Below are positions 1-64,000 of a DNA stretch of 64,000 bases, one piece after another. Position 1 is the first letter of the stretch. Each line of letters begins with the position of its first letter. The DNA is from Mustelus asterias (lineage: Eukaryota). The position numbers and the translations under genes were made by a program. The notes below the pieces were generated by a model, which did not search any database, was not told where the DNA came from, and was given only the letters and a program-made list of their open reading frames with translations. Location: positions 108,500,001 to 108,564,000 of the forward strand of contig NC_135808.1 in assembly GCF_964213995.1 (NCBI RefSeq), written 5' to 3'.

Positions 1-33
1 TGGATGGGAGGCTGGTTTGTATGATGGGCTACA
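1..33 (-). mobile_element. Rex1/Babar LINE fragment (runs off the window edge)
   Basis: tggatgggaggctggtttgtatgatgggctaca is a near reverse complement of ~3262-3299 in the Rex1/Babar copy. Confidence 0.6.
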
Positions 34-233
34 GAAATATTATGACATAATCAAGCAGATCGGCTCAGCATTAATCGAAAATGATTAACCAACATACATA
101 CAGTTGCAATATCAGCAATCATACCTAATGTGCAGTGAAATGCAATAGAGCATCTGAAATCTACTGGAGTGCAACATGCTGGCCAATTTGTTACACTGTA
201 GAGAACGCAGTTGATGCATTACATCATTTTTTA

Positions 234-560
234 ATAGAATTTCAGAGAATCCCTACAGTGCGGAAGGAGGCCGTTCGGCCCATCAAGCCTGCTCCAACAA
301 CAATCCCACCCAGGCCCTATCCCCATAACGCCACATATTTACCCTGCTAATCCCCCGACACAAAGCGGGCAATTTAGCATGGCCAAACAACCTAAGCTGC
401 ACATCTTTAGTGTGTGGGAGGAAACCAGAGCACCCGGAGGAAACCCACGCAGACACGGGGAAAACGTGCAAACTCCACACAGACAGTGACCCAAGGCCAG
501 AATCGAACCCAGGTCCCTGGCGCTGTGAGGCAGCAGTGCTAACCACTGTGCCACCATGCC
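234..560 (-). mobile_element. HE1-like V-SINE (tRNA head, CR1-type tail)
   Basis: Reverse complement of ggcacagtggttagcactgctgcctcacagcgccagggacctgggttcgattc (A/B boxes), the central gtgggtttcctccgggtgctc..ggtttcctccca domain and a gggattct tail. Confidence 0.9.
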
Positions 561-1002
561 ATCCCATCATCAACCTAGATGGTGAGGTGTAACCAGTCCA
601 AAATAATTTGTCCCTCATGCATGGCAAACTCACTTGCTTCACTGAAGAAAGACAAAGCAACATTCCTAAACCAGAATCCATGCCGTGAAAGAATATTAGC
701 TCCTTAGTTCTCAACATCACACTGCCATGACTCATACAAACATACTAGCATTTATATCTTTCATGCAGTTTTATTTTAAAGACATTTCACGAATGACACT
801 CAGTTCCTCCTGGGAACTTATTAAGAACTGCAGCCAATGATCTCATTTTTGTTCCCATCATCGGCCAACGTGACAAATACTTTTGATGAATTTTATCCAT
901 AACTACAGGCATGAGGAGGACTTGAGAAAGAGTAAATCACTTTGGGAGTTCAAAATTTACTTTGTAAACCATAGGAACATGTGTTTTATCTTAGATCTTA
1001 CT

Positions 1003-1208
1003 ATGGAACTCGCTGCTGGGGGAGATAGTGGAAACAGATACGATAGTGACTTTTAAGGGGCATCTGGACAAATACATGAATAGGATGGGAATAGAGGGAT
1101 ATGGTCCCCGGAAGAATAGGAGGTTTTAGTTCAGACAGGCAGCATGGTCGGTGCAGGCTTGGAGGGCTGATGGGCCTGTTCCTGTGCTGTAATTTTCTTT
1201 GTTCTTTG
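1003..1208 (+). mobile_element. CR1 LINE 3' end fragment
   Basis: WNSL..GEIVETDTIVTFKGHLDKYM followed by a 3'UTR ending cctgtgctgtaattttctttgttcttt; same family as 30380-30610. Confidence 0.8.
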
Positions 1209-1906
1209 TATAATGTATAAAAATGCTGAGCTTCTGAAGGCTGAGTTACAGTCTGGTGGATTGCATGTTCAGAATTCTAAATGCCTGGCAGAAAGTTATA
1301 AATTGAGAAACTCACATTACAAGTTGCAGAAGTGAAATTTGAAACTTGGTTTATCAGACAAGCCTTCGTCTTTAGCCTCATTAGAAAATCCATTCTCTCA
1401 TCACCGATTCCAGTTTCCTCTTTGGCCGCTGTCTCAGGTTGAAATAGGCCTTTTGCAACTTTGGCATCTTATTTGACTGAAAGCAGGGCTTCTGAGTTAA
1501 TGTCCTCTCTTCCTAACACAATGACCATCTAATTCCACATCTGTGACAGTGCCAGCCTCTGAAACTCTCATCCCTGCCTTCGATAGCCTCCACTATTCCA
1601 GTCCTCTCTTGGTCAGATTCCCGTCCTCCACACCCCATGAACCTGTACTCCTGCACCAAGTCTCACATAACCACAAGGCTAGAGGTATATATTCCTTTCC
1701 TTAGTCTCATTACTTTGCACATTAAATTCTATTCACTGTTCAACAGCCCCCTTTCAACCTATACAACTTCCATTGTTCCTTACCAAACATAGTCATCTGC
1801 AAGATTAGACAGCTTTATTTTTGGCCCCAGCTCTGAATCATAAATTATAAACGAAAATGTTCCCAGCAATGATCCTAGTGACATGCAAATAGTAACCCCC
1901 TGTCAT

Positions 1907-2227
1907 GGGGCAGCATGGTGGCACAATGATTAGCATTGCTGCCTCACAGCACCAGGAACCTGGGTTCAATTCCAGTCTCGGGTCACCATCTGTGCGGAGT
2001 TTGCACTTTCTTCCTGTGTCTGTGTGGGTTTCCTCTGGGTGTTCTGATTTCCTCCCACAGTCCAAAGATGTGCGGGCTAGGCTGATTGGTCATGCTAAAT
2101 TGACCCTAGTGTCAGGGGGATTAGCAGGGTAAATGTGTGGATTTACGGGAATAGGGCCTGGATGGGATTGTGGTCGGTACAGACTCAATGGGTCGAAAGG
2201 CCTCCTTCTGTACCGTAGAGATTCTAT
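1907..2227 (+). mobile_element. HE1-like V-SINE
   Basis: Full-length match to the other V-SINE copies, with CR1-type tail. Confidence 0.9.
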
Positions 2228-2237
2228 CTCAATGTTA

Positions 2238-2475
2238 AGAGTTGGTTAGCTCAGTTGGCTGGACAGCTGGTTCATGATGCAGAGCGATGCCAACAATACA
2301 GACTCAATTCCCATGGTTCCTGAAGGTCTGGGCCTTCATGAAGGCTCACCTTCTCAGCCTTGCCCCTCGCCTGAGGTGTGGTTGTCCTCAGGTTAAAATC
2401 ACCACCAGTCAGAGAGTAATTTCTCTCACAAAGAGCAGAGAAGCCTATGGTCATCTGGGACTATGGTGCGATTTA
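2238..2475 (+). mobile_element. Older tRNA-derived SINE (third family)
   Basis: tRNA-like head ggttagctcagttggctggacagc...tcaattccc; body differs from the other SINEs. Confidence 0.5.
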
Positions 2476-2756
2476 TCTAAAGGAAACATGGTGATCAATT
2501 TGTATATAGCAGAACACATTGCTGCAGACAAACCTATCACAATTTATTTCATCGGGATGTATTTTGATGGAACAAATAACTTCTCCCTTGTCCTGATTGT
2601 TTTAGGTTCAAATAAACAAAATTCTATACTTCATAGTTATAAGTCAGGGGTTCTGAATTAAAGGGGTCTGAATTTTTCCATGAAGTTGGAGGTGCATTTC
2701 TTATTCTTTCATTGGTTGTGGGAATTGCTGGCAAGGATGATCCTGTGACCTTTCAG

Positions 2757-2898
2757 GTGTTCTGAGAAAAGATCATCAACCTGAATCATTAACTCTGTTT
2801 CTCTCCATAGATGCTGCCTGACCTGCTGAGTACTTCCAACACTTCCTGTTTTCCCTTTCAGATTTCCAGCAGTATTTGGCAGTATTTTACTTTGGTTT
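2757..2898 (+). mobile_element. Penelope-like element 3' remnant with a decayed hammerhead
   Basis: ctgagaaaagatcatcaacctgaatcattaactctgtttctctccatagatgctgcctgacctgctgagt; homologous to 7960-8065(-) and 52460-52745(-). Confidence 0.6.
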
Positions 2899-3107
2899 TA
2901 GCAATAGGGGATTTTATAGTTAGGGGAACAGGCTAATGTTCTTGCAGACACAGACATCAATCCAGGGCATGTTTCCTTGATGCCAAAGTGAAGGATGTCA
3001 CTGAGCAGCTGTGGTGCATTACAAGGAGGGAAAGTGAACCGGCAATGGCATAGGTCCTGCAGGTAAATTTTAGGAAGCTAGAAAAGAAACTAACAAGCAG
3101 GACCTCA

Positions 3108-3657
3108 TCTTTCTCAGAACACTAAGGAAATTTGGCATGTCAGCTACGACTCTCACCAATTTTTACAGATGCACCATAGAAAGCATTCCTTCTGGTTGTA
3201 TCACAGCTTGGTCTGGCTCCTGCTCTGCCCAAGACCGCAAGGAACTACAAAAGGTCATGAATGTAGCCCAATCCATCACGCAAACCAGCCTCCCATCCAT
3301 TAACTCTGTATACACTTCCCGCTGCCTCGGCAAAGCAGCCAGCATAATTAAGGACCCCATGCACCCCAGACATTCTCTCTTCCACCTTCTTCCATCGGGA
3401 AAAAGATACAAAAGTCTGAGGTCATGTACCAACCGACTCAAGAACAGCTTCTTCCCTGCTGCCATCAGACTTTTGAATGGACCTACCTCGCATTAAATTG
3501 ATCTTTCTCTACACCCTAACTATGCCTGTAACACTACATTCTGCACTCTCTTGTTTCCTTCTCTATGAACAGTATACTTTGTCTGTATAGCACGCAAGAA
3601 ACAATACTTTTCACAGTATACTATTACATGTGACAATAATAAATCAAATCAAATCAA
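3108..3657 (+). mobile_element. Rex1/Babar LINE 3' end
   Basis: ORF 3137-3496 TLTNFYRCTIESI.SGCITAW..SCS..DRKELQ...HP.HSLF.LLPSGKRY...NRLKNSFFP, typical of the Rex1/Babar C-terminus; ends with aataaa and (aaatc)n. Confidence 0.85.
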
Positions 3658-4375
3658 AGGTGGCAGTCTCCAGTTTACTCCTGACCTAACACTGGTGAGT
3701 ATAGAAATAGGAGGGTAGAGCAGATGAATGCATGGCTGGAGAGATGGTACAGGAGGGAGGGCTTTATATTCCTAGTGCATTAAAACTAGGTCTGGGGAGA
3801 TGGGACCTTTACAGGTTGGACAGGTTGCACCTGAACAGAGCCTGGACCAATAACCTTGCAGGACGATTTGCTAATGGAAAAGAGGAGGTAACATTAGAGA
3901 GGAAAAGCAAGGAGCGCAAAGAACGGGAAAGAAGCACTAGAGTAAGAAACAGTGAGGTATCATCGCGGGTCAAAGTTGGAGGACATGCAAAAAGGTCCAA
4001 ATTAGGCTCATTGTGGTGAATAGCTTGGTGAGCTGCAGGCATGGTTAGCAATGTGAGAATGTGATGTTGTGACTATAATGGAAACCTGGCAAAAAATAGG
4101 GACACAATTGGGTATTAAATGTTCTTCATTACAAGGTGCTCAGAAAAGATAGAGGAGGAAAGAAAGGATGGGGGCTGGCAACATTGATTAAGAATATTAC
4201 AGTGCTGGAGAGGGTGGATGGTTCATGACAGAATCTATTTGGTTAGCGCTAAGAAACATTAAAGGTACCACTACACTGCTGAGTATATTTTATAGACCTC
4301 TGTTTGGTGGGAAAAATAATGAAGGACATATGTGCAAGGAAATTACACAGATGTGCAAAAACTATTGAGTATTAT

Positions 4376-4703
4376 TGAATCCCTATAGTGCAGATGGAGG
4401 CCATTTGGCCCATCGAGTCTGCTCCAACATCTAATCCAAGCCCACCCCCTAAACCCATAACCCCATGTATTTACCCTGCTAATTCCCCTAACCTACACAT
4501 CTTTGGACACTAAAGGACAACTTAGCATGGCCAATCCACCTAATCTACACATGTTTGGACTGTGGAAGGAAACTGGAGCACCCAGAGGAAACCCATGCAA
4601 ACACAAGCAGAATGTGTAAACTCCACACAGACAGTGACCCGAGGCTGGAATTGAACCCGGGTCCATGGCACTGTGAGGCAGCAGTGCTAACCACTGTGCC
4701 ACT
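4376..4703 (-). mobile_element. HE1-like V-SINE
   Basis: Matches the V-SINE family. Confidence 0.88.
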
Positions 4704-5650
4704 GTGCCAATGTGAGACAATAATTAACCTAATATATACTGGGAAAATAAAAGTGTAAAGGCCAAAAGGGGGGAAGAATTTCTGAAATGCTTTCAGGAGA
4801 ATTTTCTACATTGGTATGCTTCTAGCTAAAGAAGAAATAAAACAGCTGGATCTTGTTCCAGGAAATGAGGAGGGTCTGAACCAAAAAGAGCATTTATACG
4901 CGGATGCAGAGAGTATGGCGGAGGTACTGAATTAATACCTTTTATCTGTCTTTACCCAACAAAATTCTGCCAAAGACATAAGAGAAGGTAATTGAGGCAC
5001 TGGACGGGCTAAAAATTGATGAAGTGGTCATATTAGAAATGTTGGTTTTACTCACAATTTACAAGTTACCAGGACTGGTCAGATACATCCAAGGATAATG
5101 AGGGAAATAAAAGTGGAAAGCAAATTAAATTTATTGAGCATGAAGTTTGACTAGGAATTAATTTGCTGATTGAAAAAGGTGTATGTATTTCTAGTTCGAT
5201 GATGTATGTACAACAAGTATAACAATAACAATTATAGCACATGTGCGCAATGATAGAAGGTGCATCTGTCCAATAAATTGCATATACTGATAGCACTCAT
5301 ACATAATTTAATATGCTCTCCAAAGAATAAGAAATACAAATTGTACTGAATTCAAGTGTAAAACATATGGATCACTTAATTGTATATTTTAAATGATGAG
5401 TTACATAGAAAAAAAAGCTTATAGAGAGGGCCTTTTTTATAGCAGCAGGATGTCCCAAAAATATTCACAAATTATGAATTACTTCATGGAGTTTAAATAC
5501 TCTTTTAAAAAAACACAGCAAGCAATTTGGATATGACAAGATTCCACAAACAGAAAGTCAATAGTTTTGGAGGTACTGATGGTTCTAGTTGACTAGTGAA
5601 TGTTGATTAGGTTTCAGGGAGAACTCCCAGTTGTTGAATACTGTAACTGT

Positions 5651-5982
5651 TATTGTTTCTTTATCAATACCTAATGGCGCGCGCAAGGCAAAATTAAATC
5701 TGTACCCATAGTGAGGTTTTTCCTGGAACGGGTCGCTAGTCTGTCACGAGAGGCTTACAGCTTGAGGGGCGCCACTCTGCATCAAGCATGGCTGCTCTGG
5801 AGTCCGTTCTGTTCTTACAACCTGCCATTGATGTGTGTTGGAAGGATTTTGCAGATTGATACTCAATGTGTTGGCTCCATTATGAACACACCTTCCTTGG
5901 CCATCAGGTCCTGGGGTGGGACTTGAACTTTGAGCCTCTGGCTTCAGAGACAGGGGCTCTATTTGTTATGCCACAAGAACTC
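5651..5982 (-). mobile_element. tRNA-headed SINE (fourth family) with a 10-bp TSD
   Basis: Direct repeat ctgtaactgt at 5641-5650 and 5983-5992; the minus strand begins gagttcttgtggc...gttcaagtccc (B-box-like). Confidence 0.6.
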
Positions 5983-6061
5983 CTGTAACTGTCCTGGGAT
6001 CTTTAACATCCCAGGACAGTTACAAGGCCTCATGTTATCTCTCATCCAAAGTATGGCACCT

Positions 6062-6345
6062 AGAATCATAGAATCCCAACAGTGCAGAAGGAGGCCATCG
6101 AGTCTGCACCGACAACAATCCCACCCAGGCCCTATCTCCATAACCCTATGCATTTACCCTAGCTAGTCCCACTGACACTAAGAGGCAATTTAGCATGGCC
6201 AATCCATCGCACACCTTTGGACTGTAGGAGGAAACTGGAGCACCTGGAGGAAACCCACACAGACACGGGGAGAATGTGAAAATTCCACACAGACAGTGAC
6301 CCAAGCTGGGAATCAAACCTGAGTCCCTGGCGCTCTGAGGCAGAG
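6062..6345 (-). mobile_element. HE1-like V-SINE
   Basis: Matches the V-SINE family. Confidence 0.88.
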
Positions 6346-6689
6346 ACAGCACAGCTTCAATACTTCACTGAAGTGTCACTCTCGATTATATACTTAGCAT
6401 TAGGTTTGGGGCTTGAATCCACAATTTCATGACTCGGTGGCAAGTGTAAGTGCTATCACTGAGCCAAAGCTGACATCCTGTTGAGCACTTCTTTTAGGGG
6501 GATTGGGTTTGTTTCTGATTTTTAAAATGGTCCCTGAATAGACCAATTTAAAGGCATCTCTGGCAGTGTTAGTTGAAAGAGGAATTTTGACCAAACAACT
6601 TAGAGAACTTTATGCTGCTCTTCAAATATTTTCATAGGATCCTTTGCATTCAGTTGACAAGCTGATATAGCCTCAATGGATAATAGTTC

Positions 6690-6864
6690 CAACCATTATC
6701 TTGCAATTATGTCTTTGTCTATATATGCCGTGTTTGTGAAACCTACCTCTCCACTCACCTGATGAAGGGCAGTGCTCCGAAAGCTTGTGATTCCAAATAA
6801 ACCTGTTGTACTTTAACCTGGTGTTGTGAGACATCTTACTCTGCCCACCGGTATCTCCACATCA
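6690..6864 (+). mobile_element. Penelope pLTR/3' end fragment
   Basis: ccactcacctgatgaagggcagtgctccgaaagcttgtg...aataaacctgttg...atctccacatca; homologous to 52050-52254. Confidence 0.85.
6755..6790 (+). ncRNA. Minimal type I hammerhead motif (stem II slightly decayed)
   Basis: tcac-CTGATGA-A-gggc agt gctcc-GAAA-gc-TT-gtga. Confidence 0.6.
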
Positions 6865-6879
6865 ACCCTTCTTAGATAT

Positions 6880-7530
6880 AGGGATGGTGCCAAAGGACAG
6901 GAGAATTGCAAATATTAGGCCCTTGTTCCAAAAAGGGTGCAAGGATAAGCCCAGTGACGACAGGCCAGTCAGTTTGAGTTGGGTGGTTGCAAAGATTTAA
7001 AAAATGATAATCCAGGACAAAATTAGTAGTTACTTGGGATTAATTAAGGAACATCAGCTTGGATTTGATACATCATGTTTAAGTAGGTTGCAAATTTTGA
7101 TGATGTAATAGAGAGGGTTGATGAGGGTAATATGATTGATATGTTGTTCATGGGACACCGAAAGGTTCAAAAGACTCTCCCACAAGAGGAAACAATCTTT
7201 CAGCATCTATCCTATCAAGCCCCCTGAGAATCCTATATGTCTCAAGAAGGTCATCTCTCATTCTTCTAAACTCCAATGAGTACAGGCCCAACCTACTCAA
7301 CCTCTCCTCATAAGAAAATCTCTCCATACCTGGGATCTGCCTAACGAAGCTTCTCTGGACTGCCTCCAATGCCAGTATATCTTTCCTTAGGTAAAGGGAC
7401 CAAAACTGTTACAAGACTGTTTGCAGGGATCAGAGGTTTCAGTTATGTGGATAGATTGGAGAAGCCTGTTCTCCTTAGCGAAGAGAAGGCTGAGAGGAGA
7501 TTTGATAGAGGCATTCAAAATCATGAGGGT
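6880..7530. mobile_element. Degraded CR1 RT fragments in mixed orientation
   Basis: ORF 7148-7369(-) EAVQRSFVRQIPGM..FSYEERLSRLGLYSLE; plus-strand PLFQKG.KDKP..RPVSL remnants. Confidence 0.7.
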
Positions 7531-7959
7531 AAAATATCCAAGCTTTTCATGAATGATCCACAGACGTAGCACTGGACTGAACTGATACTATGCTCGCAAT
7601 GACGAAAGCACAGTCTGCTGCTCCACTGTACCACCCAATTCTTAAAGGAACAGCTTCAGTATGGGCTTTGCCCATATCTGCCAAGAACAATTGCAATGTA
7701 TGGATTGTTTTGCAAAGGAGTCACAAAGGTATAGTTTCCAACAACTGATCCTCCAACTCTTATTTTGAAAATGGGGAAAAGGTGGAGATGATTTAATAGA
7801 TCAGAACTCAAACAGGACATAACTATTACCTCAACATTTAGCTGCTGCAGTGTCTGACTCAAAGAGATGTTACTCAAAGGATGTGATTATGCATTGTTTT
7901 AAAATATATATTTTTGGTTAAAAAGTGCAGAATTTTGCTTCATGGGATGTCATCTTCCC

Positions 7960-8360
7960 AAAACCAAAAGAGAAAATGCTGGAAAATCTCAACAGGTCTG
8001 GCAGCATCTGTAAGGAGAGAAAAGAGCTGACGTTTCGAGTCCAGATGACCCTTTGTCAAAGCTAAAAGGCACAGAAAGTGGGAAATATTTATACTGCAGG
8101 GTGAGGGAATGAAAGATGAGTCATAGCCACAAAAACAAGGGGAAAGGCTGCTAATGTAGAGAGTAAAAGGTGTGAATGGCCAAACGGCAGAGAAGCTGAA
8201 ATCAGAAGGTAAACTGTGACAGATGAAGATGTGGGGGGAGAGGAGGATGGGTGAGAGAGAGGTAAAATTGAGAAAGAGGGGGAAAGGGGAAGCAAAAAGG
8301 GAGAAAAGGTAAGGAAAGAGAGGATAAAACAGGGGGAAAGACTGGGGGCGGGAAAAATCA
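7960..8360 (-). mobile_element. Penelope-like element 3' region (second PLE family)
   Basis: aaatgctggaaaatctcaacaggtctggcagcatctg, a hammerhead motif and a pyrimidine-rich tract on the minus strand. Confidence 0.7.
8025..8063 (-). ncRNA. Minimal type I hammerhead ribozyme, U3-A8 variant
   Basis: Minus strand reads agct-TTGACAA-A-gggtc atctg gactc-GAAA-cg-TC-agct. Confidence 0.7.
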
Positions 8361-9083
8361 TCTTTCCAATATGGGTTCCCGGTGTGCTATAAATGTGTCT
8401 ACTGGTCAGTCTATCAGCAGACATAACTCTTGCAACCAGTTAATAGATTTTTCCCTATCTGAGCATTTCACAAGCCGTCCAACTGAATCAGCAACAATAG
8501 ACTGATCAGGGTAAAGCCTAATAGAGGACACAAGGAGTCGATGCAGTCCAGTGAAGATTTTAATTACGGTGCTGCAGTGCTTCAGTTGGAGACGCACAGC
8601 TTCAGAACATGTCATGTAGTTTGAAAGAAAACCCCACAGACAATTGCGTTTGGCAGATTCTGCTCCTCACTCAGTAAAGTTGAATAAGAACCTTACTTAC
8701 ATCTGCAGCAATGTGAGTGTTCCATTACTCATTCTCTCAGATTGGGAGCAATGATCCAGCTGAACTGAAACACACACACAGGTAATGGAAGGAAAAGCGT
8801 TAAAGGGCTTGTGGGGGCAAGGGAAGTGAGTGATCGGAGGGGGGCATGGGGATGGGGCGTGGGGAAGTGGCAGGTGGTGGTGGGGGTGGTGGGTGTTGGT
8901 GATGAGGCGTAAAATGCTGGAGTTCAAATCAAACTCATCATACAGGATTATTTCAAATTAAATTGCTTTGTGGGTGGTTTCAAATTGGCACCTGGAGTTT
9001 GGAATCATGACGCTGACTGAGAAATTTTGTAATTAACAAGGGCACTTCCGACTCCGAACGATCTGGAAGGAGGAGGGTAGCTA

Positions 9084-9395
9084 TTTTTTTTATTCGTTCA
9101 TGGGACATGGGCGTCACTGGCTGGCCAGCATTTATTGTCATGCCTGGTTGCCCTAGGGCAGTTAAGAGTGAGTAACATTGCAGTGGCGCTGGAGTCACAT
9201 GTAGGTCAAACCAGGTAAGGATGGCAGATTTCCTTCCCTAAAGGACATTAGTGAACCAGATGGGCTTTTCCGACAATCAACAATGGTTTCATGATCATCA
9301 GTAGATTCTTAATTCCAGATATCTTTCATTGATTTCAAATTCCACCATCTGCCGTGGCGGGATTCGAACCTGGGTCCCCAGAAGATTAGCTGAGT
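9084..9395 (-). mobile_element. tRNA-derived SINE family B
   Basis: Core ggcagatttccttccctaaaggacattagtgaaccagatgg; homologous to 13053-13415. Confidence 0.85.
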
Positions 9396-9719
9396 TGGGA
9401 ACACTGGGGGGACTAACTGGGCCAAGATGCTGCTGCTGCTGCCAGGATCTTTCCAATTACGCAGTTCTCCCACTGAGGCTAAGCCCAGCAGGTGTTTCCT
9501 CTTCTGGAGGAAGATCGGAGCCGGGGTCCTTGATGTTGTCTGTCCTAAATCCCCTTCCACAGACATGTGGATCAGGGGGCCACAGCCATGCTGCAAGCCT
9601 CCCTGTGAAGGGTTTCTCCTTTTACTAGGATGGCCTGATAGTTGTGGCCATATATCAGTTTTAAATTTCCATGCAGCTTCAGCGAGCACCTCAGAGATGT
9701 CAAGGTAATATCATTGGGC

Positions 9720-10070
9720 GAATAATCAAGAAGCCCAAGCTACTACTTTAGTATTCAAATACCACCAAGACATGTCGAGGAATTTAAATTTAGTTTATGA
9801 ATCTGGAATTGAAACTTAGTCTCTGTAATGGTGACCATGAAACTATCATCAATTGTTGTAAACATCCATTTGGTTCACTAGTGACCTTTAGGGAATGAAA
9901 TCTGCCATCCTTATCCAGTCTGGCCTATATGTGACTCCAGATCCACAACAAGACTCTGAACTGCCCCCTGCAAAGGCCTAGCAAGCCACTCAGTTCAAGA
10001 GCAATTAGAGAAGGGCATCCAATGCTGACCTTGGCTGCAACATCCACATCTCATGAAAGAATAAAAGAAA
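9720..10070 (+). mobile_element. SINE family B (older copy)
   Basis: ggttcactagtgacctttaggga..aaatctgccatcc..tctggcctatatgtgactccaga. Confidence 0.75.
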
Positions 10071-10444
10071 AGTCTCATCCAGCTACATCTTTGGGCCTTC
10101 TGATTGCATCTCCTGCCTCGGGAACCTGCCTACCATCCCGAATTGGATAGGAAATGCAGAGGTGACCTCATAATTGGCTGCCAGAGGGCAGACAGAATAA
10201 ATATATCATTGGGCTTGGGATGAGGAGATTTTTTTCCGTGTTGATGCTTTTCCGATTCAAGACCAGTAGATTCTGCCCACAATTTCCTGAGCAGCAGATG
10301 AATGGGAACATCACCACTCCATATTACCCTTACACCATTCCCCCTTGGGCCTAACTTGTCATTGGATCTACTAAGATTCAGCATATGGACAAGCGGAAAG
10401 CAGCACACTACATTCTCAAGTGCAACAAGAAATAGGCAATGAAT

Positions 10445-10671
10445 TGTTTTTTTTTATTCATGCATGGGACATGGGTGTTGCTGGCTGGCCAGCATTTATT
10501 GCCCATCCCTAGCTGCCTGAGGGCAGTTGAGAGTCAATAACATTGCTGTGACTCTGGAGTCACATGTAGGCCAGACCAGGTAAGGACAGCAGATTTCCTT
10601 CCCTAAAGGACATTAGTGAACCAGAAGAGTTTTTCCAACAGTCAACAATGGTTTCACGGTCATCAGTAGAT
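10445..10671 (-). mobile_element. SINE family B (3' part)
   Basis: Matches family B. Confidence 0.85.
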
Positions 10672-10950
10672 CTTTAAAGTAAAGTAAATTTATTAGTCAC
10701 AAGTAAGGCTTCCATTGAACACTGCAATGAAGTTACTGTGAAATTCCCCTAGTCGCCACAATCCAGCGCCTTTTCGGGTCAATGCACCTAACCAGCACGT
10801 CTTTCAGGCTGTGGGAGGAAACCAGAGCACCCGGAGGAAACCCACGCAGACACGGGGAGAACGTGCAAACTCCACACAGACAGAGACCCAAGCCAGGAAT
10901 CGAACCCGGCTCCCTGGCGCTATGAAGCAGCAGTGCTAACCACTGTGCTA
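10672..10950 (-). mobile_element. V-SINE with the alternative (Rex1/Babar-like) tail
   Basis: V-SINE head and body, then tttcacagtaacttcattgcagtg...tacttgtgactaataaa. Confidence 0.85.
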
Positions 10951-11859
10951 TCTTAATTCTAGATAATGCTGGTGTTGTCAGCAAGGTTTATAAACCAAAC
11001 ATTAATTTTATAAGAACAGCTAAGATCAGAGAACTGTGCCGGGCAAATGTTAAAATGAAGCTTAAAAGTGAGAGCTAGATGTGTGTCAGTCTGTTTGATA
11101 ATGAAGTATATTTTATCAATTAGTGTTGGAAGACAGGTTTCCTAAATATCACCATCCCTTCGGGGTAGGCACTGAGTAAAGAACACACAAGCCATTTTCT
11201 CACCTGAAGAGACAGAATCAAATAGAAAATTCCATTAGAACAGCTCATCCTTCCAACACCTGATTCAGGAGTGACAAAAGTCATCAGTCGAGTTTCATAG
11301 CCAGGAGTGAGGGGTTTAATATCAGGGGCCCAGAAAAGGGCAAGTAAACCTACAAGGAAGAGAAAATGACTGAAGTGCAGATTTTTTTCTGTTTGTTTGA
11401 TCTTCATTATCAATACGGGTCACATTATATTTGAAAGACGCTTTGTTGGTTCCGACGTGAAGTAAAATAAAGAATCAATTAGCTCAAAGACATGCACTGT
11501 TTGTTTTCAGTTGAAAATAGGTTCTACTCATTCCAGGGGAAGTGGCTTTTGCATGCAATCAACACCGAGCTGTCAATTATAGATCAAAAGTGGTGCATTT
11601 GGCTTTACAAGAAAATGAAACTTTAGAACTCGGCTTTGAAGTGCATCAACAGAATGCAACCTCAGAAATCTGAACCTTTACAAAGCCACGGGCTAATTAA
11701 GGAAATGTGGGCAATTCCAGAGAATGCTAAATGAGACCATGCTAACCATCTCAGGATTAACAAACTGGGATGGGGGGATGAACTAGTGTTTTGTAACATT
11801 GACATAGGTTTCTGCAGGTGGAAAGGGAACCTGCTATGTTTGGCATCAAACTTTGTTCA

Positions 11860-12265
11860 GCACTAACACTCCTTTCTCTGAGTCAGACAGTCATGGGCTC
11901 CAAGCCCTATCTGCAATGACTTAAAAACATAATCCAGGCTGATACTCAACTGCGGTACTGTGGCAGTGCTGCACTGTCCTGGTGCTGTCTTTGTATCACA
12001 ATGTTAAACCAAGGCCTTGTCAAGCTCTTGGGTGGACCTAACAGATCCCAGTAATCAAAGAAGAACCAGGGAGTACTCACTGTGTCCTCAATAACATTAA
12101 CTGCTCAGCATAATAAAGAAAAGACTATCTGGTCATTTGTTCCATTGCTACAACTGTCGGGTGGAAATTAAACATCTCTCTATTAAAACAGGAACGACAT
12201 TTCCAAGGAATTTTGTTAGCAATGATCTTCTGAGGTCATGAAAGTCATTTTATGAATGTGAAGCC
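11860..12265 (+). mobile_element. DeuSINE (SacSINE1-like) remnant
   Basis: ggcagtgctgcactgtc..gtctt..gttaaaccaaggcc..ggtggacctaacagatccca..gaagaaccagggagt resembles the Deu domain. Confidence 0.7.
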
Positions 12266-12777
12266 TTTCCTTCCTCTTTAAGACAACATGAAGAGCTCTG
12301 AGGTCAGGCACTATATTCTGTAGAAATAGAATAAAGCTCTATTTAATCTGCCACAGCAATATTCTTTAACTCTAATTTACACCTTCATTGCAGCTGTGTG
12401 ACACTGTTGTTATCTGTGAACTTGTTTGAAATACTTCTGCTGATGTTACTCGTGCCAAAGAAACTGGGATCTTTGCTTAGAGAAATTACTGAACCAGGAA
12501 GCGTCGCGGGACTGACAGACATTAGGAAGGGTATGGCCACATACATGTAGAGTATTTCCACCTTCAACTAACTCTTAAAGCTCTGTATTTGTTCAATTAT
12601 CTAGCATCCGGCTGCGAATTAAGTTCCAACACATCAAATCCTCAGCAACATGTGTTCATTATTTCAGAATAAAAATGCCAGTTAATTCCTCTGTACTCAG
12701 TTTATTTCGAAGTAAACTTGATCGGTGTGATCCAGAGTTGGAGAGATAATGGGCAATGAGTGGGGGAATGGGACTAA

Positions 12778-12960
12778 GTGGATTCTCCACTGTGTATTTT
12801 CCATTGGTGGAGTTGGTTCACCATTAATTGTCAGCGGGATCCTCCAGTCCCACCGAAGTCAATGGCTATTTGTATTGCTCGCCAGTGTGCCACCGGGGAA
12901 CATGCCGTGGGGGTGGGGGGTTAATCTTGGCGGGACCAGAAGGGCTGGAAAATCTCACCC
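12778..12960. mobile_element. Short Harbinger-like MITE
   Basis: Ends gtggattctcca / ggaaaatctcaccc resemble the terminal inverted repeats (TIRs) of the other MITEs. Confidence 0.5.
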
Positions 12961-13052
12961 AATAGGTGAAAGGGCCTACTTCTGTGCTGTACCATTCTGT
13001 GATTCCATGTTGAGCCTGTTCAAATTGATGCCAGATGCAGCACCAAAAATAC

Positions 13053-13415
13053 TGGGGAGGCGATGGCCTAGTGGCATTATCGCGAGATTGTTAATCCAGA
13101 AACTCAGCTAACGTTCTATGGACCTGGGTTAGAATCCCGCCACGGCAGTTGGTAGAATTTGAATTCACTAAAACATATCTGGAATTAAGAATCTGCTGAC
13201 GACCATGAAACCATTGTCAATTGCCGGAAAATCCCATCTGGTTCACTAATGTCCTTTAGGGAAGGAAATCTGCCATCCTTACCTGTCTGGCCTACATGTG
13301 ACTCCACAGCCAAAGCAATGTGGTTGATTTGCAACTGCCCTCTAAGGGCAACTAGTAATGGGCAATAAATGCTGGCCAGCCAGCGATGCCCATGTCCCAT
13401 GAATGAATAAAAAAA
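13053..13415 (+). mobile_element. SINE family B, full length
   Basis: ggggaggcgatggcctagtgg (A box), gggttagaatcccgcc (B box), tail cccatgaatgaataaaaaa. Confidence 0.9.
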
Positions 13416-14284
13416 TACACAAAACAAGAGGTATCACAGCTACACTGCAAGAGCTTGCACTGATCCAAATATGTCCAGACACAACATTCCATGTGAATAT
13501 TCACAGTCTGCTTGTCCTGCCTGCAAAATTCCCTGAATTCTACAATCATGATGCCTGCATGTCAAAGTTTAAATGGAGTTTAAAATGAACAAATTCTTGC
13601 TGAAATAAAAGCCTGCTTTAGGCAGAGGGAAATTTGCATCTCCCAATTGGTAAACCAGTATATTACTCCAATGGTTGGGCAATTAAATTCCTACAGCCCT
13701 GATTTTAAAAGAACTGGCTTGATGGATACGGACTGTGTGAGTGATTATAAACAGGAAAATTGACTTACCGTTTCTGCCAGAAACCTGCTGACCTCCGTCT
13801 TGACTCTGCAGCCGGCTAAGGTCAGAAACACATCCACATAAATAGAAAACTGATAGCACAATAGGTCCGCAACATCTTTTTAATGATATGGTGCCGGCCA
13901 TCAGGCAACCCAAGCAGCATCTCTGCACAAATGGACTAGTTTGATTGGAAGTTACACGTAAAGGGGAACATACCTCCAGGCGTCATGAGGATCCTTCTGT
14001 CCACCATTGTGAAAACACCACTGCATTTCCAGTCAGGTTCTGACCTTTCACTTTACTTCCTTCTAATTTCCTTGCCACTCCATTACCCACCCGGACTAGT
14101 TATCATGGGCACTATTTCTACTTCATTCCTGTGAACGGATGAACAGTGAGAGGAAGTGGAGCAACAGCCTGAAGAACATGGACTTACAGCAACCCGGCCT
14201 GTTCAAAGACAGCAGCTGAGAGATTGGGGGGAGGGGGTGGAAGTGGTGAGGGCTGCATCAAAAGCCTTGCCTGGCTCATGGAGT

Positions 14285-14712
14285 TTCTAGGTCAGGGCTT
14301 ACTTCAGAAGACATTTATGAGGAGCAGTGCAGAAGAAGTTGCTTCTCACCATGGGCTGTTGCTGACCTATGCAGCCTGTTGCAGCAGGGCCTGCTGAACG
14401 AGGGCCATGTTTTGCCATTCAAAACCAACAAAATCCGTAACTTTTTTATCACAGGCCCCTTGCCGGCCTTGACAGGGAACATTGCCCAGATCCGAGTCAG
14501 CAGTGCACAACTGCATCAAACATGTCACCGGTGCACTCCTTGTCTGAGAATCCAGTAAAATATCTTTGTGATGGACCAATGAGAAAATGCTAGGATTTGT
14601 GTCACCAATCCCATCACCTTGTATCCAAGGAATTCATTATAGATCATACTCATGACTATCAGGGGATATGAAGACAATCTAACAGTTTATGCAAATAGGA
14701 AGGTCTTCCACG
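14285..14712 (+). pseudogene. Harbinger (HARBI1-like) DDE transposase remnant
   Basis: Frameshifted peptides DLCSLLQQGLLNEGHVLP, NFFITG, ESAVHNCIKHVTGALL, PCIQG/IDHTH, VYANRKVFH match Harbinger motifs (IDGTH, NRKGFH). Confidence 0.75.
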
Positions 14713-15094
14713 CCAGTCCCACTATAAAGTATAATGGTCCCCCACACAGTCTTAGTCTTCTTCCAGTTGATGTGTCCTGTCTATTCTGCTGAGAGAGGGA
14801 GAATGAAAGTTAGTCTCTGTCTTGTACATAGGAGTTTGCAGATAAAAGGGGCTTCAGCTTGTTGTCCACATGCTGAGAGTGAGAAGAAGCAATCAGGTCG
14901 GAATGGGGTTGAATTGAAGGAAGCTGTGTGGAATGAGGATGGGCAAAGTGAGCACAGAGATGGCACGTTTGTACTGAGAGTGAGAAGTTATGTGGCCTGC
15001 TGATAGGTCCCAAAGGATACAATCAAAGGGAAGGAATGGAGAGGAAATCTTAGAGAATGGTACGAGGAGATGGAAAGATAGTTGCTGTCTGTTG

Positions 15095-15680
15095 TGCTTT
15101 TCAGAGAGCTGACCACCCTTGCTACACTGCTCAAGCCATTAAATTGTTTTCTGCTCTGCACTGAATGCATGTCCTGTGCATAACCCCCCTGGAGCTCACA
15201 ATGTCAACAATCTCTATCCATGCCTGCTGGATTTGGTTATTGGAGATCCTTCTGATAATGATACAGTCAGCATGGTGGCATAGCGGTTAGCACTGCTGCC
15301 TCACAGCGCCAGGGACCCGGGTTCGATTCCGGCCTTGGGTCACTGTCTGTGTGGAGTTTGCACGTTCTCCCCATATCTGTGTGGGTTTCCTCCGGGTGCT
15401 CTGATTTCCTCCCACACTCCAAAGGTGTGCAGGTTAGGCTGATTGGCCATGCTAAATTGCCCCTTATTTTAGGGGGATTAGCAGGGTAAATAAATGGGGT
15501 TAAGGGGATAGGGCCTGGTTGGATTGTGGCTGGTGCAGACTTGATGGGCCAAAAGGCCCCCTTCTGCACTGTAGGGATTCTAGAATTCTATTCTATGATT
15601 CTTGACTGGGAAGAGAACTTCCTCCTGGCTCTGAATTTTCCAGCAATAGGTCTAGGAAGGTTTCAGTGATCCTGGGATCT
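15095..15680 (-). pseudogene. Harbinger Myb/SANT DNA-binding protein remnant, split by a V-SINE
   Basis: PRITETFLDLLLE/RAR.EVLFP...QQAWIEIVDIVSSRG/RTCIQCR/RKQFNGL, similar to NAIF1/MSANTD domains. Confidence 0.7.
15266..15602 (+). mobile_element. HE1-like V-SINE
   Basis: Matches the family; tail gtagggattctagaattctattctatgatt. Confidence 0.9.
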
Positions 15681-17099
15681 TGTCTGTGACTTATGCTGAC
15701 TCAGTTTCTTCTCCAATATGCCAGCAGAGATGCCTTGTAGAAGGGAAAGCAACCTTCCTTGGAGAGGTGCATTGCCACTATAAATAGGCCTCCAACTGAC
15801 GCACTAGAAACTGCACTTGGAACATGATTTCCTGGTGGGTCAGGAAGTCAGGTTGGAAACTCACCGATGGAATAACAATGAGTTACAATAGGTTGGGTCT
15901 GTGCTTGGTTGCAATGAGTCAATTTTGAATCAAGACCAAAACGCACTTACCGAAAACTGGCCTGAAGTTAAAAGTGCAGCCCATGACACACTCAGCCTTT
16001 GTTATACTTGTAACTGAATCTTTGAACAAAGGAGGCGAGTGGAATGTCAAAGCTTCCACACATTAATGGTGAACAGGCTGGAGCTGATGTAAAGGGTTAA
16101 TACGCACAACTGTATTTTCCATCAACCAAGTGGAATTCAGTCCCTCCACACGAGTTGAAACCAGTGGAAGTATTAAAGTTGTAAAGCCTGTTGGAAAGTC
16201 CCTGCAAATTATTACTGTCTGATTCTCAAAGTTAATATTTTCACCAGCTTTGAGCTTTAGATTTTTGGGGAATTTCCATTTTAGACCACAACATAATAGT
16301 CTAGCATGCACAGAAGAGACAGCAATGGGACCAGAGACTTCACAAGCTCTTTCAATCTTCATAGGTTTCAAAAAATGTTACTTTGGCAACTTACAGTAAA
16401 GTGATTTATTTTCTATCATGTCATGCCTTGCTGAGGTACAAATCATCTATCGCAGTGGACATCACTTATCTAACATCCAAATTGATAACTAACTTCAGCC
16501 CCACCCTGCTTAATCCACTGTCAATCTTTTTAAAACTTCCCTTTCTTTTGCAATTATTTCCATCTCCTTTTTCCCTCATTCCCTACTACCCAAAGCTTTT
16601 TTTTTCATCCTACCTGCATCTGGGCCTCTTGTCTGACTTCATCTACAATCAAGATGACAGGCAATTGGAAACCTATGGAATTTGTCACGGCTGCCCTTGA
16701 GATCTTTGTTCTGTTTTGTGACATTACGTTGACCATTTTTCATTAATTTTCTCAGTTATGATCAATGGGTACAGCCTACTTTGAAAAGTCTGCCATTTTA
16801 ACAGTTCTTAACACCCTTTTAATAGTTGCAGCAAGTTTGCTGGAGATATAACATATTCTTTCCATTTTAAATTTTATAGTAATAAAGCTTTTTTAAATAA
16901 AAATATAGCATCACTTGCAAAGCTGTCGTTACCGTGCATATACCAACCTGAAAAAAACCTAGCAAATGTTCAACAATGGATTTAACTGTCACTTTTCCCA
17001 TAGAGCAAACAGTTCAATAGTTTCAAATACATCAAAGTGCAAGAAAATGCTGAGGTGCAAATCACCTAATATCCCAATATCAATTCACCGTAACACATG

Positions 17100-17460
17100 T
17101 TTTTTTAAAATTCATTTACTGGATGTAGGTGTCACTGGCTGGGCCAGCATTTATTGCCCTTCCTAACCATCCTCCATTTCAAAAGACATTTGAGAGTCAA
17201 CCGCACTGTTGTGGATCTGGAGTCACATGTCGACCAGACGAGGTAAGGCAGATTTCCTTCCCTAAAGGACATTAGTGAACCAGGTGGGTTTTTATAATAA
17301 TTGACAATAGTTTCATGGTCATCAGTATATTCTTAATTCCAGATTTCACTGAATTTAAATTTCACCATCTGCCATGGTGGGATTTGAACCTGGGTCCCCA
17401 GTTCTTGCCCAGGCTCTCTAAATTACCAGTCTAGTGACAATACCACTACACCACACCCTT
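17100..17460 (-). mobile_element. SINE family B
   Basis: Matches family B. Confidence 0.85.
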
Positions 17461-17775
17461 CCCTATGTATTCCAGTATCATCTGAAGTGAGGAGGCTGTG
17501 CCACAGACACAGACCTGAGAACTGTTGGTTCATGCTAAATATATCATGAATGACCAAACAATCACCAGGTAGCCCATGTCTGTTGCCTTCTCAAGGGGAT
17601 AAAGAAAGGAAAGCTTTGGCTGGCTGTCTAACAACGTACAGAGTGATTATATAAGAAAAGAAAGATTAGTATTTATGCACTGCTTTTCACAACCTCAAGA
17701 CACCTCAAAGTGCTTTACACTTTGACTTCTGAAATCTAATCACTAATAAAAGCAAAGTACTGCAGACGCTGGAAA

Positions 17776-18102
17776 GGGCGGCACAGTGGTTAGCACTGCT
17801 GCCTCACAGCTCCAGGGATCCAGTTCAATTCCAGCCTCGGGTCACTGTCACTGTCTGTGTGGAGTTTGCACGTTCTCCCTGTGACTGCGTGGATTTCCTC
17901 CAGGTGCTCCAGTTTCCTCCCACAGTCCAAAGGTATGCGGTTTAGGTTGATTTGTCATGCTAAATTGTCCCTTGGTGTCCAAAAATATGTAGGTTAGGGG
18001 AGATTAATGGGTTACAAGGGATATAGGTCCTGGATGGGATTGCTGTCAGTGCAGGCTCAATGGGCCAATGGCCTCTATCTGTACTGTAGGGATTCTATGA
18101 TC
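17776..18102 (+). mobile_element. HE1-like V-SINE
   Basis: Matches the family. Confidence 0.88.
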
Positions 18103-18106
18103 ATTA

Positions 18107-18511
18107 TGCGGGATCTTATGGTCCTGTGGATGTATTCAACGGGAAACCTTGTTGACAACAACAGAACTGTAAAATCCCACCGCCAGCAAGCAGCGCCCCG
18201 ACTATTGCTGCCATGAAACACGACACTGAGGGGGAGGCAAATCCCACCCACTGTTTCACTGTTCCAAATCACTCGTATAAGAGTATTAATGCCAGCATGT
18301 TAAAAACACGAGTTATTACTGAACTTTCCCCATGTTGAAAACCTTTCTAAAAAGTCATTCGCCGGAATTGTACTGCCCCGCCCATCACGGGAATTGGAGT
18401 GGGCGAGGAGTGGACAAATTATCAAAGGGACATTCATTCTCCACAATCACTGAACAGTGGGAGGGTGGGACTTTCCGGTTCCGGGTCAAACAAGGCCATA
18501 AAATCCCACCC
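18107..18511. mobile_element. Two short Harbinger-like MITEs (~18107-18249 and ~18360-18511)
   Basis: Ends of the type gccggaattgtac / aaaatcccaccc; internal cccgcccatcacgggaatt shared with 49539 and 62555. Confidence 0.5.
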
Positions 18512-18598
18512 ATTCAGTCCATCTATCCCTGGACTACTTCTGGTCTATGTCCAGTTGTCACCAGGCATTTCTTCAATCATACCTGTCTATCATTACCC

Positions 18599-20907
18599 AG
18601 ATTTGGTACTGGGTAATGAACCAGGCCAGGTGTTAGATTTGGAGGTAGGTGAGCACTTTGGTGACAGTGACCACAATTCGATTACGTTTACTTTAGCAAT
18701 GGAAAAGGATAGGTATATACCAAAGGGCAACAGTTATAGCTGGGGGAAAGGAAATTATGATGCGATTAGGCGAGATTTAGCTGGCATAGGTTGGGGAAGG
18801 AAACTGCAGGGATTGGGCACAATTGTAATGTGGAACTTGTTCAAGGAACAGCTACTACGCGTCCTTGATAAATATGTACCTGTCAGGCAGGGAGGAAGCA
18901 GACGTGTGAGGGAACCGTGGTTTACGAAGGAGGTTGAATCTCTTGTGAAGAGGAAGAAGGAGACTTATGTTAAGATGAGACGTGAAGGCTCAGTTAGGGC
19001 ACTTGAGAGTTACAAGTTAGCCAGGAAGGACCCAAAGAAAGAGTTAAGAAGAGCCAGGAGGGGACATGAGAAGTCTTTGGCGGGTAGGATCAAGGAAAAC
19101 CCTAAAGCTTTCTATAGGTATGTCAGGAGTAAAAGAATGACTAGGGTAAGATTAGGGCCAGTCAAGGACAGGAGTGGGAAGTTGTGCGTGGAGTCTGAAG
19201 AGATAGGAGAGGCACTAAATGAATATTTTTCATCGGTATTCACACTGGAGAGGGACAGTGTTGTTGAGGGGAGTACTGAGATGCAGGCTGTTGGACTGGA
19301 TGGGATTGATGTTCATAAGGAGGAGGTGTTAGCAATTCTGGAAAGGGTAAAAATAGATAAGTCCCCTGGGCCGGATGGGATTTATCCTAGGATTCTCTGA
19401 GAGGCTAGAGCGGAGATTGCAGAGCCTTTGGCTTTGATCTTTGTGTCGTCATTGTCTACAGGAGCGGTGCCAGAAGACTGGAGGATAGCAAATGTTGTCC
19501 CCTTGTTCAAGAAGGGGAGTAGGGACAACCCTGGTAATTATAGACCGGTGAGCCTTACTTCTGTTGTGGGCAAAGTATTGGAAAGGATTATAAGAGATAG
19601 GATTTATAATCACCTAGAAAGGAATAATTTGATTAGGGATAGTCAGCACGGTTTTGTGAAGGGTAGGTCGTGCCTCACAAACCTTATTGAGTTCTTTGAG
19701 AAGGTGACCAAAGAGGTGGATGAGGGTAAAGCGGTTGATGTGGTGTATATGGATTTCAGCAAAGTGTTTGATAAGGTTCCCCATGGTAAGCTTTTGCAGA
19801 AAATACGGACACATGGGATTGAGGGTGATTTAGTGGTTTGGATCAGGAATTGGCTAGCTGTAAGAAAACAAAGGGTGGTGGTTGATGGGAAATATTCATC
19901 CTGGAGTTCAGTTACTAGTGGTGTACCGCAAGGATCTGTTTTGGGGCCACTGCTGTTTGTCATTTTTATTAATGACTTGGATGAGCGCGTGGAAGGATGG
20001 ATTAGTAAATTTGCGGATGACACTAAAGTCGGTGGAGTTGTAGACAGTGCGGAGGGAAGTGGCAGGTTACAGAGGGACATAGATAAGCTGCAGAGCTGGG
20101 CTGAGAGGTGGCAAATGGAGTTTAATGCGGAAAACTGTGAGGTGATTCACTTTGGAAGGAGTAACAGGAATACAGAGTACTGGGCTAATGGTAAGATACT
20201 TGGTAGTGTGGATGAACAGAGGGATCTGGGTGTCCATGTGCATAGATCCCTGAAAGTTGGCACCCAGGTTGATAGGGTTGTTAAGAAGGCGTACGGTGTG
20301 TTAGCTTTTATTGGGAGAGGGATTGAGTTTCGGAGCCAGGAGGCCATGCTACAACTGTACAAAACTCTGGTGCGGCCGCATTTGGAGTATTGCGTACAGC
20401 TCTGGTCGCCATATTATAGGAAAGATGTAGAAGTGTTGGAAAGGGTGCAGAGGAGATTTACCAGGATGTTGCCTGGTATGGTGGGAAAATCGTATGAGGA
20501 AAGGCTGAGGGGCTTGAGGTTGTTTTCGTTAGAGAGAAGAAGGTTAAGAGGTGACTTAATAGAGGCATACAAGATGATCAGAGGATTAGATAGGGTGGAT
20601 AGTGAGAGCCTTTTTCCTCAGATGGTGTTGGCTAGCACGAGGGGACATAGCTTTAAATTGAGGGGTGAGAGATATAGTACAGATGTTAGAGGTAGGTTCT
20701 TTACTCAGAGAGTAGTAAGGGTGTGGAATGCCCTGCCTGCAGCAGTGGTGGACTCGTCAACATTGAGAGCGTTCAAGTGGTTATTGGATAAACATATGGA
20801 TGATATTGGAATAGTGTAGATTAGAGGGGCTTTAGATTGGTACCACTGGTCAGCGCAACATCAAGGGCCGAAGGGCCTGTACTGCGCTGTAATGTTCTAT
20901 GTTCTAT
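18599..20907 (+). mobile_element. CR1 LINE (HER1-like), 5'-truncated and young
   Basis: Endonuclease end DLVLGNE...SDHNS, RT with PQGSVLGP and FADD, C-terminal WNALP; short 3'UTR ending (tgttcta)n; a single stop (TGA at a conserved Trp, 19398-19400) separates the two listed ORFs. Confidence 0.95.
19428..20819 (+). pseudogene. CR1 ORF2 reverse transcriptase region
   Basis: NYRPVSLTS, QHGF, VYMDFSK.FDKVPH, GVPQGSVLGP, FADD motifs. Confidence 0.9.
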
Positions 20908-21046
20908 CTAGAAAACAATCCGACCAACAAATTCAAATGAGCTGACAAAACCTCAAAGAGCTGACAACTCAAGAGCAAATCATTGTATAAGCAAAGCAGA
21001 GGGGAAAAAAGGACATAAAACACTGATAAACAAAGCATCTTACTTT

Positions 21047-21390
21047 GTGTCCTTGTACAAGGCCTCGGTTAAGCCTCAGTTAGAATACTATGCTAAGTTT
21101 TGGTCTCCTCACACGTTGAGAGCTCTTGAGACTTTGAAAAAGGTTCTGCGGAGGGCTGCAAATTTAATTCTCGGGCAAGATTTTCCCACCCCTCCTGCCG
21201 CTGGGATTGTCTGTCCAGCCAAAAGTCAATGGATTTTCAGATGGCCTACCCAATCTCCTGTTTGGATCCCACCACGACGGGTCTGGGAAATCCAGGCCTG
21301 GATTCTTGCTTCAAGCATTAGAGAAGTGAAGGTTTAGGCCTGATTTGATTGATGCTGATAAGATAATGAAGGGATTAGACAAAGGGGCAG
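21047..21390 (+). mobile_element. Old CR1 fragment with an inserted MITE (~21173-21298)
   Basis: LYKASVKPQLEY..FWSP; MITE ends gggcaagattttccc / gggaaatccaggcc. Confidence 0.6.
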
Positions 21391-21519
21391 GAATTTGGGC
21401 ATACCCTTTTTTGGGTCTATGTGGTCGCACAAAGTACATTCATTACTGATTAAAAATCTATCTCAATCTTGAACATACTTAACGATCCAGCCTCTACAGT
21501 CCTCTGTGGTAAGATGCTT

Positions 21520-23950
21520 GCACCAAAGCTGTGATGAGATTGGAGCCAAGCAGAACGCAAACTGATGGTCTTTGATGAGTTATTGAGTACGTGCTGCTTC
21601 ACAGTACAGTCCTTGACACCTTCCATCACTTTTCTGATCATTGAGAATAGGCCGATAGGGCAGTAATTGAGCAGATTGGATTTGTCCTGCTTTTTGTGGA
21701 CAGGGCATACCTCATTTTCCACATTGTCAGGTAAATGTACTGGAACAGCTTGGCTAAGGGTACAGCTAGTTCTGGAGCACAAATCTTCAGTACTGGAGCT
21801 GGGATGTTTTCAGGATCCTTAAGCCTTTGCAGTACCCGGTGCCTTTAGCTATTTCTTATATCATGTGGAGTGAATCAAAATGGCTGAAGACTAGGGTGTG
21901 TGATACTGAGTCCACAAGAGGAGGCCGAGTTGGATCATCCACTCAGAACTTCTAGCTGGAGGTAGTTGCAAATGCCTTATCTTTTGCACTGATGTGCTGG
22001 GTTCTCCCATCATGGAGGATGGAAATATTTGTGGAGCCTCCTCTACCAGTCATTTGTTTAATTGCCCACTACCCTTCACACTGGATATGGCAGGACTGCA
22101 CAGCTCTAACCTTATCCATTGATTGCAGGAACATTTAGCTCTGTCTATATTAGGGTTTACCAAATTGTAGGTCGTGACCCCAGTGGGGTTTTAAGACAAA
22201 ATGTTGGGGTCCCGAGCTTCAAAGCAGCAGTGGCTCACTGACCGAGTGTTAACAGCTGCGAGGCCCCTTTAAATCCTCATGTTCTTTGAATGATGAGTTC
22301 TGTTCCAAAATAGGTCAGTGGAAAGGTAGGTGCATTTATTTAAAATCCCTGGAGTTTAAACAGCCCCCCTGCTCTCACAGCCTTCCACCGTACTCTAACA
22401 ACCACTAATGCACCCCTCCCCCCCGCACACCCCCACTGCTTACACACTTGTCTCCCCCCACCCCACTCTCACAGCTTTATCCCTCCCCCATACCTGGCTC
22501 AGACTCTGAGGTCACAGGAATTTTCAAACTTCAAGATGGCATCACAGTGGGAAAATATTGAGCAAAGGCTGGTCCCCATATCATGCTGCTTCCATTGTCC
22601 ATCATGCATCGATGTCCACGTTGTAACATCACAAAGTTGGCACTTCTTTTTTAGGTATGCCTGGTACTGCTCATGATACATTCTCCTACCTTCCTTGTTA
22701 AACTAGCATTGGTCCCCTGGCTTGCCAGCAATGGCAGAGTCAGGGATATGCTAGGCCAAAATTACAGATTGCAGTCGAATACAAATCTGCTGATGGCCCA
22801 CAGTGTCTCATGATTGCCTGGGTTTAAGCTGCCAGATTTGTTCTGAATCAATCCCACTTAGCACGCTGGTTGTGCCAAACAACATCCCTCAGTATGAAGA
22901 CAGGAAGTGGTTTCCACAACAGCAATGCAGTGCTCATTTCTATTAATACATGGACAGATGTATCTGCAAAAGCTGGGTTGGTGAAGATGAGGTCAAGTAT
23001 GCCTCTTCCTCTTCTTGGTCTCTTTCCACCTGCCACAGGAAAGCGTGGCAGCTGTGCCCTTCCGGGCTCAGCCAACTCGATCAGCAGTGGTACTATTGCG
23101 TCACTCTTCGTGGTGGACATTGAATTCCCCCACCCAAATTACATTTTGAGCCCTTGCCACCCTCAGTGCTTTTTCCAAGTGATGTTCAGCACAGAGGAGT
23201 ACCAACTCATCAGCTGAGATTAGGTAGTGTGTAGTAATCAGCAGGATGTTTCCTTGTCCACTTTTGATCAGATATCATTAAACTTCATGGGATCCAGTCA
23301 ATGTTGAGGGCGACATAATGGCACAGTGGTTAACACTGCTGCCTCACAGCTCCAGGGACCCGGGTTCAATTCTGGCCTTGGGTCACTGTCTGTGTGGAGT
23401 TTGCAAATTCTCTTTGTGTCTGTGTGAATTTCCTCCGGGTGTTCCAGTTTCCTCCCACAGTCCAAAGATGTGCAGGTTAGGTGGATTGGTCATGTTAAAT
23501 GGGCCCTTGGCGCAAGGTGTCTAGGTTAGATGGATTAGCCATGGTAAATGTGTGGGGTTAAGGGGATAGGGCAGGGAAGAGGGACTGGGTAAGAGAATTG
23601 GTGCAGACTCGATGAGCTGAATGGTTTCTTCTGCACTGTAGGATTCTATGATTCGATGACTCCCAAGGCCACTTCCACCCAAACCACTGTGGTGCCATCT
23701 CTGGTGATGGATAATTTTGGGACATTGTACATAAGGTTTGATTCAGTGAGCATGGCAATGTCAGACTCTTGCTGGGCTAGTCTTTGGGCCAGCTCTCCCA
23801 ATTTTGGTGCTAATCCCCAAATGTTAGTGAGGAGGACTTTTCAGGGACAATGTATGGCTTTGTAGTTTCTGGTGTCTAGATTAATGCTATGTGGTATATC
23901 TGGTTTTATTTGTTCTTGACTTTTCTGTAACAGTTTGATTCAACTGCATG
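21520..23950 (-). mobile_element. Degraded CR1-clade LINE (distinct family) with nested insertions
   Basis: PVHKKQDKSN..NYCPI.L.S.I.KVMEG (RT start) and P.RG.GILDLIFTN (endonuclease) on the minus strand. Confidence 0.75.
23308..23656 (+). mobile_element. HE1-like V-SINE
   Basis: Matches the family. Confidence 0.88.
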
Positions 23951-24252
23951 TTTTGCTAAATTTTTTCAAGGGCAGTTGAGAGTCAAGCACATTGCTGTGG
24001 TTCTGGAGTGCCTATAGACTAGACCAGGTAAGGATGGTAGATTTGTGGACATTTCCCAGCCCTGCCAACTAGACCTGGGGCCTGGAAGTTTGGATTTTCA
24101 TTCCGGAGGTGGGGCTGGATTAGAAGTGGGCCTGCTGGCCCTGGAATGAAGGTCTGCCTCTGTGCTCCAGGACTTTGTTGAAATTGTTTAAAAAATTATT
24201 AAAACAAAAATAGAGTTAAATCCCTCAATAACATTGATAGATCCAATTCGTA

Positions 24253-24400
24253 TTGACAGTTCAAATTAGTTTTGAAAATTCCAATGAGTTTTGACAGTTT
24301 TCTGACAGTTCTTTGACAGCTTGACAGTTCTTGGCAACTTGATAGTTCTTTGATAGTTTTAATAACTCTTTGACAGTTCTTTTACAGCTTAAGAGTTCCA
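24253..24400. repeat. Degenerate ~9-12 bp tandem repeat (ttgacagttct)
   Basis: Repeated tgacagtt/tgatagtt units. Confidence 0.7.
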
Positions 24401-25784
24401 ATGATTTTATCCACTTTTTACACACAATCATGGTCTACTTTAAATAATCCCAAAGGGGACATGACCTACCTCAAAGGTTGCCATATTTCTCCCAAAGAAT
24501 GTTTTACCTCTTCCAAAGGTGTCCTGTGACCATATGCAAAAGGGTACCTTACCTCTACAAAAAGATATCCTGGCTATCCAAATGAATGATGTGGATCCAA
24601 ATGAACCCACAGGGTTCGGACTTACTCCTCCTACCAGGGCTAATCTGCACACTCGAATTTCAGATAACTACCTCATCAAAATCACACGAGTGCATTTATA
24701 TAGGCAGCTGTCTCCATGAACAAGAGATGTGCAATTTATAACCCACCCCCATTGCCCCCTGTGACAATTGGCAGAGGCTGGATTTGGGGGTGGAACTTCT
24801 GGATTCTGGCCTCTGCCAGTCTATTGGAGCAGACAAAGAATATCTACATCTAGGTATCTATGTGAAAATTCAGGCCTAGTTTTTTGGTTCCAGAGTGTTA
24901 GTCCTGTAATATTACCACTATATTACCTTTCCCCTTGTTTTTAAAAGGTTACATGACCTTATACTGACAAGACTTACCTTTCTGCTGTAAGTCTATTTGC
25001 ATATACCGCACAAATACAGCGATGTGATGCCACTAATTCAATTCAATGGTGAGACAGACAGCGAGATGTTGTTTTCACAAAGCTAATGACAGTGCAACTC
25101 AGAAAGCAACTTTTGGATATTGATAATTAACTATGCATCTTCTCCTCCCTTGAAGTTGCAGTATTATTTACGCATAAACAATGGCAAGTGCCATTAAGTT
25201 CACTGTTATTTTGACAGCAAACTGTGGCTCTTTGTGGCTTGCACAATAATGCCAGGTAATAATTGCCTGAGGCACTGGCTTGCAGTCAAATCTATGTCTC
25301 ATGCACGTTGGTAAGTAAGGGTGTTGATAAGTACACTGAGGAGACACACAAGTCTGCATTGTGCTAGAATCAGAGACAATTACATTTTATATGCATCTGG
25401 GTCAGTCAACACCAATACTAAAAAAATGTCATCGAATCATAGTCATTCAGAAACCATTATTGCTAATACACCTCTGACTGTGCACACTTTTCTATTTCCA
25501 TGAAATAGCATTTGAGTGCCTCAACTCTGAAACGCAGCTCAGCTCATTGGCCTAGATTAGCATCTCCAGCATGGCCAGAAGCTGTAAATGTTGGCATTTT
25601 TGCATCCCACTCTCGCCGTTGCAAACCCAGTTGTAGATGCAATTGTTTTTTTCTGTTCATATGGAGGCCCCAATAACCTAGGTTCTTTCACAGCAGCTGG
25701 ATTGTCAGCTAACACAATTAGAGGAGACATGGCAAGTAATGCTGCAACAGTTAGGGTGAGGAGAAATGGGGAGGTTAAATATAT

Positions 25785-26858
25785 AGGCCGGGATTCTCCC
25801 AAAAAAAACCCACGTCCCCAATTCGCGTGGAAGCGGGAGGAACTGCCACCAGTTTTTTCAGTGTGATTTTCAGAGCAAATCTCTAACACTCTGAGCACTG
25901 CAGAGTGCCCTAGTGGACTCCCTCTGAAACTCAGGGCACAGGGCCTGCTCACACCCGAGAGGCCGCAGCATAGCGCTAAGTGGGCCACTAAGCATGCGCC
26001 CATTTGTCACAGCCCCGCATTGCCGGCCTCCCGATCGCTGGACAGCCCCAAAACTGGCCTTTCGACCTCCCCACTCCTCAATCGCTGGCCTCCTGGACCT
26101 CTCCAGGCCAGCCCCGATGTCCCCCCATCTCAGCATGCACCAATCTCCTTGGCCCCCAACCGGCCAGCCCCGATCTCCGAATTTGCCCCCCCCCCGCAAT
26201 AGCCCTGATCCGCCACCCCGTCCCCCAGCAGTCCCGACACCCCTCTCCACATTCAATGGCCAGCCCCAACTCCTCTTCCCTCCCTCTGCCTGTGATCCTC
26301 CAGCAGAGTGGCAGCGGGATCCCCCCCCCCCACCCCCACCATTTGCCCACCCAATAATCCACGCCTCCTCTGGCCCCATCCCCTTGGCACTGCCTGATGC
26401 CTGGTGGGCAATGCCAGAGTGCCGCTTGGGCATTGCCAGTGTGTCCCTTGAGCAGCGCCGGGAGCCAGGCTGGCACTGCCCAGGGGGCACACTCCCTTAC
26501 CCCATTCCTCATGAGGGGGGTCCCAATGGCCTCTCTTCACTCCAGCGGGGTTGGACCGCCTGGTCCCCGTTAGTAGGGAGTAGCTGTAAACCCCGCTGGA
26601 GTGAACCACTCCTGGCGGGGAGGGTGGGGGGAGATGCTAGCGGGCCCGGTGGCTTCAGTCCCGGGCCCGTTAATGACAAGGAAATGCTCATTTCCATCTT
26701 GTAACCAGCTCTGCGCCGATTTCCGGCATGGAGCTGGTTACATCAAAAGTCTTTGCCGCGGAGATGTGTGGAGGCCCGGGCACCCAATGGGAAGCCTGCG
26801 AAATGACCTCTGCTGATGTCTCCCAGTCCGCTGTGCAGCGGGCTTGGAGAATCACCCC
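25785..26858. mobile_element. GC-rich non-autonomous Harbinger-like element
   Basis: TIR-like ends ggccgggattctcc / ggagaatcacccc; internal ggcactgcc/ggcagtgcc motifs shared with 44957-45680. Confidence 0.6.
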
Positions 26859-27183
26859 TGTATACTCTTAAGGAATGCAAAAGAAGAGGCAAGTCCTGGG
26901 ACCCATCCTCACGTGTCCTGATGGGCTGGCGATATTCCTTTTGGTGCAACTCATGGGCAACTCCATCGTTTCTGACATGTTGGCAACTGATTCAGTTCCA
27001 TAACATATTCTAATTCATTGAATAAAGAGGTAAGACACTCAAAAAAGTAACATTTGTTTCAACAAACGAATGACATAATATGCAAGGGGCCTTGTTCTAT
27101 GGGGAGCTGTTATTTTTGACATAAATATAAAAATAGCTAGAGACAGTTCCTTGGGAATAACTGAGTTAATTTTTATGTGTATG

Positions 27184-27532
27184 TTTTTTTATTCATTCAT
27201 GGGACATGGGCGTCACTGGCTGGCCAGCATTTATTGTCCATCCCTAGTTGCCCTTGGATGGCAGTTGAGAGTCAACCACATTGCTGTGGCTCTGGAGTCA
27301 CATGTAGGCCAGACCAGGTAAGACTGGCAGATTTCCTTCCCTAAAGGACATTAGTGAACCAGATATGTTTTTCTGACAATTGACAATGGTTTCATGGTAA
27401 TCAGTAAATGCCAGATTTTTTTTTTATTGAATTCAAATTCCACCACCTGCCATGGCAGGACTTGAACCCGGATCGACCAGAACGTTCGCTGAGTTACTGG
27501 ATTAATAGTTCAGCGATAATACCACTAAGCCA
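27184..27532 (-). mobile_element. SINE family B
   Basis: Matches family B. Confidence 0.88.
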
Positions 27533-27797
27533 TGTTTTATCTGTAAACATAATTAAGAGGTAACATAAGAGAATATCATGGTTTAAAATCTGAGACAGTC
27601 TTCCAAACAGGCAACATCTACCAATAATTTGGTCAAAAGGTCATCAACCTTTAAAGTTAACTATTTCTACCTCCACCGGTATCTTCTGACCAGCTGACTT
27701 TCTTTTTATATCAGATTTCCATCATTTGCTGTATTTTGCTTTTACAATTTTCTGATATCAATTTCAGTAGCATTTAGCTTATGTACACCTGCTATAA

Positions 27798-28100
27798 GGC
27801 ACGGTGGCACAGTGGTTAGCACTGCTGCCCCACAGCGCCAGGGACCCGGGTTCAATTCCCAGTTTGGGTCACTGTCTATGTGGAGTTTGCACATTCACCC
27901 CGTGTCTGCATGGGTTTCCCACAGTCCAAAGATGTGAGGGTTAGGTGGATTGGTCATGATAAATTGTCCCTTAGTGTCAGGGGGACTAGCTAGGGTAAAT
28001 GCATGGGGTTATGGGGTTAGGGCCTGGGTGGGTTTGTGGTCGATGCAGACTCGATGGGCTCAATGGCCTTCTTCTGCATTGTAGGATTCTATGATTCTAT
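27798..28100 (+). mobile_element. HE1-like V-SINE (internal deletion)
   Basis: Matches the family. Confidence 0.88.
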
Positions 28101-28290
28101 ACCTGTAATTTAGGGTAATTTATATCAAACAGAACAATTTCATTCAAATTAATTTGTTTAAAATTGTAGGGAGAATCTTCCCAACTAAAAAAATGTTGCT
28201 TCACTATGGTGTCCATGAAGCTTTATCAGGTTGATACACAGAATGACACATTTCCTGGACTGCACTGAGTAACCTCATTGGGTTCCAACA

Positions 28291-28640
28291 GGGGGAGGCG
28301 ATGGTCTGGTGGCATTTTCGCTTGGTCTGGTGGCATTATCGCTAGATTATTAATTCAGAAACTCAACTAATGTTCTGGGGGACACAGGTTCAAATCCCAC
28401 CAAGGCAGATGGTGGAATTTGAATTCAATAAAAAATATCTGGAATTAAAAATCTGCAGATGACCCATCTAGTTCACAAATGTCCTTCAGGGAAGGATGTC
28501 TGCCGTCTTTACCTGGTCCAGCCTACATGTGATTCCAGAGCCACAGCAATGTGGCTGACTCTCAACTGCCCTCCAAGGATAACTAGGGATGGGCAATGAA
28601 TGCTGGCCAGTGACGCCTATGTTCCACGTATAACAAAAAA
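28291..28640 (+). mobile_element. SINE family B with a 21-bp head duplication
   Basis: Matches family B; ggtctggtggcatt.tcgct is duplicated. Confidence 0.85.
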
Positions 28641-28714
28641 CAGACAATTCCTTTCTATCCAATTAAAGTCAAATTTGATAGCAATAATTGACAGTCCAAG
28701 ACCTAACCTGAAGA

Positions 28715-29110
28715 AATAGGAAAGGCTTACACTTACATAGCACTGTTCATGGCATAAGGACAATCCAAAGCTCTTCATAATCAATTCGTTATTCCTTGAA
28801 CTAATTTACACAAAACTAGGTGCCCACAACATGCAATGAGATGAATAACTAGTTAAGCTGGCTTGGTAGTCCAGAGATAGCTGTCGTCAAGGACACTGGG
28901 AGAACTCCACAGCTCTCCTTTGAATTGTGACAAGGGAACTTTTATAACCTTCTGAGACAGCAGATGTCTCAGTTTAAAATCTTAGTTGAAGGACCAAACC
29001 TCCGACAGTGCATAATTCCCTCAGTACTATATTGTGGTGCTGACCTAGATTTCCTGTTTAAATTTCTTGCTTGGGACTTGTACCCTTAACCTTCTGGTCA
29101 CAAGCGCTAA
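28715..29110 (-). mobile_element. DeuSINE remnant
   Basis: cctccgacagtgcataattccctcagtact and ggacactgggagaactcc are reverse-complement Deu-like motifs. Confidence 0.6.
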
Positions 29111-30213
29111 CAACAAGATGGGTTAACAGAGAGTAACCCGGACTACAGACAAAACAGGGACTACAAACAGAAACGATTTCCAAAACAAACCGATAAACCC
29201 GTTATGATCTGTGATCTGATACAAAATTTGTCACTCCCTCATTCAGACAGAAATCATTTGCACGCTGAAATATTTTCAAATGTACCTCACCACACTATAA
29301 TACAAATATAATAAGCATTACTTATGATTACTTGTCAAATAGACAAATCATGTCGCAAGACTTATCTTACACACCTTTAAAAAATAGATTTTACTGATCC
29401 CCCCGCCCCCAATAACCTTTCAATTTGTGTATAGTAATACGTTATGAAATTAGTTAGAGAGACATCTTCACTTCCTTTCTGTAAGATTATCTATCACTGG
29501 AGGTAAACAGCACCCACCTTATGAATAACAGCCATGATAGCAAGTTCATTACTTAAGCCTGAGTCATCACTGTCAGCTTTTCATGACCACTCCCCTGGAA
29601 CGTGGCTGCTCCTGGAAGACTCACATTCCACAGTCAGCTCATAGGAAAGTTAGTCATGTTTGGCCCACAGTATCACGCTTTGCAATACCAAAAAAATAGC
29701 AACCTTAGCAACACCACACCTCGGTGCGTCTACAGCAACCATAATCTACACCTGGAACACATCCTGTGCCAATTTCTCCAAGTTCTGTGCCTTTGTTTCC
29801 TCCCTCTGCAGAAACTCTCTCATCTTCACCAAATTGCCTCAATAAATTTGAGCATCGCAAATTCACAAAATATGAGGTCTGAAATTCCACAGGAAACTGA
29901 CACTGACCTTCTGGGCTCCTGCCAGAATTAAGGTAAAAGGCAAATCAGTAAAGGAATCAAGGGTTATGTGGATAAAGCAGGAAAGCGGAGTTAAAGATTA
30001 TTATATCAGATCAGTCACAATCTCATTGAATAGCAGGGCAGACTTGTTGGGCCAAATGGCCTACTTTTGTCTAATGGTCTAGCTTCCACAGGAATTCCAG
30101 GTCTTGAGTTTGCTAATTTGAAAAGCTATTAGAATCTTGCCTATCAAGCTCAACAGCTGAAGACGAGTATGTTGGATTTAATTGAATTTTGTTTGTATTT
30201 TTGTCTCTCCATC

Positions 30214-30310
30214 CACACACACACGCACACACAAACACACACACATACACCCGCATGCATGCACGCACACATGCACAGACACGCACACATGCAGACAGCA
30301 TGCACGCACC
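30214..30310. repeat. Imperfect (CA)n microsatellite
   Basis: cacacacacacgcacacacaaacacac...gcatgcacgcacac. Confidence 0.9.
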
Positions 30311-30379
30311 CCCTCCCCCCCACCTCCTCCAAAGATAGTACCAAACATGATGTATAATTTCCCAGAGGATAAGTTAACA

Positions 30380-30610
30380 AAGAACAAAGAGAATTACAGC
30401 ACAGGAACAGGACCTTCGGCCCTCTAAGCCTGCACCGACCATGCTGTCCGTCTGAACTAAAACCCTTTACCTTTCCGGGGACCATATCCCTTTATTCCTA
30501 TCCTACATATGTATTTGTCAAGAAGCCCCTTAAAAGTCACTATTGTATCTACTTTCACGACCTCCCCTGGCAGCGAGTTCCAGGCACCCACCATCCTTTG
30601 TGCAAAAAAC
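30380..30610 (-). mobile_element. CR1 3' end fragment
   Basis: FFAQRMVGAWNSLPGEVV...FKGLLDKY plus 3'UTR. Confidence 0.85.
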
Positions 30611-30789
30611 TTAAATGAAGACCTAGTTCGAGGCAAACACAAGAGAGATCCCAGATTTATCTTTGGTACCTGTCAACATAGACAGTGAGTGTCTTAGTGC
30701 ATTTACATTAGTAGAATATGAATAACAGTTGCTATGGCCTCACTGGTCAAATGCGCTACCAGTGTTCATTGTACTAAAGTGACACCAAG

Positions 30790-31880
30790 ATATGTCTCCT
30801 CCCTGGTGCCAGGGTCAAGGATGTCACTGAAAAGCTGCAGGACATTGTGAAGGGGGAGGGTGAACAAGGAGATAGTTGTCCATATTGGTCCAGTGACATA
30901 GGTAAGATGAGGGACGAGGTCCTGAAAACCAAATAAAGGCAGCTAGGAAATAAATTAAAAAGCAGGACACCGAGAGTAGTAATCTTGGGGTTACTTCCAG
31001 TGCCATGTGCTAGCGAGAACAGGAGTAGGAAAATAGTGTCGAATGACAAGAAAACGGTAGGGAGCCAGGGTGCCCGGCTGGCACTGCCCGATTGGCACTA
31101 CCCGACCCTGTCCCCAACCACCCGGGGGGCTTGAATGGCCTCTGGTCCCACTGGCGAGGCCATCACATCTGGTCTCCGTTGGTGGGGACCATCTATGATC
31201 CTTGCCAGTGAGGCATTGGGACTGATGCTGGGGAAGATTGGACCTGTACAACCCGAACAGGTTGCACCCCAGCAACTGGGACCAATATTCCTCGCGGGAA
31301 TATTTGCTTGTGCTGTGGAGGAGGATTTAAACTAGGAGGATGGGAGCCTGAGAAAAGAGGGAAACAAAAATAGAAATGAAAGATAGAAAAATAGCAAGCA
31401 AGAGTGGAACAATGGAAAGCAGCAAATAGGGCCTTAGTACAAAAAAGGGTAAAAATGTAAAAACGACAAGTCTAAAGGTGCTACATCTGAATGCATGGAG
31501 CATTCGCAATAAAGCAGATGAATTAAAGCACAAATTGATATAAACAGGTATGATATGATTGTGATTCTGAGTGACCAAGGCTGGGAATTGAATATCCAAG
31601 GGTACTCGATATCTAGAAATAACAGGCAAAAAGGGAAAGGTGGTGGGATGGCATTGTTAGTAAAGGATGAAATCAGTGTAATTATGAGAGAGGATATGGG
31701 CTCAGAAAATCTAGACGGTGAATCAATCTGAGTGGAGCAAGGTAGCAACAAGGGGTGGAAAATGTTAGTGGTAGTTGTCTATAGGTCACGAAACAGTAGT
31801 GGTGAGGTAGAGTTTGCATTGAACAGGAAATTAGAGATTCATGTAACAAGGGTTCCACAGTAATCATGAGTGACTTTAAT
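30790..31880 (+). mobile_element. Degraded CR1 ORF1 (esterase-like) and ORF2 start
   Basis: CLLPGARVKDVTE.LQDIVKGEGEQ, VHIG..DIGK, LK..YLNA.SIRNK remnants. Confidence 0.75.
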
Positions 31881-31964
31881 CATAGAATCCTAAAGTGTGG
31901 AAAGAGGCCATTCAGCCCATTGAGTCTGCACCAACCCACAATCCCACCCAGGCCCTATCCCCAT

Positions 31965-32600
31965 AGTGGTGGGGATAGGCGGCATCAGTGATGGGGTGCA
32001 TATGTGGTTGGAAGTTCATTTCAGGGTCAAGCATGACACCAAGTTTGTGAACAATCTGGTGCAGCCTCCGACAATTGTCAGTGAGAGGGCGGCACGGTAG
32101 CACAGTGGTTAGCACTGCTGCTTCACAGCTCCAGGGTCCCGGGTTCGATTCCCGGCTCGGGTCACTGTCTGTGTGGAGTTTGCACATTCTCCTCGTGTCT
32201 GCGTGGGTTTCCTCCGGGTGCTCCGGTTTCCTCCCACAGTCCAAAGATGTGCAGGTTAGGTTGATTGGCCAGGTTAGAAATTGCCCCTTAGAGTCCTGAG
32301 ATGCGTAGGTTGGTGGGATTAGCGGGTAAATATGTGGGGGTAGGGCCTGGGTGGGATTGCGGTCGGTGCAGACTCGGTGGGCCGAATGGCCTCCTTCTGC
32401 ACTGTAGGGTTTCTATGATTTCTATGAGATGGAGGAAGTTGGCAGCTAGAGAATGGAGTTTGTGATGGGGTTCAAAGATAAATGGCTTCAGTCTCCCCAA
32501 TATTTAATTGGAGGAAATTTCTGCTCATTTAGTACTGGATATCAGGGAAGCAGTCTGATCATTTATAGACAGTCCGAGGAGCTGAAAGAGATTATATTAA
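31965..32600 (-). mobile_element. L2 LINE remnant interrupted by a V-SINE
   Basis: LGVMLDPEMNFQPHM..IT and KPFIF.P peptides on the minus strand, typical of the L2 RT C-terminus. Confidence 0.6.
32087..32425 (+). mobile_element. HE1-like V-SINE, young
   Basis: Nearly identical to 60077-60419(-); CpGs retained. Confidence 0.92.
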
Positions 32601-32745
32601 TGTAGGTGAAGTAGAGTTATGGCAAAAAGGAAAAGCAAGAACAAGGAGAGGAGGCTCTAACCTACAAAAACCTGTCACCAAATACCCTAAAGGGTGAGTC
32701 AGCCCCATGGCAAGCCTGCATCTATACTAAAATCCTTTAACATGA

Positions 32746-33530
32746 AGGACAGAATTTTCTCAGAAAAAATCTACGTGTCGAATTATGAAAAAATGGTAGG
32801 TAGCTAGGGTGTCAGGCTGGCACTGCCCCATTGCCACTGCCTGGCCCTGTCCCCAACCACCCAGAAGGCTTGAATGGTCTCTGGTCCTACTGGCGAGGCC
32901 ATCACATCTGGCCCCCGTTGGTGGGGACCATCTATGATCCTTGCCAGTGAAGCACAGTGGCATAGCAGTTAGTACTGCTGCCTCACAGTGCCAGGGACCT
33001 GGGTTCAATTCCTGGTTTGGGTCACTGTCTGTGTGGAGTTTGCATGTTCTCCCTGTGTCTTTGTGGGTTTCCTCTGGGTGCTCCGATTTCCTCTCACAGT
33101 CCAAAGATGTGCGGGTTAGGTGGATCGGCCATGCTAAATTGCCCCTTAGTGTCAGGGTGACTAGCTAGGGTAAATTCTTGGAGTTATGGGGATAGGGCGT
33201 GGGTAGGATTGTCGTCAGTGCAGACTCGATGGGCTGAGTGGTCTCCTTCTGCACTGTAGGATTCTGTGATTCTGTAACCTCAACCGGCAAGGGGACTTGG
33301 TAGGTGAGCCTGGACGGTTGCGTCTGGGGCTCATTAGTGACAATGTAAAACATGTCATTAATATTTAAATCAGTCTCGCACACTTCCTGGGCACGAGGCT
33401 GATTTCTCCAGTAGAATGGGGCCAGCAAGATCACGGGAGTCAAGAAACTGGGCGCAAACCTGATTTTTCGCCTATCGTACCAGCTTGCCACGCTGATCGA
33501 TTGGCGTGGTGAGCCATTAAGATTGCACCC
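32746..33530. mobile_element. Non-autonomous Harbinger-like element containing a V-SINE (32952-33274,+)
   Basis: Ends aggacagaattttc / taagattgcaccc; internal similarity to 25785-26858. Confidence 0.55.
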
Positions 33531-34427
33531 AAACACTTGAATGAAAGAGTTGGTGATGAGTAAGTGAGGTGTACAGATCTGTGCTTGGATGTCCAAAACC
33601 TTAAGGTGGATAGCATGACATCGGCTGCCATCACACTGAAGACAGAGTTTTTGTTGTATTATTGATGAGGAAATTCTAAGGTCTGGGACCACTTGTAATA
33701 TTGGGCCAGATATGGGAACATGTGCTCAGAAATCCAGGGCTCACAACATAGCACATTATTAAAAAAAGGCAAAAACCTCATGAGGCGGCTTTGCAGCATT
33801 AATTGTTGGAATGATAAATGGAGTGCATTCACACTGTGACCAGGAGGATGGTGACTATAAATTCACATGTTTTGCAGTGAGCTATGTTGCTCATACTGTG
33901 ACTCATGAAGAGCTCCCAGCACCTGTTGTCAACTTAGTGAGGGTTCAAGCGCACACTCATCAGTTATCTAATAATCAAGTGGTGACATTCCTTCCTGGGG
34001 GAATGACATTTTAGGGACAAATTGGTTCCAGGGTGATACTCTGATGGCAGAAGCTTGAAACCAAGTCACCGTCCTTGACAGCTGCATAATTCAATACATG
34101 AAGCAGACAGTTTTATAGCAATGTGTTACTGTTGGCCAGCCAGTAGGGCTCACGAATGGAACCTGCAGGCATTGATCTGTCACTTAGAATTCATATTCTT
34201 CTTCCTTTGACTCCTGATAATTCTGAAAGTCAATACCCTGACAGGTAAGAGGTGACCCTAGCTAGGCAAACAGTGGGAGGTCTGCACTGAGTATTGGAAC
34301 TGGGTAACACCTCCAAATACAAATTGAAACAAAAAGAAAGGATTAAAATTTATTGTAAAATACTGCCATGAATGCTGAACTTTACAAGAAATGTCCCTTT
34401 AACCTAAAGTAAGGTTAGGATTAAGTC

Positions 34428-36718
34428 AGGATTAAGGAGAATCCCAAGGCATTTTATTCATACGTTAGGAACAAAAGGGTTGTTAGGGAAAAAATCGGAC
34501 CTCTCAGGGACAAAAGTGGGGACTTATGCTTGGAGCCCAAAGAAGTAGGGGAGATCCTAAATGAATACTTTGCGTCGGTATTCACAAAGGAGAGGGATGT
34601 GTTGACTGGGAGTGTCTCTGAGGGGAGTGTTGAACCGTTGGAGAAAATCTCCATTACAAAGGAGGAAGTGTTAGGTTTGTTAGAGAATATAAAGACTGAC
34701 AAATCCCCAGGGCCTGATGGAATCTATCCAAGGCTGCTCAGGGAGACGAGAGGTGAAATCGTTGGGCCTCTGACGCAAATCTTTGTCTCGTCACTGGACG
34801 CAGGTGAGGTCCCAGAGGATTGGAGGATAGCCAATGTGGTCCCGTTATTTAAGAAGGGTAGGAAGGATAACCCGGGTAATTATAGGCCGGTGAGCTTGAC
34901 GTCCGTGGTGGGGAAGTTGTTGGAGAAGATTCTTAGAGATAGGATGTATGCGCATTTAGAAATGAATAAACTCATTAACGATAGTCAGCATGGTTTTGTG
35001 AGAGGGAGGTCATGCCTCACTAACCTGGTGGTGTTTTTTGAAGAAGTGACCAAAATGGTTGACGAAGGAAGGGCCGTGGATGTTGTCTATATGGACTTTA
35101 GTAAAGCGTTTGACAAAGTCCCTCATGGTAGGCTAGTGAAAAAGGTTGGATCTCATGGGATAAAGGGGGAGGTGGCTAGATGGGTGGAGAACTGGCTTGG
35201 TCATAGAAGACAGAGGGTGGTAGTGGAAGGGTCTTTTTCCGGCTGGAGGCCTGTGACTAGTGGTGTTCCGCAGGGCTCTGTATTGGGACCTCTGCTGTTT
35301 GTGATTTATATAAATGATCTGGAAGAAGGAGTAACTGGGGTGATCAGTAAGTTTGCGGACGACACAAAACTGGCAGGACTTGCAGATAGTGAGGACCATT
35401 GTCAGAGGCTACAGAAGGATATAGATAGGCTGGAAATTTGGGCAAGGAAATGGCAGATGGAGTTCAATCCTGATAAATGCAAAGTGATGCATTTTGGTGG
35501 GAATAATGTAGGGAGGAGCTACACAATAAATGGAAGAACCATAAAGGGTGTAGAGACGCAGAGGGACCTGGGTGTGCAAGTCCACAGATCTTTGAAGGTG
35601 ACGTCACAGGTGGAGAAGGTGGTGAAGAAGGCATATGGCATGCTTGCCTTTATAGGACGGGGCATAGAGTATAAGAGTTGGGGTCTGATGTTGCAGATGT
35701 ATAGAACGTTGGTTCGACCGCATTTGGAATACAGCATCCAGTTCTGGTCGCCACACTACCAGAAGGACGTGGAGGCTTTGGAGAGAGTACAGAGGAGGTT
35801 TACCAGGATGTTGCCTGGTATGGAGGGGCTTGGTTATGAGGAGAGATTGGGGAAACTGGGGTTGTTCTCCTTGGAAAGACGGAGGATGAGGGGAGACTTA
35901 ATAGAGGTGTATAAAATTATGAAAGGCATAGATAGGGTGAACGGTGGGAAGCTTTTCCCCGGGTCGGTGGTGACATTCACGAGGGGTCATAGGTTCAAGG
36001 TGAAGGGGGGGAGGTTTAACACAGATATCAGAAGGACATATTTTACACAGAGGGTCGTGGGGGCCTGGAATGTGTTGCCGGGCAAGGTGGTGGAGGCGGA
36101 CACACTGGGAACGTTTAAGACTTATCTAGACAGCTATATGAACGGAGTGGGAATGGAGGGATACAAAAGAGTGGTCTAGTTTGGACCAGGGAGCGGCGCG
36201 GGCTAATTGTTCCTTGTTTCTCGTTTCAAGGCTTCATTCTATGATCATCTTGCTGGTGCCAGTACAGAGCGAGACTGCGGATAGTTGGGAACCTGTCTCG
36301 GGGGCAGGGAATTCATATGGTGTTCGTGGTAGTGGAAATGACTAGGGTTGGGAAGCATTTTCCGATCAGGGCCAGTGTGATCTCCTGGACTCGTTTCGAT
36401 CGCCTCAGGGGCTCGGAGAGGAATTTCCCAGATTTTCTTTCCCCATATTGGCCCTGGGGTTTTCACTCTGGGTTTTCGCCTCTCCCTGGAGATCACATGG
36501 TCTGGAATGGGGGGGTGGGGGTGAGTTAATAGGTTGTGATGAACAAAGCATCGTAGCTGTGAGGGACAGCTCGGTGGATAGGATATTGGTATGTAGATAG
36601 GCTGGAAAATTGGGCGGGGATCCTGGATTCAGGATTCAATCCTGGACCGGGGAGCGGCGCGGGCTTGGAGGGCCGAAGGGCCTGTTCCTGTGCTGTATTG
36701 TTCTTTGTTCTTTGTTCT
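34428..36718 (+). mobile_element. CR1 LINE, 5'-truncated and young, with a long 3'UTR
   Basis: Uninterrupted ORF2 (RIKENPKAFYSYV...FADD...WNVLP), 540-bp 3'UTR, (ttgttct)n tail. Confidence 0.95.
34530..36179 (+). CDS. CR1 ORF2 reverse transcriptase (open 549 aa, lacks the endonuclease and promoter)
   Basis: KSPGPDGI, NYRPVSLTS, DFSKAFDKVPH, GVPQGSVLGP, FADD; no stops. Confidence 0.85.
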   Translation: MEPKEVGEILNEYFASVFTKERDVLTGSVSEGSVEPLEKISITKEEVLGLLENIKTDKSPGPDGIYPRLLRETRGEIVGPLTQIFVSSLDAGEVPEDWRIANVVPLFKKGRKDNPGNYRPVSLTSVVGKLLEKILRDRMYAHLEMNKLINDSQHGFVRGRSCLTNLVVFFEEVTKMVDEGRAVDVVYMDFSKAFDKVPHGRLVKKVGSHGIKGEVARWVENWLGHRRQRVVVEGSFSGWRPVTSGVPQGSVLGPLLFVIYINDLEEGVTGVISKFADDTKLAGLADSEDHCQRLQKDIDRLEIWARKWQMEFNPDKCKVMHFGGNNVGRSYTINGRTIKGVETQRDLGVQVHRSLKVTSQVEKVVKKAYGMLAFIGRGIEYKSWGLMLQMYRTLVRPHLEYSIQFWSPHYQKDVEALERVQRRFTRMLPGMEGLGYEERLGKLGLFSLERRRMRGDLIEVYKIMKGIDRVNGGKLFPGSVVTFTRGHRFKVKGGRFNTDIRRTYFTQRVVGAWNVLPGKVVEADTLGTFKTYLDSYMNGVGMEGYKRVV

Positions 36719-36734
36719 AAAATTGAGAATTCCT

Positions 36735-37113
36735 TTATTTTTTTCATGGGATGTGGGTTTCACTGGCAAGGCCAGCATTTGTTGCCAATCCCTAATTGTC
36801 CTTGAATCGAGTGGCTTGCCAGGCCACTTCAGAGGTCAGTTAAGAGTCAACCTCATTGCTCTGGGTCAGACCAGGTAAGGACAGCTTCCTTCCTTAAATA
36901 ACATCAGTGAGCAGATGGGTTGTTACGACAATCGACAATGTTTTGATGGTCATCATTAGATTTTTAATTCCAGAGTTTCTTTATTATTGAATTCAAATTC
37001 CACAAGCTGATAGGACTCGAACTTATGGCGGGATCCGAACCTGCGTCCCCAGAGCATTACCCTGTGTCTCTGGATTACTTGTCCAGTGACAATACCACTA
37101 CACCACCACCTTC
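36735..37113 (-). mobile_element. SINE family B (older copy)
   Basis: Matches family B. Confidence 0.8.
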
Positions 37114-37224
37114 CCCCTGGAAAGATGGTAATACTAGCAAGGAATGTATCATTGGCGTTCCTGATGAACACCTCAGTTTGGAGAAATGTCCATGTGATCT
37201 TGTTGCCATGGCGAGAGAAACTCA

Positions 37225-37914
37225 TGATGTGGAGATGCCGGCTTTGGACTGGGGTAAACACAGTAAGAAGTTTAACAACACCAGGTTAAAGTCCAACAGG
37301 TTTATTTGGTAGCAAAAGCCACACAAGCTTTCGGAGCTGCAAGCCCCTTCTTCAGGTGAGTGGGAATTCTGTTCACAAACAGAGCTTATAAAGACACAGA
37401 CTCAATTTACATGAATAATGGTTGGAATGCGAATACTTACAACTAATCAAGTCTTTAAGAAACAAAACAGCATGAGTGGAGAGAGCATCAAGACAAGCTA
37501 AAAAGATGTGTATTGTCTCCAGACAAGACAGCCAGTGAAACTCTGTGGGGGTTACAAATAGTGGGACATGAACCCAATATCCCGGTTGAGGCCGTCCTCG
37601 TGTGTGCGGAACTTGGCTATCAGTTTCTGCTCAGCGACTCTGCGCCGTCGTGTGTCGCGAAGGCCGCCTTGGAGAACGCTTACCCGAATATCAGAGGCCG
37701 AATGCCCGTGACCGCTGAAGTGCTCCCCAACAGGAAGAGAACAGTCTTGCCTGGTGATTGTCGAGTGGTGTTCATTCATCCGTTGTCGCAGCGTCTGCAT
37801 AGTTTCCCCAATGTACCATGCCTCGGGACATCCTTCCTTGCAGCGTATCAGGTAGACAACGTTGGCCGAGTTGCAAGAGTATGTACCGTGTACCTGGTGG
37901 ATGGTGTTCTCACG
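37225..37914 (-). mobile_element. Penelope-like element, left arm (GIY-YIG endonuclease C-terminal half plus pLTR)
   Basis: YSCNSANVVYLIRCKEGCPEAWYIGETMQTLRQRMNEH...EQKLIAKFRTHEDGLNRD; 3' end ggcatctccacatca. Confidence 0.92.
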
Positions 37915-38107
37915 AATTCATCTCTGTTGCAGAGCTGGGAGTGACTGTGGGATGGTCCCCTTAATGCTATATGTCTGCCAAAAGCGTGGCATACAGTAAA
38001 AGGAATTTCATAAACCACATTTTGATGCTGTTAGTTAGCTCACAATGGGTTTTCTTTAGTTTGATGTTTTATTAATTTAGCTAATTACTGTTTGATCTAT
38101 ATTGATT
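37914..38107 (+). repeat. 194-bp exact direct copy of 38849-39042
   Basis: Identical by eye at an offset of 935 bp. Confidence 0.92.
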
Positions 38108-38515
38108 CGGGTAAGCGTTCTCCAAGGCGGCCTTCGCGACACACGACGGCGCAGAGTCGCTGAGCAGAAACTGATAGCCAAGTTCCGCACACACGAGGAC
38201 GGCCTCAACCGGGATATTGGGTTCATGTCCCACTATTTGTAACCCCCACAGAGTTTCACTGGCTGTCTTGTCTGGAGACAATACACATCTTTTTAGCCTG
38301 TCTTGATGCTCTCTCCACTCATGCTGTTTTGTTTCTTAAAGACTTGATTAGTTGTAAGTATTCGCATTCCAACCATTATTCATGTAAATTGAGTTTGTGT
38401 CTTTATATGCTCTGTTTGTGAACAGAATTCCCACTCACCTGAAGAAGGGGCTTGCAGCTCCGAAAGCTTGTGTGGCTTTTGCTACCGAATAAACCTGTTG
38501 GACTTTAACCTGGTG
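38105..38515 (+). mobile_element. Penelope-like element, right arm (inverted copy of 37279-37689)
   Basis: 411-bp reverse complement with 4 mismatches counted; followed by the TSD gagagaaactca. Confidence 0.92.
38435..38475 (+). ncRNA. Minimal type I hammerhead motif (mirror copy at 37319-37359 on the minus strand)
   Basis: cac-CTGAAGA-A-ggggc ttgca gctcc-GAAA-gc-TT-gtg. Confidence 0.7.
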
Positions 38516-40606
38516 AGAGAAACTCAAACAGGAACCCATTGAGATAAAATGGCAGTTTAACACCTTTCACAGTACTTCACGGGAAAAAAAGACAGCTGCT
38601 TTCAAAAACAAAGAAGCTTGTGCTCTGAAAGAGAAGGGGGGACTATTTTGTGTTACCAATCAAACAGGATGTTTGTAAGAGTTTGATTTCTGTTCAAAAG
38701 AAAGGGAGCAGAACAACTGGGCCCTTTTAGATTTAAGAACTGGAAAATCACCGAGGTATTTCTTGCTGGCAATAATCATATCTGGGAATTTGGGAAGAGT
38801 GGAACAATTGTTGGAGGACACCAAGTTCCAACTTGGCATGGCGGGGAGGAATTCATCTCTGTTGCAGAGCTGGGAGTGACTGTGGGATGGTCCCCTTAAT
38901 GCTATATGTCTGCCAAAAGCGTGGCATACAGTAAAAGGAATTTCATAAACCACATTTTGATGCTGTTAGTTAGCTCACAATGGGTTTTCTTTAGTTTGAT
39001 GTTTTATTAATTTAGCTAATTACTGTTTGATCTATATTGATTTTTAGTTGGTTGTTACAGCAAAAGTCTTAAAAGGTGAAATCTTGTGTATCAGATCTTT
39101 CTCTCAGTTATTGGGAGATTAATCTTTTTAAAAGTTATCCATGGGGGTCATAACAATACAGAAAAAAAGTAAGCAATGATAAGAAACCTGAACCAAAAAT
39201 ATGCAGCTTTATAATAAAAATTAGCACACAAACAGCTGTCAGAAAATCTTCCAATATTTAAAAGAGAGAGAAAAAAAACAAAGCCTGGAGGCTACAACAG
39301 AATAGAAGTAACCCAATAGTCAGCTGAACGCAGGAAAAAACAAGTTCAAAAAATTGCTATTGCACAATTTTAAAAAACTTCTCCAAAGTTGTTACCCTCG
39401 TCTTACCCCATTACATACACCATCTAGATTTATATGGCCCGATCCTATTGAAAATTAAGATCCTGAGGGGATTTGACATGGTGGTGCTGAATCGATGTTT
39501 CTCCTTGTGGGGAAGACTAAGACCAGGGGACGCAGTTTAACATTAAGGGGGTCTCCCATTTAAGATGGAGATGAGAAGAAATTTTTTCTCTCAGACGTTG
39601 TGAGTCTATGGAACTCTCTTCCTTGGTGCAGCGGTTGTGTTGGTAAGGTCCCACAACAAAAGATTCAAAATTCATGTAAATAATTCAAAACTAACTTTCA
39701 TCTTCAAATCCGTGGTTGGCATCTCCAAGTCCCGAGGAACAATGGCCTCCCGTGCAAGCGCCAGCTTTGACAGGTCCGCATGTGCACGGTTGGAGGTTTT
39801 ACATTGGTCAGGCGCATGGGCCTGCTGAGTGTTGGGGCAAGCATACACCTTTGGAGGAATAGTGTTCAACTTCGCACGGCCGAAGAGCTGAAATTGTGCT
39901 TGTAAGTTGATGCTGGAGGGCATTTATTGCGTAGTGTGGTGTGTTTGACCACAGTTTGCAATGAATGAGTTCTTGAAGAGAAGTGAAGAATCCCGCTCTG
40001 ATTCAGATATGGCTGAAAGAACGGAACCTCTGGAGAAAAAACGGTAAGGTTCGTACCCAGACATTACAGCGACAGCAAACGGCCTTTCGAGTTTTGTGGA
40101 CTGATGATGCCGCTTGCCCTGTCCCCGAATGCTTAATCTGTAGGGAGAAGCTTTTGAACGCTGCAATAGCACAAAGTAAGTCAATACAGAACACCAATCG
40201 CTCTTCAGCAAGGATGTACAGTACTTCAAGTGCCTGAGAGAACAAAACATAAAGAAAAATCAACATATGATGGAGTATATGTGGGTTTCTGATAATGTGC
40301 AGGGGGCGAGTTACCTGGTGGCTGGGTTCATGCTGAAATCAAAGTAACTGCTCACCCCCATTGCCGAAACCCTAATTCTGTCAGCATGCAAAATGAGAGC
40401 AGTGTTGGGAACTGACATTGCCAAAATAAATTGACAAAGTTCCTCTTTCTGATACAATCAAACAGCGTATTGACAAAATGCCAGTTGATATTGAACAGGT
40501 GCTTCAGGAGAAATGAAAAATGAGTGGAAAATTTGCCCTGACAATTGATGACTCCACGGATATTAATGGACACTGCCAGCTCTTAGCCAGGATCTGGTAT
40601 GTTGAT

Positions 40607-41019
40607 GGGGGCCGGAATTCTCCCATCCCGCCTGATGCGCGATTGATTCACACAGGAGGCTAGGACGTACCCGGGAATAAAGGCTTTTATTCACAACAAG
40701 AATAGAGCATACTACTTAACAATACTATCCCAGACTAAGGGCTACTAGGAAGTAGCAGTGACCTTTATACTCCTGTAAGAAGGCGGAGCCAAACGGAGTG
40801 TACCACAGAACAATGCTAACAGGTGGAACACCCCAACTCTAACCCCAACAGTAACGAGAGTAACATATGTACAAGTACCCATAGTGGTAACCATCTATGG
40901 TTCACCACACCGCCCACCACTGGAATTTTAGCGGGGAGGTTGCAGAGAATGTGAAACGCCATTGACAGTCGGGCGGGAATTTCTGGCCTTTAGACCAGCG
41001 CAGCCTGAGAATTGCGCCC
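40607..41019. mobile_element. Short Harbinger-like MITE, split by a solo LTR
   Basis: Ends gggccggaattctc / gagaattgcgccc. Confidence 0.7.
40633..40909 (-). mobile_element. Solo LTR (277 bp)
   Basis: TG...CA ends; 5-bp TSD ccgcc (40628-40632 and 40910-40914); TATA-like gtataaag and aataaa on the minus strand. Confidence 0.85.
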
Positions 41020-41786
41020 AGGGAATCTATCAAAGAGTATCTCTTCTTTTGCAAAAAATTGCCCAGTCATGTGATCGGAGAGGACATCTTTTGTCCCCCA
41101 ACTGCTTCTCTGGAGGAAAACAAACATAATTGGATGAAGCGCAATAGCATCTTTCAGGATGGGAAAAGTCAATGGATTTGTGATTAAGGTGAATGAATAG
41201 AATCCTGACAGCTAGCTTAGCTGCATCATGAAGCCCTTGCTGCCAAAAATGTACCATCTGAGGCAACTGCGGTGTTAGACCAAACAGTGAACATTGGGAA
41301 TTATGTGAAGTCAAGTTGTTCAAAATCGCGCTTGTTGAAAAGGTGGGAGCTGAGTACCAGGATTTACTCCTGCACACAGAATTGCGATGGCTGTCTCGAG
41401 GAAAAGACCTCTCTCGTGTTTATGAGCTCAGTAACACACTGAAAGAGTTTTCGGCTCTGCATGAATTGCTACACAAAGCTTTAATATGTGATGATTCTTG
41501 GTGTGCTAAGCTTGCATATATTTCCGATATATTCAGCCATCTGAATGAGCTGAATGTTAAATGTAGGGGGAAAAACAAGAACATGCTGACTGCCACCAGT
41601 AAACTTCAAGGCTTCAGATCAAAATTGACCCGAGGGCAAGAAGAAATGGCAAGTGGGTCAATTAAGATGTTCAAGCTAGCATCAGCAAACCCTTGGCAAA
41701 ACTATACTCAACTTCACCTCCACACATCTTAAACCGCTACAAGAAAAGTTTGCATGCTACTTGCCTTCCATAAGTATGGAAGACTT

Positions 41787-42147
41787 TAATTCATTTGTGG
41801 GACATGGGCATCGCTGGCTGGCCAGCATTTATTGCCCATCCCTAGTTGCCCGAAGACAGTTGAGAGTGACAGTTGACAGTTGCTTGTGGGACATTGCTGT
41901 GGCTCTGGAGTCACGTGTCGGCCAGACCAGGTAAGGATGGCAGATCTCCTTCCTAATGGATATTAGTGAACCAGATGGGTTTTTCCGACAATCGACAATG
42001 GTTTCATGGTCATCAGTAGATCCTTAATTCCAGATGTTTTTTTATTGAATTCAAATTCCACCATCTGCTGTGGTGGGATTCAGAGCATTAGCTAAGTTTC
42101 TGGATTAATAGTCTAGCGATAATACCACTAGGCCAGCGCCTCCCCCT
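41787..42147 (-). mobile_element. SINE family B inside the hAT
   Basis: Matches family B. Confidence 0.85.
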
Positions 42148-44315
42148 TTGACTGGGTACATGATCCTTTTAGTTGACTTTCTTTTGAATCAATCATTAAA
42201 AGAACAAGAGGAATTTGCAGTGCTCAGGATGGATCAGACACTGAAACTGAAGTTTGCAGAGATGCCTCTGGAAATATTTTGGTTGCTTGTGGGACAAGAA
42301 CATCCATTGCTTTCAGATCGTACTATAGCAATGCTCTTACTCTTTCCCACAACCTCCCTGCGTGAATTGGCCTTCTCAATACTGACTCATGTGAAAAACA
42401 AAAGGAGAGAGCACCTGCCAGTGGAGCAAGCCTGGTGTGAGTTGTCCTGTCATCAGTTTTCTCTTGGATCGAGAGACAATCCTGAGGCAATCCCAGGTGT
42501 TGGTAAAATGCTGCTCACGGTATTTCCTTCATTTAAGAACTTTCACATTGAGAAATGCAAACTGAGCAAGAAAGGAAACAATTGAAATCTTTAATGAGAA
42601 ACACTTTTAAATTGTGTACATTTTGAATATAAAATATTCTATCTGACATGCAATTAGCGATAAGGCTTTCATTGTGAACTTCTTAAACAAATGAAAATTG
42701 TATTCGGTGATGGCTCGACACTTTTTTTTAAGGAGGTTTTGGAGATAAAAGGCTTTTGTTAGAGGGAGGTTTGGTTGGAGAAAATCGGAGATATGTCCCA
42801 ATGTTTTTATATAGTATAAAGGTGTGCTGTGACATATGAAAGGTTGGAAACCAGTGCATCAGAGAACAGTAGAGGCAGGGTCATTGAATGTTTTAAGCAC
42901 TGAATTTGATAGATTCTTGATTGCATAGGAGTCAAAGGGTATAGAGGGACGGAAGGAAAGTGGAGTTGAGGCCACAATCAAATCAGCCATGATCTTATTG
43001 AATGGCGGAGCAGATTCTAAGGGTTAAATGGCCAACTCCTGCTCCGGATTCATAGGTTCATATGTATGTGATACCAAAACTGAGGTGGAATCTTGTTCTG
43101 ACGTTGGTGGTCTCGCATGCCAGTTGGGGATGCGATGAGAGACCTGTGGTGCCTCTTCTCGGAAAGGCCCACCGAACCACATACCAATCAGGCGAGGCCA
43201 CTGGCAGGCATCCTTCAAATGCTCTGGGTTCAGAGGTCCTGCCTCGCAACAGTTGCTGGCCAAGCAGCTCTTATACTCAGCTTGTACTGAGGAGACAGCG
43301 GCTGCTGTCGGAAGGACAGCCCCAGAGTGGCAAAAATGTGGAGGACCCAGGTTACAGGTAAGTAATGTGGGCGGGGGCTTTCACAGGTAGGAGTTGTAGG
43401 GAGAGGAGTGCAGTGCGGTCGAAAACAAGGGTAGGAGTTTAGCTTTCAAAGGCCTCCCCTGCACACCCCACTGCACCCCCCCCCCCCCCCCATCAATGCC
43501 CATTTTCTCAATCAGGTACTGATTGCCTGATCCCCACCTCCAGGCTTGTCACCAGTGAGAACAGAAGATTCTGCCCTCGGTTCCTGCGTAGAAATTCCAA
43601 CTGGGCAGCAGTAGGGATAGAGCTGGGTTCTACAGCCATATGTTAGGAGAATTCAGTCTGCTTTGGTATCCCTGAATGCCAAGCTTTTCTGCAAAGCATT
43701 GATGTGCAAGACAGGATCAGACCTGGTGTGATGACTCTTTATGATAGAACAGGCTATTAACACTCAGCTTTGTACATGAAGTATGACCGGGAAAAATCCC
43801 AGCTGTCGAGTCACAACATAAGGAAAAGAGGGAAGAAATCAGGAACAAATAAACTCTGAATAATGCCACAACTGCTTGGGAACTGTGCGTCTACTTGCAC
43901 TTATATTTTGTTGTAGGATTCGCTGGCCATCGAGATGAATTGTCTTGTGCAAAAGAACAATTTTTGCATTCAGCAGCAGAATCAAGTGCTCCTTGTGTCA
44001 GATACAGTGTGGGCTAGACAGAGTTCAACAGCAAATGCCCTGCCTAGCAATAGACTCTAAACCGGTGAGTAAGTATAGCTGGGTAAATTTGAAGGTCAGT
44101 TTGCGATGGTATGCTAAAACATACACAGGACAATTTCTGAAGCTGCATGCAGGGACTGTCCCTACTCAAGCTGCAGTAAGACGGTTGTGGTTACAGATCT
44201 CGAGGGCAGAAGAACTTAATCTAGAAAATTCAGAAGTTATGATTTTACAGCAGTTTCACAAATAAAGTTAAAGAGCCACAGTGCTCAGTGAGATTCCTAC
44301 TTTCGACAGGATTAT

Positions 44316-44630
44316 GGGTGGCACTGTGGTTAGCACTGCTGCCTCACAGCGCCAGGGTCCCGGGTTCAATTCCAGCCTCGGGTCACTGTCTGTGTGGAGT
44401 TTGTACATTCTCCCCTGTCTGCGTGGGTTTTCTCCAGATGCTCCGGTTTCCTCCCACACTCCAAAGATGTGTGGGTTAGGTGGATTGGCCATGCTAAATT
44501 GCCCCTTAGAGTCAGGGGGATGAGCAGGGTAAGTATGTGGGGTGATGGGATAGGACCTGGGTGGAATTGTTGTTGATGTGGGCTCGATGGGCTGAGTGGC
44601 CTCCTTCTGCACTGTAGGGATTCTCTGATT
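44316..44630 (+). mobile_element. HE1-like V-SINE
   Basis: Matches the family. Confidence 0.88.
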
Positions 44631-44956
44631 AAAGAGAAGAGATTGCTCCTTTATGCAGGTGATAGTTGAAAGAAAGAACAATAGATGTGCATCTATATTG
44701 GGCCCTTCATGACCTTAGGATGTCGGAAACACTTCACAGCCAGTGGAGTACTGCTGAAGAGTAATCATTGTACTGTATGTGTTAGAATATTATTGCACAG
44801 TGACCTTTACCTTTACACTGCTACAGTGGCTCACCAGTATAGCATAGGAAACACAATAGTCAATTTGCACACAGCAAGTTCCCATAAATAGCAATGTGAG
44901 AATGTGTTAAAGGATAAATATTAGCCAGGACACCACCTCAGTTCTTCTTATATATA

Positions 44957-45680
44957 GGGTGCAATTTTCTCAATTAATTTCTGTGTTGTCCCCCAATGGG
45001 AAAACCGGTGAGATTCCCACTGGGTGGTGTGGTGTGATTCAATTCACACGAATTTTGTTTGGAGCCGGGGGAGATTCTCACAAATTCTCCCACACTGAGA
45101 ATTTTTTTGGGTGGGGATCTAAAGATGCTGGCAAGTTCGGCTCCACAGAGATCAGGTGTCCCAATCTCAAAGTTAAGTTGCAGATCCCCCTCCACACACC
45201 ACGGACATCGTGACTGTCCTGCAAACGTGGGGAACACCCCAACCCTGGATTTTAGAGGGGTAACCTACCCCCGCATCACTAAATGTCCAGGACACCCCCC
45301 CAAAGTTAGTGAAACCCCACTATGGGGTTGCCTCAGGAACCTTCGGGCATTCCCTTCAGGCCCTGCCCCCTTCAGGCACTCCTGCAGGCCCCACCTCTTT
45401 GGGCACCCCCTTTCAGGCCCCACTCCTTGCAGTGTCACCCTGGCACCTTGACATTGCCCCCTGGCACCCTGGAGGTGCTAATATGGCACCACCATGTTGG
45501 TACTGCCAGGGTGCCCATGAGCAATGCTAGCACACTACCCAGCTATGTACCCAACCACCTGAGAGCTCCAATGGCTTCTGAGCTCCCCTAGTGGGCTATA
45601 ATAACTGGTCTCCATTTACGGGGACCAGTAGTGATTGGCACCAGATCCCCGCTGGCCCTGAGGCTTGGAGAATCCCATTC
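44957..45680. mobile_element. GC-rich non-autonomous Harbinger-like element
   Basis: gggtgcaattttctc / ggagaatcccattccc ends; related to 25785-26858. Confidence 0.55.
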
Positions 45681-46667
45681 CCTATCTGCCTGTGCAATCC
45701 TCACCGGCGCTGTGACCACTTCGCTAAACGTAATATATTTATAACCAGGAAACTTTGGGTTTAGTAAATTGACAACAAACACAGTCTACAGTACCTATTA
45801 GGCTAAATACATGCAATGGCTGAAAACCATCTGCACATTGTATAACACTAAAAGGAGCTGTTATGCATCACTGTACTGCGTGCTCAGCACCTCAGCTTCT
45901 GTCCTGTAGAACTTCATTCAGCTCCCTATAAAAGTAATGATACACTCCAGGTCAATGCAGCCTGTCCATATTGAGAGAATTGAAATGCTGACTGAATCAG
46001 AAAAGGAAACAGGCTGTGTGCTCCATAATAGAGCTGCAGAATGCCAATATTCTGGGAGTTAAGCAGTTTGTCCCAAATTGTGGAATTCATCTTCCAGGAT
46101 TTAATAATTGGGCTTAATTTCATTCTTAGAATTAGGAGAGTTAATCATAAAATAGTGCGGAATAAACATTCAGTTAGCTATACACCTGTTTGAATATCTA
46201 AAGAACAGCTTCATTATCTATTTGTGAAAAATAGGCAAGAAATCCAGGGGAAACAGATGGATAAACAGGAAGAAATGTGTTCAGCAACAGTCTGATAACA
46301 ATCCTCAGGTTTTATTCCAAAGAGGAAGTGTTAGTGTTTCAGAATGCTGGCATTTCAACATCAGAACCTGGTTTAAATCCAGATCCAGTTGATGAGATGC
46401 AAGCATCATCTCTCATTAAATGTTCTGCGCAAATATTACTGTGAGACAGCTTCTACCCACTTTCTCGGCTGTGGATGGAAGTCCATTGCACAAAGTTCAA
46501 TGCTTGTCATGTTTGCTCGAGATGGTTCATGCGGAAAACTAAGTGCTTGCAGTAGGATGTGGTCTTCTGAGGATGGAGCTGAAACACGTCGGGGTGAAGT
46601 AATGATGACATGAGGGAGAACACCCACAGAATTGGGGTAGAACAGAGAAACTTAAGTTTCCAACCAG

Positions 46668-47751
46668 TGTTACGGTCGCCTGAGGAGGGGTGAAACGACT
46701 CCCCTATTCTCTCACTCCAGGTTTTGTCGTGAATTTAGAGACAATGTGCTTTTCCAATGCTGTAGGAGTTCCACTATTTATGCATTCAGATTGTAAAGAA
46801 TTAGTCAGACAGGTTTTCTTAGGTTAAACAAAGAATAATAAGTCTATGGAAACTGTTTCCAAAATTAAAAATATAGGTGGATCGTTACCACCATTGTTAC
46901 ACACATTAATTTGGGTCCAAGAACACACAACACAACAGATGACAGAATAAGAGGTTTGGTTTAAGCCTTTTCTACAGTTCATGAGCAGATAAAACAAAGG
47001 GGCTGTGGATGTTCTGTTTATTTGTCTTCCAGGATGTAGCTGAACAGAGCAGATTTCCATGTTTTATTCCCAAAATATTTCAGTTTGCAGCAGATTTCTC
47101 TTCTCAGGATGATTACTTTGCAAATCTGGGCACAACACTTCTGACGGGGGTGGGGTGTGGTCAAACAGCAACCTGTTTCAGTAAAACATTGTCTTGATCA
47201 AATGTTTTTGAGGTGAGGCACCAAATGCAATTATGTTTCCTAAAGCAATAACTGCAGAGACGTGGACTAATAGAATTTCTCTGGAATACACAGCCGGCAG
47301 AATATGTAGGGACTTCCATTATTGTTTCAGAACAGGTAATTTATTTTTACTGTTACGGCTCAGAAGCATTTGAAAAGTATCAGGATAGTGTGAGGCCATC
47401 AGGAGGTTTGGTCTTACATGCTCCCCCAGTGGTTGAGTGTCTTTTCTTTTCCTATCCCACTTGGTAGAATGCAATCTACATCCTGCAGCCATCTGGGCAG
47501 TCTCTACCAGCCTCGGGGGTTTCAGGTTATTTTACAGAAAGAAACATTAGAAATTGTATCTTAACTAAAGCACATCCACATAAAGCCAGCTACAGAAGGG
47601 CTTATTGCTGACACTGGGTACAGAGAGTGGAAAACACTTTTATTCTTCACCACATTTTCCACCACCTTAAAAAGCAACAGGAAAATAAAACATTTCTTCT
47701 TAAAGCTGAAAGCTTACGTTTTATCAGCTTACGTGCAACTTGGTAGTGACA
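46668..47751. mobile_element. Possible old LTR
   Basis: tgttac...gtgaca ends with flanks ccag / ccaa; no internal confirmation. Confidence 0.3.
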
Positions 47752-47759
47752 CCAACTTA

Positions 47760-48660
47760 CATTTATATAGCACATTCTAACACAATAAAATGTTCCAAGG
47801 CACATCACAGGAAAATTAGAAAGCAAAACTATAAGGAGCCATCAGGGCAGATGATTAAAAGTTGGTCAAAGAAATAGGTTTTAAGGAGTGTCTTAAAGGA
47901 GGAAAGAAGTTCAGTAAGTAATGTTCCCTCTCAGGTGTATGGCCATGCAACAATCTAAAAATCTCTGTGCAGGCTTTGTGCAAGTCGATCCCTTTAAGTT
48001 ACTTTGTGTGTGCAGCAATGCAAAAAAATCTAAAGCATCTGTGCAATTAAACAAGTCACCCACACACTCCAAATAAGTACATTGGTAGCGAGATGGAGAG
48101 ATTAAAGGAGAGAATTCCAAGTTTACGATCTTGGCAGGCATTGTTACCCCTGGTGGAACGATTAAACTCGCAAATGTTCAAGAGGACAGAACTGGAGGAG
48201 CACGGATCTCTCGAATAGTTTTACGGCGGACTTTTCCGGCCACACTCGCCCCCAAGATCAGAAAATCTCACCCAAGGTCAATGGGCCTTTGCATAGTCCT
48301 GTCCCACCCGTTTTGATTCCCGTGGCGGGCTGGACGGGAAAATTTCACCTTTTGTGTTGAATGGAGGAGATTGCAGATGTGAGGCAGTGTAGGTGTATGT
48401 GCTGAAACTGTCGCTGTGTTTTTGGATGATGTCACTGAAGAGCAGCATGTAGATAAGAGACAGGAGGAAGTCAATCCTAGTGACAATTCATGAGCTGCTT
48501 CCATTTGTTGTTGGAAGTAAGAGTGGAGGAGACAAGGTAGAGAGGTTTAAGAAGATGGTTTGGTAGTAGGGAAAAGAAGCCTGGGGTTATTTTTGACCCT
48601 AGAATAGTGAGCAATTTTAGCTGATAAAAGCAGGACTTGGGCAGTGCATATGTGACCCAG
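47760..48660 (-). mobile_element. L2 remnant with an inserted MITE (~48222-48349)
   Basis: ggtcaaagaaataggttttaaggagtgtcttaaagga and ggatgatgtcactgaagagcagcatgtagat are L2-like; the MITE is the reverse complement of the 49539 family. Confidence 0.5.
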
Positions 48661-49538
48661 CTAACTGGATGGTTAAACAATCCTTCCTGTCTGTCACATC
48701 CTGTCAGGTCAGTGTCCCTTGGACCGAAGGGAGTGGAGATGAGGGCAATATCAAGAGGAAACCCAGGGTGAGAGAGAGTAATCTCACATCAAATGCACTA
48801 TCCAGGCTTAATTTTGTTCCCACATCTCAAGCATGTAAATTCGATGAACGCGCAGTTCATTTCTCCCTTTTTATTATAAGACCCCCTACAGAGCCACCTT
48901 TGTCTGCACCCCATCCAGGTACAGGGAGAGAGGGCATGTAGTGCTCCTTGGACCACAGGCTCCCCCAACTGCACGCCCCCCCCCCCCCCCATACCTCTCC
49001 CTCACCCCCAGCCAGTCACTGGGTGCCTCCTCCAGGCAGTTGGAGCTCTCTGTCATTTTGGCAAACTGGAGGCTGACCTGAGAATCTCAGACTCAGGTTT
49101 TAGCAAGACTCTCAGCCTAATTAGTTGCCCTCTTCATGATGGTGGCAGCCCTGCTGACTCCAAATCTACCTCGGCCAAAATGGCCGATGCCTTAATGGGG
49201 TCAGAAAAGCAGTACGCTCGCCAGTGCCGATATTTTTGGGTCCTGGTTATGTCCATTCCCAAACTCAGTGGCACTTAAAAATCCTGCCCTATTACGCAAA
49301 ATGGCAGTAATAATGTTTTGTATTCATTCGATGCACTCAAATCACTCTGCATCACTGAACAAAATAGCTAACGCAGGGCTTCAATATTCTGTGGATCACA
49401 TCGCTAATTTACCTGTAGAAATAATAGGGCTGATCCCACGAGCTGGGACTGCTGCAGAAGATTGGCTCTTACAAGCATCATTGGTTGGGAAATTTCAGTC
49501 CCTTCATTAACTTAAATGGAAAATAAATCAGAGACTCT

Positions 49539-49663
49539 GGGCAGAATTTTCCCATCCCACCCACCACGGGAATTATAGCGAGCGGAGGCGGACCATGCAA
49601 AGGTCCATTGAGCCCAGGCGGGATTCTCCAGTCTTGGAGCGAACGTGGCCGGAAAACCCCATC
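49539..49663. mobile_element. Short Harbinger-like MITE
   Basis: gggcagaattttcccatcccacccaccacgggaatt...ccggaaaacccc. Confidence 0.65.
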
Positions 49664-50140
49664 AAGAGTGTCCAATGAGGAAATCAGTGACAAAATGTTG
49701 CCATTGATAAATAAGCAATCGCTGAGTGTGTGATTGGGAGCTGTCCGGAAAGATGGTGCAAGGGAACAGATTTAACACTAACCTGATGGTTAATGACTTC
49801 TTCTATTCAAATTCATGCTCTTTCTTCACACTGTCAGATTCAGTCGCTCCTTCTAAACATTTCATGGATGATGACATCAGTGCTCATTGTTTAAAACTTT
49901 TTAAATCCACTGAAGTCAAAAATAAATAGCCCTTAAAATAAACGTGTGGGCTCCTTGCCAGGGTATTGCTCTGCAGGATCACTGCATAGCACTCATGAGC
50001 AGGAACCTTGGGTGATTTATTTTCTTCCCCAGCTTGGGATCATGAAAGCTAATTGCAGTGTCTTTACGATCACCCAGTTTAGCACAGACTCAGATTGATT
50101 TTAGGAACTTCTATCTTCTAAAATTCAGATACAAGATACC

Positions 50141-50697
50141 TGTGATAACACCCTTGAACTCCATGGGGAATCACTGATTGATCTCCCTGTGGGGTTCGTT
50201 GAGTACGAGTGCCCTTGGTAACAGGCAGTGGCCTGCCCAGCTGGAACTCATTACCTGAGCCTTTTATAAAGCAGGCCCAGGACTGGGCCTGCTGAATTGT
50301 AGTCCCAGGCAAGGACTAGTGTGTGTACACCACGATAAATTTAAGCTTATTTATTAGTATCACAAGTAGGCTTACATGGCTGTAATGAAGTTACTGTGAA
50401 AATCTCCTAGTTACCACACTCCGGTGCCTGTTTGGGTACACTCAGGGAGAATTTAGCATGGCCAATGCACCTTACCAGCATGTCTTTCGGACTGTGGGAG
50501 GAAGCCAGATCACCCGGAGGAAACTCACACGGATACGGGTAGAACATACAGACTCTCACAGACAATGACCCAACCCAGGAATCGAACCCGGGTCCCTGAT
50601 GCTGTGAGGCAGCAGTGCTAACCACTGTGCCACCGTGCTACTTTGCATTCTGTAATAAACTGTGTTTCTTTCCAGTCGGGCTTCCTGAGTCATTGCA
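50141..50697 (+). mobile_element. Solo LTR containing a V-SINE
   Basis: tgtgat...attgca ends; 5-bp TSD atacc (50136-50140 and 50698-50702); tataaa at ~50265; aataaa at ~50654. Confidence 0.8.
50340..50638 (-). mobile_element. V-SINE with the alternative tail
   Basis: Tail tttcacagtaacttcattac...cctacttgtgatactaataaa. Confidence 0.85.
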
Positions 50698-51410
50698 ATA
50701 CCTTTATCAACTCAGCCAGCAGGAGATAGTAGAAGGATCATGGCATGATGGTGGTTATTATTCAAGAAAAAAATACTACTGGAGTAGTTTCTCTCCACAG
50801 ATGCTGCCTGATCTGTTGAGAATTTTCCATTTTAATTTCAGATTTGCATATCTGGAGTATTTTGCTTCTGTAAAAATACAAAATACCTTGAGTGAATGAT
50901 TGTGTTGTTGCATATGCTTATCCAATTTTCCATTCTTTATCGCTATAATATTCGAACTTCCCATTCATTTTCCCCTATTAGTACAAAATAAACACAGTGA
51001 TGCTGCTGAAGTTCCCATGTGCCAACAAATGAGCGGTCTGTAGAGGCTGTTCTCAATGTCAGCTGGAAACCACAGATCTCTTGAGGTCACAGACTTCCTG
51101 CACAGCATTCCAGAGCACTACGCCTGTATTCATTATCAAGGGTGAGTGAACTATATGTCGGGTCACCATGATTCAACTACACACACCACCACTTTTTTGT
51201 AGGAGTGGGAACATGGCTGAATTTACTGCCTACTAAAGCAGAAGTGTTATGCTCAGTTGCGGCAGCCTTTTAAGTGCTGTGGTTGAGACCAATTAACTGA
51301 GAGTATGAAAATGTCCAGGTTCTCTCTGCCAACACTTGCCCCATTCACCATCAGGGATATAACGTAAAGTGCATTTCCTGGTATGACCATCAACACTATT
51401 TTAAGCGTGG

Positions 51411-52254
51411 CAACCTCAAACAGACCATTGTCCGCAGCAAACTACCCAGCCTTCAGGAGAACAGTGACCACGACACCACACAACCCTGCCACAGCAACCA
51501 CTGCAAGACATGCCGGATCATCGACACGGATGCCATCATCTCACGTGAGAACACAATCCACTAGGTACACGGTACATACTCTTGCAACTCGGCCAACATT
51601 GTCTACCTGATACGCTGCAGGAAAGGATGTCCCGAGGCATGGTACATTGGGGAAACCATGCAGATACTACGACAACGGATGAATGAACACCGCTCGACAA
51701 TCATCAGGCAAGACTGTTCTCTTCCTGTTGGGGAGCACTTCAGCGGTCACGGGCATTCGCCCTCTGATATTCGGGTAAGCATTCTCCAAGGCGGCCTTCA
51801 CAACACACGACAGCGCAGAGTCGCTGAGCAGAAACTGATAGCCAGGTTCCGCACACATGAGGACGGCCTCAACCGGATCTTGGGTTCATGTCACACTATC
51901 TGTAACTCCCACAACTTGCCTGGACTTGCAAATTCTCACTAGCTGTCCTGTCTGGAGACAATACACATCTCTAACCTGTGCTAATACTCTCTCCACTCAC
52001 ATTGTCTGTACCTTTAAGACTTGATTAGCTGTAAAGACTCGCATTCCAATCATTATTCATTATTCTGTAAATTAAGTTTGTGTCTTTATATGCCCTGTTT
52101 GCTGTTTATGAGCAGATCTCCCACTCACCTGACGAAGGAGCAGCGCTCCGAAAGCTAGTGGCGTTTGCTACCAAATAAACCTGTTGGACTTTAACCTGGT
52201 GTTGTTAGACTCCTTACTGTGTTTACCCCAGTCCAACGCCGGCATCTCCACATC
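51411..52254 (+). mobile_element. Penelope-like element, 5'-truncated (GIY-YIG endonuclease plus pLTR)
   Basis: PCHSNHCKTC (CCHH linker), NIVYLIRCRKGCPEAWYIGETMQ.LRQRMNEHR; one stop; ends ggcatctccacatc. Confidence 0.92.
52125..52161 (+). ncRNA. Minimal type I hammerhead ribozyme motif
   Basis: tcac-CTGACGA-A-ggagc agc gctcc-GAAA-gc-TA-gtgg. Confidence 0.78.
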
Positions 52255-52459
52255 CTGTAGGAACAGCAGGGGCCAAAGTGGCAGGAACTGGATCATTGCC
52301 ATCATTTTTACAAATTGCTTGTCGCAGCATCTGAGGTTTTGGTTAATCCTAAGGCAGCAGTCGTGGGCCAACAACACCCTCAACAGGGCTCATCACAGGG
52401 TATAAACCACTGTCTAGCCCACAGATGAGTTCTCAGTGAGCCCTCTGAAATAACCCAAA

Positions 52460-52745
52460 ATAAAAACAAAATATTATGGATGCTTGAAATTTGAAATAAA
52501 AAAACAGATAATGCTGGAATTCCTCAGCAAGTCTAGCAGCATCTGTGAAGAGAGAAGCAAAAGTTAATGGGGGGAGTGCTCCCGTCCCACCCGCCACGGG
52601 AATCGTAGCGGGCAGGGAGGAGGGGGAGGCCGGACCATGCAAAAGTCCCACCTCGGGTGGGATTCTCCAGTTTTGGGCCAAGCGTGGCCAGCAAATCCCA
52701 CTCGATGTTTCGAGTCCAACAGTGTCTTCTTCAGATCATCTCTAT
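52460..52745 (-). mobile_element. PLE 3' remnant (second family) split by a MITE (52570-52704)
   Basis: aatgctggaattcctcagcaagtctagcagcatctgtg...gttaatg|MITE|atgtttcgagtcc. Confidence 0.65.
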
Positions 52746-54374
52746 TGAACTTGAACACCTAGAATGAATAGAATGCATTTTAAATTGTTCACCGGGCACT
52801 ACAGCCATGTATGGCTACATTACGTGGGCAGCAGGTTACAGGGATGAAACAGTGTCCAATAAACTGTACCGTATGGCCTTCCCTCTGTGAAAAAAAATAT
52901 TTTTCTGACAAAGTGTCAGACATGCTGATATTTTCCAGCGTTTTCTGTTTTTGTTTTAGATTCCAGCATCCACAGTATTTTGCTTTTATCTTTTTTCTAT
53001 CTTGACACTGACTTGTGTCCTGAAACCTCCATCATGACAATGTTTTGAGGGACAATTGCTGCTTTAGTAGATCCTATATCCTCCGCAGTGCAAACAAATT
53101 ATGCACTTTTATGCAACTACCGATTTTAAAAAAATACACATCTTTAGTAGCTATACAATATTATGATGGGACTTTAAGCTAATATCAATCACATTATTAC
53201 ACTCTTCATTTATTGCCCTGTTGGCTTATAAGATAACACTGTCCCTTTAATATTTCAATCAATAGCTCATGTTATGTTTTTTGGTCAGATTGCATACCTC
53301 TTTGTGTGCCAAGCCCAAGTTGCACCTAGTTACCTTTAACAAGCACTTACTCATGGAGAAAGGGGGGAGAAAATATGAGAGCAAGTCAGCACAGGACACT
53401 CGTTTCGTGCAGACAAAAACAGTATCGTAAATCATTCTTGGCCCTTTCACTCCCACCTCCCTGCTTCCAGGTATGAAATAACTTTGGGAGGCAAATGGGA
53501 CAGGTCAGCACTCGCCCTCTCCGATGAAGCAATTGAGAACTCAGAAAACGAAATGAATAAGAGCCAGGGAAAATGAGCAATAATCATGCAAACATGTCAA
53601 TAGTCATAGAATATGCAACACTGCAACAACCTTCTGTTGTTCTTCCACATTTCAAACAAAGCAAGCGTCTAGGAATAGAAGAGCGGTGCTATGGTAATTC
53701 TGAATGTCATTTACATTCTAATTGCACAGTACAGTAACCACAGTCAAGTTACAATATCTTCAAGATGAACCTTTAGAACAGTGTCACTAAAGGCTGCAAA
53801 CAGCGTTTAACCTCTCAACCCACACACAGTCTGCTAGATAAAGAGCACTTGGTGCAACTGAGACTGCTCCTTGCCACTTTAAAGGCACATTGCAATCACT
53901 TCAATACCCACTGAGTATCTGCACCAAACATACCATCATACTCCCGAGTTTGATTTCTGCTCTGTGCTAAGTTAACCTGTGTAGGGAGCATTGTAATTGA
54001 CCTCAGTACCCCTAAGTTGGGAATGTGCTTTCTCTCTGGCCAGCTGATACTTCCTGCGGATATCTTCACATATGTGACGCCTCGTAACCTGAGAATATTC
54101 ACTGTAAAGCCATTCTCAAGGCTATATGCAGAATCTACCACATCTTCAAGGGAGCAGAAAATTTTAGCAGGGTAAAAATGGGATAATCCTGCCGCCATAG
54201 CAGCTCTGGTGACTCTGGAGCTCTGACCTTAACTTTCAGTATGGCCCAAACCATTCTAACACAGTGTGGCCCAAACCATTTTAACTCACAGGCCTCATAT
54301 GAATAAATTAGATCTGACTCCCAGCATTTGTGACATGGCACTGACTAGCAGGAATAGTTGCGCACAGGCATTGC

Positions 54375-55316
54375 AGGGAAGGCAGTGGCATAGTGGCATT
54401 GTCACTGGACAAGTAATGCAGAGAATGCTCTGGGGACCTGTGTTTGAATAGGGATGTTTTACTGCAATTGTGTAGGGTGTTGGTGAGGCCACACCTGGAG
54501 TATTGTGTGCAGTTTTGGTGTCCTTATCTGAGGAAAGATGGCCTTGCTATAGACGGAGTGCAACGAAGGTTTACCAGGCTGATTCCTGGGATGGCAGGTC
54601 TGACATATGAGAAGAGACTAAGTCGGTTAGGATTGTATTAATTGGAGTTCAAAAGAGTGAGAGGGGATCTTGCAGAAACTTATAAAATTCTACCAGGATT
54701 AGCCAGGGTAGATTCAGGACGAATGTTCCCGATGGTGGAGGAGTCCAGAACTAGGGATTGTAGTTTGAGGATAAGGGATAAACCTTTTAGGACTGAGGTG
54801 AGGAGAAATTTCTTCATCCAGAGAGTGATGAATCTGTGGAATTCACTACCACAGAAAGTAGTTGAGGCCAAAACTTTGTGTGGTTTCAAGAAGAAATTAG
54901 ATATAGCTCTTGGGGCTAAAGGGATCAAGGGATGGGGGGGAAGGCAAGATCTAGATATTGAATTTGATGATCAGCCATCATCAAAATAAATGATGGAGCA
55001 AGCTCGAAGGGCCAATTGGCCTACTCCTGCTTCTATTTTCTATGTTTCTATGAATCCCACCATGGTTGATGATGAAATTTGATTTCAATAAAAATCAGGA
55101 ATTATAAGTCTAATGACGACCATGAAACCATTGTCGTTAAAAAACATCTGGTTCACTAATGTCCTTTAGGGAAGGAAATCTGCCGTCCTTACCTGGTGTG
55201 ACCTACATGTGACTCCAGATCCACAGCAACGTGATTGGCTCTTAAATGTCTCAGGGATGGACAATAGATGCTGGCCCAGCCAGCGACGCCCACATCCCAT
55301 GAACAATTGAAGAAAA
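54375..55316 (+). mobile_element. SINE family B split by a CR1 insertion
   Basis: Head 54375-54449, remainder 55051-55316. Confidence 0.75.
54450..55050 (+). mobile_element. CR1 3' fragment with TSD tgaat
   Basis: RDVLLQL.R.LVRPHLEYCVQFW...WNSLPQ; tail ctatgtttcta. Confidence 0.88.
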
Positions 55317-55587
55317 CAGTACCCTGACCCCAACCCCAATTTGGTTTCCCTTGGGTCTTTCTCAGCTGGATGTTCCTTACAAACTGAACCCCATTTTTAA
55401 CTCCCTTCACCTGATGAGAACTAAGCAGACAGGAGAGTTAAAAAATAGACAGTAAATCCGCAATGCACATCTGCTCCATGTCATTTGAACAGGCATGATT
55501 CAGGCAGTGTGTGAGTTTCCCACTCCAGTCAGGCAATAGGCTCATTAAGATATCATGATGATGTTGCTCAGACCTAAACAACATTTG

Positions 55588-55876
55588 GCTGTCATGGTAG
55601 CACAGTGGTTAGCACTGCTGCCTCACAGTACCAGGAACCCAGGTTCAATTTCCAGCTTCGGTCACTGTCTGTATGGAGTTTGCACATTCTCCCTGTGTCT
55701 CCGGGTGCTCCGGTTTCCTCCCACAGATCAAAAGACATGCATTGGCCATGCTAAATTCTCCCTCAGTGTACCCAAACAGGCCCTGGAGTTTGGCAACTAG
55801 GGGATTTTCACAGTAACCTCATTGCAGCATTAATGTAAGCCTACTTGTGACACTAATAAATAAACTTTTAAAACTT
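55588..55876 (+). mobile_element. V-SINE with the alternative tail
   Basis: Tail ggattttcacagtaacctcattgcagcattaatgtaagcctacttgtgacactaataaataaac. Confidence 0.85.
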
Positions 55877-55989
55877 ATTTAAAATTTGCACCAACATCAA
55901 CTCAGTGCTGTCCTGGGGAGATTCACACTGTGTGATGTGACTGTTATTTGCTACGGGGTTCAGATTCCTTTTGCTGCTATTGTCAATTC

Positions 55990-56670
55990 ATAGAATAGAA
56001 TAGAACAGTACAGCACAGAACAGGCCCTTCGGCCCACGATGTTGTGCCGAGCTTTATCTGAAACCAAGATCAAGCTATCCCACTCCCTATCATCCTGGTG
56101 TGCTCCATGTGCCTATCCAATAACCGCTTAAATGTTTCTAAAGTGTCTGACTCCACTATCACTGCAGGCAGTCCATTCCACACCCCAACCACTCTCTGCG
56201 TAAAGAACCTACCTCTGATATCCGTCCTGTATCTCCCACCACGAACCCTATAGTTATGCCCCCTTGTAATAGCTCCATCCACCCGAGGAAATAGTCTTTG
56301 AACGTTCACTCTATCTATCCCCTTCATCATTTTATACACCTCTATTAAGTCTCCCCTCAGCCTCCTCCGCTCCAGAGAGAACAGTCCTAGCTCCCTCAAC
56401 CTTTCCTCATATGACCTACCCTCCAAACCAGGCAGCATCCTGGTAAATCTCCTCTGCACTCTTTCCAGCGCTTCCACATCCTTCTTATAGTGAGGTGACC
56501 AGAACTGCACACAATATTCCAAATGTGGTCTCACCAAGGTCCTGTACAGTTGCAGCATAACCCCACGGCTCTTAAACTCCAACCCCCTGTTAATAAAAGC
56601 TAACACGCTATAGGCCTTCTTCACAGCTCTATCCACTTGACTGGCAACCTTTAGAGATCTGTGGATATGG
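55990..56670 (-). mobile_element. CR1 3' fragment, young
   Basis: HIHRSLKVASQVDRAVKKAY...WNGLP open frame; (tattc)n tail. Confidence 0.9.
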
Positions 56671-57119
56671 AACTTCCATAACTGATGAACAAATCTTTTT
56701 AGCCAGACAAATGTTGCTAACATTGCATGGAGCTCTTTCCTGCCACAAGTGATGGCCTTATCTTCAGCCCATAAAGAAAGAAAAACAAGAAGCAAATAGC
56801 AACTGAATCCAAAAATAAACATCTGCACTTACTTAAAAAAAAAAATCAGGCTATACATTGTGAGCTGGCTGTCAAATTCCACCACTCCCAGAAAAACAGT
56901 AGGTAACAAAACTCCCACTCTGCCATGTCTGAGACAACTCCTCATACCACAAACCAAACCCATTGCCAATTATAGATTGCTTACAATTCACATCTCTCTG
57001 TGGTTCCATGCAAATAATTCCTAAAATAATGTAAAATCCCCAAAAATACCAGCAATTAATGGAAAATAGAACTCGCAGACAAAACTGAATGAGAACAGGG
57101 CATTTTCATTCATGAGCTT

Positions 57120-57450
57120 CTTAGACCATAAGATGTAGGAGCAGGAGCAGGCTAACGGGCCCATCGAGCCTGCTCTGCCATTCAATGAGATCATGACTGA
57201 CGTGATATGATAATCCTCCACTTTCCTACCTTACCCCATGACATTTAATTCTCTCACTGATTAAAAATCTATCGCAACCTTGATCATACTTGATGATCCA
57301 GCCTCTGCAGCCCTCAGCAGTAAAGAATTCCACAGTTTCACTATCCTCTGAGAGAAGAAATTCCTCCTCATCTCTGTCTTAAATGGTGAATCCATACTCT
57401 GAGATTATGCCCTCTGGTCCTAGACTCTCCTACAAGAGGAAACAACCTCT
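57120..57450 (-). mobile_element. CR1 3' fragment
   Basis: RRNFFSQRIVKLWNSL on the minus strand. Confidence 0.8.
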
Positions 57451-57451
57451 T

Positions 57452-57712
57452 AAAGTTTGAGTTTAAAGTTTATTTATTAGTGTCACAAGTAGGCTTACAT
57501 TAACACTGCAATGAAGTTACTGTGAAAATCCCCTAGTCGCCGCACTCCGGCGCCTGTTCGAATTACACTGAGGGAGAATTTAGTATGGCCAATGCACCTA
57601 ACCAGCATGTCTTTGGACTGTGGGAGGAAACTGGAGCACCCGGAGAAAACTCACGGAGACACAGGGAGAACGTGCAGACACAGGGAGAACGTGCAGACTC
57701 CGCACAGACAGT
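57452..57712 (-). mobile_element. V-SINE with the alternative tail, 5'-truncated
   Basis: Same tail; 19-bp internal tandem duplication. Confidence 0.8.
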
Positions 57713-57764
57713 GGCCTATAAACAAGATATCTGTTGCTGTCAAACCATGCAAATCCAGCATTTG

Positions 57765-59042
57765 TTCCCTTCCCTTCCATTCGATAAGGTACCACACAAA
57801 AGGCTGCTGAATAAAATAAGAGCCCACAGTGTTCGGGGTCTTCTATTAGCATGGTAGAAGATTGGATAACTAACACAAGACCGAGAGATGGAATAAGAGG
57901 GGCATTCTCAGGATGGCATCATGCAAATATTGGAGTACCATTGAGAACAGTGCTGGGGCCACAAATATTTACAACGGCCAGAATTTTCCAGTCTCATGCG
58001 CTCCGCTACCACTGCTAACTCAATCAAATCTCCTTTCACAGCAGCGGGACTGGACAATCCCAGCCATAGGCAAGGTAGGAGAATTCCAGCCAACATATAT
58101 TAATGCCTTGGATGAGGGAAGTGAATATACGATTGCCAAGTTTGCAGATGACGCAAAAATAGGTGGGAAGGCAAGTTGTGGGGATGACACAAAGTGTCTA
58201 TAGAGGGATATAGACAGGTGAGTGGGCAAAAACTTGGCAGATGGAATATAATGTAGGAAAATGTGAAGTTATGCACTTTGATAGGAAGAATAAAGGAACT
58301 GAATATTACTTAAATACAGATAAACTGCAGAAAGCTGTAACTCAGAGTGACTTGGGGTTTCTTGTGCATAATTCACAAAAAGCTTGCATGCAAGTTCAGC
58401 AGGTACTAGGGAAGGCAAATGGAATGAAAGCCTTTATTTCAAAGGGAATAGAGTATAACAATAGGGAGGTCTTGCTAAACTATATAAAGCACTCGTTAGA
58501 CCACATCTGTAACTCTGTGAACTGTTTTGGTCCCCTTAACTAAGAAAAGATATACTGGCATTGAAGGCAGTCCAGAGAAGGTTCACTAGGTTGATCCCAG
58601 GTATGGAGGGGTTTTCTTATGAGGAGAGATTGAGCAGGTTAGGCCTGTACTCATTGGAGTTGAGAAGAATGAGAGGTGACCTTATTAAGATATATAGGAT
58701 TCTCGGGGGGCTTGACAGGGTAGATACTGAGAAGTTGTTTCCCCTTATGGGACAGTCTAGGAAAAGGGCCATAACCACAGAGTAAGGCAGAGATGAGGAG
58801 GAATTTCTTCCCTCAGAGGATAGTGAACCTGTGGAATTCTTTACCACAGAAGGTTGTAGAGGCTGGATCGTTAAATATATTCAAGGCTGAGATTAATCAG
58901 TCAGGGAATCAAGGGTTATGGGGATTAGGTGGGAAAGTGGAGTTGAGGTTTATCATATCAGATCAGTCATATCATGAATGGCGGAGCAGACGCGATGGGC
59001 TGAATGGCCTTCTTCTGCTCCTACATCTTTCGGTCTTATGAT
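57765..59042 (+). mobile_element. Older CR1 RT region with an inserted MITE (~57976-58091)
   Basis: FDKVPHKRLL, AKFADDAKIGG, QRRFTRLIPGM; frameshifted. Confidence 0.85.
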
Positions 59043-59612
59043 CTAATTCCCCTTGAGAAGGTGATGGTGAGCGGCCTTCTTGAACTCCTGCAACACTTTG
59101 TTGTAGGTGCATCCCATTGCACTGTTAGGGGGGGAGTTCCATGATTTTGACCCAGTGGCAGTGAATGTGATTCCCAGTTAAGATGATATCTTTTCTGTCT
59201 GTGGCCAGACAGATTGAGCGGCTATCTGACTGTCAGGTGGGTAGGCCTATGACACCTGACCACAGCTGGGAGCAAAGGTGGGAACAAGAGATTGGGGCTG
59301 GAGAGGGTTCATGGATGGGAACTGGGGAGGCTATCTCTTGAGGGTGAATAGAGTGATCGAGGGAGGAGAGGAGATCTCTGTAGGCCAGTGCAGGCCGTGG
59401 CTGGAGGGAGGATGGGTTTTGGGAGGAGATCGCAGATCATGGAGGGCACTGAGGGGGCATCAGATCTTGGAAGGATGACATCTGATTGCCATGGAGGTCT
59501 GTTTAATAGAAAGTGGGGCAAAACATTCTGTTCCTCCTGGCCCACAAGCATTACTGCAAAAGCACTTGCCTTTCCCATACAGTACTCCTTGCCTCGCTTT
59601 AGCTGCTGCATA

Positions 59613-59951
59613 TGGGCGGCACGGTAGCACAGTGGTTAGCACTGCTGCTTCTCAGCTCCAGGGACCTGGGTTCGAATCCCGGCTCGGGTCGCTGTCTGTG
59701 TGGAGTTTGCACATTCTCCCTGTGTCTGCGTGGGTTTCCTCCGGGTGCTCCGGTTTCCTCCCACAGTCCAAAGATGTGTGGGCTAGCTTGATTGGCCATT
59801 CTAAATTGCCCCTTAGTGTCCCGGGATGCATAAGTTAGAGGGGTTAGTGGGTAAATATGTAGGGATATGTGGATAGGGCCTGGGTGGGATTGTGGTTGGT
59901 GCAGACTCGATGGGCCGAATGGCCTCTTTCTGCACTGTAGGATTCTATGAT
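59613..59951 (+). mobile_element. HE1-like V-SINE
   Basis: Matches the family. Confidence 0.92.
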
Positions 59952-59952
59952 A

Positions 59953-62478
59953 TAGAGTCACAGAGTAGGAGAGGTTTACAGCATGGAAACAGGCCCTTTG
60001 GCCCAACTTGTCCATGCCGTCCAGCTTTTACCATTAAGCTTGTCCCAATTGCCCGTGTTTGGCCCATATCCCTCTAGAAATCATATCATCATAGAAACCC
60101 TACAGTGCAGAAGGAGGCCATTCGGCCCATCGAGTCTGCACCGACCACAATCCCACCCAGGCCCTACCCCCACATATTTACCTGCTAATCCCTCTAACCT
60201 ACTCATCTCAGGACTCTAAGGGGCAATTTTTAACCTGGCCAATCAACCTAACCCGCACATCTTTGGACTGTGGGAGGAAACCGGAGCACCTGGAGGAAAC
60301 CCACGCAGACACGAGGAGAATGTGCAAACTCCACACAGACAGTGACCCAAGCCGGGAATCGAACACAGGTCCCTGGAGCTGTGAAGCAGCAGTGCTAACC
60401 ACTGTGCTACCGTGCCGCCAATCTATACCAATCTTACCCATGCAACTGTTTAAATGTTTTTTAAAAGACAAAATTGTACCCACCTCTACTACTACCTCTG
60501 GCAGCTCGTTCCAGACACTCACCACCCTCTATGTGAAAACATTGCCCCTCTGGACCCTTTTGTATCTCTCCCCTCTCACCTTAAACCTACGCCCTCTAGT
60601 TTTAGATGTTGACTATCTACCTTATCTATGCCCCTCATTACTTTATAGATCTCTATAAGATCACCCCTAAGCCTCCTACACTCCAGGGAAAAAAGTCCCA
60701 GTCTACCCAACCTCTCTTTATAACTCAAACCATCAAGTCCCGGTAGCATCCTAGTAAATCTTTTCTGGACACTTTCTGGTTTAATAGTATCCTTTCTATA
60801 GTAGAGTGACCAGAACTGTACACAATATTCCAAGTGTGGCCTTACCAATGTCTTGTACAACTTCAACAAGACGTCCCAGCTCCTGTATTCAATGTTCTGA
60901 CCAATGAAACCAAGCATGCCGAATGCCTTCTTCACCACCCTGTCCACCTGTGACTCCACGTTCAAGGAGCTATGAACCTGTACCCCTAGATCTCTTTGTT
61001 CTACAACTTCCCCCAATGCTCTACCATTAACTGAGTAAGTCCTGCCCTGGTTCAATCTACCAAAATGCATCACCTCACATTTATCTAAATTAAACTCCAT
61101 CTGCCATTTATCAGCCCACTGGCCCAATTGATCAAGATCCCAATACAATCCTAGATAACTTCCTTTGCTCTCCACTATGCCACCAATCTTGGTGTCATCT
61201 GCAAACTTATTAACCATGCCTCCTAAATTTTCATCCAAATCATTAATATAAATGACAAATAACAATGGACCCAGCACCGATCCCTGAGGCACACTACTGG
61301 TCACAGGCCTTCAGTTTGAAAAACAACCCTCTACAATCACCCTCTGTCTTCTGTCATCAAGACAATTTTGTATCCAATTGGCTACCTCACCCTGGATCCT
61401 GTGAGATTTAACCTGATGCAATAACCTACCACGTGGTACCTTGTCAACGGCCTTACTAAAATCCATGTAGACAACATCGACTGCACTGCCCTCATCTACC
61501 TTCTTGGTTACTCCTTCAAAAAACTCAATCAAATTCGTGAGACATGATTTTCCATTCACAAAGCCATGCTGACTGTCCCTAATCAGTCTTTGCCTCTCTA
61601 AATGCCTGTAGATCCTGTCTCTCAGAATACCTTCTAACAACTTACCCACTACAGATGTTAGGTTCAGCGGCCTGTAGTTCCCAGGTTTTTCCCTGCGGCC
61701 CATCTTGAACAAAGGCACAATATTTGCCACTCTCCAATCTTCAGGCACCTCACCTGTGGCTGTCGATGATTCAAATATCTCTGCTAGGGGACAGCAATTT
61801 CCTCCCTAGCTTCCCACAACATCCTGGGATACACGTTATCAGGTCCTGGGGATTTATTTACCTTGATGCACTTTAAGACTTCCAGCACCTCCTTCTCTGT
61901 AATATGTACACTTCTCAAGATATCACAATTTATTTCCCCAATTTCTCTGACATCCATGCCTTTCTCAACAGTAAATACTGATGAGAAATATTCATTTAGG
62001 ATCTCACCCATTACTTGTGGATCTGCGCATAGATGACCTTGTTGAGAGGCCCTATTCACTCTCTAATTACTCTTTTGCCCTTTATGTATTTGTAGAAGCT
62101 CTTTAGATTCTCCTTTGACTAATCTGCCAAAGAAATCGTGTCCCCTGTTTGCCCTCCTGATTTCTCTCTTAACTCTACTCCGACACCCTCTAAACTCTTC
62201 AAGGGATCCACTTGATCCCAGCTGCCTATGTATGTCATATGCCTCCTTCTTCTTTTTGACCAGGGCTTCAATATCTCGAGTCATCCAGAGTTCCCAACTT
62301 CTACCAGCCTTGCCCTTCACTCTAAAAGGAATGTTCTTACCCTGAACTCTGATTAACACACTTTGAGAGCCTCCCACTTATCAGAGGTCCCTTTGCCTGC
62401 CAACAGACTCCCCCAATCAATTTTTGAAAGTTCCTGCCTAATACCATTGAAATTAGGCTTGCCCCAGTTTAGAACTTA
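59953..62478 (-). mobile_element. CR1 LINE, 5'-truncated and frameshifted, split by a V-SINE in its 3' region
   Basis: ORFs 62063-62377, 61784-62059, 61311-61748 and 60576-61304 are collinear ORF2 pieces (PQGSVLGP, FADD). Confidence 0.92.
60077..60419 (-). mobile_element. HE1-like V-SINE, young
   Basis: Matches the family; flanked by tcta on both sides (approximate TSD). Confidence 0.92.
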
Positions 62479-62553
62479 AATGTTTTGATCCACAGGTCCA
62501 GGATGCTCAGCAGGCCAGTGTTAAAGCTGGAGTTGAGAAAGAAACTGGTCTGA

Positions 62554-62680
62554 CCGCCGGAATTCTACCGCCTCGCCCGACACAGAATCGGAGCGGGCGA
62601 CGGGTGGACAACGGAAATGTCCATTGACCTTGGACGGGAATTTCTGGTCTCGCTTGAGCGGGGCTGTTAAAATCCCAGCC
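62554..62680. mobile_element. Short Harbinger-like MITE
   Basis: gccggaattctaccgcctcgcccg...aaaatcccagcc. Confidence 0.6.
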
Positions 62681-63611
62681 TGACACTCACAATAAATATT
62701 TAAATGAGTAATGTTTTTCCTAGAAGCATGTTAGTCACCTGAAACCCACCTCCTGCCTCCGTTAAAACCAGAAGTGGGTGGATTGGGCTTGGGTTTGCGA
62801 CGTTTTACATTTTGACGTCTCACCGAGCCAAACCCACCCATTAGAATTTCCCCACTGAGACTCCAACCCACGCAGCAATACCCTGCAGACACTTGCATTT
62901 TTCAGTTTTAACTGTTACTTCAAAGGAGATCCTATTACTTCAGTTCTAATGAACATGTTTGAGGATGGTTGAGTTGCTGTAGCAACGAGTTTTGATGGAT
63001 CCTGAATGCATGGAATAGATATAAACATCGCGTACAAGCCACAAGCCTTTTCCTTAATTACGTCAGGTCTGCCAAAGGAATCTCTGGCAAAGAGAACATA
63101 GCAATAGAATTTCAACACAAAATAAAAATATCATTGATTTTTGATAAAAAAATTTGTAGGCTAGGAGTTTGTATATGAAAAAATATTGAGAGACCTACCT
63201 ATATTCAAACTATATGATTATCAGTGAAGTGAACTCGAGTGGACACATCTACAAATGAACACAAATAGCCTACAATCTGTAGATGTTGATAAAGCAACCA
63301 GTCCCATGATTGTGTTTGTGTCCTTAATGCCAGGTGTCAATCCTTTGGGAAGGATTTCTAGGTTTCAAAGAGGGTGTAGAAGAGAGTTGCTAGAATTTTA
63401 CTAGGAATGAGCGACTTCAGTTCTGTGGATAAAATCTTAAAAGAAGCCATTTATAAGCATAACTTAAACCCAGACTGCGCATCATTGCTAACATTAGTAA
63501 CTTACTCCATGATTTGCAGAATTATTTAACTGATAACTTAAGATGCATAAGAAATAGGAGCTGGGGTAAACCATTCGGGCTTTCAAGCCTACTTTCTGTA
63601 TAATCAGATCA

Positions 63612-64000
63612 TTTTTATTTAATTCATTCGTGGGATATATGTGTTGCTGGCTGGCTTATTCCATGTCTTATTCGAAAATACTGTATATGATTTGGAGTTC
63701 ACAAATCAATCTCAGGTCTTAGCTGGTGATGTCCTGAAAACGTCAATACTACCTGATATTTCTAGAATGATTTTTATGCTAGCACTTGGTTTTGTTAGGA
63801 ACCCGTTTATGCCTTTATGCGTTGCTGCTATCTGTGGCCAGCATTTATTGCCGTTCCCTAGTTGAGGGTCAACCACCTTGCTGTGGCTCTGGGGTCACAT
63901 GGCCACAGACCAGGTAAGGATGGCTGATTTCCTTCCCTAAAAGACATTAGTGAACCTGATGGGTTTTTCTGACAATCAACAATGGTTCCATGGCCATCAG
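63612..64000 (-). mobile_element. SINE family B with a 179-bp unrelated insert
   Basis: Family match at 63612-63655 and 63835-64000. Confidence 0.8.

Follow-up and report, generated by a model that had tools for sequence, protein, structure and literature searches.

An insertion of a young, Neptune-like PLE in the genome of Mustelus asterias was found to consist of two inverted arms of the element bridged by an exact copy of neighbouring DNA. The insertion lies in a stretch of 64,000 nucleotides (hereafter, the window) drawn from a genome of 3.68 Gb. The arrangement is probably best read as a product of the insertion itself, in which two cDNAs are primed at the target (twin priming) and joined with each other, with an occasional templated detour onto the flank. 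The structure is real and is explained at the level of its class; local capture, though uncommon, recurs and is of a kind known from LINE-1. The focal copy is a dead, truncated insertion, and no function is evident for its spacer, a repair scar.

The features of the locus, together with the captures identified at other loci of the family, are collected in Table 1. The TSD is exact over 12 nt, does not extend further and occurs twice in the window, both times at the edges of the insertion. The two arms share an inverted pair of 411 nt (37279-37689 and 38105-38515) with 4 mismatches, and position 38515 is common to arm B and the right TSD. The arms are unequal inward, arm A reaching element position -688 and arm B position -463; arm B also lacks 54 nt of the tail end, which makes it an outlier in a family where the second arm is short by 29-42 nt in 79/93 copies (a count that still includes L169, see below). 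The captured piece is identical to its source at 194/194 positions and has the same orientation, and its junctions with the arms overlap by G (37914) and ATT (38105-38107). The TSD, the inverted arms with the missing 54 nt, the identical 194-bp spacer and the 1-bp and 3-bp microhomologies had been described in a sequence-only reading of the window and were all confirmed. On the minus strand, the first three nucleotides of the TSD (TGA) extend the element sequence (tail...CACATC-ATGA), and this continuation is the ORF start in the tandem copies L089 and L125. Thus, the TGA of the TSD matches the continuation of the element, which points to priming microhomology at the focal tail end too. At the priming site of the second arm, the microhomology is 1 nt if exact matching is required and 5 nt if one mismatch is allowed.

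Table 1. Features of the focal insertion, with positions in the window, and captures of local DNA at other loci.
Feature	Position	Strand	Description
Left TSD, GAGAGAAACTCA	37213..37224	+	3' end would be the plus-strand primer for arm A cDNA
Right TSD	38515..38526	+	exact repeat of the left TSD
Arm A	37225..37914	-	5'-truncated 3' end of young Neptune-like PLE, tail complete; 98-99% identity with many copies in the genome
Arm B	38105..38515	+	second copy, inverted and without tail; element positions -463 to -53
Captured piece	37914..38107	+	194 nt: 190 nt non-element plus the G and ATT overlaps
Capture source	38849..39042	+	inside old dispersed repeat, 322 nt past right TSD
ORF C-terminus	37552..37914	-	last 120 codons and stop, GIY-YIG endonuclease domain
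Hammerhead motif, arm A	37322..37358	-	minimal type-I; predicted cut between 37325 and 37324
Hammerhead motif, arm B	38436..38472	+	minimal; predicted cut between 38469 and 38470
TATA-like motif	37385..37392	-	putative promoter element; the cluster of 5' ends at -133..-143 lies ~25-30 nt downstream
L062 capture			238 nt, 96.6%; inverted, tail-less side, ~320 nt off; plus tandem-repeat patch
L148 capture			140 nt inverted and 110 nt direct, patchwork; tail side, 496 and ~180 nt off
L158 capture			88 nt; direct, tail side, 638 nt off
L170 capture			189 nt; inverted, tail-less side, 24 nt off

The focal element is an EN+ PLE by every feature tested. The 120 amino acids encoded in arm A matched PF01541 (GIY-YIG) of Pfam with an E-value of 4.5e-5, and a cysteine pair is present between the VVY and YIG motifs of this region. 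The focal copy is truncated, and the order of RT upstream of EN in one ORF was read from the near-full family copy L047, in which a 782-aa ORF carries RVT_1 (E 1.7e-9) upstream and the same EN sequence at its end. A Cys-rich linker, PCHSNLCKTC, is found in the copy L050, and we take it to fit the exact cysteine spacing of the Neptune linker. Such a linker motif is named as a Neptune feature in the available text of PMC8557442, and by this motif the element looks Neptune-like rather than Penelope/Poseidon; the label Penelope, under which it had earlier been placed, is replaced here. Insertions of the EN+ PLEs (Penelope/Poseidon, Neptune, Nematis and Naiad) are described in the accessible parts of PMC8557442 and PMC3846280 as having an inverted 5'-truncated copy, a one-sided tail of 30-40 nt and a TSD. 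All three are found at the focal locus, with a tail difference of 54 nt against the usual 30-40 nt, and the family further resembles the EN+ PLEs in its ORF with GIY-YIG and RT, its inverted tail-less arm and its minimal hammerhead near the 3' end. The 40 scored genomic matches to arm A are 98-100% identical, and the 37-nt tail pattern has 26,727 exact matches in the genome. In tandem copies the ORF start comes straight after the tail, which suggests that reverse transcription begins at the tail/ORF boundary.

The hammerhead motifs were predicted with a descriptor following the available text of PMC4209133. The parts recognised in arm A are CUGAAGA, stem II, GAAA and a palindromic AGCU; in the family the motif lies 93-135 nt from the element end and stem I covaries, CAC/GUG changing to CAU/AUG in older copies. 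The Rfam scan of the window returned 0 families at the gathering score and no hammerhead by E-value, and MFE folding of the 3' end was not better than shuffles (z 0.19), so that the hammerhead call stands on the motif and the covariation. The ~410-bp dsRNA stem that, in the sequence-only reading, would sequester the hammerhead is a conjecture.

Copies of the family were surveyed in three samples. Sample 1, which is unbiased, was drawn from the first 100 tail matches on contig C1, of which 98 were kept and 2, lying within 3 kb of the next match, were dropped; sample 2 comprises 27 of 30 copies obtained with a second pattern, with flanks of 1.5 kb per side; and sample 3 comprises 20 copies obtained with a third pattern. 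Captures can be missed with flanks of limited length. L151 (the same as L149) and L156 and L157 (duplicates of L155) were dropped, and 39 length-selected copies were left out of the rates. L075 and L169 were left out of the end-coincidence test and, along with L128, out of the insert tests. An inverted tail-less second arm was present in 78/98, 14/27 and 11/20 copies of the three samples, respectively (103/145 in total). An exact TSD of at least 10 nt was present in 79/92 inverted copies of samples 1 and 2, and in 54 of them its length was 12-13 nt, the mode in the family. The inverted pair is the norm for the family and its ordinary product; the sequence-only reading is corrected in that the fold-back is the family default and not what is unusual about the insertion. 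The 588-nt "spacer" of L169 was found to be a separate older PLE pair, and L169 was reclassified as single.

The positions of the arm ends are informative about the origin of the two arms. Their inner ends lie at most 10 nt apart in 50/84 copies, against a permutation mean of 8.7 and a maximum of 20 over 20,000 permutations, and the positions in paired arms are correlated (Spearman 0.81); for arms longer than 160 nt, inner ends at most 20 nt apart were found in 13/29 against an expected mean of 2.0. Divergence is 1.3% between the arms of one locus and 3.7% between loci, and 28/65 rare alleles are common to both arms. Coinciding inner ends and shared rare alleles would also be expected when one arm copies the other, as in single-primer snap-back or antisense-RNA self-priming (Arkhipova 2013), where the second arm would be a DNA copy of the first with the flank detour between them. 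For R2, the accessible portion of PMC11371274 reports snap-back junctions formed on cDNA or on target DNA close by, and palindromic junctions were taken as self-priming in that of PMC3846280. However, in 19/84 copies the tail-less arm reaches further 5' than its tailed partner by more than 10 nt, and in 15/84 it falls short by as much; differences in both directions speak against a cDNA that copied itself. Zero-loop palindromic joins (GAATTC, CATG), which cannot form as cis hairpins, are also present; the tail end has microhomology with the continuation of the sense RNA; and PLE protein extends both strands in vitro, according to the available text of PMC11167929. Copying of one arm from the other is, on balance, quite unlikely.

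Microhomology of 2-5 nt between target and RNA continuation is present at the tail end, with at least 2 nt in 32/76 copies (expected 15.6%, p 3e-8); at the priming end of the second arm, at least 2 nt was found in 10/37 copies, a weak signal (p 0.053). Of 41 strictly scorable joins, 27 contain no insert, and an arm-arm overlap of 2-6 nt was present in 12 of these 27 direct joins (p 4e-4). As in twin-primed TPRT, the outer ends abut one TSD, and the arm lengths suggest that the arms are independent. Coincident inner ends, taken with the finding that either arm may be the longer, favour priming of both cut strands on one RNA, and we infer that two target-primed cDNAs, probably made off one RNA, annealed end to end. 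Priming from both strands of a staggered cut, as proposed earlier from the sequence, agrees with the modal TSD length, with the arm lengths and with the in vitro result of PMC11167929, as far as its available text extends.

The origin of the focal spacer is local. Among the best 40 of 568 candidates, the spacer is matched at 100% only by its source, the other genomic copies being 65-79% identical, which upholds the earlier reading of it as captured target DNA. No second place with the focal spacer was found among these best 40 of 568 candidates, and four other captures are each best matched by their own neighbourhood, so that a composite element, in which arms and spacer would have moved together from another locus, is close to negligible as an explanation. 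These four captures amount to 4/103 inverted copies (95% interval 1.1-9.7%) or 4/145 copies overall, and they supply the recurrence at other loci which had been anticipated as the sign of a general mechanism. They are 88-238 nt long and come from 24-640 nt away, from either flank and in either orientation. The best match in the genome was the adjoining flank for each piece searched (the 110-nt piece of L148 was left out); the match was unique for L148 and L158, 98% against at most 86% elsewhere for L062, and 98% against 94-97% for L170. As in pol-theta templated insertions, the inserts derive from DNA flanking the break and microhomology is present at the switches. Sample 3 contained no captures among its 11 inverted copies, and the SINE of L187 in this sample had no match in its fetched flanks. 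What is directly observed is the structure of the product, the nearby origin of the spacer and the finding of such captures again in about 4% of inverted insertions.

Several further candidates were rejected as captures. For the SINEs present in L049, L018 and L187 no close source was found locally, and what fills the gaps of L075, L089, L020, L125, L128 and L180 is sequence of the element itself, from the 5' ORF or from a subfamily segment. L047 was considered as a sixth capture (225 nt, 95.6% to a flank 131 nt off); it is ambiguous, as other young-LINE copies match at 96-98%. Among the short inserts (9-47 nt, n=13), 5 copy sequence at most 40 nt from the junction better than 95% of controls, and the other 8 comprise 4 that are borderline or weak and 4 without a source. 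The proposal that inserts arise mainly when the cDNAs end at the same base found no significant support (7/16 versus 19/67, p 0.25).

The spacer might instead have been acquired after insertion, if a near-perfect palindrome had broken centrally through cruciform or hairpin cleavage, lost part of an arm and been patched from nearby DNA. Long palindromes are prone to breakage, the focal arms are asymmetric as noted above, and the focal spacer carries 0 differences from its source, where about 1.9 would be expected (P 0.15), against 4 between the arms, so that at this locus a later event keeps some probability. When the five captures are summed, however, divergence between spacer and source (16/959 nt) is not lower than that between the arms (8/757 nt); the two are similar, and the captures thus look as old as the insertions. 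In L062, L158 and L170, moreover, both arms end at most 2 nt apart and at the common 5'-end positions of the family, with nothing lost, and asymmetric arms are frequent in copies without any spacer. Later repair of this kind is considered unlikely.

Support for the focal structure was also sought in contigs, a junction being counted as bridged when 31 letters lie across it. Zero-difference contigs cross the left TSD (X19, 37086-37249, reaching 25 nt into arm A), the right TSD (X19, 38489-39500, with 26 nt of arm B) and the 38107 junction (X21, from a second sample, 37950-38117, 10 nt into arm B), the arm portion being below 31 nt in each. The structure thus has partial support, at three junctions and each time below the bridging threshold; among the contigs compared none spans the whole insertion or bridges the 37914 junction. 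The X19 contig over the source is unbroken at a depth of 24.7, against 9.6 in the spacer bin, and the low spacer depth could be due to heterozygosity or assembler pruning but does not count in favour of the structure. Misjoining of the spacer or the second arm through the inverted repeat during assembly would accommodate the missing span, the unbridged junction and the low depth. It does not agree with the three zero-difference crossings, the 4 sites at which the arms differ, the exact TSD or the occurrence of the same kind of structure at four independent loci, and is judged very unlikely. No joint of an empty allele was present among the contig joints listed. In X3, a contig from a related organism, the match begins at 38511, and the first 100 letters of the contig do not align to arm B; this hints that the insertion is absent from the related organism, the join to the left flank not being seen. 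The related organism has 6 listed differences within the source stretch, while the focal spacer equals the source in its own genome, so that the copy is recent.

Insertion-time twin priming with cDNA-cDNA joining, the reading preferred here, can be set out as follows. The GIY-YIG domain would make staggered nicks about 12 nt apart, as suggested by the TSD geometry, and each 3' overhang would prime reverse transcription of the sense RNA of the element, one primer with TGA pairing at the tail/ORF-start boundary and the second 54 nt further in. The result would be two cDNAs that face each other with the same polarity, and their free ends would usually be annealed by microhomology of 0-6 nt and filled in. 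At the focal locus the cDNA ends would not have been joined directly; the minus strand of the right flank, made accessible by resection, may have served as the template on which the end of the arm-A cDNA (plus strand) primed. Priming would have taken place 322 nt past the other cut end, and 194 nt would have been copied before the extended cDNA re-annealed to the end of the arm-B cDNA at ATT. This path is the simplest for the focal locus, and orientation alone does not prove it. L148 contains pieces in both orientations derived from the same flank; one resected strand would not account for them, and templates from both strands of that flank would be needed. As a matter of judgement, host end-joining or SDSA-like synthesis on a resected or unwound flank is somewhat favoured as the source of the detour polymerase; the RT of the element is a less probable candidate, and any other polymerase is rather unlikely.

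The comparison with known systems separates what is shared from what is particular to this family. In the available text of PMC11167929, in vitro TPRT by the Poseidon element PAc nicks and extends both strands, two RT start sites define the tail and initiation occurs near the ORF start, as here. PAc, however, belongs to a different clade and is described there as initiating without target homology, in contrast to the 2-5 nt tail-end microhomology found here, and that text does not address the joining of the two cDNAs. The EN+ PLE papers describe, in their accessible parts, inverted copies lying next to each other as well as host DNA between pLTRs, with no spacer traced to its own flank and no statistics of inner ends.

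Templated insertions of flanking DNA have already been described for LINE-1 and R2 in the portions of the literature available. For LINE-1 they include 22 cases, usually <250 bp and at most 15 bp from the site (10.1101/2024.08.27.596794), and three further reported cases (PMC11702581), as given in the accessible text of each. The family resembles LINE-1 twin priming, as described in these sources, in that two target-primed cDNAs are joined by microhomology with an occasional copy of nearby genomic DNA, for which an SDSA-like model has been proposed. In LINE-1, however, the landing site of the second primer is upstream of the first cDNA and the arms are mostly non-overlapping. Here, the starts of the two cDNAs are separated by no more than about 55 nt and both copy the same stretch of RNA; most insertions are twin-primed, and the templates are found at distances of 24-640 nt. 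In R2, according to the available text of PMC11371274, joining is likewise preceded by priming of the cDNA 3' end, either on the cDNA or on target DNA close by, but a single cDNA is involved. Typical pol-theta insertions measure 3-10 nt in the accessible part of PMC9962433, and their short iterative form resembles the short junction inserts, which alone approach this range; the captures of 194 nt here and 88-238 nt in the four others are far longer. Local-flank capture between inverted PLE arms was not found in the literature covered, from which older Penelope papers are probably absent.

The origin of the inverted and tail structures of PLEs is stated to be open in the available text of PMC8557442 and PMC11167929. 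New here are the demonstration of local capture within a family of PLEs, together with its rate, and the coupling between the ends of the two cDNAs; by itself, the focal locus is a dead insertion with a LINE-1-type repair scar. The survey constrains the integration of PLEs to a staggered cut of 12-13 nt, two cDNAs that end together and of which either may be the longer, joins by microhomology and occasional detours onto the flank. Scaled to the exact tail matches in the genome, the sampled capture rates correspond to roughly 550-740 local duplications (point estimates with wide intervals). A wider proposal, which is tentative and falls short of being probable, is that the default of the family is coupled and symmetric: a dimer would prime both strands on one RNA, with a common RNA 5' end set by the transcription start, the hammerhead cut or truncation, and the host would join the cDNA ends, with 1-10% of inverted events borrowing 90-240 nt from within about 650 nt. 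If true, it would imply that small local duplications in the genome number from several hundred to about a thousand, would explain the inverted-plus-tail architecture of Penelope and would provide signatures testable in vitro. The repair scar, found again in a few percent of the insertions of this family, gives a hint of how their integration is completed.

Among the sampled genomic copies of the Penelope-like element (PLE) family (designated by L-numbers; negative positions are counted from the element 3' end), the 5' ends of the tailed arms cluster at positions -90 to -99 (19/125, copies L053-L180; the neighbouring 10-nt bins hold 7, 1, 3 and 4), at the predicted hammerhead cut and immediately 3' of it, and the cluster is present also among copies without a second arm. 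These ends may represent run-off on RNA self-cleaved in vivo or stalling of the reverse transcriptase (RT) at a structure; run-off on self-cleaved RNA was not detected in PMC11167929. A second cluster of 5' ends occurs at -130 to -149 (20/125, same copies), coincides with an Inr-like CCACTCA and lies downstream of a TATA-like motif (see table), which suggests run-off from a transcription start. In three independent insertions (L076, L118 and L185) both arms end at -605 with differing junction overlaps, and a discrete RNA 5' end is thus suggested for one subfamily.

Additional internal element fragments at some junctions (L083, L132, L135, L041, L026 and L046) are template switches within the element. 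Patchwork fillers of 16-21 nt, repeating nearby sequence, are placed between TSD and element in three copies lacking a second arm (L063, L078 and L147). In L187, where both arms end at -319, a 374-nt SINE separates them; its source is absent from the fetched flanks of this copy, and it is either a later insertion or the product of an RT jump to SINE RNA.

No inverted arm was detected for the two older copies of the family in the window, and the palindrome listed with them consists of a SINE-like repeat of ~330 nt and a second copy of it in the opposite orientation.

Features located in the window
Feature	Window position	Description
TATA-like motif	37385-37392	25-30 nt upstream of the second 5'-end cluster
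Older copy of the PLE family	51410-52254	88% identity
Older copy of the PLE family	6687-6864	74-78% identity
Imperfect palindrome	59612-60422	811 nt, 82%

Different insertions have hit the same target sequence within host repeats (L053 and L094; L004, L077 and L191), with identical TSD or flank and different arm lengths in each group. Such repeated use of one target sequence suggests the existence of target hotspots for insertion of this family.
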